A stretch of DNA of 56,915 bases. Origin: a virus. Lineage: Duplodnaviria > Caudoviricetes. The translations under genes were made by a program, and so were the position numbers. Location of the stretch: IMG/VR virus record IMGVR_UViG_3300007735_000758, positions 1-56,915 of that record; one strand, 5' to 3'. Positions 1 through 56,915 of this stretch are shown here, piece by piece; the first letter of the stretch is position 1; each line of letters begins with the position of its first letter. The notes below the pieces were generated by a model. The model was given only the letters and a program-made list of their open reading frames with translations. It was not told the origin of the DNA and did not search any database.

Positions 1-127
1 ACATCTCTGTTGATACGCTGCTCTGCAAGCTGAATGATAGAATCCAGATTCGCAAGGAACGTGGTTTCGTCCGATTGAACGTAGTCCTGGATCTGCTGCT
101 TGAGTTCAGCGTATGTCATGATGGTCT
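1..127. repeat. Terminal direct repeat copy 1 (127 bp; circular assembly overlap)
   Basis: 1-127 is identical to 56789-56915. The gene starting at 56907 and the 137..1807 gene are contiguous across the join. Confidence 0.97.
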
Positions 128-136
128 ACTTCTAGA

Positions 137-1807
137 TTAGTTCATCGGCCCAGTCGGGCGGATCTTCTTGGCGATCCCGTAGCCTTTGCACATCCCGCCG
201 CTAGCATACTTGGCAGCGCCGCCCTTAGCGAACTTCTGCCCCATGCTCTGCGGGGTAGGCTTACCCATCGCCATCTTCTTGTGCTGAGGCATCTCGCCAG
301 CAGCCTTGCCCATCTTGCCTTTCGACATACCCTTGGGCATATCACCACCCTTCGCGTACTTCGGGGTGAGCGTACTGTCCATCGTGTTCCCTTTCATGGA
401 ACCTCCTTTAAATTTGCGGATAGCGCCGCCGCTGGATAAAGATTGCGAACCTTCGTCTTGACTACCACTTTTCTTTTTAATCCCGAGTCCTTTCCCAATC
501 ATCGAGAAAAACCTCTTCAAGCCAGATTTGTTTTTAGGAACAGAACTAGCAGGAATATTAGCATCCTTTGCCAAGGAGTAAATAGCATCTTCAATACTAC
601 GATTTCCACCACGAGTAGGCATATTCATTACTTCAGAAGAGGGGCCAGCTTCAGGGAGATCCCCTATCCCGGTAATAAATTTTCCCGTGGAAGAAGAACC
701 AGTGGGAAGATCTGGTGCCTCTTCAAGATTACGCATCATCCCCATTGCTTCAATATCCGACAAGTACGAATTATCTTCGAGAGAAGAAGGGGAGTATTTC
801 CGTGGAGAAGTTTTTACAGATTTCCTGGGAGATGGAAAATTTTGTTCATATACAAGCCGACCAAGCATCCGCTTTGCTGCATCAGGATTTTTAGATACAA
901 CCTGATCGAAGATTTTACTTGGTATCAGAGTCGTAGGTTGGTCAAAAAATTGTTTTTTCTTCCCACCTTCTTTGTACTTAATGGTGTTCATAGAACCTCC
1001 TTTGAATTTGCGGATAGCGCCGCCTTCGCTTTTCTTCGGAGGTTCACCCCCGGAAGACTTCTTCTTCTTCATCATTCCAATCAAACCAGGAAGAGCGGCG
1101 ATGATAGGAGCAGCGATCTGCCCACCTTTCCCTCCAGCGCCAGCCATAGCGCCAAGAGCGATGAACTTGCCGTACTCGTCCATAAACTTCTTCATGCCAG
1201 ACTTGGTTTTAGGAATCTCTCCAGCCAGCTTGGAAAGATCGACAGATGGGGCCATCGGAACATTCGGCGCTGGAGCATTAGCCGTTAAAGCTGGAGGCAT
1301 CTCCAGATCTTTTGCCCTGTACTGATCCATCGCGTTTGTAACGCGAGGAGAATACTTCTTTGGCTGTGCGGCAGTCGGAACACCGGAAGTAACCTTATTA
1401 GGCTTCAGAGCCAGAGTACGATTTACTGAAGGTACTGAAGGAGTAGTGGCAGTAGAATTTATTTTACCAAGAGCATTTTGTTTGCTTAGATCTATAGACC
1501 TATCCCCTGATGACTTTAATTGAAGTTTATCTAGGTTTTCCAGATTTGTTTTTTGAGGAATATCTGGATCACCACCCATTAAACGCACAAGAGTTCTAAA
1601 AGGCGAATTGACAGTATGTTTAGGTATTTCAAACATCTCACCTATAAGAGCTTTAGCATAAGGTGAATTGGCAGTTAGGTCGGGCATTTCAAACATTTCA
1701 TCTTTTTGCCCTTCTGGAAATTTCATTGGAGTTTTCCCAAAAGAAATACCCGCCTGCGCCCTTACAACCTTATTTTCTTTCTTAAACTTCTTCATGAATA
1801 TCCTCAA
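137..1807 (-). CDS. Low-complexity virion/internal protein with repeated xxGG motifs
   Basis: 556-aa ORF in the virion operon. GGAIRKFKGGSM occurs twice, along with KYKEGG, KYAKGG, KFAKGG and KYASGG. Confidence 0.7.
   Translation of the reverse strand: MRIFMKKFKKENKVVRAQAGISFGKTPMKFPEGQKDEMFEMPDLTANSPYAKALIGEMFEIPKHTVNSPFRTLVRLMGGDPDIPQKTNLENLDKLQLKSSGDRSIDLSKQNALGKINSTATTPSVPSVNRTLALKPNKVTSGVPTAAQPKKYSPRVTNAMDQYRAKDLEMPPALTANAPAPNVPMAPSVDLSKLAGEIPKTKSGMKKFMDEYGKFIALGAMAGAGGKGGQIAAPIIAALPGLIGMMKKKKSSGGEPPKKSEGGAIRKFKGGSMNTIKYKEGGKKKQFFDQPTTLIPSKIFDQVVSKNPDAAKRMLGRLVYEQNFPSPRKSVKTSPRKYSPSSLEDNSYLSDIEAMGMMRNLEEAPDLPTGSSSTGKFITGIGDLPEAGPSSEVMNMPTRGGNRSIEDAIYSLAKDANIPASSVPKNKSGLKRFFSMIGKGLGIKKKSGSQDEGSQSLSSGGAIRKFKGGSMKGNTMDSTLTPKYAKGGDMPKGMSKGKMGKAAGEMPQHKKMAMGKPTPQSMGQKFAKGGAAKYASGGMCKGYGIAKKIRPTGPMN
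399..1024. repeat. 32-bp internal direct repeat (399-430 and 993-1024)
   Basis: gaacctcctttRaatttgcggatagcgccgcc twice with one mismatch; encodes GGAIRKFKGGS. Confidence 0.9.
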
Positions 1808-2112
1808 CTGATAGAAACTTTAACACTACCTAAATTGACATAGATCTTGTTAGGTAACACTGGATTCCAACCGAAGTACGCTCTGGTAGGAGGGTTCTGT
1901 TGAGACGCAGTCCTGGGGTTGTTAAGAGCAATCGCTTCGCCTCTAACGTACTTGCCGATCTGAAGCTGAGGATTGTCTATGTCAAAACACTCTTCGCAAA
2001 CAAGAAGTCCATTCCATCTCTCGTTGTATATGTACTTCTTTAGAGCAGTGTACTTGATCTGCCTAGCGCAGATGTCGCACATTGCAATTGCGTGTTTACC
2101 GGAAGCAAACAT
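1804..2112 (-). CDS. Small CxxC...CxxC protein of the head-tail module
   Basis: CDIC and CEEC motifs; overlapping start/stop junctions with both neighbours. Confidence 0.75.
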   Translation of the reverse strand: MFASGKHAIAMCDICARQIKYTALKKYIYNERWNGLLVCEECFDIDNPQLQIGKYVRGEAIALNNPRTASQQNPPTRAYFGWNPVLPNKIYVNLGSVKVSIS

Positions 2113-2804
2113 TACCAGCCGTATCCTCCCGGCACCAGCATAACCGCAGACCGTTGACGGTCTTCGTCAGCCGCACGTTGGAACTCTTCCTCGTACAGCG
2201 CCTTCAATTCAGGCATACGAGCAAATGCTTCCGGCCTCTTAGAAGCAAGGTGATAAGCAAGACCAGAGATCATCGCAGGGACAAACCGAAACGGCACGTC
2301 CATGTTGTTGTTAGCATTGCTCCCAACATCCTGCTGACGCCGCAACCTGTAGTAAACAAACTGACGAGAGATCGTATTGTCTGGCACCTGCCAGAACGTA
2401 ATCTCAGGAGTCGTTGTATCCCTGGCAACGTAGTACTGAATCGGAGTACCCTGCACCAGCTTGTTAGGCAACGTATTGTAGGTAACGAAAGAGATCCGGG
2501 TAATCGCAATATCAGTCTGATTGTTCTGCTGACCTGCATACGTCCGAATCACTCCTTCTAGAATGTCGATCGTATCGTCAGGAAGATTGTACGTTGCGGT
2601 GCCAGGAGTCAGCGACAGCGTTCCTGCCTCTACGCACCACAGATTCAACCCTCGATTCGCCCACTCCATCGAGAGAAGGTTAAGACTCCTACGGGCCGTC
2701 CTAATCTCGTAGCCACCCTTAACCTCTACACCAATTCGTTCGTAGGCTTCCTCGATAATGTCGAGGATGTTGATGTTCCAATTTGCCGTACCAGATGTAG
2801 CCAT
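2112..2804 (-). CDS. Putative head-tail adaptor/tail tubular-type protein
   Basis: 230-aa ORF (ARRSLNLLSMEWANRG; P..F.PAM.SGLAY.LA) of a type usually found after capsid genes in this phage architecture. Confidence 0.65.
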   Translation of the reverse strand: MATSGTANWNINILDIIEEAYERIGVEVKGGYEIRTARRSLNLLSMEWANRGLNLWCVEAGTLSLTPGTATYNLPDDTIDILEGVIRTYAGQQNNQTDIAITRISFVTYNTLPNKLVQGTPIQYYVARDTTTPEITFWQVPDNTISRQFVYYRLRRQQDVGSNANNNMDVPFRFVPAMISGLAYHLASKRPEAFARMPELKALYEEEFQRAADEDRQRSAVMLVPGGYGW

Positions 2805-3199
2805 TACCGGAACCTCTTAGCGATCTTCTTGGCGCTCTCAGGCTGACTAGAGAACTGCTTACCCTGAGAGCTTGCTTCCTTCTTCGCCTTCGTAGAGGCA
2901 GCGTAGACGCCAGCAGGCATAGCCTGAATCGCCTTCTTGGGAAGGTAACGCTCTCCAGTAGCCTTAGGGCCTTGCGTAGAAGGCTTACCGCTCTTGGTAG
3001 TCCACTCTTCCTTTGTCCATTTAGAAAGGCTCTTCTGGCTGCTAGACTTCGATCCAGAGTACCCTCCACCAGCAGCCTCATACTTCTGAGCGACTAGCTG
3101 CGCTTTACGCGCAGACCACTGTCCAGGCTTGCCACCCTTACCGGATGACATTACCTGCGACTTGATACGCTCTCGAAGCTGAGGCTTAGTGTAGGACAT
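2804..3199 (-). CDS. Basic protein, DUF5872-like
   Basis: YTKPQLRERIK...GGKPGQWSARKAQLVAQKYEAAGGGY...RYLPKKA pattern. Confidence 0.7.
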   Translation of the reverse strand: MSYTKPQLRERIKSQVMSSGKGGKPGQWSARKAQLVAQKYEAAGGGYSGSKSSSQKSLSKWTKEEWTTKSGKPSTQGPKATGERYLPKKAIQAMPAGVYAASTKAKKEASSQGKQFSSQPESAKKIAKRFR

Positions 3200-3405
3200 T
3201 AGAATCCTTTCTTCATTTTAGGCGTACCCATCTTGGGCATACCCATCTTACGCATACCCATCTTTGGCGTGTTCATACTCGATACCTTTCGAGAAACAAC
3301 TGCCTTAGGATACATCCCAGGAGTCTGCGCCTTTACAGCCTTGCCAGTTTTCTTCGACATCGAAGGAGTGCTGACCTGCTTAGACATAGAGAATCGTCCC
3401 ATCAT
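3199..3405 (-). CDS. Small Lys/Met-rich basic protein
   Basis: 68 aa with PKMG repeats; coupled to neighbours. Confidence 0.65.
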   Translation of the reverse strand: MMGRFSMSKQVSTPSMSKKTGKAVKAQTPGMYPKAVVSRKVSSMNTPKMGMRKMGMPKMGTPKMKKGF

Positions 3406-3569
3406 TTCTTTTTCATGCTCCTAGCTTCAGACAAGGCAATTGCAATGCCTTGCTTGGGATTGGTTACCTTTTGGCCTGACGAGGACTTCAGCTTGCCAGC
3501 TTTGAACTCGTGCATGACCTTACCAACCTTGCCCTGCTGCTGCATCGACATCTTCGTCTGGCCTTTCAT
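3402..3569 (-). CDS. Small basic protein, DUF6496-like
   Basis: KVGKVMHEFKAGKLKSSSGQKVTNPKQGIAIALSEAR; start moved to the ATG at 3569. Confidence 0.75.
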   Translation of the reverse strand: MKGQTKMSMQQQGKVGKVMHEFKAGKLKSSSGQKVTNPKQGIAIALSEARSMKKK

Positions 3570-3570
3570 A

Positions 3571-3840
3571 TCAACCCCAGAAGACAGTAATACGGTCAAG
3601 AGCCGTAGCGGAAAGATAGATGTCGGTAGAAAAACGAACGCCCTGCCCATTCAATGGCACAGGGAAGTTGGCGTTAGCACCGTATCCAATCTCAATTTTA
3701 GTAGTGCCACCAGACCCACCGTCTTTCATGGTAAGAACGCCAGCCTGCTGAGAGTGGATTATAATGCAGCATACGCGCCCAGGGCCTTGAAAGACATAGC
3801 CGTTTGCTGTCATGCACTTCGACTGAAGATCACTAGTCAT
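3571..3840 (-). CDS. Small beta-rich virion-module protein
   Basis: 89-aa ORF tightly packed in the operon. Confidence 0.7.
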   Translation of the reverse strand: MTSDLQSKCMTANGYVFQGPGRVCCIIIHSQQAGVLTMKDGGSGGTTKIEIGYGANANFPVPLNGQGVRFSTDIYLSATALDRITVFWG

Positions 3841-4171
3841 ATCGCTTCACCTTTTGACTGGCAGGAGGAGCTTTCTTGCTTCCGCTAGGGCCAGCCCACA
3901 ATACCTTTCTCGACCAATAGTTAGCCGACAGCTTGGAGTCCTTGCCTTTGATCCCGGCGCTACGAGCCATATAACTCTTACGCGCCGCAGCAGAATAGTT
4001 GTGTCCCATCTTGGCATCACCAAAGTGGACCAGCTTTACCTGATCTCCTTCTTTTGCCAGGACCATCTTCTTCTTTTCAGGCTTCGAGGATTTAATCGGC
4101 TTGTTGAAACCGGGGAACGTGTGTCCCCGGTATTCAATGCCACCGCTAGGCGTTCGCTTGAAGCTGGGCAT
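3833..4171 (-). CDS. Basic conserved phage protein (VHFGD...SANYWSRKVLW type)
   Basis: 112 aa, Lys-rich, in the operon. Confidence 0.7.
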   Translation of the reverse strand: MPSFKRTPSGGIEYRGHTFPGFNKPIKSSKPEKKKMVLAKEGDQVKLVHFGDAKMGHNYSAAARKSYMARSAGIKGKDSKLSANYWSRKVLWAGPSGSKKAPPASQKVKRYD

Positions 4172-4180
4172 GAGACATCC

Positions 4181-4675
4181 TTAGAACGTCACACTACCCA
4201 TGCTGTAGATCGTCACAGCAGCGGTGCTTACATCGGTAAAGTTTACGAGGAAGTCCTTCTGCGCGTTCTGAGCAATCGTCATCGTACCGCTCAGGGTGAG
4301 GCCCGTGTTTGTCGTCATCGTAATCGTCTCAGCAGCGTCAGCCGTGTTGCGGATTGTGACGATAAACGAGGTGCCAACGACAGCGCCAGGAACAGCGGCA
4401 AGGAGGTCGGCGGCAGTCGGGAAGACATCGCTACGACCAGCGCCGTTCGGGTCGCGGAGGATAAACCCAGTCTTAAGTTGCGCCGGGGTGTAGGTCACAA
4501 CGCCAGCCGTGGTCACCGTGGCTGGGTTCGCCTCAAAGAACGGGACACTGGAGGTGTTCAATACAACACCAGTACCCTGGGCGCTAAGAGTCAGCGATAC
4601 ATTCGAGGAATCATTGCTATAGCCCTGGAAACCATTCTGGCTTCGTACGGGTCCAGTAAACGAAGTGTTAGCCAT
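4181..4675 (-). CDS. Putative capsid decoration/structural protein
   Basis: 164 aa, Thr/Ala-rich, N-terminus MANTSFTGPVRSQNGF, directly downstream of the major capsid gene; SD AAGGAG. Confidence 0.7.
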   Translation of the reverse strand: MANTSFTGPVRSQNGFQGYSNDSSNVSLTLSAQGTGVVLNTSSVPFFEANPATVTTAGVVTYTPAQLKTGFILRDPNGAGRSDVFPTAADLLAAVPGAVVGTSFIVTIRNTADAAETITMTTNTGLTLSGTMTIAQNAQKDFLVNFTDVSTAAVTIYSMGSVTF

Positions 4676-4682
4676 TATAATT

Positions 4683-4755
4683 CTCCTTCAAGGAAGTTTT
4701 CCCTATCCGTCTCTTGAACGTCTGCATAGCCAGTCTGATAGGGTAGTTTGCTATG
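4683..4755 (-). ncRNA. Candidate cis-regulatory RNA: three interlocked helices (double pseudoknot) with three AGAC linkers
   Basis: Minus-strand pairings CAUAGC/GCUAUG, CCCUAUC/GAUAGGG and UUCAAG/CUUGAA. The last strand abuts the SD of 4181..4675. Confidence 0.6.
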
Positions 4756-4756
4756 A

Positions 4757-4787
4757 GTAAGGGGGGAGATTGCTCTCCCCCTATTTT
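4757..4787 (-). terminator. Hairpin after the major capsid gene (terminator/attenuator)
   Basis: GGGGGAGA-GCAA-TCTCCCCC stem with a GNRA loop; only a short U tract on the minus strand. Confidence 0.55.
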
Positions 4788-4799
4788 GTTTACAGAGTA

Positions 4800-5711
4800 C
4801 TAGGAAGCACCGGGGCTACCATACATACCCAGCGGATCAGACCAACCGAAGCTGTAACGCTCGCGTCCCTTGTACCGCATATTGCCCGTCTCGAAGTCAC
4901 CTTCAGCCGAGGTCTTGAGGTTGACGCGCTCAAACATCTTCAGGCCATTCGGCACGTCCGTCTTCAGGAACCAAGCATTGGTGTCCGTCAGATAGTGGTT
5001 GACCGCATAGCCTTCCGGCACCGAGGACAGGTTGTAGATCGCGTTGATGTCGTTGTCGGCAGTGTTGGTCCGAAGAACCGACTTCAACAGGCGCTCCGCA
5101 ACGAACATCAGAGCAGGCGGGACAACCAGCTTGCGCGGCTTGGCAGCAATCAGCAAACCACGCTCGTCCGTCCACCCAGCGATCTGGATGATCGCAGCCT
5201 CAAGCGAAGTCTCGTTGAGGTCAGCGCCAGTCGTAGGACGGTTGGAGTTTGAGCCACCCGTGATGAGCGGGTGATCGGTAGCAAACAGCCGCTTGCCGTC
5301 ACCACCAGTGTAGGAAGCGTTGAACCCGTTGTTCAGGACATTCGCACCCTTAACCTGCTTGGTGTTCGCAAACGCACGAGCCAGAGCCTTCGTATACCGC
5401 TGGGCAACGGCGACATACAGGTTGTCTTCCATCGCCTCTTCGGTAACCGCAAAGCCGAGAGCAATCGTTTCGTGGGTATAGCGCGAGGTGTAGGCTTCCT
5501 GCGCGTTGTCGTAGGCAATCGAACCACCTTCCGACTTAACCGGAGCAGTGCCGAAACCCGACAGCTTCACTTCTTCTTCAAACGCACGTTCCGAAGAGGT
5601 GATCTCGAAGATCTCTTTATGCTCTTCACCGTACCGAGCGTATTCCAAACCGAACAAGGCGTTCAGGCCGGGAACCAACTCTTTCAACATCTGTGAACGA
5701 GTAATAGCCAT
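4800..5711 (-). CDS. Major capsid protein
   Basis: 303 aa (MAITRSQMLKELVPGLNALFGLEY...RERYSFGWSDPLG); downstream of portal/scaffold, strong SD AAGGAG, followed by a hairpin. Confidence 0.88.
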   Translation of the reverse strand: MAITRSQMLKELVPGLNALFGLEYARYGEEHKEIFEITSSERAFEEEVKLSGFGTAPVKSEGGSIAYDNAQEAYTSRYTHETIALGFAVTEEAMEDNLYVAVAQRYTKALARAFANTKQVKGANVLNNGFNASYTGGDGKRLFATDHPLITGGSNSNRPTTGADLNETSLEAAIIQIAGWTDERGLLIAAKPRKLVVPPALMFVAERLLKSVLRTNTADNDINAIYNLSSVPEGYAVNHYLTDTNAWFLKTDVPNGLKMFERVNLKTSAEGDFETGNMRYKGRERYSFGWSDPLGMYGSPGAS

Positions 5712-5740
5712 GATTGATTCTCCTTTCCTTGTCCCTTAGA

Positions 5741-6337
5741 TTACGCGCCCGTAGCGTTCTGGTAGGCGTGGACGCCCTGGTTCCAGATGCAAAGGCAATC
5801 GGTATAAGCATCCCCCGGCTGAGAGTAGACCGAGTCTACAAAGCCGATGATCTTAACAGCCAGTGTGTTCGTGGTAGCAATCGAAGCGGCAAGCAAAGAA
5901 GCCGTCGAGTTGCCGCTAACCGTCGAACCAGAAGTGACCGCAGTCAAAGGAGCATTCTTGCCAAGATCCGTGGTGGCAACGGTGCCGTTGCCCTGAACCC
6001 TGAAGACAACCCGAGGATCGTCAACAACGTACACATAGATCTTGGTGAGGCCAGCCGTGGTAGCAGAAGCCGGAAGGTACTGCGCCCAGGTGGGACGGCC
6101 CGTAGCATCAACATACTCGCAGCCGACAAAGATGCCAACCGGAGTATTTCCGTTACGAGTGGTGGTAGGGGTAGCGCCACACACAGTGATGACGCCAGAG
6201 TTCAAACTGACCGGGGACCCAAAGTAGATGGCATTGGTGTTATCAGCACCAATCGGAAATTTCCGAGCAGCGCCACGGAGAGCAGCGCCAGCCAACTCAA
6301 AGGGAACGAGGCCGTAGGGAGTAGCGGTAGAAGCCAT
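5741..6337 (-). CDS. Putative minor capsid/decoration protein
   Basis: 198 aa (GIFVGCEY, VVDDP); lies between scaffold and major capsid genes. Confidence 0.7.
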   Translation of the reverse strand: MASTATPYGLVPFELAGAALRGAARKFPIGADNTNAIYFGSPVSLNSGVITVCGATPTTTRNGNTPVGIFVGCEYVDATGRPTWAQYLPASATTAGLTKIYVYVVDDPRVVFRVQGNGTVATTDLGKNAPLTAVTSGSTVSGNSTASLLAASIATTNTLAVKIIGFVDSVYSQPGDAYTDCLCIWNQGVHAYQNATGA

Positions 6338-6346
6338 TGTTATCCT

Positions 6347-6787
6347 CTAATTTCCTGTTCCGAAGGTAACAGTTGTTTTGGATTCTCTGAAGAGAGGCAT
6401 CCGGCTGTCCTGTTCCTTCATTAGGTTGTTGTTTACCGCATCGGCTTGTTTGGCTGTCATCTGCTCGTAGTAACGATTGCGCTGTTCAACCATATGCCGT
6501 GCCGTTTTACATAGAATGAGGCCACCGATCTCGATAGTGCCATTCTTCGACTCGTTCAAGATAATGTCAGCCATAATCTCAGGGTGATCTTCGGCCCGTG
6601 CTACAGTCCAACCTTCGCGAAGGCGCATGGACACATTAGAGGGATCGGCTTCACCACGAATCGACTTCCGTACCCACCGAAAAGCCCAATCAGGGCTGGG
6701 GGCAGGATCGGGCAACAACGAGGGCGGCTTCCAAGATTCAATGCGCGATTCTGCTTCGCGGGTTTCCATTTCACGATTCGGCTTCAT
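6347..6787 (-). CDS. Conserved head-module protein
   Basis: 146 aa (WKPPSLLP...FRWVR...GGLILCK). Confidence 0.75.
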   Translation of the reverse strand: MKPNREMETREAESRIESWKPPSLLPDPAPSPDWAFRWVRKSIRGEADPSNVSMRLREGWTVARAEDHPEIMADIILNESKNGTIEIGGLILCKTARHMVEQRNRYYEQMTAKQADAVNNNLMKEQDSRMPLFRESKTTVTFGTGN

Positions 6788-7773
6788 TACGGCATCTCCT
6801 TTTGCTGTTTCAGTAGTTCTTTCGCGTACTGCTGAGGAGTGATCCCCAGGCGTTTGGCTACAGCTAAAGCCGACTCTGTAAGCTGGACTTTAGTGCGGGT
6901 CTGTCCATTAGGCGTTCTAGACGAACTAATGACTACTCCGTTTTTGGATTTGTTTTGTGTTGGTGCTGGTGCTTGGCTTGTAGCTTGCGTACCAGAGATG
7001 TTTTGGTGAAATTGATACACGGCTTTGTCGATAGCTTCGTAGTACTGGTCGCTCTCAGGATCTACTCCAGCGTTCACCAACTTAGAGTGAACGTCAATGG
7101 CGTACCCAGTAAGAGCCATATCGCTGCCGAACCAAGGATTTGCCTCTTTCCAGAGGACAGCTTTAGCGGATACCCGAGGTTGTGCAGGTTGAGCCGCAAC
7201 AGGCTGTGTGTCCTGTGGTTGTAGATAGCTTACACTTGACGTAGATGGTGGTGTATAGGACTCCAGCACTCGCTTTTCATTAGCAAGTACCGCGATGGCT
7301 TCCTGTGCTGCTGCCATCTTGTCCGTATCACCAGCCTCGTAGGCTTCTTTAAGAAGCCGTTTAGCGGCGTCCAGGTCTGAACCCTTCTGCTTGGCAGAAA
7401 CTTGAATCAACGCCCGTTGGTTTTCCTCAGAGTTCCTGCGATACTGCTCGATCTGCTGCTGAAGAGAAGAAGCATACGTCAATGCCTCTTGCGCTTCCCG
7501 TGCGGCGCGTTCTTTCTGTCGGCGCTCTTCGTGGAACTCGTACTTTAGACGCTTGATGCGTTTTTGTACGCTTTCCGAATAGTTCTTAAGTTCTTCGTCG
7601 TCGCTAGCAGCCGCTTGCGGTTCGCTTGTTTCGTTGCGAGGAGGACGACGATCCTCAGGAGGGGTGTCATCGACTACCTCAATCTCTAGATCTTCCTCTA
7701 CCGCGACAGGCTCACGCTCTTCTGCTTCTTGCCCAGGGACAACGAGATCAGATTCGATGCGTTCTTCTAGCAT
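6787..7773 (-). CDS. Scaffolding protein
   Basis: Acidic N-terminus, long coiled coil, NPWFG, C-terminal AKRLGITPQQYAK; lies between portal and capsid genes. Confidence 0.75.
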   Translation of the reverse strand: MLEERIESDLVVPGQEAEEREPVAVEEDLEIEVVDDTPPEDRRPPRNETSEPQAAASDDEELKNYSESVQKRIKRLKYEFHEERRQKERAAREAQEALTYASSLQQQIEQYRRNSEENQRALIQVSAKQKGSDLDAAKRLLKEAYEAGDTDKMAAAQEAIAVLANEKRVLESYTPPSTSSVSYLQPQDTQPVAAQPAQPRVSAKAVLWKEANPWFGSDMALTGYAIDVHSKLVNAGVDPESDQYYEAIDKAVYQFHQNISGTQATSQAPAPTQNKSKNGVVISSSRTPNGQTRTKVQLTESALAVAKRLGITPQQYAKELLKQQKEMP

Positions 7774-8108
7774 TAGACCCTCTCTACCTTGTCAGGATCA
7801 GGAACAACAGCCTCAGGCGTGTCGTCGTTGATGAGACGGTACTCTTCTCCATCAATTTTAATGCGAGTACCGGAATAACTGCGAAGAATGATGTGATCGC
7901 CCACGGAACACCAAGCCCCGTTAGGATATTTGATCGGATCTTTGTAAGCATCCGTCCCAAGCGCCAATACTTCAGCGATTAGAGACGCAGTGTTCTCGTC
8001 TTGCTTGGCTTGATCGGGGATATAGAGGCCAGACTTCGTCTTTTCCTCTACAACCTTTCGCATTTTCACCAAGATTTTGTAGCCAACTGGAGTTGGTAGT
8101 GTATTCAT
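7773..8108 (-). CDS. groES: GroES/Cpn10-like co-chaperonin
   Basis: PVGYKILV...EEKTKSGLYIPD...VLALG...VGDHI...YSGTRIKIDGEEYRLINDD. Confidence 0.9.
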   Translation of the reverse strand: MNTLPTPVGYKILVKMRKVVEEKTKSGLYIPDQAKQDENTASLIAEVLALGTDAYKDPIKYPNGAWCSVGDHIILRSYSGTRIKIDGEEYRLINDDTPEAVVPDPDKVERV

Positions 8109-8149
8109 TGTTGTTTTTTGTCTATTCCTTGCGCTAAACAGCGTTTGCG

Positions 8150-8344
8150 TCAGTCTCCATCATCTTCTTGCACCATTTGTTTCCATGTTTCTAGAAACTC
8201 TTGGCGCATTTGCTGGAGTCCAGCGAGTTTGCCAACCATCATCTTGTACTCTGCGTAGTCAGCGCAGGAGCCAGAGACGAGATGGGTGGTAATCGTCTCT
8301 GAAAGTTCGTCTACTCGATGGAAAAACTTAGACTTCAGGTCCAA
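8150..8344 (-). CDS. Small protein between portal and GroES
   Basis: TTG start at 8344 with GGGAGGG SD; DYAEYKMMVGKLAGL. Confidence 0.6.
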   Translation of the reverse strand: MDLKSKFFHRVDELSETITTHLVSGSCADYAEYKMMVGKLAGLQQMRQEFLETWKQMVQEDDGD

Positions 8345-10895
8345 CCGACCCTCCCATAGCATCCATTCGAGCCAGAATCTCAGCAATCTTGGCCTTTGCC
8401 ATGTCGTTTTCGGTCTGAATGCGCTGCATCTCAGCCTGAATACGGGCTTCGGACTCCTGCCGATCCTTCTGGAGACGTTCAATTTCTAGTTGCAGGCGCT
8501 GATTGTCTAGCGCCAGTTCGCTTTGTACCTGTTGCGCCTTTACTGCGGCGGTTTGCTGTGCCATTTGCGCTTGAGATTGGATCCGTGCCGTCTCCAATTG
8601 CGCTTTCGTCTGGTTCTTAACCATCTCCAACTGCGCTTTCTGCTGCGATTCTTGCGCTTTCTGCTGGAGTTCAGCCTGTTTGATCTGCAGCTCAGCCTGC
8701 TGAAGCTGCATAACAGGATCTTGAGCTTGCTGTTGAAACTGTTGCTGCTGCTGTTGCGCTTGCGCCTGCTGTAGAAGCATCGTAGATGCGTCTGCAATGG
8801 CCTTGCTGAGGTTCGATTCAATGTCCCCAGGCATAGGTTCTCCCGGCGCGGGAAGCGGTATACCGAGCTTCTGTTCAATCTGGGCGCGATATGCAAACCC
8901 AACGTGTTCTGCGATATGCGCCATGAATGCAGCGAAGATTGCGTTTGCCTGAGGATTCTGTCCTAGCTGTTGTTGGACGGACGGAGACTGCACATACGCC
9001 ATATGCGCTTTGATGTGCGACTCATGATCCTGCACCTGATAAGCCTTTGCAGGCTTCATGTTGGTGAGGTTGATATTCTCAGAGAGCGGGTCGAGTAGGG
9101 GAGCGTCTATCTTCTCTGGAATAATCTTCTTAACGTCCTTAATGCCAAGGACTTCCAGCATCTTCCGATGCAACTCAGGCAGGTCGTAGAATTGCGGCGC
9201 TTGAGCAGCAAGCTGGATTGCAGCCTGATACTGCATAACCCGCTGCGACATCGTAGCCGCATTCGGATCAGATACAGGGATAACGTCGATGCGATCACTA
9301 AAGTCATCGCGTTTGCTCCCGTCCATCTTTCCGAAATCAATCTTGTAACGATCCGATCCGCTATCGCGGATTACCCGGACCAGAATAGAAAACTCGTCTT
9401 GCAGGGAAGCGTGTAGCCTTGCCTGGATTGCGCTCATTACCTTGAGCGCCCGTTCCATAATTGCCAGCGTTGTCCCTACTGGAGCCTGAGAATTAACATC
9501 TCCAATCTCAGCATCAGCAATAGATGCCAACCTGCGACCATCTTCGACGACATTCCCCAAGAGTTGGAACAGAGTCTGCGAAGGCTCTTTGTACGGGAGG
9601 GGATAGAGCGAACGAGCGATGTCACCATTCGCAACGTCTACATCTCGCCACTCCCCAGGTTGAATTGGAGAGTCGTCTCCAGCAACACGCATCCCCTTTG
9701 CTTTCAAGCCGCCAGGAAGATTTGCCAGGGTGCCAGAATCAATTAGCTGGCGCAAAATAGCGGTAGAGGCTTTGGCGTTTCCACCGATGAGGTGAATCAA
9801 GCCGTAGCCGTATGCACCCATACCAGGAACATAGTTGTATGCCGAGAACCAGATCAGCTTGTTCTTCTTCGGATCGCTTTCGTCCCAATTGCGATAGACA
9901 GAAAGTACCTTGCCGGAAGACTTGTCTACCGTGACAACATACGGAAGAGCGATTCCTGTTGGCTCACCGTCTTCGTCGGTATGCTCCAGCCCTTCAATGT
10001 CCAGATCAATGTGGGCCTCAAGCAGCGTGACCATATCCTCGTCACCCTGCTTGTACTCGTAGCTAATCTTGTCGATCTTGTCTTTAAGCTGAGAGTTGGA
10101 GTCGTAATCAGGTTGAATGCTTGCTTCCCGATAAAACCCTGTATACTGTAGCTTCTTTACTTCGTTTATGTTCTTTGCAAGAACATGGATATACCTGCTT
10201 GCCGTTTTAAGCGATGTAGCTCCATACGGCATAATGAAGTCCTGCGCCGGGACATACTTGATATCGGGCATATCCGTCAGAGGATCGAAGCAGATCTTCT
10301 TGAAAGCAGATCCGCACAGCGCCAGACCAAACAGCATTCGCTCTGTTTCAGGCCGATAGTCTTTCAAATCCTGCGTTAGCAGGTAGTTCATGTCGGTCTG
10401 GATTCGGAGAGCCTGATCTTCTTTTTCTTCGGTTACCTCTCCAACGATCTGAGTCTTGACCGGACCGGAGGCCGGGAAGATCTCCATGATGGCATTGGAT
10501 TGGAAGCGAACAGCGGCCTCCATAATCATGTTGTGGAAAAGTCCACACGCGCCAGCCCAAGGCTTGTTGCGATCCTCTGTCTTTACCCCTAGATAATCCA
10601 GGCCCTCTTTATAGGCGCGTTCCCAATCCTGCCTGGAGTTCAAGTCCTCCTCGTATACATCGAGGACTTTTGTTCCGATGCTGGATAGGATATTGTCGTC
10701 CAGATGCTCTGCTAGGTTGGCAGAGTGAGGAAGGTCTTTCAGGCTATCGCCTTCCTCCTCAGGTGGGCCAAACTCAATAATCATCCCACCGTCTTCAGTT
10801 TCAATTGAGACAGCCTCTGGATTTACAATGTCAATCTCAACCTCCGCTTCTTCTCTAAGCAGGGGGTCCATCTCTTCCAAAGGCTTGTCGATCAT
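8328..10895 (-). CDS. Portal protein (P22-like, long C-terminal Gln-rich barrel)
   Basis: 855 aa downstream of terL (PWAGACG, GSAFKK, GTLANLPGG) with a long coiled-coil C-terminus. Confidence 0.88.
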   Translation of the reverse strand: MIDKPLEEMDPLLREEAEVEIDIVNPEAVSIETEDGGMIIEFGPPEEEGDSLKDLPHSANLAEHLDDNILSSIGTKVLDVYEEDLNSRQDWERAYKEGLDYLGVKTEDRNKPWAGACGLFHNMIMEAAVRFQSNAIMEIFPASGPVKTQIVGEVTEEKEDQALRIQTDMNYLLTQDLKDYRPETERMLFGLALCGSAFKKICFDPLTDMPDIKYVPAQDFIMPYGATSLKTASRYIHVLAKNINEVKKLQYTGFYREASIQPDYDSNSQLKDKIDKISYEYKQGDEDMVTLLEAHIDLDIEGLEHTDEDGEPTGIALPYVVTVDKSSGKVLSVYRNWDESDPKKNKLIWFSAYNYVPGMGAYGYGLIHLIGGNAKASTAILRQLIDSGTLANLPGGLKAKGMRVAGDDSPIQPGEWRDVDVANGDIARSLYPLPYKEPSQTLFQLLGNVVEDGRRLASIADAEIGDVNSQAPVGTTLAIMERALKVMSAIQARLHASLQDEFSILVRVIRDSGSDRYKIDFGKMDGSKRDDFSDRIDVIPVSDPNAATMSQRVMQYQAAIQLAAQAPQFYDLPELHRKMLEVLGIKDVKKIIPEKIDAPLLDPLSENINLTNMKPAKAYQVQDHESHIKAHMAYVQSPSVQQQLGQNPQANAIFAAFMAHIAEHVGFAYRAQIEQKLGIPLPAPGEPMPGDIESNLSKAIADASTMLLQQAQAQQQQQQFQQQAQDPVMQLQQAELQIKQAELQQKAQESQQKAQLEMVKNQTKAQLETARIQSQAQMAQQTAAVKAQQVQSELALDNQRLQLEIERLQKDRQESEARIQAEMQRIQTENDMAKAKIAEILARMDAMGGSVGPEV

Positions 10896-10903
10896 AAGAG
10901 TAC

Positions 10904-11191
10904 CTAGTTTTCCGTGTTGGCCGGAATGGCATCAGCTTGAAGCATCTGCTGCCACATACCGGGGTTCTTGTTAATCGTATCTCGAATCAATCCAACATTG
11001 TGTCCGGTAGACCCATTGTTGTATTCGATGCAATACTGACGAGCCTTGCCGTCTCCCGGCTCAGGAAAAGGGCCAGACCATTGCGGGATATAGATTTTAG
11101 CAACCCCGCCGCCAATATTAGCCGCATTTAACTTGGCAACAATATCATCAACTTCTTCCATGGTAGCTAACTGATTGGGATTAAAAGACAT
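10904..11191 (-). CDS. Hypothetical protein inserted between terL and portal
   Basis: 95-aa ORF sharing an NPxxxAT...GG...GP...NxGL pattern with part of 43954..48393. Confidence 0.7.
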   Translation of the reverse strand: MSFNPNQLATMEEVDDIVAKLNAANIGGGVAKIYIPQWSGPFPEPGDGKARQYCIEYNNGSTGHNVGLIRDTINKNPGMWQQMLQADAIPANTEN

Positions 11192-11197
11192 AAAGTT

Positions 11198-12739
11198 TTA
11201 GTAGTAATCTGCTTTGGCGCGAACAACGTATTCTTCTTCGTCGTCGTTCTGTGTGGAAATAAAACCACCTTGCCTAAACCTCAACAAAGCCTGCGTTGAG
11301 CTATCAACAAGGTCATCATGATCTGAATTAGGAAACGATGCAAACTGCTCTATCACCTCTTCTGCCCAGCGCAATGGAGGCGCATAGACAAAGCCAGAGG
11401 CAAATATGTCGCTTACAGCGTTCACGCGAACTATCTTATCATTTCCTCTAGATGGAGTGTAATCCTGTACCGGGATGCCCATCTTCCTCAACTCGAAGAC
11501 AAGAGGAGCGCCAGCAGCCTTTGCTTCGATAATGCAGGCATCTGGCTTCCAATACTTGTATTCCTCTAGGGCTTTTTGCTTGAGTTCGGGGAACTCAAGT
11601 TTATCTTGATAAGCATTGAGTAGGATGATGTTTGCCCTTTGCTTGCCGTCTGAATCTCTGTCGTAAAACACTCCCCATGTAGTACAGGCGCTGTAGTCTG
11701 ACCGAGTTCCCTTGGTAAGCGCCGTGTCCCAGGACTGGATAATGTACTCGCACTTGGGGGGATCGTCTTTATCCCAGATCTTCCACCACTCTCTCTTTAC
11801 CAGCGCCCCCTCTTCCGAGGTAGGATTTTGCTGGTACTGAGCATTCCACTTGGCAACAGGCAATTCTGCCTTGATCTTTTCCAGTTCTTCTAAAGGCCAA
11901 AACTCAGGCCACAGAGGATTACCGGAAGGCATGATTGCCGGGAACTCAATCACTTCCCATTCATCTGCACCGTCTCTTTCCGATGCGGCCTTCAAGATCT
12001 GCCCACAGAGGTCTTTTTTAGACCACCTCGTCATAACGAGAATAATTGCGCCTCCAGGTTGCAAACGCTGACGAGGGCCAGACGTATACCACTCGTATAC
12101 GCTATCGTAAACACCTGGGCTTGTTGCTGCTATAGCAGCCTCTTGTTCGCTATGTGGGTCGTCTATAATCAGAAGGTCCGACCCTTTGCCCGTCACACTA
12201 CCACCAACACCTATTGCAAAGTATTCGCCCTGCTTATTTGTGTTCCACCTGCCAGCAGCCTTGCTATCTGAAGACAAAGAGACTCCAGAGAAAATTGATT
12301 GATATTGTTGACTACCTACTAGGTTCCTGACCTTTCTGCCAAACCCAACTGCTAATTCAGCAGTATGTGCTGTTTGAATTACTTTTTTGTGTGGGTATTT
12401 ACCAAGGAACCACGCTGGAAGCAAATAAGAGCTAAACTCGCTTTTTGTGTGACGAGGAGCCATGTTAATTATCAATCTTTTGCATTTACCTTCTGCTACT
12501 CGCTCAAAGGCATCTGCCATGATTGCATGGTGCCGACCAGGAATAAACGCAGGCCACATCTCTTTTACAAAGTCTAAGAACTTGTTCTGGCAGGTTTGCA
12601 CCTTGAGGTACTTCTCGTATTTCGTTAAAAGCTCTGCCAGTTCAAGCTGCTCGTGGTATGGCAGCGTCTTTGCTTTTGCGATGATTGTGTCAATCTGCTG
12701 AGGAGTGTATTCCCCGGCGAGGACATTCCTTATATTCAC
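11198..12739 (-). CDS. terL: Terminase large subunit
   Basis: Walker A-like APRHTKS, Walker B LLIIDDP, MTRW, nuclease QSWDTA and HDDLVDS. Confidence 0.95.
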   Translation of the reverse strand: MNIRNVLAGEYTPQQIDTIIAKAKTLPYHEQLELAELLTKYEKYLKVQTCQNKFLDFVKEMWPAFIPGRHHAIMADAFERVAEGKCKRLIINMAPRHTKSEFSSYLLPAWFLGKYPHKKVIQTAHTAELAVGFGRKVRNLVGSQQYQSIFSGVSLSSDSKAAGRWNTNKQGEYFAIGVGGSVTGKGSDLLIIDDPHSEQEAAIAATSPGVYDSVYEWYTSGPRQRLQPGGAIILVMTRWSKKDLCGQILKAASERDGADEWEVIEFPAIMPSGNPLWPEFWPLEELEKIKAELPVAKWNAQYQQNPTSEEGALVKREWWKIWDKDDPPKCEYIIQSWDTALTKGTRSDYSACTTWGVFYDRDSDGKQRANIILLNAYQDKLEFPELKQKALEEYKYWKPDACIIEAKAAGAPLVFELRKMGIPVQDYTPSRGNDKIVRVNAVSDIFASGFVYAPPLRWAEEVIEQFASFPNSDHDDLVDSSTQALLRFRQGGFISTQNDDEEEYVVRAKADYY

Positions 12740-12785
12740 ATCACCATCATGCCCTAAATATCTGTATGCCGATACAATTCATAGT

Positions 12786-13028
12786 ATGGAAAAAATTGAA
12801 CAGCTCCTTTCTGACCTTCGAGTCGAAGCGGCTGAAAGCAGAGTTCACCTTGCTCACATCTCAGAGCATCTAGCAAAGCTAAACGGGCGCACCCAAAAAA
12901 GCGAAGAAAGAATTTCCTCGCTAGACACTGAGATCCAAAGCGCCAAGAAAGCATGGACAGCCGTTGTAGCAATTGCCTCTGGCGTTGGAGCAACATTATC
13001 TTGGCTTTACAATTTCCTGTCGAAGTAA
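12786..13028 (+). CDS. Coiled-coil protein with C-terminal TM helix (XhlA/holin-like)
   Basis: 80 aa from ATG 12786; hydrophobic AWTAVVAIASGVGATLSWLYNFL; followed by a terminator. Confidence 0.6.
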   Translation: MEKIEQLLSDLRVEAAESRVHLAHISEHLAKLNGRTQKSEERISSLDTEIQSAKKAWTAVVAIASGVGATLSWLYNFLSK

Positions 13029-13060
13029 AAAAAGGCCCCTCTTTCGAGGAGCCTATTTTT
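13026..13060. terminator. Probable bidirectional intrinsic terminator
   Basis: A-run, imperfect stem AGGCCCCTC-TTTC-GAGGAGCCT, then a T-run; between convergent genes. Confidence 0.7.
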
Positions 13061-13131
13061 ATGCCCAAACCAACAGGAGGACCGAACAATCGGAGGAGGT
13101 GTCCGGTACAAGACTCCTTTATCCTAGCACA

Positions 13132-13392
13132 CTACTTCTTGCCTGAGACGTAAATTTCGTAAGCGCCGTCTACTATTAGAAAATCTTCTTCTTTGCTTTG
13201 CTCTTTCCTGGGATCTACCAAACAAGACGAAAGCCAATTTGTAATGTGGGCGATCTCGTACACAACGATGCCTCTCTTGGTTTTAGAAAAGATGGGGCCG
13301 TACCCTACACTGCGCCAGTACTTTAGGCAAGGCACGGAGACTTTCAGGTACTTCGATAGCTCCCTCTCCGTTACGACCTCTTCTCTCTTCAC
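13132..13392 (-). CDS. AlpA/excisionase-type HTH protein
   Basis: TERELSKYLKVSVPCLKYWRSVGYGP...VYE...WL. Confidence 0.75.
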   Translation of the reverse strand: MKREEVVTERELSKYLKVSVPCLKYWRSVGYGPIFSKTKRGIVVYEIAHITNWLSSCLVDPRKEQSKEEDFLIVDGAYEIYVSGKK

Positions 13393-13395
13393 GCA

Positions 13396-13656
13396 CTACG
13401 AGCATAACAGCTTGAATGTCCTGCGCCCCGTAGTGAACCCCTGATACTCTGCGCCGATCAATTCTTGCCCCGTTAGCTCTTTAATGAACGGTGCCAGGGA
13501 ACGACACCACTCCTCCCCCTCCTCCACCTTTGCCTCCTCTCTCTGGCGCTCCTCTTCGAGGATCTCGCAAACCTCCTCTGCGCTGCCGCCTTCCTTCTCT
13601 ACACGCTTCATCGCGCAACGCATCGACTCCATCTCAATCAATTGTTCTTTATCCAT
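13396..13656 (-). CDS. Acidic hypothetical protein
   Basis: 86 aa; TACAAT 8 nt upstream of the ATG. Confidence 0.5.
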   Translation of the reverse strand: MDKEQLIEMESMRCAMKRVEKEGGSAEEVCEILEEERQREEAKVEEGEEWCRSLAPFIKELTGQELIGAEYQGFTTGRRTFKLLCS

Positions 13657-13706
13657 GTAGACAGATTGTATACCACAGACTGCTACAGCGCCACATAAAA
13701 TTGCTA

Positions 13707-13735
13707 TTGCGATTGCGATCAGGGTGCTGTATGAT
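13707..13735 (+). promoter_or_regulatory. Sigma70-like promoter pointing into a non-coding region
   Basis: TTGCGA-17 nt-TATGAT. Confidence 0.55.
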
Positions 13736-14020
13736 GAATGTGCCGAAAGGTTCTCAGGCAGACGTTATGGTGGCTGCATCACCACTGAGATAGCCATGGA
13801 TTCAAGAAAGCACTGGTGAGACGACAATAATTTTCCATAGGGCCGCAGTTCAAAGAGCGGTACTGAGTTCTGGTAGCCACCCACTATCGGCATTCACCTA
13901 GAGAATCAATGCTTACGCTCTAGGTCAAAGAGATGACGGGCCAGGGACATTGGGATGCCTTGGTCCAGCTTGGAAACCGAAGGAAAAGGATCAGACCCGA
14001 GATATTGCATATACCTTCCT

Positions 14021-14130
14021 TCTTATCTATATTTTAGATGCAATTCTATAATGTATAGATAAGAGTATATTATCTTAGATATTCTATAGATTATATACAA
14101 AGCCTACGCGCTGGATCTGTATATGGTATA
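14021..14130. other. AT-rich segment with an 11-bp inverted repeat (candidate replication origin)
   Basis: TCTTATCTATA (14021-14031) / TATAGATAAGA (14054-14064) in a strongly AT-rich intergenic tract. Confidence 0.4.
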
Positions 14131-14476
14131 TCCCAAGAAAAGCCCTATTGTCTTTTTTTTGGATAAGGGGTAGCGCGAAGTGACTGGCTAACACTATTGA
14201 GCAAAGGAGAATCACCGTTGTTCTGGAAGTGGCAGCGTGGAAACTGTGGACCTTAGCCAGTCTCTTGGCGTTATCACCAGATAGCGTTAGATTTAAAAAT
14301 TCACACAAGGAAAAAAATAAAGGCAAACGACAAAACGGAAAACCCACAACTACCCGACAGCCCCCGCCTGAGCAGCGGGGGCGAGCTAAAGCAGGTTAAG
14401 CAACTTTAACAATACGCGCCAAGTTTAGGCACGTCCCTCCCTCCTGCTACTCCCTGAAAAGCATAAGCTATTGAAT

Positions 14477-14704
14477 ATGCTAGGGAAACCGCTCCTACTC
14501 GATACTGACGTTGCAAAGCTAACAGGTGCCTCTGTGTCCTCCGTACGCAAATGGAGAAGCCAGAATAGAGGACCGTGCTTCTTGCGCCTTGGTGCATCTG
14601 TACGATACAAGGAAGAAGATGTGCTACACTACATGATGTCTGGCACACTCTATGAGGAAACAGGCATCAAGATAAAAAGGAATAAACGTAGTGAAAGACA
14701 ATGA
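14477..14704 (+). CDS. AlpA/excisionase-type HTH protein
   Basis: LLLDTDVAKLTGASVSSVRKWRSQNRGPCFLRLGASVRY. Confidence 0.8.
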   Translation: MLGKPLLLDTDVAKLTGASVSSVRKWRSQNRGPCFLRLGASVRYKEEDVLHYMMSGTLYEETGIKIKRNKRSERQ

Positions 14705-14985
14705 CACTAAGCGAAATGATGAACAACAATATGCCGATTGAACCGCTTCTCCGGGAAGGCGATGTCGCGAAGATCTTGAACGTATCGGTTCAGCAGATCC
14801 GCACTATGCGCCGGATCAACACTGGGCCGAAGGTTACCAGGATTGGCGCTCGTACCGTTCGCTACAGCCCTTCGGATATTCGGGCATATCTAACGTCCTT
14901 CCAGCCCAAACAAACGAACCAGGAGGCTCCTGTGGCGCAGAAGCATCCCTCTACAACGATGTTGGTCGAGGACATCTTCAAATGA
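14701..14985 (+). CDS. AlpA/excisionase-type HTH protein
   Basis: LLREGDVAKILNVSVQQIRTMRRINTGPKVTRIGARTVRY. Confidence 0.85.
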   Translation: MTLSEMMNNNMPIEPLLREGDVAKILNVSVQQIRTMRRINTGPKVTRIGARTVRYSPSDIRAYLTSFQPKQTNQEAPVAQKHPSTTMLVEDIFK

Positions 14986-15185
14986 GCGTGAGCATGAGCG
15001 AAAACAACGAAGACATTGGCTTTGCCAAGATTACCGAAGTCGCCAAGTACCTCAACATCTCTAAGGCAATGGTAAACAAGATGCTGCACAAAGGACAGAT
15101 CCCGTATACCAAGTTTGGGAAGGTATACCGGATTCCGTGGGCGTGGCTTAAACAAGCCGCCAAGCCCAAGCAAATCGAACAATAA
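14982..15185 (+). CDS. Excisionase-family HTH protein
   Basis: EVAKYLNISKAMVNKMLHKGQIPYTKFGKVYRIP. Confidence 0.85.
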   Translation: MSVSMSENNEDIGFAKITEVAKYLNISKAMVNKMLHKGQIPYTKFGKVYRIPWAWLKQAAKPKQIEQ

Positions 15186-15208
15186 ACCCAAACCAACAGG
15201 AGGAAGAT

Positions 15209-15496
15209 ATGACAGTTGATGACTGGAGAGTTAAGTACGAGATTTTAAACGCCGAGACCGACCGGCTGCGGGCGGAGGTCGAGCGGCTGCGGGAGGACGC
15301 AGCGCGGGCGCGGTGGTGCGAGGAGAACAAGGCCGATGTCGTGTGGGACTGGCGCGGAAACCAATGGCGCTGCGAGAACGGAGACGACATGTGGATGGAT
15401 CAGGACAGGAACGCCGCCATCGATTACGTGCGCAGGGGCGTGCCGTTTTGGCAGTCGCCAACCGCCGAGGATCAGCAGGAGGGACGCAATGTCTGA
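15209..15496 (+). CDS. Hypothetical phage protein
   Basis: Strong SD AGGAGG; coiled coil followed by DAARARW...DQDRNAAID. Confidence 0.75.
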   Translation: MTVDDWRVKYEILNAETDRLRAEVERLREDAARARWCEENKADVVWDWRGNQWRCENGDDMWMDQDRNAAIDYVRRGVPFWQSPTAEDQQEGRNV

Positions 15497-15608
15497 CCGC
15501 CAAGCCGCCGAAGACCGCGACGATCTGGCGCGGGAGCAGCGGGAGAACAGACGAGAACGAGAGGAGTATTTGGAGGACGAGGAGAACACCTATGGAAAAC
15601 AGGATTGA
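15489..15608 (+). CDS. Small acidic protein (39 aa)
   Basis: SD GGAGGG upstream of ATG 15489. Confidence 0.5.
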   Translation: MSDRQAAEDRDDLAREQRENRREREEYLEDEENTYGKQD

Positions 15609-15945
15609 TCTGGACGCGCTGGAAGCGGCGCTGGCGAAGAAAAGCGAGAAGCCGTGGGGATGGGCGGATTGCGTGTCGGCGTGCGTAGAAAATATGCCCG
15701 CCCTCATCGCCGAGTTGCGGGAGCTGCGAGCGCGGGTGACGCCGGAGGTAATCAGGGAGAAGCACAAGGACGGCAACTGGTGGCTGGTGTGGAGTCCTTT
15801 GGGTAACCAGTGGTATAAAGCTCTGTGGCATAACGGCCATTGGGAGATGACCGGAAGATTGGGGTTGTTTAATAAAGCCACCCACGCCCTCCCGCTCCCG
15901 CCTGCGTTGGAGGTGCGGCGCGGGGAGGAGGTGCTGGATGCGTGA
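15592..15945 (+). CDS. Hypothetical phage protein
   Basis: SD AGGAG; C-terminal ATHALPLPPA resembles DUF551-type ends. Confidence 0.65.
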   Translation: MENRIDLDALEAALAKKSEKPWGWADCVSACVENMPALIAELRELRARVTPEVIREKHKDGNWWLVWSPLGNQWYKALWHNGHWEMTGRLGLFNKATHALPLPPALEVRRGEEVLDA

Positions 15946-16144
15946 TCCGTTCGTAGATCCCCAGCCGGGGGATGTCATAGAAGTAAACAAACTTAAAGCT
16001 TGGATCGTAAAAGAACGAACAGATGAATCAGTAGTGTTTGATGCAGACGAACCGGGAGCCGTAGAGGAATGCGAGTTGCCCTTGGGGGCATGGCAATCAG
16101 CACTAGAGAGAATAAAGACTGCTCGTGTTATTTGCCGAGGCTAG
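15938..16144 (+). CDS. Hypothetical protein
   Basis: MRDPFVDPQPGDVI; SD GGAGG. Confidence 0.7.
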   Translation: MRDPFVDPQPGDVIEVNKLKAWIVKERTDESVVFDADEPGAVEECELPLGAWQSALERIKTARVICRG

Positions 16145-16154
16145 GAGGAGAAGA

Positions 16155-16334
16155 ATGAAGACGGCGCTGTTTGCCTTGCATTTTGCCTGTCAATGGACAG
16201 TTTTCGTACTGCTCTGGCGATATGTGGTGAGGCCCGAAAATGATTGGATGATCTGCGCCCTGGCGGCAGGATGTTGGCTTTGGGTGGCAGTCGTAGGCGT
16301 AATCGTTGGCATATGGATCAAGAACACCTTTTAG
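16155..16334 (+). CDS. Small two-TM membrane protein
   Basis: SD AGGAGG; two hydrophobic stretches. Confidence 0.65.
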   Translation: MKTALFALHFACQWTVFVLLWRYVVRPENDWMICALAAGCWLWVAVVGVIVGIWIKNTF

Positions 16335-16342
16335 GAAAACGC

Positions 16343-16732
16343 ATGGAACAAGTAAATCAATTAGAAAAGAAGTGGCCTAGAGAACACGATGCTGTTATCG
16401 CAGAGAAGGTAGAAGGTCTAAAGATAACAACAGAACGCTTCAGCGCCGGGGTAGAGGGCCGTACTACTACATGGAATCGGTACTTCTACAACAACCCTGA
16501 TTGGGGGATGATTGAGATTCCTTCCTACAACGAACCCAAGCATTTCTTTCGCGCCCTAGAGAAGTGGCGGAAAGAATCAACAAACCGATACTGGGTCATC
16601 GAATCAAGCTATGGGGCAGACGGTGAGATGGCTTGTTATTTAATCAATACAAAAGAAGGTATTAGGGTTAACGAATACGGCAAAGACGCTCCAGCATGGG
16701 CGCTATACAAAACTGTAGTTAATGAAGTATAA
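16343..16732 (+). CDS. Hypothetical protein
   Basis: 129 aa from ATG 16343. Confidence 0.65.
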   Translation: MEQVNQLEKKWPREHDAVIAEKVEGLKITTERFSAGVEGRTTTWNRYFYNNPDWGMIEIPSYNEPKHFFRALEKWRKESTNRYWVIESSYGADGEMACYLINTKEGIRVNEYGKDAPAWALYKTVVNEV

Positions 16733-16763
16733 TAGAACAACAGGAGAGCAATAGGAATACAAC

Positions 16764-17015
16764 ATGAAGATCCATAAAGACGATCACGCTACACAGCCAG
16801 TAAGAGAAAAGATTGAAATAACGCTTCCATATTTAACCCATGTAGAACTTACCAATCTCTTTGTAGAAGAGGTCAACGCGCCAGGATATATCTTCGATTA
16901 CATCTACAATCACTTTGCGTCTAGGTTTCCTGAGTGGAAAGAGCATGGGTGGAGCGTTGTTGCTAGTTCCTCTTACGAAGGGTACATTGGTCTAATCGCA
17001 CGGAGGGAGCCTTAA
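16764..17015 (+). CDS. Hypothetical protein
   Basis: 83-aa ORF with SD. Confidence 0.65.
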   Translation: MKIHKDDHATQPVREKIEITLPYLTHVELTNLFVEEVNAPGYIFDYIYNHFASRFPEWKEHGWSVVASSSYEGYIGLIARREP

Positions 17016-17026
17016 GGCTCCCTTTC

Positions 17027-17323
17027 ATGCTTCTCCCTTCCCCTACCTGCCTAATCTGTTCTGCGCCAAGACACAACAAGAGAGACGGCCCTTACTGCCT
17101 AGAACACGTTCGAGAGCGCCACAGGAACAACCAGAGGCGTCTCTACGGCACAGACCCTAACCTACCTCCCCCCGCGCCAAGAAAGTTCCCTAGAGGCTGC
17201 TGTAGCGTTTGCGGCGCTACTCCCTACAAGGACGGTAAGTGCAACATTTGCTTGAAGATATACAAGCAGATCAAACAAAAAAAAAGACAATCCAACAAGG
17301 AGAAGATGTGCAGGAAGAATTAG
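17027..17323 (+). CDS. Cys-rich (Zn-binding) protein
   Basis: CLIC...CLEH and CSVC...CNIC. Confidence 0.6.
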   Translation: MLLPSPTCLICSAPRHNKRDGPYCLEHVRERHRNNQRRLYGTDPNLPPPAPRKFPRGCCSVCGATPYKDGKCNICLKIYKQIKQKKRQSNKEKMCRKN

Positions 17324-17420
17324 ATTGCAAAAAATTGAAGCTGCGGCTAGATGCCGTGGATGTGTTGATGGAGAAGAAGGAGGAAGCGCAGCGGGTGATG
17401 GGTGGACTGCGGGAGGGGAA

Positions 17421-18428
17421 ATGTGGCTGAGAATACCTACATCTCACTGTTCTCCGGCTACGGAGGACTCGACCTCGCCGTCCGACGCGCTTTGCCAGAG
17501 GCTCGCTGTGTCTGCTACGTGGAGAGGGAAACTCCTGCGGCCGCAATCCTGGCGTCTCGCATGGAAGACGGAGGGCTGGAGGACGCGCCTATCTGGTCTG
17601 ACATTGTCACCTTCCCAAGCCGACTGTTTCGTGGCCGCGTGGCTGGACTCGTTGGCGGGTTCCCCTGCCAGGACCTCAGCGTTGCAGGGCGACAAGCCGG
17701 AATCGAGGGAGAGCGAAGCGGATTGTTTTTTGAGATCGTCCGACTCGTTCGCGAGTTGGAGTCCGTCGAGTGGCTCTTTCTTGAGAACGTCCCGCCAGTT
17801 CTCAATTTTCCAGCAGGAACAACCGTTCTTGGAGAACTTGCCGCGCTCGGGTTCGATGCGGAATGGGGAACTTTACGAGCGTCCGATGTTGGTGGATCGC
17901 ACCGGCGAGAGCGGGCGTTTGTGCTGGCTTACCGCACGGGCCGAGGACTCGGAAAGCTGCGGGAATCATCCGGGGGCGGTGGATTTATTAACGGAGGGGC
18001 AGACGATGCACAGGCCGACACCCCGCACGATCACGGGCGGCGCGGAATCAGCGGAGCGGAAACAGGAACTGGGCAGGACGGAGAGCGGTGGATCGGGCCT
18101 GCAATCGGCAGCCGCCAACTGGCCAACACCAACCACCCGCGACTGGAAATCCGGCGAGGCGAGCGAGGAAACGATGAACAGGAACGCAAGGCCGTTATCG
18201 GAAATCGCCTCCCACTTTTCCCTCCCGGCCCCGCCGACCTCAACGCATGGCGGCAAGTCCCCGAGTGGCTCCACCCGGCGGTTGAACCCGGACTTCGTCG
18301 ACTGGCTGATGGGGCTAATACCCGGATGGACCGACTACGCGCCGCTGGAAACGGCGTCGTACCTCTCCAGGGTGCGGTCGCTCTTGCGCTCCTACTCGGG
18401 AGGGCGCGGTAGCCGCGTAAGCCTTTAA
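17421..18428 (+). CDS. Overlapping alternative-frame polypeptide carrying TRD-like PTP repeats and MTase motif IX
   Basis: Open across the whole MTase gene; RPTP, WPTPTTRDWK and RRLNPDFVDWLMGLIPGWT. Start position is uncertain. Confidence 0.65.
   Translation: MWLRIPTSHCSPATEDSTSPSDALCQRLAVSATWRGKLLRPQSWRLAWKTEGWRTRLSGLTLSPSQADCFVAAWLDSLAGSPARTSALQGDKPESRESEADCFLRSSDSFASWSPSSGSFLRTSRQFSIFQQEQPFLENLPRSGSMRNGELYERPMLVDRTGESGRLCWLTARAEDSESCGNHPGAVDLLTEGQTMHRPTPRTITGGAESAERKQELGRTESGGSGLQSAAANWPTPTTRDWKSGEASEETMNRNARPLSEIASHFSLPAPPTSTHGGKSPSGSTRRLNPDFVDWLMGLIPGWTDYAPLETASYLSRVRSLLRSYSGGRGSRVSL
17423..18412 (+). CDS. C5-cytosine DNA methyltransferase (main frame; motifs I-VIII and X)
   Basis: SLFSGYGG (I), GGFPCQDLS (IV), ENV (VI), HRRERAF (VIII), RLRAAGNGVVP (X); GTG start at 17423. 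Confidence 0.92.
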   Translation: MAENTYISLFSGYGGLDLAVRRALPEARCVCYVERETPAAAILASRMEDGGLEDAPIWSDIVTFPSRLFRGRVAGLVGGFPCQDLSVAGRQAGIEGERSGLFFEIVRLVRELESVEWLFLENVPPVLNFPAGTTVLGELAALGFDAEWGTLRASDVGGSHRRERAFVLAYRTGRGLGKLRESSGGGGFINGGADDAQADTPHDHGRRGISGAETGTGQDGERWIGPAIGSRQLANTNHPRLEIRRGERGNDEQERKAVIGNRLPLFPPGPADLNAWRQVPEWLHPAVEPGLRRLADGANTRMDRLRAAGNGVVPLQGAVALALLLGRAR

Positions 18429-18449
18429 TGATTTGCATGGAGAAAAAGA

Positions 18450-18839
18450 ATGGATGAAAACAACCAACCTAAACCTCCTTCCTGGGAAGAGGAAATCTTT
18501 GAAAGCATTAATCCTGGCACCGAAGAAAAGAAACGCGAGTTCTTAAAGCAAGGGACAAGCTGGCTGCGCTCCGTTGCCCCTGATCCTACGGCTGATTGGA
18601 TAGGCCCACACAGTGGGCTTAACTTTGGCCCCTTGGAGTTCAAGCAAAAGCAAACTCCTCTCCCTGCGCCAGAGATTACCCCCACCTCCCTACTCTATTC
18701 CCTACAAGCATTCGATGCAATTGTACAGAAGGTCGTAGAGATAAATGCAGGTAGGTGGATCTTCCCGGAAGACGCTCCTATCCTCGTTCGCGCCGTGTTA
18801 AAAGCTATCGCAGAGGTCAACAATGCTCAACCCCGTTAA
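18450..18839 (+). CDS. Hypothetical protein
   Basis: 129-aa ORF with SD GGAG. Confidence 0.6.
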   Translation: MDENNQPKPPSWEEEIFESINPGTEEKKREFLKQGTSWLRSVAPDPTADWIGPHSGLNFGPLEFKQKQTPLPAPEITPTSLLYSLQAFDAIVQKVVEINAGRWIFPEDAPILVRAVLKAIAEVNNAQPR

Positions 18840-19368
18840 AGACATTCACGTCCTCCCCTGTAACGACAACCAATCCCACACCGAAGGAAAAGATTGCCCC
18901 TGCAATCCAGAAGTAGAAAATCAATTTAACGGCGTCTCCCTAATTATTCACAACTACTTCATGTACCCAAAGATCAACTTCTTAATCGGGCGCACCTGCA
19001 CCCAGGTAAAGGTCATAGACATCAATTCCCAAGCCGCAACAGAACTCCCCCGGCGCGGTGACGAGATAGACGACTGCATCACCTTCACAACAGAAGACGG
19101 CACACTCACCATGCGCCATCAACAAGATTGCTGCGAAGCCGTACAAATCAAACAAATAGACGGCGACATCAACGACCTCGTCGGAACACCCATCCTCAAT
19201 GCATACTGCGAAACCAACCCCGTAGAAGATCTAGATTACGGAATAGGACAATGGACCTTCTATCGCCTCCAAACCGCTAAAGGCCCTGTCGTCATCTCTT
19301 GGTACGGAGAGTCCAACGGATACTACTCCGTAGAAGTAGACCTTATATGGACACCAAATACTCAATAG
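18823..19368 (+). CDS. Hypothetical protein (His/Cys N-domain plus DCCE...ESNGYYS domain)
   Basis: HVLPCND..H...CPCNP...IIHN followed by HQQDCCE...WTFY...WYGESNGYYSVEV. Confidence 0.75.
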   Translation: MLNPVKDIHVLPCNDNQSHTEGKDCPCNPEVENQFNGVSLIIHNYFMYPKINFLIGRTCTQVKVIDINSQAATELPRRGDEIDDCITFTTEDGTLTMRHQQDCCEAVQIKQIDGDINDLVGTPILNAYCETNPVEDLDYGIGQWTFYRLQTAKGPVVISWYGESNGYYSVEVDLIWTPNTQ

Positions 19369-19628
19369 ACGAAGAACAACCGAAACATCACTCCAGCAAA
19401 AACCGTAAGGCATGGTGCAAAGGAGTAGAAGGCAGACACCACCAAACTACCCTCGCGCCAGCAAAGTACTGCACAGAAGAAATTAAAACCCTCGTAGAAC
19501 TCTGCACAAAATGCGGCAAACACATCAACTACTTCTGGAAACCATACCTCCTCTCCCCTCGCTCCAATAGAGAATGGCAAATATGGGACGAAGCATGGAC
19601 CCGATACAGAGAACAACGTAAGCTCTAG
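19338..19628 (+). CDS. Hypothetical Zn-binding protein (start approximate)
   Basis: KAWCKGVEGRHH...C...CTKCGKH. Confidence 0.55.
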   Translation, partial: RPYMDTKYSIDEEQPKHHSSKNRKAWCKGVEGRHHQTTLAPAKYCTEEIKTLVELCTKCGKHINYFWKPYLLSPRSNREWQIWDEAWTRYREQRKL

Positions 19629-19657
19629 CAGAGCCTAAATCTAAATACACACTCCGC

Positions 19658-19689
19658 AAAGGCTGGATAAACACCAGCCTTTTTTATTT
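19658..19689 (+). terminator. Intrinsic terminator ending the plus-strand block
   Basis: AAAGGCTGG-ATAAACA-CCAGCCTTT followed by a T-run. Confidence 0.8.
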
Positions 19690-19741
19690 GCCGCAGTGTA
19701 AATAAATATATCTGGGCGCAAGCAGGGGACCCAAATGGTAA

Positions 19742-19890
19742 GGGGGGGGGTCGGTTGGAGCAGGTGGAAGAAGGTGGGAGGGGATGGGGGAAATAAGGGG
19801 GGGGTAAATGTGTGGAATCGGATGTGTGGAGTACTATGCATACACACACCACCGCACCTCCCCTACTCCCCCTCCCCCACCCCCGTGGGG
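19742..19890. other. G-tract then C-tract segment at the 3' end of terS (candidate packaging/genome-end signal)
   Basis: G9 at 19742, G8 at 19797 and several other G runs, followed by C runs at 19857-19884. Confidence 0.35.
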
Positions 19891-20480
19891 GCCTCCGCTA
19901 CCGCCTCCAGCATCAAGCCACCAGGGCTAACATCACCATCCATGTTAGTAACATCAGAGTAAGTGGTAGTAAGTGAGTTAGCGCCATGCGTCTCCATGTT
20001 ACCAAGTAACATAGTTAGTTTGGCTCGCAACACATCGCCGAGTGACTTATTCAACTCAGCATTACTCTCGTTTGATGATGGCTCTTCGAAGATACTCGCG
20101 TATCTTGTTTTACCTACAAGCTCTAGTGCTTTCAGCCTGGTTATGTCTGAATCGGTGTTAGTTGCGGTATTAGTGAGGCCGTCCATGACGAACTTACGGA
20201 GCCTGGTCTTATCCTCCCACCAACTTGCCATTCTCTCCGCCTCCATTGCTTGTATCGCTACCGCAACATTAGGCTTCTTACTAACCTTCACCGATTGCAC
20301 TCTACCAGCGTTTGCGTTCCCATTCCACTTATACGCTTGCCTGTAGGCTTCCGCCTTACTAAGCCCTCCAAACACCAACCCCTCTGCAAACTTTCTCTGT
20401 TTCGGCGTTAACTTGCCTACTATCTCCTCTAGCGTGAGTTTCTTTCCATCCTGATAAACCCTAGTTACTTTGTTACTCAT
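19863..20480 (-). CDS. terS: Terminase small subunit
   Basis: LTPKQRKFAEGL...AEAYRQAY HTH, KPNV..AI and RLKALELVGK. Confidence 0.8.
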   Translation of the reverse strand: MSNKVTRVYQDGKKLTLEEIVGKLTPKQRKFAEGLVFGGLSKAEAYRQAYKWNGNANAGRVQSVKVSKKPNVAVAIQAMEAERMASWWEDKTRLRKFVMDGLTNTATNTDSDITRLKALELVGKTRYASIFEEPSSNESNAELNKSLGDVLRAKLTMLLGNMETHGANSLTTTYSDVTNMDGDVSPGGLMLEAVAEAPTGVGEGE

Positions 20481-20612
20481 GCGACTATATTAACACATAT
20501 TAATCTATCCTTTCGCATATAAGGAAACACGCGCGCGCGGTTTCCTTTAATCGCAAAAAAACACCAAACGAAAATTGCGGCGGCGGGCCCCACGAGCGCT
20601 ATTTCCGATAAG

Positions 20613-20706
20613 TCCTTTGTTTTCAACAAAACCCCCGAAATCTGGGACTTTTTTGGGAGAACATTAAAATCCCTCAATAATCGCTATCTCGTTGAAAACA
20701 AAAGGA
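20613..20706. repeat. Inverted repeat pair
   Basis: TCCTTTGTTTTCAAC (20613-20627) / GTTGAAAACAAAAGGA (20691-20706); perfect 12-bp core. Confidence 0.8.
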
Positions 20707-20760
20707 TTGGCCGGATGGACTTTCCTATAAACGGCGTGATTGAATAGTTGACAGTGGTGA

Positions 20761-21024
20761 CGCCGCCGCCTCAGGGCTGATAAACGTAAGCCGACCATCA
20801 CGAAATAGCCTGGAGAGACAACCAGGCGACAGCACGCCAAACGGACAGTTTGTGATGCTGACTGAGTCAGGAAAAACCTTGCAGCCGCTTTAGGGCAGAT
20901 AAACGTAAGACGAGGTTGTTCGATGTTGACGGTCAGCGGCATGGGCGGATGTTCCCCTATAACGTGCCGATGTGTCTTAGCATATAATCTCGCCGCCGCC
21001 TCAGGGCTGATAAACGTAAGCCGA
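20761..21024 (+). repeat. Module A, 34 nt x3 (20761-20794, 20880-20913, 20991-21024)
   Basis: CGCCGCCGCCTCAGGGCTGATAAACGTAAGCCGA; copies 1 and 3 are identical, copy 2 matches at 28/34. Confidence 0.95.
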
Positions 21025-21179
21025 GCTTACAAGCTAAGATTCTCTCAGCCAACTACCAGTTAACGGAGTAAGTCACTAGGTAGACGTTGATCGTATCCAA
21101 TAGGAAACCCTCACGCGCAAGTAACAACGTGACGTTAAAGCCATAGCCTATGGCTTGTTGAGCAATAAATGCACGCGTT

Positions 21180-21484
21180 GCCGAAATAACAGTAACCATA
21201 ACGGTGAATACATAGTAGGCGCATAAGCATAGCATTTAGCGGAGAAACACGCACCTACGGGAGCATCCGTCTAACGCATAATTGAACACTATAGGCACAC
21301 TGGTACTAACGTGTAAGTGATCCGGTCACTTACAGTCATATCATGTTGGCGCGTGGTAAAGGTAAGCGCCAAACAACGCAGAAGCGATAGCAAGTGGAGC
21401 GGGACAGGCGCGCTGATATATGGCACTCCGTCAGTAAATCAGAGCCGAAATAACAGTAACCCTAGCGGTGAATATACAGTAGGC
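21180..21484 (+). repeat. Module B, 41 nt x2 (21180-21220, 21444-21484)
   Basis: GCCGAAATAACAGTAACC-n5-GGTGAATAYAYAGTAGGC; 37/41 identical. Confidence 0.95.
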
Positions 21485-21670
21485 CAGAATTGAATAGGAA
21501 CTATATATTAGATTAAACGCGAATAAGTTAAGTAGCGAGATAGTAGAAAAAGCCAAATCTATAATGGGTCCGGTGCAAACTGGACCCATTTACCATTTAG
21601 CAACTAAATAAAGCCACATTCTGACAAGTGTGGCTCTATGTAGTTTCTAAACTACCAACAGGAGACAATT

Positions 21671-22348
21671 ATGACAACATACCACATCACGATGAAATCA
21701 CAGAACGGTAAAACCGGACCGATTCCGGTTACCACTACTAGTAAAGAAACTTGTTTCACTGGTTGCGGGCAGTATGAGAACTGCTACGCGAAACAGGGGC
21801 CTCTGGCGCTCCACTGGAACAAAGTCTCTGACGGGTCGCGCGGAATGACCCTGGCGCAGTTCTGCGCCGCTATCGAATCGCTTCCCGAGGGTACGCTCTG
21901 GAGACACAATCAAGCCGGGGATCTCCCCGGCGCTGATGGTAACATCGACCGCCGCGCATTGACAGATATCGTGATCGCCAACCTCAACAAACGTGGGTTC
22001 ACCTACACCCACAAGCCCATGACGCAGGAGAACGCCGGGATCGTGAAGAACGCTAACGCGCTTGGGTTCACCGTGAACTTGAGCGCCGATACCGTGGCGC
22101 AAGCTGACGAGTATGTATCGCTGGGCGTTGCTCCGGTAGTCCTCACAGTGCCGGAAGATACCCGCGCCAACTTCACCACTCCAGCGGGGAATAAAGTCGT
22201 AATCTGCCCCGCCGAAACCAAGGGCGTGACCTGCGCCGATTGCAAGCTTTGCGCGTGGTCGGGCCGGAAGGCTATCATCGCTTTCCCCGCTCACGGATCG
22301 AAGAAGAAGGCCGTCACCGCCGACAAGGTGTTTAACATCATCGCATAA
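21671..22348 (+). CDS. Gp88-like Cys-cluster phage protein
   Basis: NGKTGPIP, TCxxxCxxxxxCYA, RHNQAGDL, FTYTH and C-terminal CP....TCADCKLC; SD AGGAG. Confidence 0.65.
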   Translation: MTTYHITMKSQNGKTGPIPVTTTSKETCFTGCGQYENCYAKQGPLALHWNKVSDGSRGMTLAQFCAAIESLPEGTLWRHNQAGDLPGADGNIDRRALTDIVIANLNKRGFTYTHKPMTQENAGIVKNANALGFTVNLSADTVAQADEYVSLGVAPVVLTVPEDTRANFTTPAGNKVVICPAETKGVTCADCKLCAWSGRKAIIAFPAHGSKKKAVTADKVFNIIA

Positions 22349-22401
22349 GGGCTGACAACAGCCCCAAGTGGTATCAACAAAGGGTAGCTACGGCTACCCT
22401 T
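22349..22401 (+). promoter_or_regulatory. Tandem hairpins upstream of csx16
   Basis: GGGCTG-ACAA-CAGCCC and AAGGGTAGC-TACG-GCTACCCTT (cUNCGg loop); no U tract. Confidence 0.55.
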
Positions 22402-22433
22402 GATTGGTGACACTTCACCTATTGGAGAAAGTT

Positions 22434-22757
22434 ATGTATATCATCATTTCGCGGCACCCTGCCGCTATCGATTTCATCCGCGCCAACGATGCGCGGTTTT
22501 TGACGGCGCCCGTCATCACGGGCAACGCCACGCCCGAAGATGTTCGGGGCAAGGTGGTAGCGGGTAACATCCCGCTATCCCTCGCCGCACTAGCAGACGA
22601 GGTCGTCGCCGTGGAGTTCTCCGGCGCACCGCCTCGCGGCGCGGAGTACACCGCCGCCGACATGGTCGCCGCTGGTGCGCGTCTGGAAGCGTATGTGGTC
22701 AAGCGCAGTATTGCGTTTGACTACTGCGTCACGCACTCGCGAGCTGACGCATTTTAG
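22434..22757 (+). CDS. csx16: Csx16 (Cas_VVA1548)-family protein; candidate cA4 ring nuclease / anti-type III CRISPR
   Basis: ISRHPAAIDF...VVAGNIPLSLAA...RGAEYTAADMVAAGARLEAYVV matches the recalled Csx16 pattern SRHPGA...VIGTLP.HLAA...RG.EL...GARL..Y.V; SD GGAG. Confidence 0.75.
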   Translation: MYIIISRHPAAIDFIRANDARFLTAPVITGNATPEDVRGKVVAGNIPLSLAALADEVVAVEFSGAPPRGAEYTAADMVAAGARLEAYVVKRSIAFDYCVTHSRADAF

Positions 22758-22820
22758 TCGAAACACGGGTATAACCCGTGTCTGCGGGAATTAGCCTACC
22801 CGCACTGAAGAGACAGGCTA
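22757..22820 (+). ncRNA. Type II hammerhead ribozyme with 3' pseudoknot
   Basis: GUC-GAAA, stem III CACGGG/CCCGUG, UC cleavage site, stem I UGCGGG/CCCGCA, CUGAAGA-GAC. Loop I UAGCCU pairs with downstream AGGCUA. Confidence 0.9.
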
Positions 22821-22834
22821 GGAGGATTGATTGT

Positions 22835-23089
22835 ATGTTGAATAGAAAGACCGTACGCGCCGCCAGGGTGCGGTTTGTTGAGGCGCTGTACAAGCGCCAC
22901 GCTGTTTCTGGGCTCCGTCAGGGCTACGATATCGCCCTGACTATTAGCATGAGAACAGGCGTCCCCGTGGCCGCTATCGTGGCTACCAAGGGTGAAGATA
23001 GCCTGACGTGGGGGTCATCCAGGATCAAACGCCACAAGGCGTGGAAATCGCTATTGCTGGAAGCAGACTTATTACTGGAGGTGGACTAA
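22835..23089 (+). CDS. Hypothetical basic protein
   Basis: SD GGAGG at 22821-22825, ATG at 22835. Confidence 0.65.
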   Translation: MLNRKTVRAARVRFVEALYKRHAVSGLRQGYDIALTISMRTGVPVAAIVATKGEDSLTWGSSRIKRHKAWKSLLLEADLLLEVD

Positions 23090-23172
23090 TGGATTGGTCC
23101 GACATCCTCGACGGCTTCGCCTTCATGGGCGTAGCCGCTATCCTTTTGGTGATCTACATCACCATTTACTAA
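23089..23172 (+). CDS. 27-aa single-TM microprotein
   Basis: TAATG overlap, SD GGAGGT; MDWSDILDGFAFMGVAAILLVIYITIY. Confidence 0.6.
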   Translation: MDWSDILDGFAFMGVAAILLVIYITIY

Positions 23173-23227
23173 CAAATAACTGACCAGATTTGGGCAGTCT
23201 AAACACAAGACAACCAATAGGAGTAAT

Positions 23228-23413
23228 ATGAAATACGCAGAAGCAAAAAAGATCGTAAAAGAATTGGGCATGAAGTTGTCCCTGAATCGAGACTACAACG
23301 AGTATCGCGTTGCTCTACCAGGAGAAGATGCAGAGGCATCTGCCTACTACACAGAAGACCTTGAAGACGCCGTTGGGACAGCCAAGGCGATGACTCAGTG
23401 GGGGTTGCAGTAA
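23228..23413 (+). CDS. Small phage protein (EYRV...YYTEDLEDAVGTA type)
   Basis: 61 aa, SD AGGAG. Confidence 0.75.
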   Translation: MKYAEAKKIVKELGMKLSLNRDYNEYRVALPGEDAEASAYYTEDLEDAVGTAKAMTQWGLQ

Positions 23414-23694
23414 TGCTATTGACTACCAAATATCCCGGCACCTGCGGATCGTGCGGTGCCTCTATCAGCGCGGGGTCTCGCGCCAATTATCAGAAGTTGT
23501 TGGGCATCTACTGCCCGACCTGTCCTACGCCGAAGCGCAAGGGCAAGGCGACAGGCCAACGCCTTTACTCGCCCTATCGCCCTGCTGGCTACTACGCCAG
23601 CAAGGCTGACCCTCGCGGCCTGTACACTCCAGAAGGGAGATGTGTCGGGCGCATGGCGTGCGGCCACGAGGACTATCCCTGCTGCGGCTGCTAG
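23413..23694 (+). CDS. Small Cys-rich protein ending CGHEDYPCCGC
   Basis: KYPGTCGSCG...CPTC...CGHEDYPCCGC; TAATG coupling. Confidence 0.75.
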   Translation: MLLTTKYPGTCGSCGASISAGSRANYQKLLGIYCPTCPTPKRKGKATGQRLYSPYRPAGYYASKADPRGLYTPEGRCVGRMACGHEDYPCCGC

Positions 23695-23782
23695 CGTACT
23701 GACCAAGCACATTCTATGAGTGTGCTTGGATGAGTACACTGTACTCTGTCCAAATTTGGACAAACCAACTAGGAGAAAACCT

Positions 23783-24346
23783 ATGCTTACAAAGTTAAGC
23801 CTGATGATCCAAAAGATCGTATCGAAGGAAGCGTCCCGCTTCACCCTGAACGGGATCTTAATTACCAATAAAGAGACAGTGGCAACGGACAGCCACCGTC
23901 TAACACGGGTCAAGCACCTGTTCGTACAGGACAAGATGGACCGTCACGTAGTCCTGAAGGCGACAGATGCCATCTCGCTGTCTAAGATGGCAGGGAAGGA
24001 ACCCATCGAGGTTATGGGGGCCACTGCCGCAGACATATCCTTCCGCACCAGGGCGAGTAATACTACCTTCGAGCCGCTGGAAGGTAGCTTCCCGGATTAC
24101 CTGCGGGTTATCCCGTCTAAGACGGAAGACCATATCTGTATCATCTTCAACCCCAAGATGATGCAGGGTCTCATGGAGATCCACGGCGCTGCGGATGATT
24201 GCGTGCGGATGTATGTTCACCCGCGCAATCCCAACAACAACGCCATCATCCTCGAATCTGCGCGGGAAGATGGGCAGGACGTGCAGTCTCTCTTGATGCC
24301 CGTGCGAGACGCTGATGGGTACAAAGCCAGGAGGTACAGTGTCTAA
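23783..24346 (+). CDS. DNA polymerase III beta-clamp-like protein (partial clamp)
   Basis: SRFTLNGI, VATDSHRL, EGSFPDYLRVIP, FNPKMM, LLMPVR. Confidence 0.75.
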   Translation: MLTKLSLMIQKIVSKEASRFTLNGILITNKETVATDSHRLTRVKHLFVQDKMDRHVVLKATDAISLSKMAGKEPIEVMGATAADISFRTRASNTTFEPLEGSFPDYLRVIPSKTEDHICIIFNPKMMQGLMEIHGAADDCVRMYVHPRNPNNNAIILESAREDGQDVQSLLMPVRDADGYKARRYSV

Positions 24347-24358
24347 ATTTGGACACTT

Positions 24359-24742
24359 ATGAACACAAAAAAACTTACTTCGCATATCCTCTCGCTGCTA
24401 CTGCAACACACAATAGCAGTGACATGGAAAGATGGGACGAGTGGACGCGCCTGGGTAAAAACTAGGCGCGTTCGCTTGCGTCCTGTCAAGACACAGAAGA
24501 CCTACGCTGTTGCTCTTCACGAGATCGGTCACATCGTAGGCGACCAACCCAAGGCACGGCTAGACCGTGAAGCTGCGGCCTGGGAGTGGGCTATGCGTAA
24601 CGCTCTGAAGTGGACGCGCATAACCCATGCCACAATGCAACGCTGCCTCCAGTCTTATATGGATGCAGCCCAGCGCAAGCGGTACAAACCTTCGCCCCGT
24701 GCGAGCCGCTTGCTAGTGTCCAAATTTGGACAGGAGGATTAG
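24359..24742 (+). CDS. Small HExxH zincin-like metallopeptidase
   Basis: ALHEIGHIV...REAAAWEWA. Confidence 0.7.
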   Translation: MNTKKLTSHILSLLLQHTIAVTWKDGTSGRAWVKTRRVRLRPVKTQKTYAVALHEIGHIVGDQPKARLDREAAAWEWAMRNALKWTRITHATMQRCLQSYMDAAQRKRYKPSPRASRLLVSKFGQED

Positions 24743-24745
24743 TAC

Positions 24746-25018
24746 ATGACCCTACCAACCATCCATCTTAACGGCACGGACCCCCGTGACCTGCTGCAAG
24801 ACGTTCTGGACGCTTTAACAGCGATCAGAGAAGCCATCCGGGCGCTGGATAAAACAGCGCCCAACGGGCGAGACTACTACCCCCAGGGCGGCGATGCCCT
24901 GGGGCTGGCCTTCGGAGAGTATCTCCTACGGAGAGATAGCCTGTGCAATGTTCTGAAAGAACTTGAGCAGATTGCCGAATACTTGAGCGACAAAGCAGTA
25001 CAGCTCAATCGCCTTTAA
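24746..25018 (+). CDS. Hypothetical phage protein
   Basis: PTIHLNGT...PNGRDYYPQG; SD GGAGG. Confidence 0.8.
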   Translation: MTLPTIHLNGTDPRDLLQDVLDALTAIREAIRALDKTAPNGRDYYPQGGDALGLAFGEYLLRRDSLCNVLKELEQIAEYLSDKAVQLNRL

Positions 25019-25057
25019 CTAACCAACAAGTGTCCAAATTTGGACAAAGGAGAACAT

Positions 25058-25309
25058 ATGCTTACGCCAGAATTAATATACGAAGCCATGAGACATGGCT
25101 ATAGCTGGGGAATGTGCGAGGCCGACCTCGATCTTGAGCAAGGTAGATGGCGAGAGTGGGTGAACGGCAACTATTGCGGGTGGTTGCCCAAGGATGACGC
25201 CGAGCGCACAGCTTACGAAGACCTATTAGACCGCTGTGCAAAGACGGCGTACGAGATGATGCGCGATGCCTTCAAGGCCAACCAGGAGGCAAAGTGCGCT
25301 ACGCTTTGA
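25058..25309 (+). CDS. Hypothetical protein
   Basis: SD AAGGAG directly after a palindrome copy. Confidence 0.7.
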   Translation: MLTPELIYEAMRHGYSWGMCEADLDLEQGRWREWVNGNYCGWLPKDDAERTAYEDLLDRCAKTAYEMMRDAFKANQEAKCATL

Positions 25310-25497
25310 TGTCCCGGTCTAACGAAGGCGATGAATGGAATGACGCAGGGTACGCAAGTACCCTAAGCCAACTGAAAGAGTTGGCGCAGTGCTGGATCAT
25401 GCAGTACATGGCAGTAGACATGGAGAGAGGTCTGGTAGCAGACCTCAACGTAACTCCTCGATCCTGCACCCTTGCAAGCAAGTGGAGGAAAGCATGA
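25294..25497 (+). CDS. Hypothetical protein
   Basis: GTG start with SD AGGAGG. Confidence 0.55.
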   Translation: MRYALMSRSNEGDEWNDAGYASTLSQLKELAQCWIMQYMAVDMERGLVADLNVTPRSCTLASKWRKA

Positions 25498-25667
25498 GCC
25501 ACACAAGGCGGGAAGGCCCCCGCTGCTACAACCCTGCCTTAGTCCGCCTACCTGACGGTACCTACGGCACCTTCCCGTTCGGTCATCCTATGCCGGAAGG
25601 CGCTGTCGTTATCGAGCGCCGGAGTACAACAGGATGGCGCAAGGTGCGAGAGTGTGAGTATGCGTGA
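25494..25667 (+). CDS. Hypothetical protein (57 aa)
   Basis: SD GGAGG; ATGA overlap. Confidence 0.6.
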   Translation: MSHTRREGPRCYNPALVRLPDGTYGTFPFGHPMPEGAVVIERRSTTGWRKVRECEYA

Positions 25668-25767
25668 GCGTATAAACCAAATCCTCGACACCGTTACACA
25701 CTTCTGCTTCGCGTATTTGCCGTACATCGTAATCCTGGGTGCGGCATTCTATTTCTTCAGCCGATAG
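25660..25767 (+). CDS. 35-aa single-TM microprotein
   Basis: MRERINQILDTVTHFCFAYLPYIVILGAAFYFFSR; stop codon abuts the palindrome at 25768. Confidence 0.5.
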   Translation: MRERINQILDTVTHFCFAYLPYIVILGAAFYFFSR

Positions 25768-25792
25768 TGTCCAAATTTGGACAGGAGATACT

Positions 25793-26107
25793 ATGCAAGA
25801 TTTCACATTAGGAACGTGCCAAGCCATGACCTTTGAGGAGTGGGCGCTCAGCCAACTGCTCATGATATGCAGACCCGATGGGTACCTCGATCAGACCAAG
25901 GATGGGATTCATTCCACCTACCTCGTCGAGAAAGTTCGCGCCCTAGTACTGGCGCTGGACCACGGCGACGAACTCCAGTACCGACTGGATGTTGCCCAGC
26001 TTGACCAAGACGAGCAGGAGATCCGGCACCTGCTCGAAGTTATGAGGTCGCGAGATCTCGATGGCGCAGGCTTCTCGCCGTACGTTGGAGGGCAAACGAT
26101 CCAATGA
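25793..26107 (+). CDS. Hypothetical protein
   Basis: SD AGGAG overlapping the palindrome end. Confidence 0.7.
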   Translation: MQDFTLGTCQAMTFEEWALSQLLMICRPDGYLDQTKDGIHSTYLVEKVRALVLALDHGDELQYRLDVAQLDQDEQEIRHLLEVMRSRDLDGAGFSPYVGGQTIQ

Positions 26108-26202
26108 CAGTTAAAGAAATCATCGAACTTATTCTCATCGCACCACTGCTCGTGGGAATGTACTTCATTGCGTGGAGGGCGTGGAGGAATCTAGATCTAT
26201 GA
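26104..26202 (+). CDS. 32-aa single-TM microprotein
   Basis: ATGA overlap; MTVKEIIELILIAPLLVGMYFIAWRAWRNLDL. Confidence 0.55.
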   Translation: MTVKEIIELILIAPLLVGMYFIAWRAWRNLDL

Positions 26203-26324
26203 AGATTCTCAAGCTCATCGACGAGCTAAACGAAGCAATCATAGACGTTGTTGGCATGATCCTGTCAGGCGTGGCTGCGCTAGTATTATGCGCCATCATC
26301 TACTGGATCATTTCGCTACTGTAA
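26199..26324 (+). CDS. 41-aa single-TM microprotein
   Basis: ATGA overlap, SD GGAGG; hydrophobic C-terminal half. Confidence 0.6.
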   Translation: MKILKLIDELNEAIIDVVGMILSGVAALVLCAIIYWIISLL

Positions 26325-26331
26325 AACACTA

Positions 26332-26377
26332 TAGGGCAAGTACTGCACTGCACTTGCCCTAAACCATTTGATAGAAT
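26332..26377 (+). promoter_or_regulatory. Extended -10 promoter with overlapping 10-bp inverted repeat
   Basis: TAGGGCAAGT/ACTTGCCCTA; TG-A-TAGAAT at 26369-26377. Confidence 0.5.
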
Positions 26378-26409
26378 AAAGAAGTGCTGCCCAGCACAAC
26401 AGGAGCTAT

Positions 26410-27438
26410 ATGTTTTCAACAGAACTCGTCAAGGCGATTCAGATCGCCATCAATGCCCGTGTCCCGATGTGGCTTTGGGGACAGACCGGAGTCGGCAAGT
26501 CCTCCATTTGGAGGCAGGTCGCGCAGTCCCTTTGCAGGACGCACATCGACGTGCGCCCTACTCAGATGGACCCAGTAGACATGGGCATCCCGTACATCAA
26601 GGATGGCATCTGCTACCGTGCCATTCCCAACTGGTTGCCGAAGGATGGCAGCGCGTTGATGGTCATCGAGGAGCTGCCGGATGCACCCCCATCTGTACAG
26701 TGCGCTCTGTACCAGCTTGTCTTAGAGCGTGAGCTTGGAGACTACAAAGTACCTGACGGCGCGTACATCTGCGCTACAGGCAACCGCGCCCAGGACGGTG
26801 GCAACTACAACCAACCTCCTGTCCCTCTTCTCAATCGGTTCCTGCACATTACCTTGGAGTCTGGCTACGATAGCTGGCACGAGTGGGCAGCTAAGGGCAG
26901 CAGCGCCATGAAGGTGGACGTCATCCCGCCCAAGCCTATCTCCCCCAACATTCGGCCTGAGATCCGGGGCTTCTTCTCTTTCCGTAAAGATCTTCTGGTG
27001 CAACAGCCAAACAAGAGTGAGTTTGCATTCTGTACCCCCCGTTCTGTCGAGATGCTGTCTCGCATCATGGATCAAGAACCCAGCGCCGATGTCGCTGCGG
27101 AGCTGGTACACGGCTGTATCGGTAGAGGTACAGGCACAGAGTTCCTGGGCTTCCTCCGCACCTACAGGTCGCTGCCTACGTTGTCTGCTATCCAGGCAGA
27201 TCCTATGAACGTCCCGGTGCCTACTGACCCAAGCAGTTCGTACGCAACATCCATCTATCTGTCCAACTCGTGGGCAGCAAAGTACTCGCACTCTATCTGC
27301 TCGTACATGACCCGTCTCTCGCCCGAATACGGTTGCCTCTTCCTTAAAGATCTTTGCACCAAGGATCAAACGGCAATCGCTCACCCCAGCGTTCTGGCTA
27401 TGCACAACAAGCCCGAATACAACAACCTGATGTTCTAA
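26410..27438 (+). CDS. MoxR-like AAA+ ATPase
   Basis: Walker A GQTGVGKS, Walker B MVIEE, ATGNR, PLLNRF, TPRS. Confidence 0.9.
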   Translation: MFSTELVKAIQIAINARVPMWLWGQTGVGKSSIWRQVAQSLCRTHIDVRPTQMDPVDMGIPYIKDGICYRAIPNWLPKDGSALMVIEELPDAPPSVQCALYQLVLERELGDYKVPDGAYICATGNRAQDGGNYNQPPVPLLNRFLHITLESGYDSWHEWAAKGSSAMKVDVIPPKPISPNIRPEIRGFFSFRKDLLVQQPNKSEFAFCTPRSVEMLSRIMDQEPSADVAAELVHGCIGRGTGTEFLGFLRTYRSLPTLSAIQADPMNVPVPTDPSSSYATSIYLSNSWAAKYSHSICSYMTRLSPEYGCLFLKDLCTKDQTAIAHPSVLAMHNKPEYNNLMF

Positions 27439-27462
27439 CCCCCAACCTAAGGAGATAATTCT

Positions 27463-28356
27463 ATGTCTATTCTTTCTGAGAAAGCGATCCTCGTCCGGTT
27501 CTCTGTCGCGCAATGGACGGCGCGGAAGTTCGACAAGAAGGCCACTGCCGAGGTCGAACAGAATCACGGCGCAAACGCCAACGCTGGGGAGGTAGGCCGC
27601 TTCAACAAGCAGCTTGCCAGCAAGCGGTATATGACGGAATTGTCCAGCAACATCTCGCTGGCACGGGCGTGGCACTACGAGCAGACGCTCCCTTGGCATG
27701 ATGCCGAGGGCGTCCGCATCCTCCCTGTCGCCAACTTCAACAAGTACCAGGAGGAGATGTCCAAATTTAGACAGAAGCACGAGGAGGCTCTCAATACTTT
27801 CGTCAAGCAGTACCCGGACGTAATCAACGAGGCCAAGTATCGTCTCAACGGTTTGTTCAATCAGGATGACTTCCCGCCTGTCGAGTCCATCCGTAGCAAG
27901 TTCTCGTGGGAGATCAGCTTCTCCCCGGTGCCTGAGTCTGGAGACTTCCGAGTTGCTTTAGGCAAGGATGTGATGAAGCAGATGGAGCAGGATTTACAGA
28001 AGCGTTTGTCACACAACTACAACTCCGCTTGCGTCGATCTCTTCGAGAGGGTCCAGCAACAGTGCCAGCATATGCACGAGAGGCTGACGGGGTACACGGG
28101 AGAACGTGCTGGGGCCTTCCGCGATTCTCTTGTAGAGAACATCCGGGAGCTTGCCTCTCTTCTTCCCCGGCTGAATGTCGGCGGCGATGAGCGGCTCGAT
28201 AGCATCGCTCGTCGCATCGACGAAGAGTTGTGCCAATACGATGCCGACTACCTGCGGGAGAACGACTCGACCCGCAAGGATGTCGCCACCCAGGCCAAGG
28301 TACTTGGCGACGAGGCCGAAGAGATCATCAACCAGATGAAGGGGATGTTTGCGTAA
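27463..28356 (+). CDS. DUF3150-like alpha-helical protein
   Basis: W.ARK.DK...TLPW...G.RILP...FRDSLVENI; lies between MoxR and vWA genes. Confidence 0.7.
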   Translation: MSILSEKAILVRFSVAQWTARKFDKKATAEVEQNHGANANAGEVGRFNKQLASKRYMTELSSNISLARAWHYEQTLPWHDAEGVRILPVANFNKYQEEMSKFRQKHEEALNTFVKQYPDVINEAKYRLNGLFNQDDFPPVESIRSKFSWEISFSPVPESGDFRVALGKDVMKQMEQDLQKRLSHNYNSACVDLFERVQQQCQHMHERLTGYTGERAGAFRDSLVENIRELASLLPRLNVGGDERLDSIARRIDEELCQYDADYLRENDSTRKDVATQAKVLGDEAEEIINQMKGMFA

Positions 28357-29537
28357 TGTCGGAAGCCTCAAAACGTATCGTACAAACGACCGTCCAGATG
28401 GCAATCGGGGGCGAGATCTTCTTCGGAAGTCTCGCTCTCCGGTACGATTGGCAGGCTGACAAAGCCTGCCCTACCATGGCGACAGACGGCAGACGGTTCT
28501 ATTACAATCCTGACTTTGTCCTATCCATTACTCAGGAAGAACTCAAAGCGGTCATCATCCACGAGATCATGCACGTTGCTCTCATGCATCCGTTGCGTAT
28601 CAAAAGCCACGACCATCGCAAAGCAAACATCGCGATGGACTTCGCTATCAATATCTTGATACGAGATTGTGGGTACAAGCTACCGTCTATGGCGCTGCTG
28701 GATAATCGGTACACAGGCATGGCATGGGAGCAGATCTACAAGCTGCTCCCTCAGCAGCAGAAGCAGAACCAACCTAGCAACGGTCAAGGACAAGGGCAGG
28801 GTCAACCCAGCCAGGACCAAAGCCAAGGCCAAGGCCAGCAGCAGCGTGACTACAGCAACGGCGATGTCTTGAGTGCTGGTGGTACAGCAGAGGAACGTGC
28901 TGACCTGGAGCAGCAGATCATGACGACCGTAGCGCAGGCCGAACAGACTGCGCGAGTAGCAGGCAAGATGCCGGGAGCTTTGCGGGATCTTCTCGTACAA
29001 GTGCGTGAGCCAGAAGAGGATTACCGTTATCTCTTCCAGAAGTTTATGGCACCCATCTTCCCGGTAGACTACACATGGCAGCGCCCGTCCCGGCGTTTCA
29101 TGGGTCAGGGTATGTATATGCCTTCACTCTTGAAAGATGGCGTAGGCAAGCTGGTAGTCGGGCTGGACACATCTGCTTCTGTATCTAAAGCAGAACTAGA
29201 GATGTTCCTGGGGCTGATCAATCACTTCCTCACCAAGGTCAAGCCTGAGAAAACACACCTGTTGTACTGCGATACTACCGTGTACAAGCACGAGATGTTC
29301 AAGCCAGGACAACCGATGGATGTCAGCGAGTTCCAAGCACAGCGTGGCGGCACTCGCTTCCGTCCAGTGTTCGATTATTCCAGCGAACACGACCTCAAAC
29401 CTAAAGCGTTTGTCTACTTAACCGACATGGAATGCGACGACTTCGGGCCTGATCCAGGCGTTCCGGTGTTGTGGTTCCAGGTCGGCAACTACAAGAGCCG
29501 CCCTCCCTTTGGGGAGGTCATCCGGCTTAAGAGCTAG
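28356..29537 (+). CDS. Metallopeptidase-vWA protein (DUF2201-like)
   Basis: ATDG...YNPDF, HEIMH, N.AMD..IN; MIDAS-like DTSAS, GGTRF.PVF, LTD. Confidence 0.88.
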   Translation: MSEASKRIVQTTVQMAIGGEIFFGSLALRYDWQADKACPTMATDGRRFYYNPDFVLSITQEELKAVIIHEIMHVALMHPLRIKSHDHRKANIAMDFAINILIRDCGYKLPSMALLDNRYTGMAWEQIYKLLPQQQKQNQPSNGQGQGQGQPSQDQSQGQGQQQRDYSNGDVLSAGGTAEERADLEQQIMTTVAQAEQTARVAGKMPGALRDLLVQVREPEEDYRYLFQKFMAPIFPVDYTWQRPSRRFMGQGMYMPSLLKDGVGKLVVGLDTSASVSKAELEMFLGLINHFLTKVKPEKTHLLYCDTTVYKHEMFKPGQPMDVSEFQAQRGGTRFRPVFDYSSEHDLKPKAFVYLTDMECDDFGPDPGVPVLWFQVGNYKSRPPFGEVIRLKS

Positions 29538-31276
29538 GGCAACTCGTAGTAGGTACTCGTGGGGATGTCGTACTTCAATCGCGTCATCCCCTGCTTACCT
29601 ACCCATTTGAATCTACACTTCCAGCTATGGATCTCGACGTATCCATCTGCATCTTTCCGATGCACGGTTAGCCCACAGTCAGTCTTATTGAACCAGTGTG
29701 CGCTACCTGAGATGTCATACCCTCCAGGGACGGGATTCCCTCCCATCGTCTGCATCTTCTGCGGATGCGCCACGAACCAAACATGAATGTTCGATGCCTT
29801 AGCGAAGGCACTGATCTTCGATAGCATCGCGGAGACTGCGTCTGTTTCGCTCTGCTTATCCCCTCTGTGCAGGTCTAGACAGTTGTAAGGGTCAATGACT
29901 AGGCCGTCTATCCCGTAGCGCATAACGGCTGCGTGAGCGCGATCTAGCAGACTATCTACCGTAGGCAGATCCCTGCTGGTAGCGAAGTCGATAAAGGTGA
30001 AGTGCTTCTTGCACCAATCAACAGCGTCCTTTGCTTCCTGCATGGACATGGACCCAGGCCACTGCGAGAAGAAGGGTTTCTTCAGGTGCATCTCCGAGAG
30101 CTTGGCGATGTGCTTCGATGGCTCGTTCTCCATGGATGCTATCGCAAACTTCCACCCAACCTGATGCGCCAGATTCACCATGATCATGTCGAGGAAGTTC
30201 GACTTACCGGATGACGGCACGCCCGTGACTACGGTCATCTGTCCTCGCGCCACGGTATACAGTTGATCTACGCCGACAAACCCTGTACTCTCTCCTCTAC
30301 CGTCACCTTTGGTGAACAGTTCCATGACCTGATCGAAGTAATGGTCAGCAGTGTAGAGGGAGGTAAGAGGGATGGGCTTTGCTTCGTCAAGAACTTTAGC
30401 TAGAACTTCTTTCCCGTGCTGCATGAGGACATCGTTAGCGTCCTTACACCCCTTCGGGTACGTTACCGTCATGCACTTGCTGCGAGACAAGCGACGAGCG
30501 ATCTCTTCGGCAAGCTGCTTGCCGGGAGTATCGGAGTCTACACACAGAACGAACTGTCTAAATTTGGACAGGAACTCTTCGAGTTCAGCGATCCACGAGA
30601 AGCGCAGACTGTTGCCTTCTTCTTTCTTCGCTGGCGCACCAGCAGGAACGGACACCCAATTCGGATGCCCTGCTTCCGCAACAGATAAAGCATCCATCTC
30701 TCCTTCGCAAATGATGAGAGGCCTGGATGTGTCAAATGTCTGGTGCAGACCGAATAACAAACCTCCTGCCCCCTGATCCTGGCTAAAGGCTTTGGTGATT
30801 GTACTCCGGTACTTGCTGGAGGCGATCTCGCCATCCATATCGTAGAAGGGGAAGGCAATACAGTCTTGCTCTCCTCCCGTACGGAAGAACTTCCTGGCGC
30901 TGTACAGCTTGCCTAGATTCGCAGTCTCCTGCGAGATCCCTCGCTTAGACAAGTACTCCAGATGTGCCGCTTGCAAGCGCACAGGCTCAGCAGGACGCGC
31001 CGGAATCTCTTCAGGTACTTTCACTACCGGGATCGGTGCTGCAAAGTATTCTTCCAAGTCATTTAAATTCAAACAGTCTTCCTCCTCTCGCGCGACACCA
31101 GATGCGTTGCAGTGATGGCAGTAGTAGACGGGGCCAGCATCTCCATGCGACCACGCTAAGATGCGGATCTTGGAGTTCGCTCCTCGCCTAGTGTGACTGC
31201 ACTCCGGGCAAAGAGAACGCCACGACCCACGGCCACTACGCAGGAACTGCGCTGCAAGATCCTCGAATGTTGGCAC
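29534..31276 (-). CDS. Primase-helicase (T7 gp4/Twinkle-like)
   Basis: Zn finger CPEC...CHHC, TOPRIM ICEGEMDALS and DSD, KDAND; SF4 helicase GVPSSGKS, VIDPYN, VAHP, ISGSAHW. Confidence 0.93.
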   Translation of the reverse strand: MPTFEDLAAQFLRSGRGSWRSLCPECSHTRRGANSKIRILAWSHGDAGPVYYCHHCNASGVAREEEDCLNLNDLEEYFAAPIPVVKVPEEIPARPAEPVRLQAAHLEYLSKRGISQETANLGKLYSARKFFRTGGEQDCIAFPFYDMDGEIASSKYRSTITKAFSQDQGAGGLLFGLHQTFDTSRPLIICEGEMDALSVAEAGHPNWVSVPAGAPAKKEEGNSLRFSWIAELEEFLSKFRQFVLCVDSDTPGKQLAEEIARRLSRSKCMTVTYPKGCKDANDVLMQHGKEVLAKVLDEAKPIPLTSLYTADHYFDQVMELFTKGDGRGESTGFVGVDQLYTVARGQMTVVTGVPSSGKSNFLDMIMVNLAHQVGWKFAIASMENEPSKHIAKLSEMHLKKPFFSQWPGSMSMQEAKDAVDWCKKHFTFIDFATSRDLPTVDSLLDRAHAAVMRYGIDGLVIDPYNCLDLHRGDKQSETDAVSAMLSKISAFAKASNIHVWFVAHPQKMQTMGGNPVPGGYDISGSAHWFNKTDCGLTVHRKDADGYVEIHSWKCRFKWVGKQGMTRLKYDIPTSTYYELP

Positions 31277-31340
31277 CTGCCCATCCTACCTTGACGATGC
31301 ACTTGTGTGCAAATGTAAAAATGTGTATGCTCTACAGAGG
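31277..31340. promoter_or_regulatory. Overlapping divergent promoters with a central inverted repeat
   Basis: Minus strand: TTGCAC-18-TAGGAT-6 nt-GTG. Plus strand: TTGTGT-17-TATGCT. TGCAC-TTGT-GTGCA at 31298-31311. Confidence 0.55.
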
Positions 31341-31577
31341 ATGCCACGGATCACCATTACCACTACGAGCGATCTGCATCGAAGACTAAAAATTAAAGCA
31401 GTAGAAAATGAAACGACTATTAGGAGTTTAGTCACGGATGCCATCGAAAACATTCTGGAACAGACACAACCTACCGGACCCAGTAGCAGCGGTGCTGGCC
31501 TACGATGGGTACAACAGAGGGAACAGCCACATCAGCGTCACCGGACTGATCCAACCTCCACGGATCAGGATACTTAA
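31341..31577 (+). CDS. Ribbon-helix-helix regulator
   Basis: MPRITITTTSDLHRRLKIKAVENETTIRSLVTDAIENIL. Confidence 0.7.
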   Translation: MPRITITTTSDLHRRLKIKAVENETTIRSLVTDAIENILEQTQPTGPSSSGAGLRWVQQREQPHQRHRTDPTSTDQDT

Positions 31578-32364
31578 GACCCTTGGCACAGAGGAGGACA
31601 TCATCGACAGGCTTTGGAGTTCTGTCGGGACTGCCTTCCATGCGTTCGCCGAAGAGGCTCTACAACCGTATACCGACGAGTACATCGTCGAAGAGCGGTA
31701 CTACCATACCATAAACGGGTGGGTAGTCACCGGACAAATCGACATCCTCGTCCCCCTTCCTGACGACACCTATTGTATCTACGACTGGAAGGTAACTACC
31801 ATCTCCAAAGTAGAGAAGGGAGTGCCAGCAGAATGGGAGGCACAGCTAAACTGCTATGCCCACATCGTGCGCCAGAATACTGGGCGCAGAGTGAGCCAAG
31901 CAAAGATCGTTGCCATCACCAGGGACCACGGTCGCAACCCGTTCAACCCTGAGCAGAAGCCACCGATTCAGATCCTAGACGTGCGTCTATGGGCAGACCA
32001 ACAACAGGAGGAATACCTTACCCAACGAGTACGAGAACACCAGAAAGCAGAGGAGGCACACGCCTTCGGAGATCCTCTCCCCTACTGCACCGATCAGGAA
32101 CAGTGGCGCACCCCTGACCGCTTCGCCGTTATGAGTCCCGATGCAACAAGAGCGCATCGCGTATTCGATACGCAAGAAGAAGCGGAACAGAAAGCCGCAC
32201 AGATTCGAGGCGGATGGGTAGAGATCCGCACCGGAACCGCACGGCGTTGCGAAGGCAACTACTGCGGCGTCAACAAGAACTGCGACCAACGCAGGAAAGA
32301 AGTATCAGAAGCACTAATTAATATCGTTCAAGCAAACAAGACCAAACTAAAGAGGAAGAAGTAA
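31438..32364 (+). CDS. PD-(D/E)xK exonuclease, Cas4/AddB-like
   Basis: GTAFH, GQID, DWK, QLNCYA, and a C-terminal Cys cluster RCEGNYCGVNKNC. Confidence 0.85.
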   Translation: MPSKTFWNRHNLPDPVAAVLAYDGYNRGNSHISVTGLIQPPRIRILKTLGTEEDIIDRLWSSVGTAFHAFAEEALQPYTDEYIVEERYYHTINGWVVTGQIDILVPLPDDTYCIYDWKVTTISKVEKGVPAEWEAQLNCYAHIVRQNTGRRVSQAKIVAITRDHGRNPFNPEQKPPIQILDVRLWADQQQEEYLTQRVREHQKAEEAHAFGDPLPYCTDQEQWRTPDRFAVMSPDATRAHRVFDTQEEAEQKAAQIRGGWVEIRTGTARRCEGNYCGVNKNCDQRRKEVSEALINIVQANKTKLKRKK

Positions 32365-33074
32365 TGGAAACATTAACTGATAAGGCAATCGAGACAGTAC
32401 CTGTAGATAAACTACAGGTGATCGCTGCTATCGGCAAGACGATGGCAGGCATTAGCTTTGTACACAAAGCTGGGAAGAACGAGTTCCACGGGTACAAGTA
32501 CGCAACGGAGGGAGATGCTCTCGCTGCACTGCGTCCCCATCTGATCGAGAACGGACTCATCATCATTTCCGATGTCCTGAATGTAGTAGGCCCAGACGAA
32601 TACGGCAACACCACTGTTAAGGTCAACTACCGGATCATCCACGAGATGGGAGGGGAGATCTCCTGCAACTTCTTCGGATGCGGCAACGACAAGAACAAGA
32701 ACGGAATCGGAGACAAGGGTCTGTACAAAGCCCTGACCGGAGCCAACAAGTACTTCCTGCTGAAGACCTTCCAGCTTGAAACGGGCGACGATCCCGAACG
32801 CGACGAGAACCAGATCGCAGAGTTTACCCCGCAGCCGAAAGCCAAGGTTACCCCCAAGGCTAAACCCACTCCTGCCCCCGAAGCAGAGCCAACCGATGTC
32901 GATGCTCTGATGGCGCAGATCCAGGACGAGTTGGAACACTGCTCCTCGAAGGAAGAGGCCCGACAAGTATGGGTTCGCTACAACCAACAGATCAATCAAG
33001 TCAAACTCCAAGCTCCTAACCGGGAGCAGGAACTGACCCAGATGTTTATCACCGCAGCAAATAAACTCAAGTAA
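32364..33074 (+). CDS. erf: ERF-family ssDNA annealing protein
   Basis: K.GKN.FHGYKY, GDKGLYKALTGANKY.L...F....DDPE. Confidence 0.85.
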   Translation: METLTDKAIETVPVDKLQVIAAIGKTMAGISFVHKAGKNEFHGYKYATEGDALAALRPHLIENGLIIISDVLNVVGPDEYGNTTVKVNYRIIHEMGGEISCNFFGCGNDKNKNGIGDKGLYKALTGANKYFLLKTFQLETGDDPERDENQIAEFTPQPKAKVTPKAKPTPAPEAEPTDVDALMAQIQDELEHCSSKEEARQVWVRYNQQINQVKLQAPNREQELTQMFITAANKLK

Positions 33075-33083
33075 AGGACCAAC

Positions 33084-33368
33084 ATGGAAAACAAGTTTTT
33101 AGATTCCGGCGCTCTCTTTTTGAACGACCGCAAGCAGAATGAAAAGGCTCCCGACTGGAAGGGCGATGTCGAGTTCAGCACCGATCTCGTCATGCATCTC
33201 TACGGGGAATGCCAGAAAGGCAACAGCCCCAAGGTTGCCCTCGCAGGGTGGAACCGTAAGACGAAAACGGGGAAACCCTTTGTCTCCGTCAAAGTCTCCG
33301 CTCCCTTCACCCCGAAGGAATCCGCTATCGTCTCTGCCCCGAAGGCCGCTAAGAACCCCTGGGAATAG
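33084..33368 (+). CDS. Putative ssDNA-binding protein
   Basis: SGALFLN.RK.NEKAPDWKG...LAGW...GKPFVSVKVS; follows erf. Confidence 0.7.
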   Translation: MENKFLDSGALFLNDRKQNEKAPDWKGDVEFSTDLVMHLYGECQKGNSPKVALAGWNRKTKTGKPFVSVKVSAPFTPKESAIVSAPKAAKNPWE

Positions 33369-33857
33369 ATGATGCACGATTCCGTACTGGCAATAGATCC
33401 CGGCCCCGTCAAGACCGCCTATGCCCTCGTAAGGCGAAAAGACAGGCATCTCTATGCCTTCGGAATCTGCAATAACCAAGAGCTTCTGCAACGCCTAGAG
33501 CAACTACTGCCTGCTGATGTGGCAATCGAAATGATTGCCTCGTACGGCATGGCAGTAGGGGCCGAGGTGTTCGAGACGTGCGTGTGGATCGGGAGAATTA
33601 TGCAGCACCTAGAATCTCATGGCGCTGACAATGTCTCCCGAATCTTCCGGCGCGAAGTGAAGATCGCTATGTGCGGGTCGATGAAAGCGAAAGACGCAAA
33701 CGTCCGTCAAGCCATCATCGACTCGTATCAGACTAACCAATCCACCGATGTGACAAAAAAAGGTGGCCCACTCTACAAGGTATCGAAGGACGTGTGGGCT
33801 GCTATCGGTGTCGCCCTATCCCAAATAGAAAAGGACAAGAATAGTCAAAATGGTTGA
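33369..33857 (+). CDS. RuvC-like Holliday junction resolvase
   Basis: VLAIDPG, VAIE, and C-terminal DVWAAIGVA. Confidence 0.75.
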   Translation: MMHDSVLAIDPGPVKTAYALVRRKDRHLYAFGICNNQELLQRLEQLLPADVAIEMIASYGMAVGAEVFETCVWIGRIMQHLESHGADNVSRIFRREVKIAMCGSMKAKDANVRQAIIDSYQTNQSTDVTKKGGPLYKVSKDVWAAIGVALSQIEKDKNSQNG

Positions 33858-34155
33858 AGGAATACTTGGATTTATCATGTTGATAGTCATGGGAGGTGGT
33901 ATATTTGTATGGCTATTTATACGAGAAAATGGAAGAGCATACGCATGGGGGAGAATCGCTGCTCGTGCAAAAGCAAACTATGAAGCTGCTGTCTTGAGAG
34001 AGCGGCGGGACACAGAACTGAAGCAACAGATCATCAAGGAGATCAAACATGAAGAAGGTAACAACACAAGTACGAAAACAGAAGCTGATTGGCAAGTCTA
34101 TGAGAACACTCGCCGATCTGGTGCTGTCCAACCAACTCATGCCGGAACACGTTGA
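33850..34155 (+). CDS. N-terminal TM protein
   Basis: Hydrophobic N-terminus followed by a coiled coil. Confidence 0.6.
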   Translation: MVEGILGFIMLIVMGGGIFVWLFIRENGRAYAWGRIAARAKANYEAAVLRERRDTELKQQIIKEIKHEEGNNTSTKTEADWQVYENTRRSGAVQPTHAGTR

Positions 34156-34228
34156 ACGTGAACTCGCTAGGGTATTCGATCTGGCTACTCGCTACGCAAA
34201 GGAAATCAAAACAAAAAATGAGAATTAA
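34049..34228 (+). CDS. 59-aa hypothetical protein (absent from the ORF track)
   Basis: SD AAGGAG; MKKVTTQVRKQKLIGKSMRTLADLVLSNQLMPEHVERELARVFDLATRYAKEIKTKNEN. Confidence 0.55.
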   Translation: MKKVTTQVRKQKLIGKSMRTLADLVLSNQLMPEHVERELARVFDLATRYAKEIKTKNEN

Positions 34229-34667
34229 ACTGAAGACCTCAAACGCATCTGTTCGCATCCCGATCTACGCACACGGCGCTGACGAAGATGCAGGCATGGA
34301 CCTCTATGCCGACGAGACGGTATACCTTGTTCCTGGAGAACCGTTGCTGGTAAAGACTGGCCTCTCTATCGAACTTCCTCCAGGCTACGAGGCGCAGATC
34401 CGCTCTCGCTCAGGCATGGCACTGAAGCAGGGAGTGATTGTCCTAAATGCTCCTGGCACGATTGACCCCTCCTACCGGGGGGAGATCGGCGTCATCCTTC
34501 TGTGGAACGGGTACAAGCAGGTCGGCAATCAATCGTTGATGATCGAGAAGGGAACTCGCATCGCTCAGATGGTAGTGGCACAATACGAAGAGATCGAGTT
34601 TGAAACCGCCGAAGCACTATCGTCTACCGACAGAGGAGCAGGAGGCTTCGGTTCGACCGGAGCCTAA
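34218..34667 (+). CDS. dut: Trimeric dUTPase
   Basis: AGMDL, RSRSG, GTIDPSYRGEI, RIAQMV, RGAGGFGSTG. Confidence 0.97.
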   Translation: MRIKLKTSNASVRIPIYAHGADEDAGMDLYADETVYLVPGEPLLVKTGLSIELPPGYEAQIRSRSGMALKQGVIVLNAPGTIDPSYRGEIGVILLWNGYKQVGNQSLMIEKGTRIAQMVVAQYEEIEFETAEALSSTDRGAGGFGSTGA

Positions 34668-35131
34668 TGCAGTCTAAGAACTTCTCAAGCAACGAATTGA
34701 TGTGCAGACATTGCAAAAAGGCGGGGATCACCCCCGCCTTTCTTTCTGTCATGCAAGAGTTTAGAGACTTCCTGGGGAAGCCTCTTACCGTAACCAGCGC
34801 ATACCGTTGCCCCGATCACCCCATTGAAAAGGCAAAGGGCGCAGCCCCTGGACGACACACTCTAGGGGTAGCAGTAGATTGGTTCTGCCCAGAACTAAAC
34901 CTACAAGATCTCTACAGAGAAGTAGAGAGGTTTGGAAAGTTCCAAGGAGTAGGAGTATCTATCCAAGGGAACTTCATACATTGCGACACACGAGACAGGA
35001 GAACAAGATGGCAGTATCTAAGAAACGGGACAAGTACCCAGTGGGATGGCAGATGGGAAACCCTGACGCTATCGCAGAAGAACCTGAGGAACGCATCCTC
35101 CCCCGCAAAGGACAACCGATCAGGATCATAA
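34667..35131 (+). CDS. Peptidase M15A endolysin
   Basis: NFS..EL.C, VTSAYRCP.H, HTLGVAVD, FIHCDTR. Confidence 0.85.
   Translation: MQSKNFSSNELMCRHCKKAGITPAFLSVMQEFRDFLGKPLTVTSAYRCPDHPIEKAKGAAPGRHTLGVAVDWFCPELNLQDLYREVERFGKFQGVGVSIQGNFIHCDTRDRRTRWQYLRNGTSTQWDGRWETLTLSQKNLRNASSPAKDNRSGS
34717..34747 (+). terminator. Intragenic terminator-like hairpin within the endolysin gene
   Basis: AAAGGCGGGG-ATCAC-CCCCGCCTTT followed by CTTTCT. Confidence 0.5.
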
Positions 35132-35517
35132 TCAACGATCCCTTTATGCCGGAAAGCATGACGGCTAAAGGGGAGCATGGAGAAATCGTACAGAAGAGAG
35201 ATGCTAGCGCAGCGATGTATCGCATCGCTGCAACGATCTCCACCAGTCTCAAGTTCCTCCCCCTAAAAGCAGTTAAACTATCCATCATCAAAGAGGATAC
35301 ATACGGCATCCAGGACTACAGTGCGTTCCTAGATGTTTGCGTTCGCATCCTCTGGAGGGCTGGAGTAATCGACTGCATGACAGGATCCAGCGTAAAGTCT
35401 GTCGAGATGACACACAACAAGACAGACCGGAGGAAGGTTGTCATCCTGGTCACCCCTCTTAAAACCCGAGAAGTTTTGATAGACCAACTCGAAAACGAAG
35501 CGGCAACTCTGATTTGA
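35053..35517 (+). CDS. Hypothetical protein, possibly a degenerate RusA fold (start uncertain)
   Basis: LKAVKLSI...QDYSAFLD...L.RAGVID...V...KVVILVTP. Confidence 0.45.
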   Translation: MGNPDAIAEEPEERILPRKGQPIRIIINDPFMPESMTAKGEHGEIVQKRDASAAMYRIAATISTSLKFLPLKAVKLSIIKEDTYGIQDYSAFLDVCVRILWRAGVIDCMTGSSVKSVEMTHNKTDRRKVVILVTPLKTREVLIDQLENEAATLI

Positions 35518-38500
35518 GATCTTTGATCTCAGAAGAAAGCGAGACGATCTCTTCTTGAATAGAGTTGAGTTCGTCTCGTTTCTGTTCTGGAGACATATCT
35601 TCAGCCGCAAGAACAGTACGCTTCATGCGGTTCAATGCTTGAACCCGTTTCAGGGTAGGCTGAATAGCCTTGTCGATGTACAGCATAGAGCGAAGCTCAT
35701 CCTGGCGCTCAGGAGACATCTCCCTCTGCCCTCTGGATACTGCTCTCAGAGTGGCTACTGCCATATTCGCAGCCTCATCCAGCTCGTACAGATCCTCGAC
35801 AGCCTTGCGTCCATTAGCACTGCGGAATAGCTGACCGATCCCAGGAAGAAGGTACGGTTCGCTAAAGCGAATACGCTCAGGCTTAGGAGCAGCTTTGCCT
35901 TCTTCGAGAATCATGCCGATAATATCAGCGGTCATAGCGCCAAGAGATCCCGTATAACCACGAATCAAATGATCCAGCTTTACTGGGGATACACCCATAG
36001 CTTGACCTGCCATCTTATAAACCTCAGAAGTGTATTCGGTGTAACGCTCTTCAGGAAGAAGCCGTTGAAGATAAGCGTTCTCGATAGGCTTCTGAGTGTA
36101 CATATCAAAGTTGGCAGTATGCTCAAAGTACGGACGAAAAATTTGAGGGATAGGGTTCATGCTTAACGTAGCAAGCAATCCACGAGCCATTGCATCTACT
36201 AATTCTGGGCCATCATCCAGGCCCCTATAGTAGGAAACCAATCTCTCAGGGAACATCTTAGTAACAAGGCCAAGCTCCTGAGGGATGGGAAACTTTAAGA
36301 CAGTTCCCTCTTTTATTCCAGGAATCCAGTCTATAGGAACAAAGATATTACTATCTCGCTCTTCATCTGTTGCATTCAGCCAAGCCTTAGTGCCTGAGAT
36401 TAAAACAGCATAAACCCCCGAAAGAGCAGAGACGTAAGCCATTCGGGTATAGACCGCTTTCTTTGAACTTCCTGTCAGTTCAGTAGGGATCATCTTGTCG
36501 CCCTTCAGGGTGCGATAAGCAACATCTAAACCCTGGAGCCGAGCATTAAAGAATGGCAGCAAAGCAATCGCTACCTGCGCGCCACGAGATGTGCCACGCC
36601 GAGAGAAGTTAATAGTCTCCATCGCGGCGAACAAAGCCTCCGCTTCATCTCCAGTCTTTTCTAATGCATTTTTGTATGCCTGAACACGACTGATTCCTTC
36701 AGACTTATCTGCTGCATTCTCAAGTATGTCGTAGAACTTTTTATAGAAAGCTCTCTGCTCAACTCCAATCTTTTCTCGAATTGATTTTGCAGCAGATGCA
36801 ATGTTTTGAGTTCGAATGCCAGACCCAGCAATACCAGCACCTTGCAGCGCACGGTATTCAGGAGAGTTTTGCAACACAGAAGTAATGCCTTTAACGTATT
36901 CGCCAACAGGAGGCGTAAGGTCAGATCCAAAGCCGCCCTGCATCCATACCTGTAAAGTATCTCGAATTGGATTTTTTAGAATAAACGAAGGAGTCGTAGT
37001 AACCCCGCGCCGAAGTGCTGTAGTAAACGATCCCATCATCTTCAGCGCATCCTGCACCGGGATAGTAGACTTTGCAACGGCATCGTACACCAGCGGATCA
37101 TCAACCTGATAGAACTTCTTGACACCGTTCTCTCGAATGCTGATGACATTCGACCCAGGATCTTCCTTGGCGCGACGTTTAGTCTTCTCGTCGATAGGTA
37201 GTTCTTTTATATACCCAGTTGTAATGCCATCCCTTACGATTCGTTCACCTGCTACGTTCTTCATAGCAGTGCCGATCATGAAGTAGGTGTTGTAGATGAT
37301 GTTCTCCATGGCATCGTTGACACGGAGGTTGCGCCCAGACAATGACTTTGCGGCAGCTAGATTCGTCGCCTTTGTTCCAACCTTCGGCGCGTCCACCTCT
37401 CCCGTTTCAACGTCTCCATCCTGAGTCTTGACAGTAGGCAAACGATAGAAAGGAATGTAGTAGGATTGCTTCCACGACTCTGCCATTTTTTTGTCAATGA
37501 AACCACTCTTCCTTAAGACATCAATCAAGTTATCGTTGAATGCCTTGAAGCGTTTCATTGCATCGTCGATGACTTTATCGTCCTTAAAAGCATCCCATGT
37601 GCGTCTGACATCCTCGATCTTAACTACGCCACCAGGATCTCTGTTTTGTCCTTCCGCAAGATCCAGGTAGCGCCGAGCATATGCTGCCTCAAAGAACTCT
37701 TCCAGCTTGTTAGCAAACCCAGATTGAGATGCAGGCATAGCAGCCAACTCTCCAAAGAGTTTGATCGGAGAGTTCTTTTCATTCTCTACAGCACGAAAGA
37801 TACTTCCGTCATAAGAGAAGCCGCCAAACTCCAAACCTGCCATCGCAATGTCTTGCGCCTTATCGGAGAACAGGAGAGCCTGATAAGCACCGGATGCAGC
37901 AGCAAGGTACTTCCTGTCACCCGTTTGCTCGTATGCTTTAATTGCCCATTCCTTTACAGGATCATACCGATCCAAGAACTTCTGCCGGAAAGAGGAGCGA
38001 CGATCAATCGAGAAGAAGTTGTAGATCTTGTCTACCAAGTTCTCTTTAGAGCGAGGAGAGAAAGCCCGGACCAACCCATCAGGAGTAACAGAAGAAGAAC
38101 TTGAGGCAGAATCCTCATCCTCTGCTAAAGAATACATAATATCTTTAGATGAAGAAGGAGAGCCTTTACCACTATAGGTAATAGCAAACTCAGGTTTAAG
38201 TAATGAAGATGAAAAAGGAGTAATTTTTTTCCTTCTTACTGGAGAAAAGTTGATTCTAGATTCTACATCTCTAGACTCAATTTCCCCGGCAAGCCTATTG
38301 TACAAATGCCAAGACTCCGGGCTTTTCTTCAATACTCTTTTTATATCTTGGATGTTGGACCCACGAAGAATACTTCTCTGGTCTGATGCCCTTGCGATTT
38401 CGTTTTCCAAATCATATCGCGTAGATGATATGTATTTCTTTACTCTGTCATCGTAAGTGTCAGATGGTCCCGCAGAAAAAGGATCTCCACTATCAATTTT

Positions 38501-41500
38501 TTTGAATGCACCCAAAACTTGCTCTGCCAAGAAACGCTGATATTCACGGTTACCCGCCTTGTAACCGTATAAATCAAGAACGCTTTTTGCATATGGCAAG
38601 AGATTGCTTATTCCAGTATAAGGATCGTAAGTGTTAGAGTTATCAAGTATTTCATTTTTAAATGAAAGAAGCATAGTCTGGACTGGCGTTAAGAAATCAA
38701 CACGATCTTCCAAACTGCGTATATCCTCATTAAGCCTTCTCTGCATTGAGGTTGCGGTAAGTTTGATTAGTTTGTCAGAAGCAAACTCAACAGCTACTTC
38801 ATTGTTGCCACCACTTGCAAACCCCTCTTTGTCCTGAATCCAATGCTGCACTTCGTGCATGAGAGTTGATCTCTGCTGTGCAGCAGACTGGCTTGGGTTA
38901 ATAACGATAGCACTTGCATCAGGAACAAAAAAACCCATTGCGTCAATATCATTTAGCTTGAAAACCTTGATGTTCATCAGCTCTGGGTAAGCATCAAACA
39001 ATTCAGGATGATCTAATGCCTCTGCGAGAGTAATACTTCCAAAAGCTGAATAGGGATCTGTTTCGCCTTGTGAGCGCGAGGGCATTTTGAGAAAATCATC
39101 GGTCAGTCTTGCTGACTTGTCTTCAATCTCAAACCTCAGCTTCTTGTCGTATGGGCCTTTGAACCAGCCAGTCGCGAGTCTAATTTGCTCAGGGGTCTTG
39201 CCTTCGGCTTCCATTTGCGAAGCAGCAGCCTTCCGATATGCCATCGTTGCTGATTTTATTGGGTCTGCCTCGTAAGCATTCTCCCCAAGAAATGCGTACA
39301 AAGCCTCTTCTACGGCTTCGTCTTTCTTTTCGGTTGATTTGTTTTTCTGCTGTTTAATTTTACCTTTAGCAGCTTTAGGTTTTTCGGTAGCTACTGGCTC
39401 AGGTGCAGGGCGAACAAACTCAGCAACCTTCCCCGCCGCTGGAATCTTTATCTCCCGTGGTGCAGAGATCTCTTTCCCGGTAATCGTCTGCTCGTAGAAA
39501 GGGGTAAAGCGCCTGCCTCCAATCTCTCCAGACTTGACAGCAGCCAGCACATCCTCAGCCGAGGCATACCCCATCTGTGCAGCAGTGCGACCAAACCCAA
39601 GGAATGCTTCAACTTTTTTGACGAGGCTCTTCGCTACAGGGTCCAACCGTTTAGGATCTACGTTAGAGAAATCAGCAGCAGCTTTAGCAATTGCTTCTTC
39701 CTGCAACAAGCTATTCAAGTCTTTTCGGCTAGCGTAACGATTCCGATAAGCCTTCTCTCTCTCTTCTCCCAAGTACGAGATCTTGAATCGGGTAGTCAGC
39801 ATCTTCCATTCAGCATCGGAAAACAGATTCAATGCCTTCATGCCATGAATAATTTCATGGTCAAGGGTCTTTATCATGTCATCTTTAGTGCGAACCTTGC
39901 CTTCAGGAGAGTATGCAAGATAGATAACTCGATTCAGGTATTGACCATTTGCTGGCTGAACATTCCCCTTTGCATCAAGCAACGCATTAGAAATGCCGAG
40001 AAGAAATAGATCCTCAGCCTTGCGCTTCTTTAGCGCCGCAACAAGATCCGGCGCATACTGCGCTGCAATCTTCTCATCGAACTCAGGTTGCGTTGTCGTA
40101 GTTTGTGCAATGTTGAACAACTGTTCCCCAGTAGGCTGAGGCTGAGGAGTGGGTTCAACCATTTCATACAGAGGGCCTTCAGCCTTAGGCTCAACAAAAT
40201 ACTTTGGCGCTCCTTTGCCCTCTACTTCTTTAAGATCTCCACGCTTCCGCATCAACGCCATCATGCTATTAGCAGCAGGGGCAGGGAGATCAAACGTCTT
40301 TTTAATATAAGTCGTGGTAACAGGAGTGTCAGGGTTAGCCTGCAACACATCCAATACTTGTCTGTATTTAGCTGTAGTGAAGGGCATCCCTTCAAACTGC
40401 TTGCGCTCCAGCATTTCTTCTGGAGTTATCTGGAGGCTTCTAATGTCTCCTTCATCAACTAACTTGCCTACAGTCTCCAGTTCTGAGACAGAGGGAGTAG
40501 CCGAAGGGAAGAAGCTAGGAGTGCTGAGTTTCTCAAGAGGCTTCCCGTAGATTGCCTGCGCTGCACGTTTCTGCCTTACGTCTACAGGCTCAACGCTAGA
40601 TCCCTCTACCCCCATTGCGGTACGGATCTCAGCTTCCTCTACAGCGTCTTGATATTCTTTCTGGTTCAGTTGAACCTGAGTATCGACGAGAGCAGACAGT
40701 TCAAGTTTCTGGTTATCGTTCAGCTTGCCGAGAGATTTATTTAGCTCCTCCCGAGCCAGATAAGAAGCTATTGGGTAGTTATCCTGAATGTTCTTGTTGG
40801 CCGCAGTCAGTTTCTCTTGGCGCTTGTACGTCTCCTCCAGCATGAGATCGACAAACGTAGGGATGTCTTTAGCTTCTACGTCAGCCAAAGACTCAATACC
40901 CATCTGAGAGAAGACAGTATCTGCTACCTCAGGGTTTTGATTGACAAACTTAGTAGCGTCTTTCAGATCCTTCTTAGCTTTAATCTCCAAGCCTTTTTCG
41001 TAAAAAAGACGAGAAGCCTCGTTGGATCTTTGAGTTTGTTCTTCTAGTTCTTGAAGTTGCTTATCAGCAAAGTCAATATCCTGCTGCGTAGCTCCAGCAG
41101 GGAGAGTAATCATTCTCCCGGAAGGAGCCACGACTTGCGTATATTCTCCACCAGGAGGTAGCTGCTTCTGGAACCCAGACTTCTGCTTCTCTATTTCTTG
41201 CTCAATGTACGCACGACCAGCCGCCCGTCCAGCCTCCTCACTCTCTATACGGCTTTTCTCTACTTCTTGAACGACTTGTTCGATTTCTTCATCAGTTGCA
41301 TTTGACCTAACAGTAACGGTCCCTACCCTTGTATTCACATCACGAACAGAGCCACCGGGAGGGAGTAATCCTCTTATGCCCTCAGGAACTTCTCCTGCTT
41401 TGGCAATAGACTCTTCAATCTTCCTTACGCCTTTCTCTTTCGGCGTCTCCCTGTCTACAACACGCTGCTTTCCTGTGACAGGATCAATGAATACCGTAGT

Positions 41501-42592
41501 CTGTGCCGCAGTCTCTGGCGCGGTAGGAGGAGCCGATAGTTCTCGATTCGCTCTTGCCATTGCCCTTTCATTCGCAGACTTAGCCTGCTTGGCCTGGAAG
41601 ATCTCTATCCCGCCCTGAATTGCAGTACCACCCAACCCTCCGGCAATCAAAGACTCCTTCAGCCCTTCAGTAATCTGCTGCTCAGGATCATATGCGTACT
41701 TGGTAATTACATTCTGAAGAGTATTCTGCAACCCTTCTACCGGAGACTCTAAGGCTCCAGCCTGGAGCGCAGACTTTACCCTGGCACCCGTCCCAAGGTT
41801 GGCAATAAGACTGTCTTTCTGACGCGCCAACTCCTCTGCTATCTTCACAGCAGCTACGTCTGGTGCTTCTCCTGCAAATCTTTTCTCGATACCCTTAACA
41901 ACATCAGGAGCCAGTTCTCCTGCCTCTCTAAACAAACGTCCAACAAGAGGGAGCTTCTGCGCGACAGGAGATCCAAGCATCTTTCCTAAGGGAAGGGCTT
42001 CCAGAGCAGCAGAACCTGCGCCAGCCAAAGCAGACAGACCTGCTTCTTCCGCTTCGGAGATCTGCTTGCCTGCTTCTCTCGCTTCTGCAATCCGTTGAGA
42101 CTGCTCCCCCGCTCCGCTTAATCCCGATACAGCAGAACCAATGCCAAGAGCAGCACGACCACCAAGCCCTGCAACCTTAGCCAATACGCCTGGGGTGAGG
42201 TAGGTAGCAAGATTACCGACAAGACGACCTCCAGCACCCCCCAGGCTTTGGCGCTGTTCTTCGTCAAGCAGTTCTTTGGATATGTCCTCTCCGAATTGAG
42301 AGATGCCTTGACCTGCCTGCTTTAATGCGTCAATCGTAGTGAGAGCGCCGATGCCTGATACGGTACTGCCAACGCCCTGCGCGATACCTTCAGGGATGCT
42401 GCCTAGAAAGGCACCAGCTTGGGAAAGAATACCGGGAGAAGGAGGTTGCTTCTTGGGCGGCGCAGGAGGAGCGGGAGGAGAAAGTAAAGACTTATCTACC
42501 TGTTCGCTAACGTACCTCTCTAGATCAACTCCCTGCAATTCAACAGGGACACGCATCAGACCAAAGCCGTTAACGTATACAACCTTTTCCAT
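35459..42592 (-). CDS. Large polyvalent ejected protein (zincin domains, LPD23-like, LPD38-like)
   Basis: 2377 aa; HEIIH, EQIRLATGWFKG.DKKLRFEI, HEVQHWIQDKEGFASGGN, LAGEIESR, INFSRRG...PFFNARLQG, SPVKLDHLIRGYTGSLG. Confidence 0.8.
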   Translation of the reverse strand: MEKVVYVNGFGLMRVPVELQGVDLERYVSEQVDKSLLSPPAPPAPPKKQPPSPGILSQAGAFLGSIPEGIAQGVGSTVSGIGALTTIDALKQAGQGISQFGEDISKELLDEEQRQSLGGAGGRLVGNLATYLTPGVLAKVAGLGGRAALGIGSAVSGLSGAGEQSQRIAEAREAGKQISEAEEAGLSALAGAGSAALEALPLGKMLGSPVAQKLPLVGRLFREAGELAPDVVKGIEKRFAGEAPDVAAVKIAEELARQKDSLIANLGTGARVKSALQAGALESPVEGLQNTLQNVITKYAYDPEQQITEGLKESLIAGGLGGTAIQGGIEIFQAKQAKSANERAMARANRELSAPPTAPETAAQTTVFIDPVTGKQRVVDRETPKEKGVRKIEESIAKAGEVPEGIRGLLPPGGSVRDVNTRVGTVTVRSNATDEEIEQVVQEVEKSRIESEEAGRAAGRAYIEQEIEKQKSGFQKQLPPGGEYTQVVAPSGRMITLPAGATQQDIDFADKQLQELEEQTQRSNEASRLFYEKGLEIKAKKDLKDATKFVNQNPEVADTVFSQMGIESLADVEAKDIPTFVDLMLEETYKRQEKLTAANKNIQDNYPIASYLAREELNKSLGKLNDNQKLELSALVDTQVQLNQKEYQDAVEEAEIRTAMGVEGSSVEPVDVRQKRAAQAIYGKPLEKLSTPSFFPSATPSVSELETVGKLVDEGDIRSLQITPEEMLERKQFEGMPFTTAKYRQVLDVLQANPDTPVTTTYIKKTFDLPAPAANSMMALMRKRGDLKEVEGKGAPKYFVEPKAEGPLYEMVEPTPQPQPTGEQLFNIAQTTTTQPEFDEKIAAQYAPDLVAALKKRKAEDLFLLGISNALLDAKGNVQPANGQYLNRVIYLAYSPEGKVRTKDDMIKTLDHEIIHGMKALNLFSDAEWKMLTTRFKISYLGEEREKAYRNRYASRKDLNSLLQEEAIAKAAADFSNVDPKRLDPVAKSLVKKVEAFLGFGRTAAQMGYASAEDVLAAVKSGEIGGRRFTPFYEQTITGKEISAPREIKIPAAGKVAEFVRPAPEPVATEKPKAAKGKIKQQKNKSTEKKDEAVEEALYAFLGENAYEADPIKSATMAYRKAAASQMEAEGKTPEQIRLATGWFKGPYDKKLRFEIEDKSARLTDDFLKMPSRSQGETDPYSAFGSITLAEALDHPELFDAYPELMNIKVFKLNDIDAMGFFVPDASAIVINPSQSAAQQRSTLMHEVQHWIQDKEGFASGGNNEVAVEFASDKLIKLTATSMQRRLNEDIRSLEDRVDFLTPVQTMLLSFKNEILDNSNTYDPYTGISNLLPYAKSVLDLYGYKAGNREYQRFLAEQVLGAFKKIDSGDPFSAGPSDTYDDRVKKYISSTRYDLENEIARASDQRSILRGSNIQDIKRVLKKSPESWHLYNRLAGEIESRDVESRINFSPVRRKKITPFSSSLLKPEFAITYSGKGSPSSSKDIMYSLAEDEDSASSSSSVTPDGLVRAFSPRSKENLVDKIYNFFSIDRRSSFRQKFLDRYDPVKEWAIKAYEQTGDRKYLAAASGAYQALLFSDKAQDIAMAGLEFGGFSYDGSIFRAVENEKNSPIKLFGELAAMPASQSGFANKLEEFFEAAYARRYLDLAEGQNRDPGGVVKIEDVRRTWDAFKDDKVIDDAMKRFKAFNDNLIDVLRKSGFIDKKMAESWKQSYYIPFYRLPTVKTQDGDVETGEVDAPKVGTKATNLAAAKSLSGRNLRVNDAMENIIYNTYFMIGTAMKNVAGERIVRDGITTGYIKELPIDEKTKRRAKEDPGSNVISIRENGVKKFYQVDDPLVYDAVAKSTIPVQDALKMMGSFTTALRRGVTTTPSFILKNPIRDTLQVWMQGGFGSDLTPPVGEYVKGITSVLQNSPEYRALQGAGIAGSGIRTQNIASAAKSIREKIGVEQRAFYKKFYDILENAADKSEGISRVQAYKNALEKTGDEAEALFAAMETINFSRRGTSRGAQVAIALLPFFNARLQGLDVAYRTLKGDKMIPTELTGSSKKAVYTRMAYVSALSGVYAVLISGTKAWLNATDEERDSNIFVPIDWIPGIKEGTVLKFPIPQELGLVTKMFPERLVSYYRGLDDGPELVDAMARGLLATLSMNPIPQIFRPYFEHTANFDMYTQKPIENAYLQRLLPEERYTEYTSEVYKMAGQAMGVSPVKLDHLIRGYTGSLGAMTADIIGMILEEGKAAPKPERIRFSEPYLLPGIGQLFRSANGRKAVEDLYELDEAANMAVATLRAVSRGQREMSPERQDELRSMLYIDKAIQPTLKRVQALNRMKRTVLAAEDMSPEQKRDELNSIQEEIVSLSSEIKDLKSELPLRFRVGLSKLLGF

Positions 42593-42605
42593 TTAGATTT
42601 CCTAT

Positions 42606-43946
42606 TTATTTTGCGCCAAGAACTTTAGAGAAAGAAGGGTTTACCGATTGAATTCCAGAACCAATGCCGCCACCACCAAAAGGTTGTTGGTTGGAAAGAT
42701 CAATCAGCTTTCCCATTTCACTGTTTAATATATTGCGCCTAGACTGCAAGGCAGCAGCTTGTTCTTTGTTAAGAGTTAGATCTGAAAGCTGAGAGTTAAT
42801 AGATTTTAACCCTATATCAATCAACTCTGCTCTTTCTTGAATACCGAGCGGCTTACTCGACCCGGATGCAGACGCTCGAATACCAGCCTGTCTCTCTTCA
42901 GATCCAAGCCGCTCTCGATTTATCTGTAAATTAGTTTGTAAATTCAAAGCAGTCTTCAATGTTTCCAGCTTGACGTCTTGCTTCTTGATCTCCAGATCAT
43001 AGGCTCTCTTGTCTGATTCCTTGATCGACTTGTTGCGCTTTTCGATAAAAAATCGTTGATTTTCTTGAGCAATCTTGTAGGCATCGATCAGCTTGTTCTG
43101 GTCGAACTGGGCAAGCTGCATTGCAGCAGCGCCTCTGCGCTGCCTCTCTTCCTGCTTCATCTTATCGAGAGCTACCTGCGCCATCATCGCGGCATTCAAT
43201 TCTTTCTGCTGCTCTCGTTTAGCCGTATCGTAGGTCTGCGATCCAACCCCGATAGCTTGCGCCAAGAGATTAGCCAGCCCTACTCGATTATCCCTGTTGG
43301 ATGCCATAGCAGCACCAGCAGCAATCAAGGCATCCCCAATCCTGGGACGACGAGCCTGAGCCTGTTGCATCTGCTGGCGCACAAGGTTCTCAGCAGATCC
43401 GTAATTAGTTTCTCCTTGCAATTGGCTTAACTGAGAAAGGTAATCCTCGAAAGGCTTGGGCGCAAATTGACCCTTGATCTGGTTAGGGTCCATGCCCAGC
43501 ATCGAAGTGTCTGCCATCCGAACAGGAGCGTTGGATAAATTCTGCAACTCTTGCATAGATCTAGCCGCTTCATTTTGATACTGCTGAATAAGAGAAGGAG
43601 TAGTCACCCTGCCTTGGTTTGCATACCTAGCAACGTGTCCTCCTCCTGCCATCGCAGCTACCTGAGGAGGCGCAGCCTGCATAATCCCCTGTGCCTGAGG
43701 AGGCTGCTGCTGTTGCTGAGGCTGCTGCTGTTGCGGTTGCTGCACTAGATTCTGCGTAACCTGCTGCATTACCGTAGGCTGCTGCTGCGCCTGTGCAGAT
43801 TTAGCGTACTCAGCCCTCAACTGTTCTCTGCGCTTCATCTCTGCAAGCACCAGATAAGGAGGCACTACCACAGGATTCTGACCAGCCATCATTAGCTGCT
43901 GGTCAGAAAGGTTCTTTAAATCATCTGCTGCTTTTACGAGATTCAT
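42606..43946 (-). CDS. Putative ejection/internal virion protein
   Basis: 446 aa, Gln-rich and helical, in the virion operon. Confidence 0.7.
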   Translation of the reverse strand: MNLVKAADDLKNLSDQQLMMAGQNPVVVPPYLVLAEMKRREQLRAEYAKSAQAQQQPTVMQQVTQNLVQQPQQQQPQQQQQPPQAQGIMQAAPPQVAAMAGGGHVARYANQGRVTTPSLIQQYQNEAARSMQELQNLSNAPVRMADTSMLGMDPNQIKGQFAPKPFEDYLSQLSQLQGETNYGSAENLVRQQMQQAQARRPRIGDALIAAGAAMASNRDNRVGLANLLAQAIGVGSQTYDTAKREQQKELNAAMMAQVALDKMKQEERQRRGAAAMQLAQFDQNKLIDAYKIAQENQRFFIEKRNKSIKESDKRAYDLEIKKQDVKLETLKTALNLQTNLQINRERLGSEERQAGIRASASGSSKPLGIQERAELIDIGLKSINSQLSDLTLNKEQAAALQSRRNILNSEMGKLIDLSNQQPFGGGGIGSGIQSVNPSFSKVLGAK

Positions 43947-43953
43947 ACGCTAC

Positions 43954-46900
43954 CTACTTGTTCAAATAGTTGAGGAGAGAACCAGCACCTGCGCTAACCA
44001 GCCCACTCAACCCACCAGCAGCAGGGCGCTGGAACTGAACGCCTTCTACCTGCATACCTGTCGGCACTCCACCCAAGATTCCCTGGAGGAAGTTCATCTG
44101 CTGATAGGGGAAGTTCTGCTGATTGATGAAGTCTTGATAGGCAAGATCCAAAGCCTGCTGAGTACGAGCATCAACCGCTCCTCCAGCCTGCTGCATCGCA
44201 GCAAGACGCTGGAGTTCAAGCTGTTGCGCCATACCAGGAATACCCATCATTGTACCTCCCAGACCAGCAAGCCCAGCAGCACCAGCCTGAGCCTGCTGCA
44301 TCGCTGCTAACCGATTCTGGAAGCCACGCTGACGAGCAGCTTCCTGCTCCGCAGAAGCCTGTTTAATTGCATCTAACTGCATCTGCCACGTTGCCAGATC
44401 TCCAGACTGAGAAGCCTTCGCAGCTTCCAATCCAGCTTGTGTTGCCAACTGCTGGGTAGCAAGAGCAGATTGCAGGTTGCCCTGTCCTGCTGTCAGCCCT
44501 GCCTGTTGATTCGCTAGCTGGGCCTGTAGAGCCTGCTGTGCAGCAAGCTGCTGCGTCCCTAGACGAGCAGCAAGGTTCTCTCGTCCTGCGGTAAGACCCG
44601 CCTGCTGATTCGCAAGAGCCGCTTGGAGGTTCTGAGCAGACTGACCCCGAAGGATATCTGCCGTTGTACCGTACTGCGTAAGCCCTGCCTGCTGCCGTGC
44701 CTGTTGGTTAGCGAGAGCAGCCTGAAGACCAGTTTGAGTGCCAAGCTGTTGAGTGGCAAGTTGAGCGCCCAAATTCTCTCGTCCAGCCGTAAGGCCAGCC
44801 TGTTGATTCGCAAGGGCAGCTTGAAGATTTTGAGCGGATTGCCCTCTAAGAATATCAGCCCTTGTGCCATATCCAGTAAGATTAGCTTGCTGTGCTGCCT
44901 GCTGATTAGCCAATGCAGCTTGAAGAGCCTGTTGAGATCCAAGTTGCTGAGTTGTAAGATTAGCGGCAAGGTTTTCCCTTGCTGCGGTCTGTGCAGCTTG
45001 TTGATTAGCAAGAGCAGCTTGAAGATCCTGAGCGGATTGACTTCTGAGGATGTCTGCTCTGGTGCCGTATTGAGTGAGGCCAGCTTGCTGTGCTGCCTGC
45101 TGATTAGCGAGAGCAGCCTGAAGACCAGCTTGAGTTCCTAGCTGTTGGGTAGCAAGTTGAGCGCCCAAGTTTTCTCGTCCAGCCATAAGGCCAGCCTGTT
45201 GATTCGCAAGAGCGGCCTGAAGGTCTTGAGCAGACTGAGAGCGAAGGATATCGGCTCTAGTGCCGTATTTAGTAAGATTAGCTTGCTGTGCTGCCTGCTG
45301 ATTTGCAAGAGCGGCTTGAAGACCAGCCTGGGTTCCCAATTGCTGGGTGGCAAGCAAAGCACCCAGGTTCTCCCTGCCTGTCGTAACACCAGCCTGTTGA
45401 TTGGCAAGAGCAGCCTGCAAGCCAGACTGTACGTTAGCTTGCTGCGAAGCAAGAGAAGCAGCACGATCTCTTTCAAACTGTGCTTGTGCATTCTCGAATG
45501 CTCTCTGCCTACCTATTGCTTCGATGTCTCCAATCTGACGCTGGAGTGCTTCCTCTGCCAGCCCTTCCTGAATAGCCTGACGGCTACCTCCGAAGGCACC
45601 AGCACGGACAGCAGCAGCACTACGGCCAGCTTTCTGCATCGCAGCTTGGCGGGAGGCTTCTCGCTTCTGTACATCCGTTACGGCATCCATATACGGAGAC
45701 ATATACTGTTCAGCCTGAGGCCTGCCAAAAGCGTCTACGCGAGTACGTTCAGCCGCAACTCGCTCCGCTGGACCCATTTGGAATTGCTGAACTTGAGGCA
45801 CCCCTTCAACCTTGAATCCAGAAACATCTCCCAATGCGGATAAAATATCTCTCGTTTGCCCAGTAACTCTTTCTGGCCCCTGCATCTGGAACTGCTGGAC
45901 CTGAGGAACACCCTGCACCTGAGCAGATTGCAAACCTCCAAGAATCCCAAGAATGTCTCTTGTTTGACCAGTTACCCTTTCAGGAGCAGCAATTTGGAAT
46001 CGCTCTAGAGAAGGAATAGGATCAACTCTAGCGCCCTGAATGCCACCAAGAGATCCAAGAATGTCTATGTTTTGCCCAGTTACCCTTTCAGGCCCTTGCA
46101 TCTGAAACTGCTGAACCTGAGGAACGCCTTCAACCTGCGCTGCGTTAAGCCCACCCAGCCTGCCCAGGATGTCAATGTTCTGACCAGATACACCCATTGG
46201 TTCAGCCATCTGATAATCTTTCAAGTTTGCGGCAGTTACCCCGGTGGGAGCTTGTAAGGTAGGTGCCATCAAAGGATCTATTTTGATTGGACCCTTGAAT
46301 CCCATCTCCTTAATTCCAGGCATCAGGCTCATCAGATAGCTTTGCTGTTCCGGCGAAGCCATTGTCTGCCCAAGGAAATCTCTACCAGCAGCAGCCGATT
46401 CCCCTGCGATGTCGGTAGCAAAGTTGATGCTCCTTACACCTTTACCAAAATCAGTCCCGGCGCTGATCTGTCCTTCGGGAGTAAAGATACTGGGGAGACC
46501 ACCAGCTCCGCGCAAAGCATTCAGCGTCATGTCGCTTGCTTTGAAACCAACGCCAGGAGCATATTGCCCAAACTCAAGAGGATTCTGAGTTGTTCCGAAC
46601 TGCATAATCCTCTGCTGTCCGTATACAGGAGGAGGATTAAAAATGTTTGGGATCCCAGAAGTGTTAACATTCGGGTTTGCAGCAGCAAACAAATTCTGGA
46701 ACCCACCCATAGAAGGCTGAGAAGCAAAGCCAACCCCACCGGGGTTAGGCCCAGAGAATCCACCCGTCTGCTTTCTGATAGCACCACCCTTACGGTAGTT
46801 TCTTACCTTGCCATCATCTCCAATATCAAATTGAGCAAGAGAACCACCAGAAGCAAACCCCCTGCCAAAGTAAGGGACGACTGGTTTCTGCTCAAGTTCT

Positions 46901-48393
46901 TTCAGCCAATCTGGAACACCATCATCAAAAGTTGATTCAACCGGAGGTTGATAAACCGGAGGTTCATAGGAATCTTGAACCGGAGGTTGATAAACCGGAG
47001 GTTCATAGGAAGACTCGGATCTACCCGACGAAGAAGTGGAAAGACGACCAGTGCCTCCACGGCTAGGAGTATCATTACTTGCCATACTTCCTCTTGTCGC
47101 TGGAGCAGGATTAGAAGAAGCATTAGATGCACTTGAAGATGCACTTGAAGACGCTCCTAACCCAACAGGAGAAGTCTTAGCGCCAGCAGCATACGCACGG
47201 TTGTTCTGCTCGATCATCCGATCAATCTCAGCAGTGTTCCCACCAGAACGAGCAACCTCGTCTCTCATCATCTGAAGAGACATAGTCATCTCGCTAGGAG
47301 TTTGCCCAGCACGAAGACGCTGCTGTACCAGCCCTGCATTAAACGCATCAGAGCCGCCCAGGTTGATTAGATTCTGAGAGGGAGGGGCATTGGGTCCACC
47401 GACATTCGTCGCAGCCGTAGTGCCGCCCAGAATCTTTGCAATGCCCTGCGCTTGAGCATCGGTAGCATACTGTGCAGGGTTATACCCCGCTGGAGCCTGT
47501 GTTGTTCCAGCAAGCCCAGGCGAATAGATCGGCACAACAGCTTGCGTAGATCCTGTAAGGCCAGAAATCCCTGAAGGAGAATAACTAGAGGCTCCTGGGG
47601 CAGAAGGAGAACTCGCACTAGGAGGACGATAAGAAGAAGTCCCGGTAGAAGGAGGACGAGTAGAAGGAGAAGATGGAGGAGAAAATCTCTCTGGAGCAGG
47701 TGGAGCAGTAACCCCAGTGCCGATAGGAGGAGTCGGCGCAGAAGTTATATCCGGCGGTTGGTTAAACCGATCTAACGCAGTACCGAAACTGGAACCAGTC
47801 GTGTACAGAGAAGTCTGGGCAGGGCCGATCAAGTCCCCAAAAGGATTCTTTCGTGCGGGTGCGGTAACAGCACCAGTCAATGCATCAGGCTTGGACTTAT
47901 CTTGAGAATCGTAAAGACTCTCTGTCAACCCAACAGGCATATTCTCTCTAAGTTCTTGATATTCCTTCAAGATCTTTTCGATAACACTGTCTTCAACCAT
48001 CCCGCCTTTTGACATACCTCTAGTTACGATTTCCCTGTACGCCTCAGGGATATAGGTACGAGTCTTCGGATCGTAGACCATCCCTAAGAGATTAGGCAAG
48101 CGAGAGCGAGAAGACTGAAGAGCAGCGGCAATCCCCTGCTGATCTGGAGATTCTCCGGTGCGAGTGTTGTCTGGAGGGGTGCCGCCACCACCGCTTGGTG
48201 GTTGATCGGTGGCAGCGGCAGTAGGAGGAGGTTGTCCAGGCAATTGAGAGAACTGCCCTTTAGGAAACTGTTGGCGCAGGTAAGGTTCATTAAAAACAGA
48301 AAGAAACGCTGCGTTCATGAGAGCAGCACGGTAATCCCTTAGATACTCAGGAATATCCCGATTTTCTACGTTAGTCTGAAGTGGATCTGCCAT
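43954..48393 (-). CDS. Putative ejection protein with tandem repeats
   Basis: 1479 aa; YMSPY, AGAFGGSR, DLAYQDF..QQNFPYQQ and AALANQQA repeats. Confidence 0.75.
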   Translation of the reverse strand: MADPLQTNVENRDIPEYLRDYRAALMNAAFLSVFNEPYLRQQFPKGQFSQLPGQPPPTAAATDQPPSGGGGTPPDNTRTGESPDQQGIAAALQSSRSRLPNLLGMVYDPKTRTYIPEAYREIVTRGMSKGGMVEDSVIEKILKEYQELRENMPVGLTESLYDSQDKSKPDALTGAVTAPARKNPFGDLIGPAQTSLYTTGSSFGTALDRFNQPPDITSAPTPPIGTGVTAPPAPERFSPPSSPSTRPPSTGTSSYRPPSASSPSAPGASSYSPSGISGLTGSTQAVVPIYSPGLAGTTQAPAGYNPAQYATDAQAQGIAKILGGTTAATNVGGPNAPPSQNLINLGGSDAFNAGLVQQRLRAGQTPSEMTMSLQMMRDEVARSGGNTAEIDRMIEQNNRAYAAGAKTSPVGLGASSSASSSASNASSNPAPATRGSMASNDTPSRGGTGRLSTSSSGRSESSYEPPVYQPPVQDSYEPPVYQPPVESTFDDGVPDWLKELEQKPVVPYFGRGFASGGSLAQFDIGDDGKVRNYRKGGAIRKQTGGFSGPNPGGVGFASQPSMGGFQNLFAAANPNVNTSGIPNIFNPPPVYGQQRIMQFGTTQNPLEFGQYAPGVGFKASDMTLNALRGAGGLPSIFTPEGQISAGTDFGKGVRSINFATDIAGESAAAGRDFLGQTMASPEQQSYLMSLMPGIKEMGFKGPIKIDPLMAPTLQAPTGVTAANLKDYQMAEPMGVSGQNIDILGRLGGLNAAQVEGVPQVQQFQMQGPERVTGQNIDILGSLGGIQGARVDPIPSLERFQIAAPERVTGQTRDILGILGGLQSAQVQGVPQVQQFQMQGPERVTGQTRDILSALGDVSGFKVEGVPQVQQFQMGPAERVAAERTRVDAFGRPQAEQYMSPYMDAVTDVQKREASRQAAMQKAGRSAAAVRAGAFGGSRQAIQEGLAEEALQRQIGDIEAIGRQRAFENAQAQFERDRAASLASQQANVQSGLQAALANQQAGVTTGRENLGALLATQQLGTQAGLQAALANQQAAQQANLTKYGTRADILRSQSAQDLQAALANQQAGLMAGRENLGAQLATQQLGTQAGLQAALANQQAAQQAGLTQYGTRADILRSQSAQDLQAALANQQAAQTAARENLAANLTTQQLGSQQALQAALANQQAAQQANLTGYGTRADILRGQSAQNLQAALANQQAGLTAGRENLGAQLATQQLGTQTGLQAALANQQARQQAGLTQYGTTADILRGQSAQNLQAALANQQAGLTAGRENLAARLGTQQLAAQQALQAQLANQQAGLTAGQGNLQSALATQQLATQAGLEAAKASQSGDLATWQMQLDAIKQASAEQEAARQRGFQNRLAAMQQAQAGAAGLAGLGGTMMGIPGMAQQLELQRLAAMQQAGGAVDARTQQALDLAYQDFINQQNFPYQQMNFLQGILGGVPTGMQVEGVQFQRPAAGGLSGLVSAGAGSLLNYLNK
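44450..45470. repeat. 198-bp (66-aa) tandem coding repeats
   Basis: Equivalent positions at 44623, 44821, 45019 and 45217. Confidence 0.85.
45740..46215. repeat. ~108-bp (36-aa) tandem coding repeats
   Basis: Recurrent GVPQVQQFQMQGPERVTGQ..DILG. Confidence 0.8.
46939..47011. repeat. 34-bp direct repeat with a 39-bp period
   Basis: aaccggaggttgataaaccggaggttcataggaa at 46939 and 46978 (SYEPPVYQPPV). Confidence 0.9.
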
Positions 48394-48401
48394 ATCTGCT
48401 C

Positions 48402-49577
48402 CTATGCAGGAAGTACCCTGCTGTCCTTTACCTTTCCAGGTTGTTTCGTTGTTCCGGTACGATCCTTCCGCACTCGATCCATCATCGCGTACAGCTTCCT
48501 TGCACCAGCTTCGCTGCTTCCATCTCCCAACCCAGAGACAACATCAGCAGGAATAATAAACTCATCGTTCGACAGGAGAACCTTCTGCCCCCCTCGTGCC
48601 ATACGAGCGGTAGCCATGTCGTCCATGCCGTTGCCCGGACCCTTTATCATGCCCTCAGGAGGGGTGTATTCCTCTTCTTCTGGAACTTCCTCTTCTTCCC
48701 CGGACATCCGCTTGTAGAGATCCTGTAGGGCGTCCTTGCCGTAGTAAGCAATATAGGTATTCAATGCGCCTTCAGGGTCTGCGCCCTCTCCTCGAATCGC
48801 ATCCATCGCATCGCGGATAATCTTCTGCGCCTTCTCTTCTTCAGGCTCAAGCTTGCCACCTTGCGCGGAACGGATTGCATCCTCTTCTTCGTCGGGAGGA
48901 TTTAATGACGGAGTCCCCATGCCTAGAGTTGAAACAATCCCTTGAGGCTGAGGGCCTTGCTGTACAGGCTGTTGCTGTTGAGGCTGTCCGTAAATAGGAA
49001 CAACAGAAGGACCAGAGATAGCAAATCGCTGACGAGCATAGTCTGGTGCGAAGAGATTCTGTTTGTAGTTGGCTACATCGCTCATAATTTGCTGCCCTTT
49101 GTTTTTAGGATCAGGCATTAAAGCACCGACTCCTTGACTAGCAGCACTACTAACGAGAGCAGGGACAGCTACAGAACCAAGAAACTTGCTAAGGCCAGAA
49201 GCAGTAGCAGCTTTACCCGCACCAGCAGCAGCAGCTTTAACGCCAAGGGCAGCAGATCCTTTTATCCCAAGAGAGCTTCCAACTTTTGCAGCAAGTCCAG
49301 CCAGCTTTGCACTAAGCCCTGATCCAGCGCCGCCAGTGCCTACAGCAATACCAACCGCAGCAGCGCCCAGCCCTATTGCGCCCAACAACTTCTTCCACGA
49401 GAACGCCTCGTACATCCCCGTCTCCGGGTTAAGGGTGATCTTTACATCCGGGTCCAACTGCCGAAGGATCGCTTCGATCCCAGCTAATTCGCTAGGGTGA
49501 ATATGCAAAAGGGTGGAATCCCCACCCCTGCCTTCCGAAGCAACCTGCTTTGCAAGAGACGCAATACCTTTGCTCAT
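48402..49577 (-). CDS. Putative ejection/pilot protein
   Basis: GRGGDS.L.HI...NPETG..EAF, a hydrophobic Gly/Ala segment, and GPGNGMDD...LSNDEFIIPADVVS.LGDGSS.AGA. Confidence 0.7.
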   Translation of the reverse strand: MSKGIASLAKQVASEGRGGDSTLLHIHPSELAGIEAILRQLDPDVKITLNPETGMYEAFSWKKLLGAIGLGAAAVGIAVGTGGAGSGLSAKLAGLAAKVGSSLGIKGSAALGVKAAAAGAGKAATASGLSKFLGSVAVPALVSSAASQGVGALMPDPKNKGQQIMSDVANYKQNLFAPDYARQRFAISGPSVVPIYGQPQQQQPVQQGPQPQGIVSTLGMGTPSLNPPDEEEDAIRSAQGGKLEPEEEKAQKIIRDAMDAIRGEGADPEGALNTYIAYYGKDALQDLYKRMSGEEEEVPEEEEYTPPEGMIKGPGNGMDDMATARMARGGQKVLLSNDEFIIPADVVSGLGDGSSEAGARKLYAMMDRVRKDRTGTTKQPGKVKDSRVLPA

Positions 49578-49870
49578 GTCGTTACTGTCACCGTACCCAG
49601 TTTAATCTTTATCTTGTTTGTTGGTGCGAACACTTGTCCTTGCACGACAATCCTTAATACGCCATCTCCATCTGCCCACACCATGCCATCTCTAAGCCCA
49701 TATCCACTTCGTGGGCATTGCAGGAGCATGATGGATGCTCCAACCATTTCTCCAGGAACCCGTTGATTGTATATGTGGATTCCAAGGTTCTTAACAAGAG
49801 AGTCGAAGTATGTCTGATCGTATTCTGATGGAGGCTTGGGGAGCGTCTGTATTGGAGTGTTGCGGTTCAT
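49574..49870 (-). CDS. Small tail-module protein
   Basis: LPKPPSEYDQ; coupled to neighbours. Confidence 0.7.
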   Translation of the reverse strand: MNRNTPIQTLPKPPSEYDQTYFDSLVKNLGIHIYNQRVPGEMVGASIMLLQCPRSGYGLRDGMVWADGDGVLRIVVQGQVFAPTNKIKIKLGTVTVTT

Positions 49871-51774
49871 TTCATGCCGTCCGGTTGAATCTGAAGACGG
49901 TTAGACCCAAGTCTCCACTTGTACACAGGATCTCCACCCGTGAAAGACTCTGCCTTCAATACAATCTGTCGCGCCCGAATACGCAAATTCTTCTGCGTAG
50001 AAGTTGGGATCTCTCCCTGCACAAGCACAGTGTTTGTCTGATACCCTGATTGGCTCATCGGATAATTGACACCGTACACCTGCACATTCACCTTCTTCGT
50101 AATTCCAGCAGCACTCACCCTTGGATCGGTAACAAACTGGACGTCAGGGATAATCCTGCTGATGAAGGAGAACTGCTCCCCATCTTCGATGTCGATAGGG
50201 CCAGAGGTAACGTGAGCAACAATGTTAGATCCATCAGCAGTATATCCGTACTCGTGCTGGTAGAGGCTAGTCGTAGTATTCTTCTCTGTTAAATCTCCAT
50301 TCGGCATAGCGCCAATAGGAAATCCATCCGTAGCCAGATCCAACCATGCAGTACGATTCATCGTTCCTATCGTCCACAGGTTCTCAACGTAGTTGTAGCA
50401 AACGTATCGGCTATTCTCTCCAGTTCCATCTGTAACACTGGGATACCACCAGTAGATCTCATTGAACTGAGCGTTTACTCCAGCAGCTACCTTCTGCTTC
50501 TGCGACCATTCCAAGTCTGAGAACACATAGCTCAACACAGGACACTGCATCTTAACAACACTTCCGCTGTACATATAGAAGTTGTTGTTGTCCATCCAGT
50601 AGACTGTGCCTCTGGCGTCTACGCCAGCCTTAGGCCCGATAATCGAGACAGACTCGCCAATCCGGGTGAAGCTAAAGGTGTAGGGCGGTCCCGTATATGC
50701 CATCGCAAACAGCGCCTTGTCCGTAAAGACAAGGATCTGCTGTTGGGTAGGAATAGCAGAAACGATCTCAGAACCGTTGGAGATGGTGAAACCTCCAGCA
50801 GTGTTGTCCGTCCTGGGTTCCCAGTCCAGATAATCTTCCTGGGAAGACCAACGAACCAGCAAAAGGTTCTGGCTTGAAGATCCTATCTCGTTGCATCCGA
50901 AGGCAATCAAATGCCTATCAACGTCAGAGACAAGTACCTGAGACGCTACCGTAGGCGCATCGTTAGCGCCAGCAATAGAGGATAAAGACACCGCTCTCGT
51001 ATTAAGAGGGTCAACCCCGCTAGCGGTCCAGAAGTAGATGTCTCCATACCTGGGGTTGATAACCAAGTCCTGGCCGTAGTTAGAGTTCGACCAAAACCTA
51101 AGATTATCGGTAGGGCTGACTGGCGCAAATGCACTACCCCAAGGACCACGACCCCAAGGGCCTGATCCCCATCCGGTAGCATACACCTGAGTGTTCAAGC
51201 CAACACTGATCTGAAAAGCAGCACTAACGCTAGCCCCTCCTCCTGAAGTGGAAGGAGTAATCGTAGCGCCAGCAGGGAACACAACGTAGAAATTGGTGGC
51301 GTCAATAACTTCAGTCACCTGTACTTCTACATTCAATTGATCTGCTGTAAAGCCGTCAAATCCAGTAGCCCCAGAGAAGGTTACCCAATCGCATTCGATT
51401 GCATCGTGACCTGTAGGAGTCGTCACCTTCATCTTCCCAGTGCCTACTTCCTGCGTCTGGAAAGGATTGCTCCCTAGGGCAATCGTTGCTCTAATCGGGG
51501 TGATGTCGTTAATGTATTGACCAGCTTCGATGTAATACTTCTGATTTGTTCCCAAACCAATAAACCTCTCTAGCGAGAGAGAGGTCCATTGAATCATCGA
51601 CCTGCAAGTGCCGTAGATGGTTTCAGCATCTGCATATGCCTGCCATCCACCAATCACCTCCGGGAAACCCAACCTAAACCTAATCTTGTCTGAGTCGTAC
51701 CAAGACCCTTCAGAAGAGTATTCGGTAACGTCCTTGACGATCCCAGGTTTAGGTTGGATTTTTACCAGAGGCAT
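49867..51774 (-). CDS. Tail nozzle/DNA stabilisation protein (beta-propeller type)
   Basis: 635 aa (VRWSSQED...W, FNEIYWWYPS, YVCYNY.EN.W.IG...RTAW.D); upstream of the ejection genes. Confidence 0.75.
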   Translation of the reverse strand: MPLVKIQPKPGIVKDVTEYSSEGSWYDSDKIRFRLGFPEVIGGWQAYADAETIYGTCRSMIQWTSLSLERFIGLGTNQKYYIEAGQYINDITPIRATIALGSNPFQTQEVGTGKMKVTTPTGHDAIECDWVTFSGATGFDGFTADQLNVEVQVTEVIDATNFYVVFPAGATITPSTSGGGASVSAAFQISVGLNTQVYATGWGSGPWGRGPWGSAFAPVSPTDNLRFWSNSNYGQDLVINPRYGDIYFWTASGVDPLNTRAVSLSSIAGANDAPTVASQVLVSDVDRHLIAFGCNEIGSSSQNLLLVRWSSQEDYLDWEPRTDNTAGGFTISNGSEIVSAIPTQQQILVFTDKALFAMAYTGPPYTFSFTRIGESVSIIGPKAGVDARGTVYWMDNNNFYMYSGSVVKMQCPVLSYVFSDLEWSQKQKVAAGVNAQFNEIYWWYPSVTDGTGENSRYVCYNYVENLWTIGTMNRTAWLDLATDGFPIGAMPNGDLTEKNTTTSLYQHEYGYTADGSNIVAHVTSGPIDIEDGEQFSFISRIIPDVQFVTDPRVSAAGITKKVNVQVYGVNYPMSQSGYQTNTVLVQGEIPTSTQKNLRIRARQIVLKAESFTGGDPVYKWRLGSNRLQIQPDGMK

Positions 51775-51777
51775 ACA

Positions 51778-51996
51778 TTAGGCAACTACAGGTTCAAGCT
51801 CTTCTTTCTTTCGGCTGTGCTTCAGTTCCTCAGAGAAGAACTTCAGCGCCACATTCAACTGATCGGCGCTAAACTGAACTTGCGTCAGCTTCGCCTGAAG
51901 GTCAGAAATCTGAGACACCAAGTATTTCTGACGATCACTTAACTCACTCATGAATACTCGTTCGTTGTCAATGTAGATGAATTGATCTGGATTCAT
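51778..51996 (-). CDS. Small coiled-coil protein
   Basis: 72 aa, in the operon. Confidence 0.65.
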   Translation of the reverse strand: MNPDQFIYIDNERVFMSELSDRQKYLVSQISDLQAKLTQVQFSADQLNVALKFFSEELKHSRKKEELEPVVA

Positions 51997-52012
51997 ACTC
52001 TACATTCTACTA

Positions 52013-52330
52013 CTACAGCTTGGCTACTGCCTTCATCTGCTGATACGCTACTTCCACGGCGCGACCAATAATTTCCTTCGGCACCTGAGGAAGACGCCGT
52101 TGCGCCTGCTGGATAGCAATGTCCTTTATCACTTCTCCCTTGCTCTTGGATCCGTCCAACATCGCTTGCACTCCCCACTGCTTTGCAAGAACGATGATCT
52201 CATCGTCAAACTTGTTTGGGGTATACACCGCAGCAATTTCGACAATCGGATAGACGACAGACACATAATCCAAGAACTTGGTAGCAGCACTACGAGAGAA
52301 CAGCTTCTTCGCAAAAGACTTGAAGGACAT
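52013..52330 (-). CDS. Hypothetical protein (holin-like possibility)
   Basis: 105 aa with TPNKFDD; SD AGGAG. Confidence 0.6.
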   Translation of the reverse strand: MSFKSFAKKLFSRSAATKFLDYVSVVYPIVEIAAVYTPNKFDDEIIVLAKQWGVQAMLDGSKSKGEVIKDIAIQQAQRRLPQVPKEIIGRAVEVAYQQMKAVAKL

Positions 52331-52337
52331 AAGACTC

Positions 52338-52709
52338 CTAAGAAAGATTCTTTAGCTTGTAAAGGGTAGAAGCAAGAAGAGACAGAATGCTGTCTACGGT
52401 ATTCTGCAAGTGGCTTTCGCTACCGATTTGGCTACGATTGTTTGTGACGTAATGATACAGTTCCTCTACGAAATCAACAGCGTTCTTAGGAGGGGTAAAC
52501 TTCTCAGCCGGGAAGGAGTCAATCACTCCATGCACTCCCATGCACTCTTCCGCTAGAGAATCCGTCAATTCTTCAAGCTCTTCGTAAAGGTTTCCCAATG
52601 CCTTGTGCGCTGCAAAGCTCCCAGGGCCTTTAGCCTGGAGATGCAGCATATGCGCTGCCGTCACGCCGTGCAGCAGCTTAGAGATCAAATCAGATTGAGG
52701 CTTTGCCAT
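52338..52709 (-). CDS. Dps/ferritin-like four-helix protein (DUF5856-like)
   Basis: AHMLHLQ..G..SFAAHKALG.LYEEL.ELTDSLAE...TLYKL..L. Confidence 0.75.
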   Translation of the reverse strand: MAKPQSDLISKLLHGVTAAHMLHLQAKGPGSFAAHKALGNLYEELEELTDSLAEECMGVHGVIDSFPAEKFTPPKNAVDFVEELYHYVTNNRSQIGSESHLQNTVDSILSLLASTLYKLKNLS

Positions 52710-52712
52710 AGT

Positions 52713-53039
52713 TTATTTCCAAGGTGGAGGTAAAGGAATCGTCGGAGGGTTCTTCTGGTCTGCAATGTTTTGCGCCAGACTTGCATCGTATTGAGCAACG
52801 ACCTCCTGCGTGAGGATAGAAACTACCCATCCCTGTACCTGCGCTTTCGTCAGGTCTGCGAATGCAGTGTAATTGCTAGGGTTGGGAGGGCCAAGGGAAA
52901 CCTGACCATATACGCTACTAGCGTAGTTGCCGTCAACGGCTGTGCGCCGCCAATCGACAGTGATAACCACATCCGTCAAAGAACCTTCTACGGGCTTGAC
53001 GGTGAGGGGGTTGAGGATCCAATCGTAAATAATTGCCAT
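52713..53039 (-). CDS. Tail-fibre-associated small protein
   Basis: DVVITVDWR...F.DLT..QV.GWV...LPPPW; directly downstream of the fibre gene. Confidence 0.7.
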   Translation of the reverse strand: MAIIYDWILNPLTVKPVEGSLTDVVITVDWRRTAVDGNYASSVYGQVSLGPPNPSNYTAFADLTKAQVQGWVVSILTQEVVAQYDASLAQNIADQKNPPTIPLPPPWK

Positions 53040-53049
53040 ATGTGTCCTT

Positions 53050-55818
53050 TTACATCGCTACCCAGGCACCGTTGATTCGGCCCTGCATCTGGTTGTCGGT
53101 CGTGTTGTAGATAATCATGCCGTTTACCGCAGTGAGCGCGTTTCGTTCCGTTGTCGTAAGGCGCGGCACAAGTAATGCGCCAGTAGTACCAGCGATCTCT
53201 AATCTTGCCGACGCCGCCGGACTCGCCGTTCCAATACCGACGTTGCCGCCGTTGGTGATTTGCATACGCTCCGTCAGCGTGGCAATGTTTCCCCCCGTGC
53301 CACTCGGGGCGGTGAAGATCTTTGTGTCCCCAGCGGTAAGCTGCAATAAAGAGGCCGCTCCGGTGTTTAAGTACCTCCAGTTAACCCCGTCGAAGCGGAG
53401 ATTATTCCCGATATCCGACGATGCGCTGCCACCGTCAAGAGCGTTAATGATAGTGTAATTGCCAATTGCCAACTTGCCCTGAGGGCTCGCCGTTCCGATA
53501 CCGACGTTCCCATCTTTGTTGATTCTGACTCGCTCAGAGCCATTGGAGCTGAAGTTGGTACTCGTGTAGAATACCATCTCCATGCCATTCCCATCAGAGT
53601 TGAACGTGGCTCCAAGGCGAACCGGAGATGCGCTTTGATTGACGTAGTTCCAGTCTATTGAATTTACTGCGGTGACACCACTGTAGGTGGCGCTAAGGGT
53701 CAGGCCAGCGGTTACAGCAGGGCCAGTGATGGTCCCAACATTGGTGTTCAGGATCGAGCGGATAGTTGATCCAGTTCCAATACCGATATTTCCGCTGGCG
53801 TTAATGCGCATGCGCTCAGTTAACGATGTGTCACCTGTGGCATTTCGTGTGGAAAACGCAAGATCGCTTTGTCCATTGGTGAAACCACTGACCAATAAAC
53901 TTTTTATGGCACAACCAGGAACAGCTCCATTGGTGACTTGGGCAGCGAACAACAGCGCGCCACCATTTCCAGGAGAGACACCAGTATCGGCGATTAAAAT
54001 CGAACCTCCCTTGTTTCCAGAGTCTGTAAGTGCAGCGGTTGTCTGACCAGAACCACTGACCTGCGTCTGATAAGCCGGATTCGTTGTTCCAATACCGACG
54101 TTGCCGCTGGAGTCGATACGCATCTTCTCAGAGCCACCGCCCTCGCTAAATACCAACGCATTGTTTGCTGAGTTCGAGCCAATCCAATAGGCAGAACCGC
54201 TAGAGTACCCCACGCCAACGGCATAGGGTTCGCTATTTGCTACAAATACCGATCTTCCGCCAGATACATGGAGCCTATAAGATGGAGTCGTTCCAATGCC
54301 AACATTGCCGCCGTAACCTTGCAAAGTTAAATTTGACGCCACCGCACCACCGTTAAAATTCACACCCTGAATATACGGCGACCCATCTACGCTCGTAGCG
54401 CCGACTGCTAACTGATATCCGCTGGAAGCATTGGCACGAACCGTGAAGCCAGCGTTTGAGTTTGAGGTGGCAAGCGTACTGGCAGATTGGTTCAACGACC
54501 CAACTACAACCAGCTTTGCGTTAGTTGATTCTGTCGCAGGACTCGCCGTCCCAATGCCGACATTGCCGCCGTTCTGAAGCCGCATTACTTCAGTCGCGCC
54601 GTTGTTCCCCGCCTGGAAGATAATATCCGCGCCAGTCGTGCCAACGCCAGAGGTGGACCGCAGGGTAAGAGTAGAGGTGGTTCCTGTGCCGCCGATAACA
54701 AGCGGAACAGTTGCGCTCGTTGTAATCGTAGGAGTCGCAATCGTAGGCGATGTGCCGAATACAAGCGCCCCACTACCCGTTTCGTCCGTTACCGCAGAAG
54801 CCAGATTCGCACTGGAAGGGGTAGCAAGGAACGTAGCAACATTAGACCCCAGGCCAGAGACACCCGTGCTAATCGGCAAACCCGTACAGTTCGTCAGTGT
54901 TCCAGAGGTCGGAGTGCCAAGAATTGGGGTTACCAGCGTAGGAGTGTTTGCAAATACATTAGCCCCAGTTCCCGTTTCATCCGTAAGTGCAGCAGCAAGA
55001 TTTGCGGAAGAAGGAGTAGCTAAAAAAGTAGCAACATTTGCCGCAAGACCGGATACACCTGTAGAAATTGGAAGCCCAGTGCAGTTTGTTAGGGTTCCAG
55101 AAGTTGGCGTACCCAAGAGCGGGGTGACCAACGTGGGGGAGGTAGCAAGAACGACAGAACCCGTACCCGTTACAGCACTAACCTGCGTACCGTTGATCCG
55201 CAAGACATTCCCGGCACCAGCAGTGTCAAGCGTCTTGTTCGTAAACGTATCGGTCGTAGCCTTGCCTACAAGCGTGTCTGTTGCGGCGGGAAGAGTAAGG
55301 GTACCTGAGGCCGTAGCATTCGCTTGCAACGTCGTGTTGCCGCTGCTAGAGCCAACAAACACAACTCCTGTAGCCTCCAACAGAGCAGTCAGCTTTAGGC
55401 TGGTTAAGACCTCTTTAGCGGAAGCACCCGACCCTGCACCGTTAAGATAAACAATCGACGAGTACCCAGGTTTGATCGTAACGGTAGAGCCAGATCCCTG
55501 CGAGATGATGACGTTCTGCCCACCTGTCGTATTGTTCTGGACAAAGTAATGCTTCTTAACCGTGTTCGGCGTAATGCTAACCGTATTCGCAGCAGCAAGC
55601 GTACCCGTAAAGCTGATTACCTTGTTCCTTCCATCGGCAGCAGTACCGTCAGGAATGTTTAAGGTATGCGTTGTACCCGTCAATGCAACAGCAACAAACC
55701 CATCAATCGCTGTATCGAACAAATCGAAGTTCGTGTTGGTAGTATTGCCCCAAGTACCAGACTGTTCACCTGTTGCAATCTTTTGGATCTTGTTATTAGA
55801 AGTATATGTAGAGGGCAT
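53050..55818 (-). CDS. Tail fibre
   Basis: N-terminal anchor GEQSGTWGNTTNTN, Thr-rich shaft, and six GN(V/I)GIGT repeats, most preceded by an (E)RMRI-like segment. Confidence 0.88.
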   Translation of the reverse strand: MPSTYTSNNKIQKIATGEQSGTWGNTTNTNFDLFDTAIDGFVAVALTGTTHTLNIPDGTAADGRNKVISFTGTLAAANTVSITPNTVKKHYFVQNNTTGGQNVIISQGSGSTVTIKPGYSSIVYLNGAGSGASAKEVLTSLKLTALLEATGVVFVGSSSGNTTLQANATASGTLTLPAATDTLVGKATTDTFTNKTLDTAGAGNVLRINGTQVSAVTGTGSVVLATSPTLVTPLLGTPTSGTLTNCTGLPISTGVSGLAANVATFLATPSSANLAAALTDETGTGANVFANTPTLVTPILGTPTSGTLTNCTGLPISTGVSGLGSNVATFLATPSSANLASAVTDETGSGALVFGTSPTIATPTITTSATVPLVIGGTGTTSTLTLRSTSGVGTTGADIIFQAGNNGATEVMRLQNGGNVGIGTASPATESTNAKLVVVGSLNQSASTLATSNSNAGFTVRANASSGYQLAVGATSVDGSPYIQGVNFNGGAVASNLTLQGYGGNVGIGTTPSYRLHVSGGRSVFVANSEPYAVGVGYSSGSAYWIGSNSANNALVFSEGGGSEKMRIDSSGNVGIGTTNPAYQTQVSGSGQTTAALTDSGNKGGSILIADTGVSPGNGGALLFAAQVTNGAVPGCAIKSLLVSGFTNGQSDLAFSTRNATGDTSLTERMRINASGNIGIGTGSTIRSILNTNVGTITGPAVTAGLTLSATYSGVTAVNSIDWNYVNQSASPVRLGATFNSDGNGMEMVFYTSTNFSSNGSERVRINKDGNVGIGTASPQGKLAIGNYTIINALDGGSASSDIGNNLRFDGVNWRYLNTGAASLLQLTAGDTKIFTAPSGTGGNIATLTERMQITNGGNVGIGTASPAASARLEIAGTTGALLVPRLTTTERNALTAVNGMIIYNTTDNQMQGRINGAWVAM

Positions 55819-55819
55819 A

Positions 55820-56251
55820 TTAGTTCGTTACAGAGCTAATCACTGCAATTGCAGTATTGGAGTTCGCGGTAGGGAATTGGATTGTCAACGTACCGGAAGA
55901 GACAGTCTTGTTGGTGCCGAAGTCTAAGACAAAAATAGACTTGTTGGATTTGGAAGAGTTGTACACAAGAGCGCCCCGGCAAGTAAACGAAGCAGAAGTC
56001 CAGCTTATATCGGCAAAGTCGAGGATCGTATAGATCCCGTCAGGAGTAACGGTAGCGGTCAACGTCTTCCCTCCAGCGGTATATCCCGTGCCGGATACTT
56101 CGTTCGTGGCGCTGTAGGCAGTCGTAGTGTTGTCGATGGTCGCAGAGTCTGTATACAGTGCGATCTTGATGACATCCGTAGAGAAATCGTGTACAGCAAG
56201 GAGCAGTTGCTCCTTAAACGAGTTGGTTACATAACTGCCTGTGAATGCCAT
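55820..56251 (-). CDS. Conserved tail-module protein
   Basis: SFKEQLL...KIALYT...NEVSGTGYTAGG...GALVYN...LDFG. Confidence 0.75.
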   Translation of the reverse strand: MAFTGSYVTNSFKEQLLLAVHDFSTDVIKIALYTDSATIDNTTTAYSATNEVSGTGYTAGGKTLTATVTPDGIYTILDFADISWTSASFTCRGALVYNSSKSNKSIFVLDFGTNKTVSSGTLTIQFPTANSNTAIAVISSVTN

Positions 56252-56907
56252 TAGCCGATATTCCTTTTGCTGTCAGGGTTCCTGTAGTTGTCCATTCTCT
56301 GCTCGTCTTCACAGACGTTCTTCAATTCAATCAGCCCAAGCTGATACAGCTTCTCGTACTGCTGCTGCATTTGAGGCTCACCCTTCAAGAAGGAATAGGC
56401 TTCAACAAGGCACCCGTAGAGCAACACTTGAGGGAAGTAGTTGCTGACCCATGTAATGTTGCTGCTTGCGCCAACAATCGTATCCGGGGTCTTGTAGTAG
56501 TAAAGAGTGTAAGTATAAGGTACGTCTGCTGATGGCGCTACAAGAAGTGTAGTGGATGAATCGCCAGATGACTGAATAGCGTAATACGAAGGAGGCCCCG
56601 TTGTGCCAGGAGAACTTCCTGTCACGCCATACGCCTCTGTTAGATACGAAGGCTCTTTAAGGAGAAGCCCAGTCTGGGTGCCTCCGATATTGACAAAGAC
56701 ACTCAGTGGCATAACGAAATCGCTGGGAGTCGTTATAGTCTGAGTTGTTACGTTGCCAGTAACGGAGGCCCTAGAGTCAGGAGACTTTACATCTCTGTTG
56801 ATACGCTGCTCTGCAAGCTGAATGATAGAATCCAGATTCGCAAGGAACGTGGTTTCGTCCGATTGAACGTAGTCCTGGATCTGCTGCTTGAGTTCAGCGT
56901 ATGTCAT
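56251..56907 (-). CDS. Head-tail adaptor-like protein
   Basis: MTYAELKQQIQDY...LAEQRI...LLYGCLVEAYSFLK. Confidence 0.75.
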   Translation of the reverse strand: MTYAELKQQIQDYVQSDETTFLANLDSIIQLAEQRINRDVKSPDSRASVTGNVTTQTITTPSDFVMPLSVFVNIGGTQTGLLLKEPSYLTEAYGVTGSSPGTTGPPSYYAIQSSGDSSTTLLVAPSADVPYTYTLYYYKTPDTIVGASSNITWVSNYFPQVLLYGCLVEAYSFLKGEPQMQQQYEKLYQLGLIELKNVCEDEQRMDNYRNPDSKRNIG

Positions 56908-56915
56908 GATGGTCT
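56789..56915. repeat. Terminal direct repeat copy 2
   Basis: Identical to 1-127. Confidence 0.97.

Follow-up and report, generated by a model that had tools for sequence, protein, structure and literature searches.

The spacer between a csx16-family gene and the gene that follows it (gene Y) in the analysed viral DNA is filled by a sequence that is, with good probability, a true type II hammerhead ribozyme belonging to the pseudoknot subclass, which would be part of a plus-strand polycistronic mRNA and would, by self-cleavage, split this mRNA into a csx16 message and a downstream one. The DNA stretch, in the following termed the window, is a complete viral record of 56.9 kb with terminal repeats, and coordinates refer to it unless stated otherwise. 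What is established directly comprises the motif with its statistical backing, the way it is conserved and covaries in related viruses, and its placement between a stop codon and a Shine-Dalgarno (SD) sequence. An initial annotation had named the element a pseudoknotted type II hammerhead, an identity borne out by an Rfam match at threshold (RF02276), by the features of core and stems, and by compensatory changes in relatives.

Anatomy of the Hammerhead

Read directly from the sequence, core, stems, and pseudoknot occupy positions 22757–22820 of the + strand, on which all features described in this section are located. The Rfam model RF02276 (Hammerhead_II) matches 22756–22822 with model positions 1–66 of 66. 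The parts follow one another in the order stem II 3' strand, GAAA, stem III, cleavage site, stem I, CUGANGA core, and stem II 5' strand. The 3' strand of stem II, GUC (22757–22759), pairs with GAC (22812–22814), and its first base G22757 is at the same time the final base of the csx16 TAG, exactly where the initial annotation had let stem II begin. The adjoining core segment GAAA (22760–22763; G12, A13, A14, A15.1) is assigned by the sequence and by the RF02276 alignment. Stem III (22763–22781), which is recovered by sequence, fold, and descriptor, is a hairpin with the loop UAUAA, in which the pair A15.1-U16.1 (A22763-U22781) is joined by six G/C-rich pairs between CACGGG (22764–22769) and CCCGUG (22775–22780). 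Since a GUC triplet is present at 22780–22782, scission is predicted from the hammerhead consensus to take place after C22782, i.e., between C22782 and U22783. Stem I (22783–22804), evident from sequence and fold, consists of 6 bp (22783–22788 with 22799–22804) and a 10-nt loop (22789–22798). The second core segment, CUGAAGA (22805–22811; C3 to A9), is again given by sequence and RF02276 alignment, and the GAC strand of stem II leads directly into the 3' tail.

Within loop I, UAGCCU (22792–22797) is complementary to AGGCUA (22815–22820), which starts with the first nucleotide past stem II. The resulting pseudoknot comprises six Watson-Crick pairs, compared to 6 to 7 bp in stem III, 6 bp in stem I, and 3 bp in stem II. 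A possible seventh pair is of the G-U type and takes in the first G of the SD sequence of gene Y, GGAGG (22821–22825), which abuts the pseudoknot, an arrangement that recurs in relatives. The hammerhead thus fills the 77-nt spacer after the csx16 stop codon, with the SD followed by the ATG at 22835. Both the location between the csx16 stop codon (TAG, 22755–22757) and the next ribosome binding site and the termination of the pseudoknot exactly at that SD agree with the initial annotation, whose positions for GAAA, GUC, CUGAAGA, stems, and pseudoknot each proved correct.

All residues of the hammerhead core as defined in the available part of Perreault et al. 2011 (PMC3088659) are present, namely C3, U4, G5, A6, N7, G8, A9, G12, A13, A14, A15.1, U16.1 (U22781), and an H17 (C22782) that is not G. 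The pairs next to the core are the standard ones, i.e., U22783-A22804 (1.1–2.1), G22812-C22759 (10.1–11.1), and A22763-U22781 (15.1–16.1). [quoted passage not shown] With its 6 bp between loop I and the nucleotides directly 3' of stem II, it also belongs to the pseudoknot subclass, for which at least 4 bp are required.

Genomic Setting

The csx16-family gene (22434–22757, +) encodes 107 aa and matches the Csx16 profile PF09652 with an E-value of 1.5e-8 and 35.2 bits (cut-off 25) over profile positions 2–90 of 91. Its protein is without a PHROG family. All 116 database homologues originate from genomes or metagenomes; 114 of them carry PF09652, and only 2 bear the name Csx16. As stated in the accessible text of a preprint (bioRxiv 10.1101/2024.09.24.614671), Csx16 is a cA4 ring nuclease, with activity known for one tested Csx16, and was seen in just 2 of 28,114 phage genomes. 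Judged by its sequence, the 107-aa protein is a candidate cA4 ring nuclease that may act against type III CRISPR systems.

Gene Y (22835–23089, +; 84 aa) has no Pfam, PHROG, or Atlas assignment. Its 21 metagenomic homologues share an invariant central segment that gives the impression of a helix-turn-helix, and the AlphaFold model is all-helical at low confidence (mean pLDDT 57.9).

Structural genes of the window are located on the minus strand, and the ribozyme lies in a + strand replication/recombination module extending from ~21.6 to 35 kb, with genes for clamp-like, ATPase, exonuclease, Erf, resolvase, and dUTPase proteins. Just upstream of the first + strand gene, a G/C hairpin with a U-rich tail (21543–21598, +) gives a sub-threshold Rfam match to the sRNA BjrC68 (27.4 bits, gathering score 39). 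The window represents an aquatic phage; its nearest TerL matches are found in aquatic phages at 47–57% identity. Among the cultured phages with the nearest TerL, RF02276 is absent from all five (023Pt_psg01, HTVC027P, HTVC023P, DSL-LC04, and MinM2), and control genomes were likewise without a match.

Statistical Support and Detectability

The RF02276 score of 37.1 bits exceeds the gathering score of 37.0 by a margin of 0.1 bit. E-values amount to 3.1e-6 in a 301-nt scan, 5.7e-5 in a 5.6-kb scan, and 1.4e-7 in a genome search. Due to a speed-filter effect, the site is not reported in either of the whole-window Rfam scans (gathering cut-off; E ≤ 1), and it is recovered by Rfam scans of at most 5.6 kb and by the genome search. 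The element is thus a case of a real ribozyme overlooked by standard genome-scale Rfam scanning, which gives its annotation a value of its own. The Rfam scan of 20900–26500 returned no other ribozyme family.

A stem-aware descriptor applied to both strands of the window matched this hammerhead only, and no further ones. Among 300 dinucleotide-preserving shuffles, 25 contained some weak match (both stems at least 4 bp) and none a match with stem III of at least 6, stem I of at least 6, and stem II of at least 3 bp. The sequence-only core pattern is not significant by itself, with 3 matches compared to 2.0 expected.

Stems III and I are both part of the nested minimum free energy (MFE) fold (z = -3.15), a type of folding that cannot draw the pseudoknot. 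In place of the pseudoknot, the nested fold contains an 8-bp helix between 22752–22759 and 22816–22823, which was set aside because it is not conserved in relatives. When upstream sequence is included, csx16 coding nucleotides 22717–22723 pair with 22755–22761, a region comprising the stop codon, the stem II strand, and the start of GAAA. This 7-bp helix, specific to the window, could tie up the 5' side of the hammerhead until the passage of a ribosome. As a functional fold it was likewise set aside, the helix not being conserved in relatives.

Conservation at csx16 Loci of Related Viruses

The comparison covered 17 viral csx16 loci, 5 of them close (86–95% identity) and 12 distant (46–66%). 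Each of the five close relatives has a hammerhead that begins right behind the TAG of csx16; the sequences of stems I and III are changed, with pairing kept by compensatory exchanges. The copies of the relatives score 33.7–42 bits with RF02276. None of the 12 distant loci has a hammerhead within 1.2 kb, and a general association of csx16 with hammerheads is therefore rejected.

Locus L154 has csx16 bracketed by hammerheads, the additional copy upstream of the gene scoring 42 bits, and a complete 61-kb relative contains two hammerhead copies ~1.7 kb apart. The gene downstream of the same ribozyme varies among relatives, with three different genes occurring in this position, and metagenome contigs match the window only over 22755–22825, their flanks being unrelated. 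The ribozyme thus represents a conserved island at a mosaic junction.

In L150 and L153, the sequence 3' of the hammerhead starts with a start codon and first codons identical to those of the L154 csx16 and diverges thereafter; further on, only residues 1–22 of gene Y are matched. This junction has the look of a scar left by rearrangement between copies of the ribozyme. A dense cluster of hammerheads was seen in G005 (the record with L003), a 77-kb viral contig with seven RF02276 matches in ~10 kb (~57.4–67.8 kb) and scores of 30.5–46.7 bits, four of them above the cut-off.

The Wider Family of Viral Hammerheads

A blastn search with a 2.8-kb window query against 50,697 phage records gave a sole match, in Anoxybacillus phage A403 (counted once for its GenBank and RefSeq copies), which is confined to the 71 nt of the ribozyme. 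A pattern of the loop and tail motifs identified 13 viral contigs, all 13 of which have a complete 5' half, with ~8 different stem sequences among them.

For the wider family, a core-only pattern with one core spelling was used, which left stems, loop, and tail free and matched more than 132 stretches. Among the matches listed, 132 of 147 distinct core matches form both stems, and pairing per stem position is found in 127–144 of 147, compared to 60–80 with shuffled partners. Between three and five pair types occur at the stem positions of the family members listed, where pairing at positions 1–4 follows from how the set was selected. A helix of at least 5 bp between loop I and tail, formed by many different sequences, occurs in 66 of 137 among the matches listed, compared to ~18 expected with swapped tails. 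As stem pairing and loop I/tail complementarity both exceed the shuffles, fold and pseudoknot are supported by covariation.

The 132 type II hammerheads listed also reveal where such elements are placed. A start at most 15 nt from the end of an ORF (at least 40 codons) is observed for 112 of them, and in 33 of these 112 the final base of the stop codon also belongs to stem II, the situation found in the window. An SD sequence with a start codon follows within 50 nt downstream in 101 of the 132 listed, compared to 16 of 132 in the upstream control. With 112 of the 132 starting near an ORF end and 101 of the 132 followed by SD and start, the wedging of a hammerhead between stop codon and SD is the rule. 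Tight packing is thus quantified as the norm among the 132 listed, and it would fit a role in the punctuation of mRNAs.

Other Intercistronic Elements

The spacer upstream of csx16 folds far better than shuffled sequences (z = -5.8). The hairpin of the type cUACGg that the initial annotation had mentioned in this spacer is indeed present at 22380–22401 (+), with 9 bp and a UACG tetraloop, and is predicted by folding to be part of an extended helix (~22367–22414). It is kept in L151 and L153 with one base pair compensatorily exchanged and a UUCG loop. In case of L154, this slot upstream of csx16 is occupied by a hammerhead instead of the hairpin.

A perfect 16-nt palindrome, TGTCCAAATTTGGACA, was observed in 7 copies in the window (at most 1 mismatch) by pattern count, compared to 0 expected. 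The copies, 16 nt each, are located at 23747, 24340, 24717, 25031, 25768, 27758, and 30555. Five of them lie between the end of the upstream gene and the next SD or start, three directly after a TAG; the slot used is the stop-to-SD position, as for the hammerhead. As RNA the palindrome forms a 6-bp hairpin, and in relatives it occurs directly before or after the hammerhead. It could be an operator, or a site of RNA processing or binding.

Proposed Mechanism and Alternative Readings

We infer from the sequence that the element is transcribed, that it cleaves, and that cleavage affects the stability and translation of the messages. The ribozyme would be transcribed within the + strand polycistronic mRNA and would be complete once 22820 is transcribed, when loop I would pair with the tail (22815–22820). 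The pseudoknot would keep stems I and II parallel and docked, and the core would cut between C22782 and U22783, so that csx16 and the downstream sequence would come to lie on separate messages. Due to the type II topology, a closed hairpin would be located directly at each new end. The csx16 mRNA would have stem III at its 3' terminus, which would carry a 2',3'-cyclic phosphate. The downstream mRNA would begin at the base of stem I, its first nucleotide bearing a 5'-OH and its SD situated immediately 3' of the pseudoknot. The products should separate readily, since they would be held together only by the 3-bp stem II and tertiary contacts. Judging from bacterial mRNA decay, hairpin, 5'-OH, and cyclic-phosphate ends are expected to resist 3' exonucleases, tailing, and 5'-end-dependent RNases, and with such ends the two cistrons would therefore become independent in stability. 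The likely outcome would be two mRNAs, each with its own stability and translation, whose formation would need no host RNase. Ribosomes that finish csx16 or begin gene Y would sit across stem II and the pseudoknot, so a competition between translation and folding is probable. A decoupling of csx16 from the downstream message, as put forward in the initial annotation, would fit this anatomy and corresponds to the standard hypothesis published for the class (PMC3088659). The early timing that the initial annotation gave to the mRNA is an assumption.

A different and rather unlikely reading, although one compatible with self-cleavage, regards the ribozyme sequence mainly as a conserved gene-boundary linker at which homologous recombination swaps accessory or anti-defence cassettes, cleavage being secondary or tolerated. 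It can draw on the loss of homology to relatives exactly at the borders of the ribozyme (joints 22820→23746 and 22428→22839), on the contigs that share only 22755–22825, on the three different downstream genes, and on L154 with its copies on both sides of csx16; furthermore, the ribozyme is kept in relatives whose csx16 departs from that of the window in the last ~18 nt. However, mosaic borders at intergenic spacers are expected in any phage, and the contig joints derive from metagenome assemblies at 85% likeness. A catalytic core that is strictly kept, together with stems that evolve compensatorily, argues for selection on RNA function, not on DNA identity. Also doubtful, in our opinion, is a combined reading in which, in this phage group, hammerheads and the 16-nt palindromic hairpin are interchangeable intercistronic punctuation. 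They would cut the operon mRNA into hairpin-capped single-gene messages, and as conserved DNA they would also be a site of recombination by which phages exchange anti-defence cassettes, csx16 among them. If this were true, the bracketed csx16 of L154 would be excised as a message with 5'-OH and 2',3'-cyclic phosphate ends, which could be circularised.

All 13 invariant core positions are kept in the window and in its relatives, which would be needless if the element were a mere structured intercistronic RNA with an inactive core, acting by hairpin protection of the mRNA or by pseudoknot control of gene Y translation. Such a function is improbable, even though the pseudoknot abuts the SD, the seventh G-U pair would take in its first G, and the alternative helix specific to the window can mask the 5' strand; this helix is not conserved in relatives, and family members cleave when tested (PMC3088659, PMC8782182). 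A chance resemblance, or a pair of terminator or attenuator hairpins, is hardly credible. The Rfam score at threshold and the sequence-only core pattern (3 matches compared to 2.0 expected) would be in line with chance, but the structured match was found in 0 of 300 shuffles; no terminator-like site was called within 22757–22835, and neither hairpin is followed by a U-run. Conservation with covariation in many viral contigs effectively refutes both variants.

Comparison with Known Systems

In phage T7, intercistronic cuts by RNase III leave the early genes as hairpin-capped, separately stable mRNAs. These sites are a functional analogue of the self-cleaving hammerhead proposed here, except that a host enzyme is needed and the hairpin is the substrate, not the catalyst.

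The available text of Perreault et al. 2011 (PMC3088659) describes natural type II hammerheads with a pseudoknot between loop I and the 3' tail, which is needed for speed, so that the occurrence of such ribozymes in bacteria and phages, which the initial annotation had presented as prior knowledge, was indeed published in 2011. The class is reported there to be abundant near phage genes, with clusters flanking single genes or short blocks, and long phage transcripts were suggested to be cut into operon- or gene-length mRNAs. Cleavage of the class in vitro and in vivo is reported in PMC3088659 and PMC8782182. With RF02276 the window element shares topology, core, pseudoknot position, and the intergenic context in phages or prophages. 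There is no structural difference; the window copy scores at the gathering threshold and belongs to a loop/tail subgroup common to 13 viral contigs.

The hammerhead of phage A403 (NC_048701, 30287–30356, minus strand; L001, 2501–2570) is 81.9% identical to that of the window over 71 nt. Loop I and tail are identical, and both copies lie in operon sense and are closely followed by an SD and a start codon. In contrast, stems I and III are compensatorily changed in A403, N7 is U, the flanking genes are unrelated, and the copy is preceded by a 140-nt spacer, whereas that of the window is preceded by a stop codon. This complete type II hammerhead, the nearest copy in a cultured phage, is likewise unannotated, the A403 spacer being without an annotated feature. 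A -10-like hexamer seen by eye a few nt upstream may place the A403 copy at a transcript 5' end.

In case of the anti-restriction gene ardA, hammerheads flank the gene in Agrobacterium tumefaciens and one is located upstream of it in Legionella (PMC3088659, as far as available). Similar to csx16 in L154, ardA is a single anti-defence gene bracketed by ribozymes in the transcript of a mobile element. The two differ in that ardA acts against restriction and csx16 is a candidate anti-type-III-CRISPR ring nuclease, and the window has the downstream copy only.

For the haloviruses HF1 and HF2, the same source in its available part reports a hammerhead 13 nt before the helicase start codon and a mapped 5' end at most 3 nt from the cleavage site (PMC3088659). 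In the lytic HF1/HF2 as in the window, a ribozyme directly precedes a cistron of an operon related to replication. The HF1/HF2 copy, however, is a core variant of an archaeal virus at the head of a transcript, whereas that of the window lies between two cistrons. In Desulfovibrio vulgaris, three type II hammerheads are active in vivo as determined by cyPhyRNA-seq (PMC8782182, accessible part). Like that of the window, they belong to the RF02276 family and lie beside phage-like genes, and they show that such predictions usually cleave in cells; they are part of the chromosome of a bacterium, and the portion of their description examined mentions no anti-defence gene linked to them.

No report joining a hammerhead and Csx16 was found in the literature collection searched; in PMC10651486, which combines hammerhead, anti-CRISPR, and phage, the hammerhead is an engineered tool, judging from the available part. 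At the level of sequence, the window element shows every feature by which the family is recognised, and class, pseudoknot, and phage-operon context all go back to the 2011 publication. What is new is csx16 as the neighbour, a detail of modest added interest. With csx16 as the candidate, the locus represents the second example, after ardA, of a hammerhead adjoining or bracketing a phage anti-defence gene.
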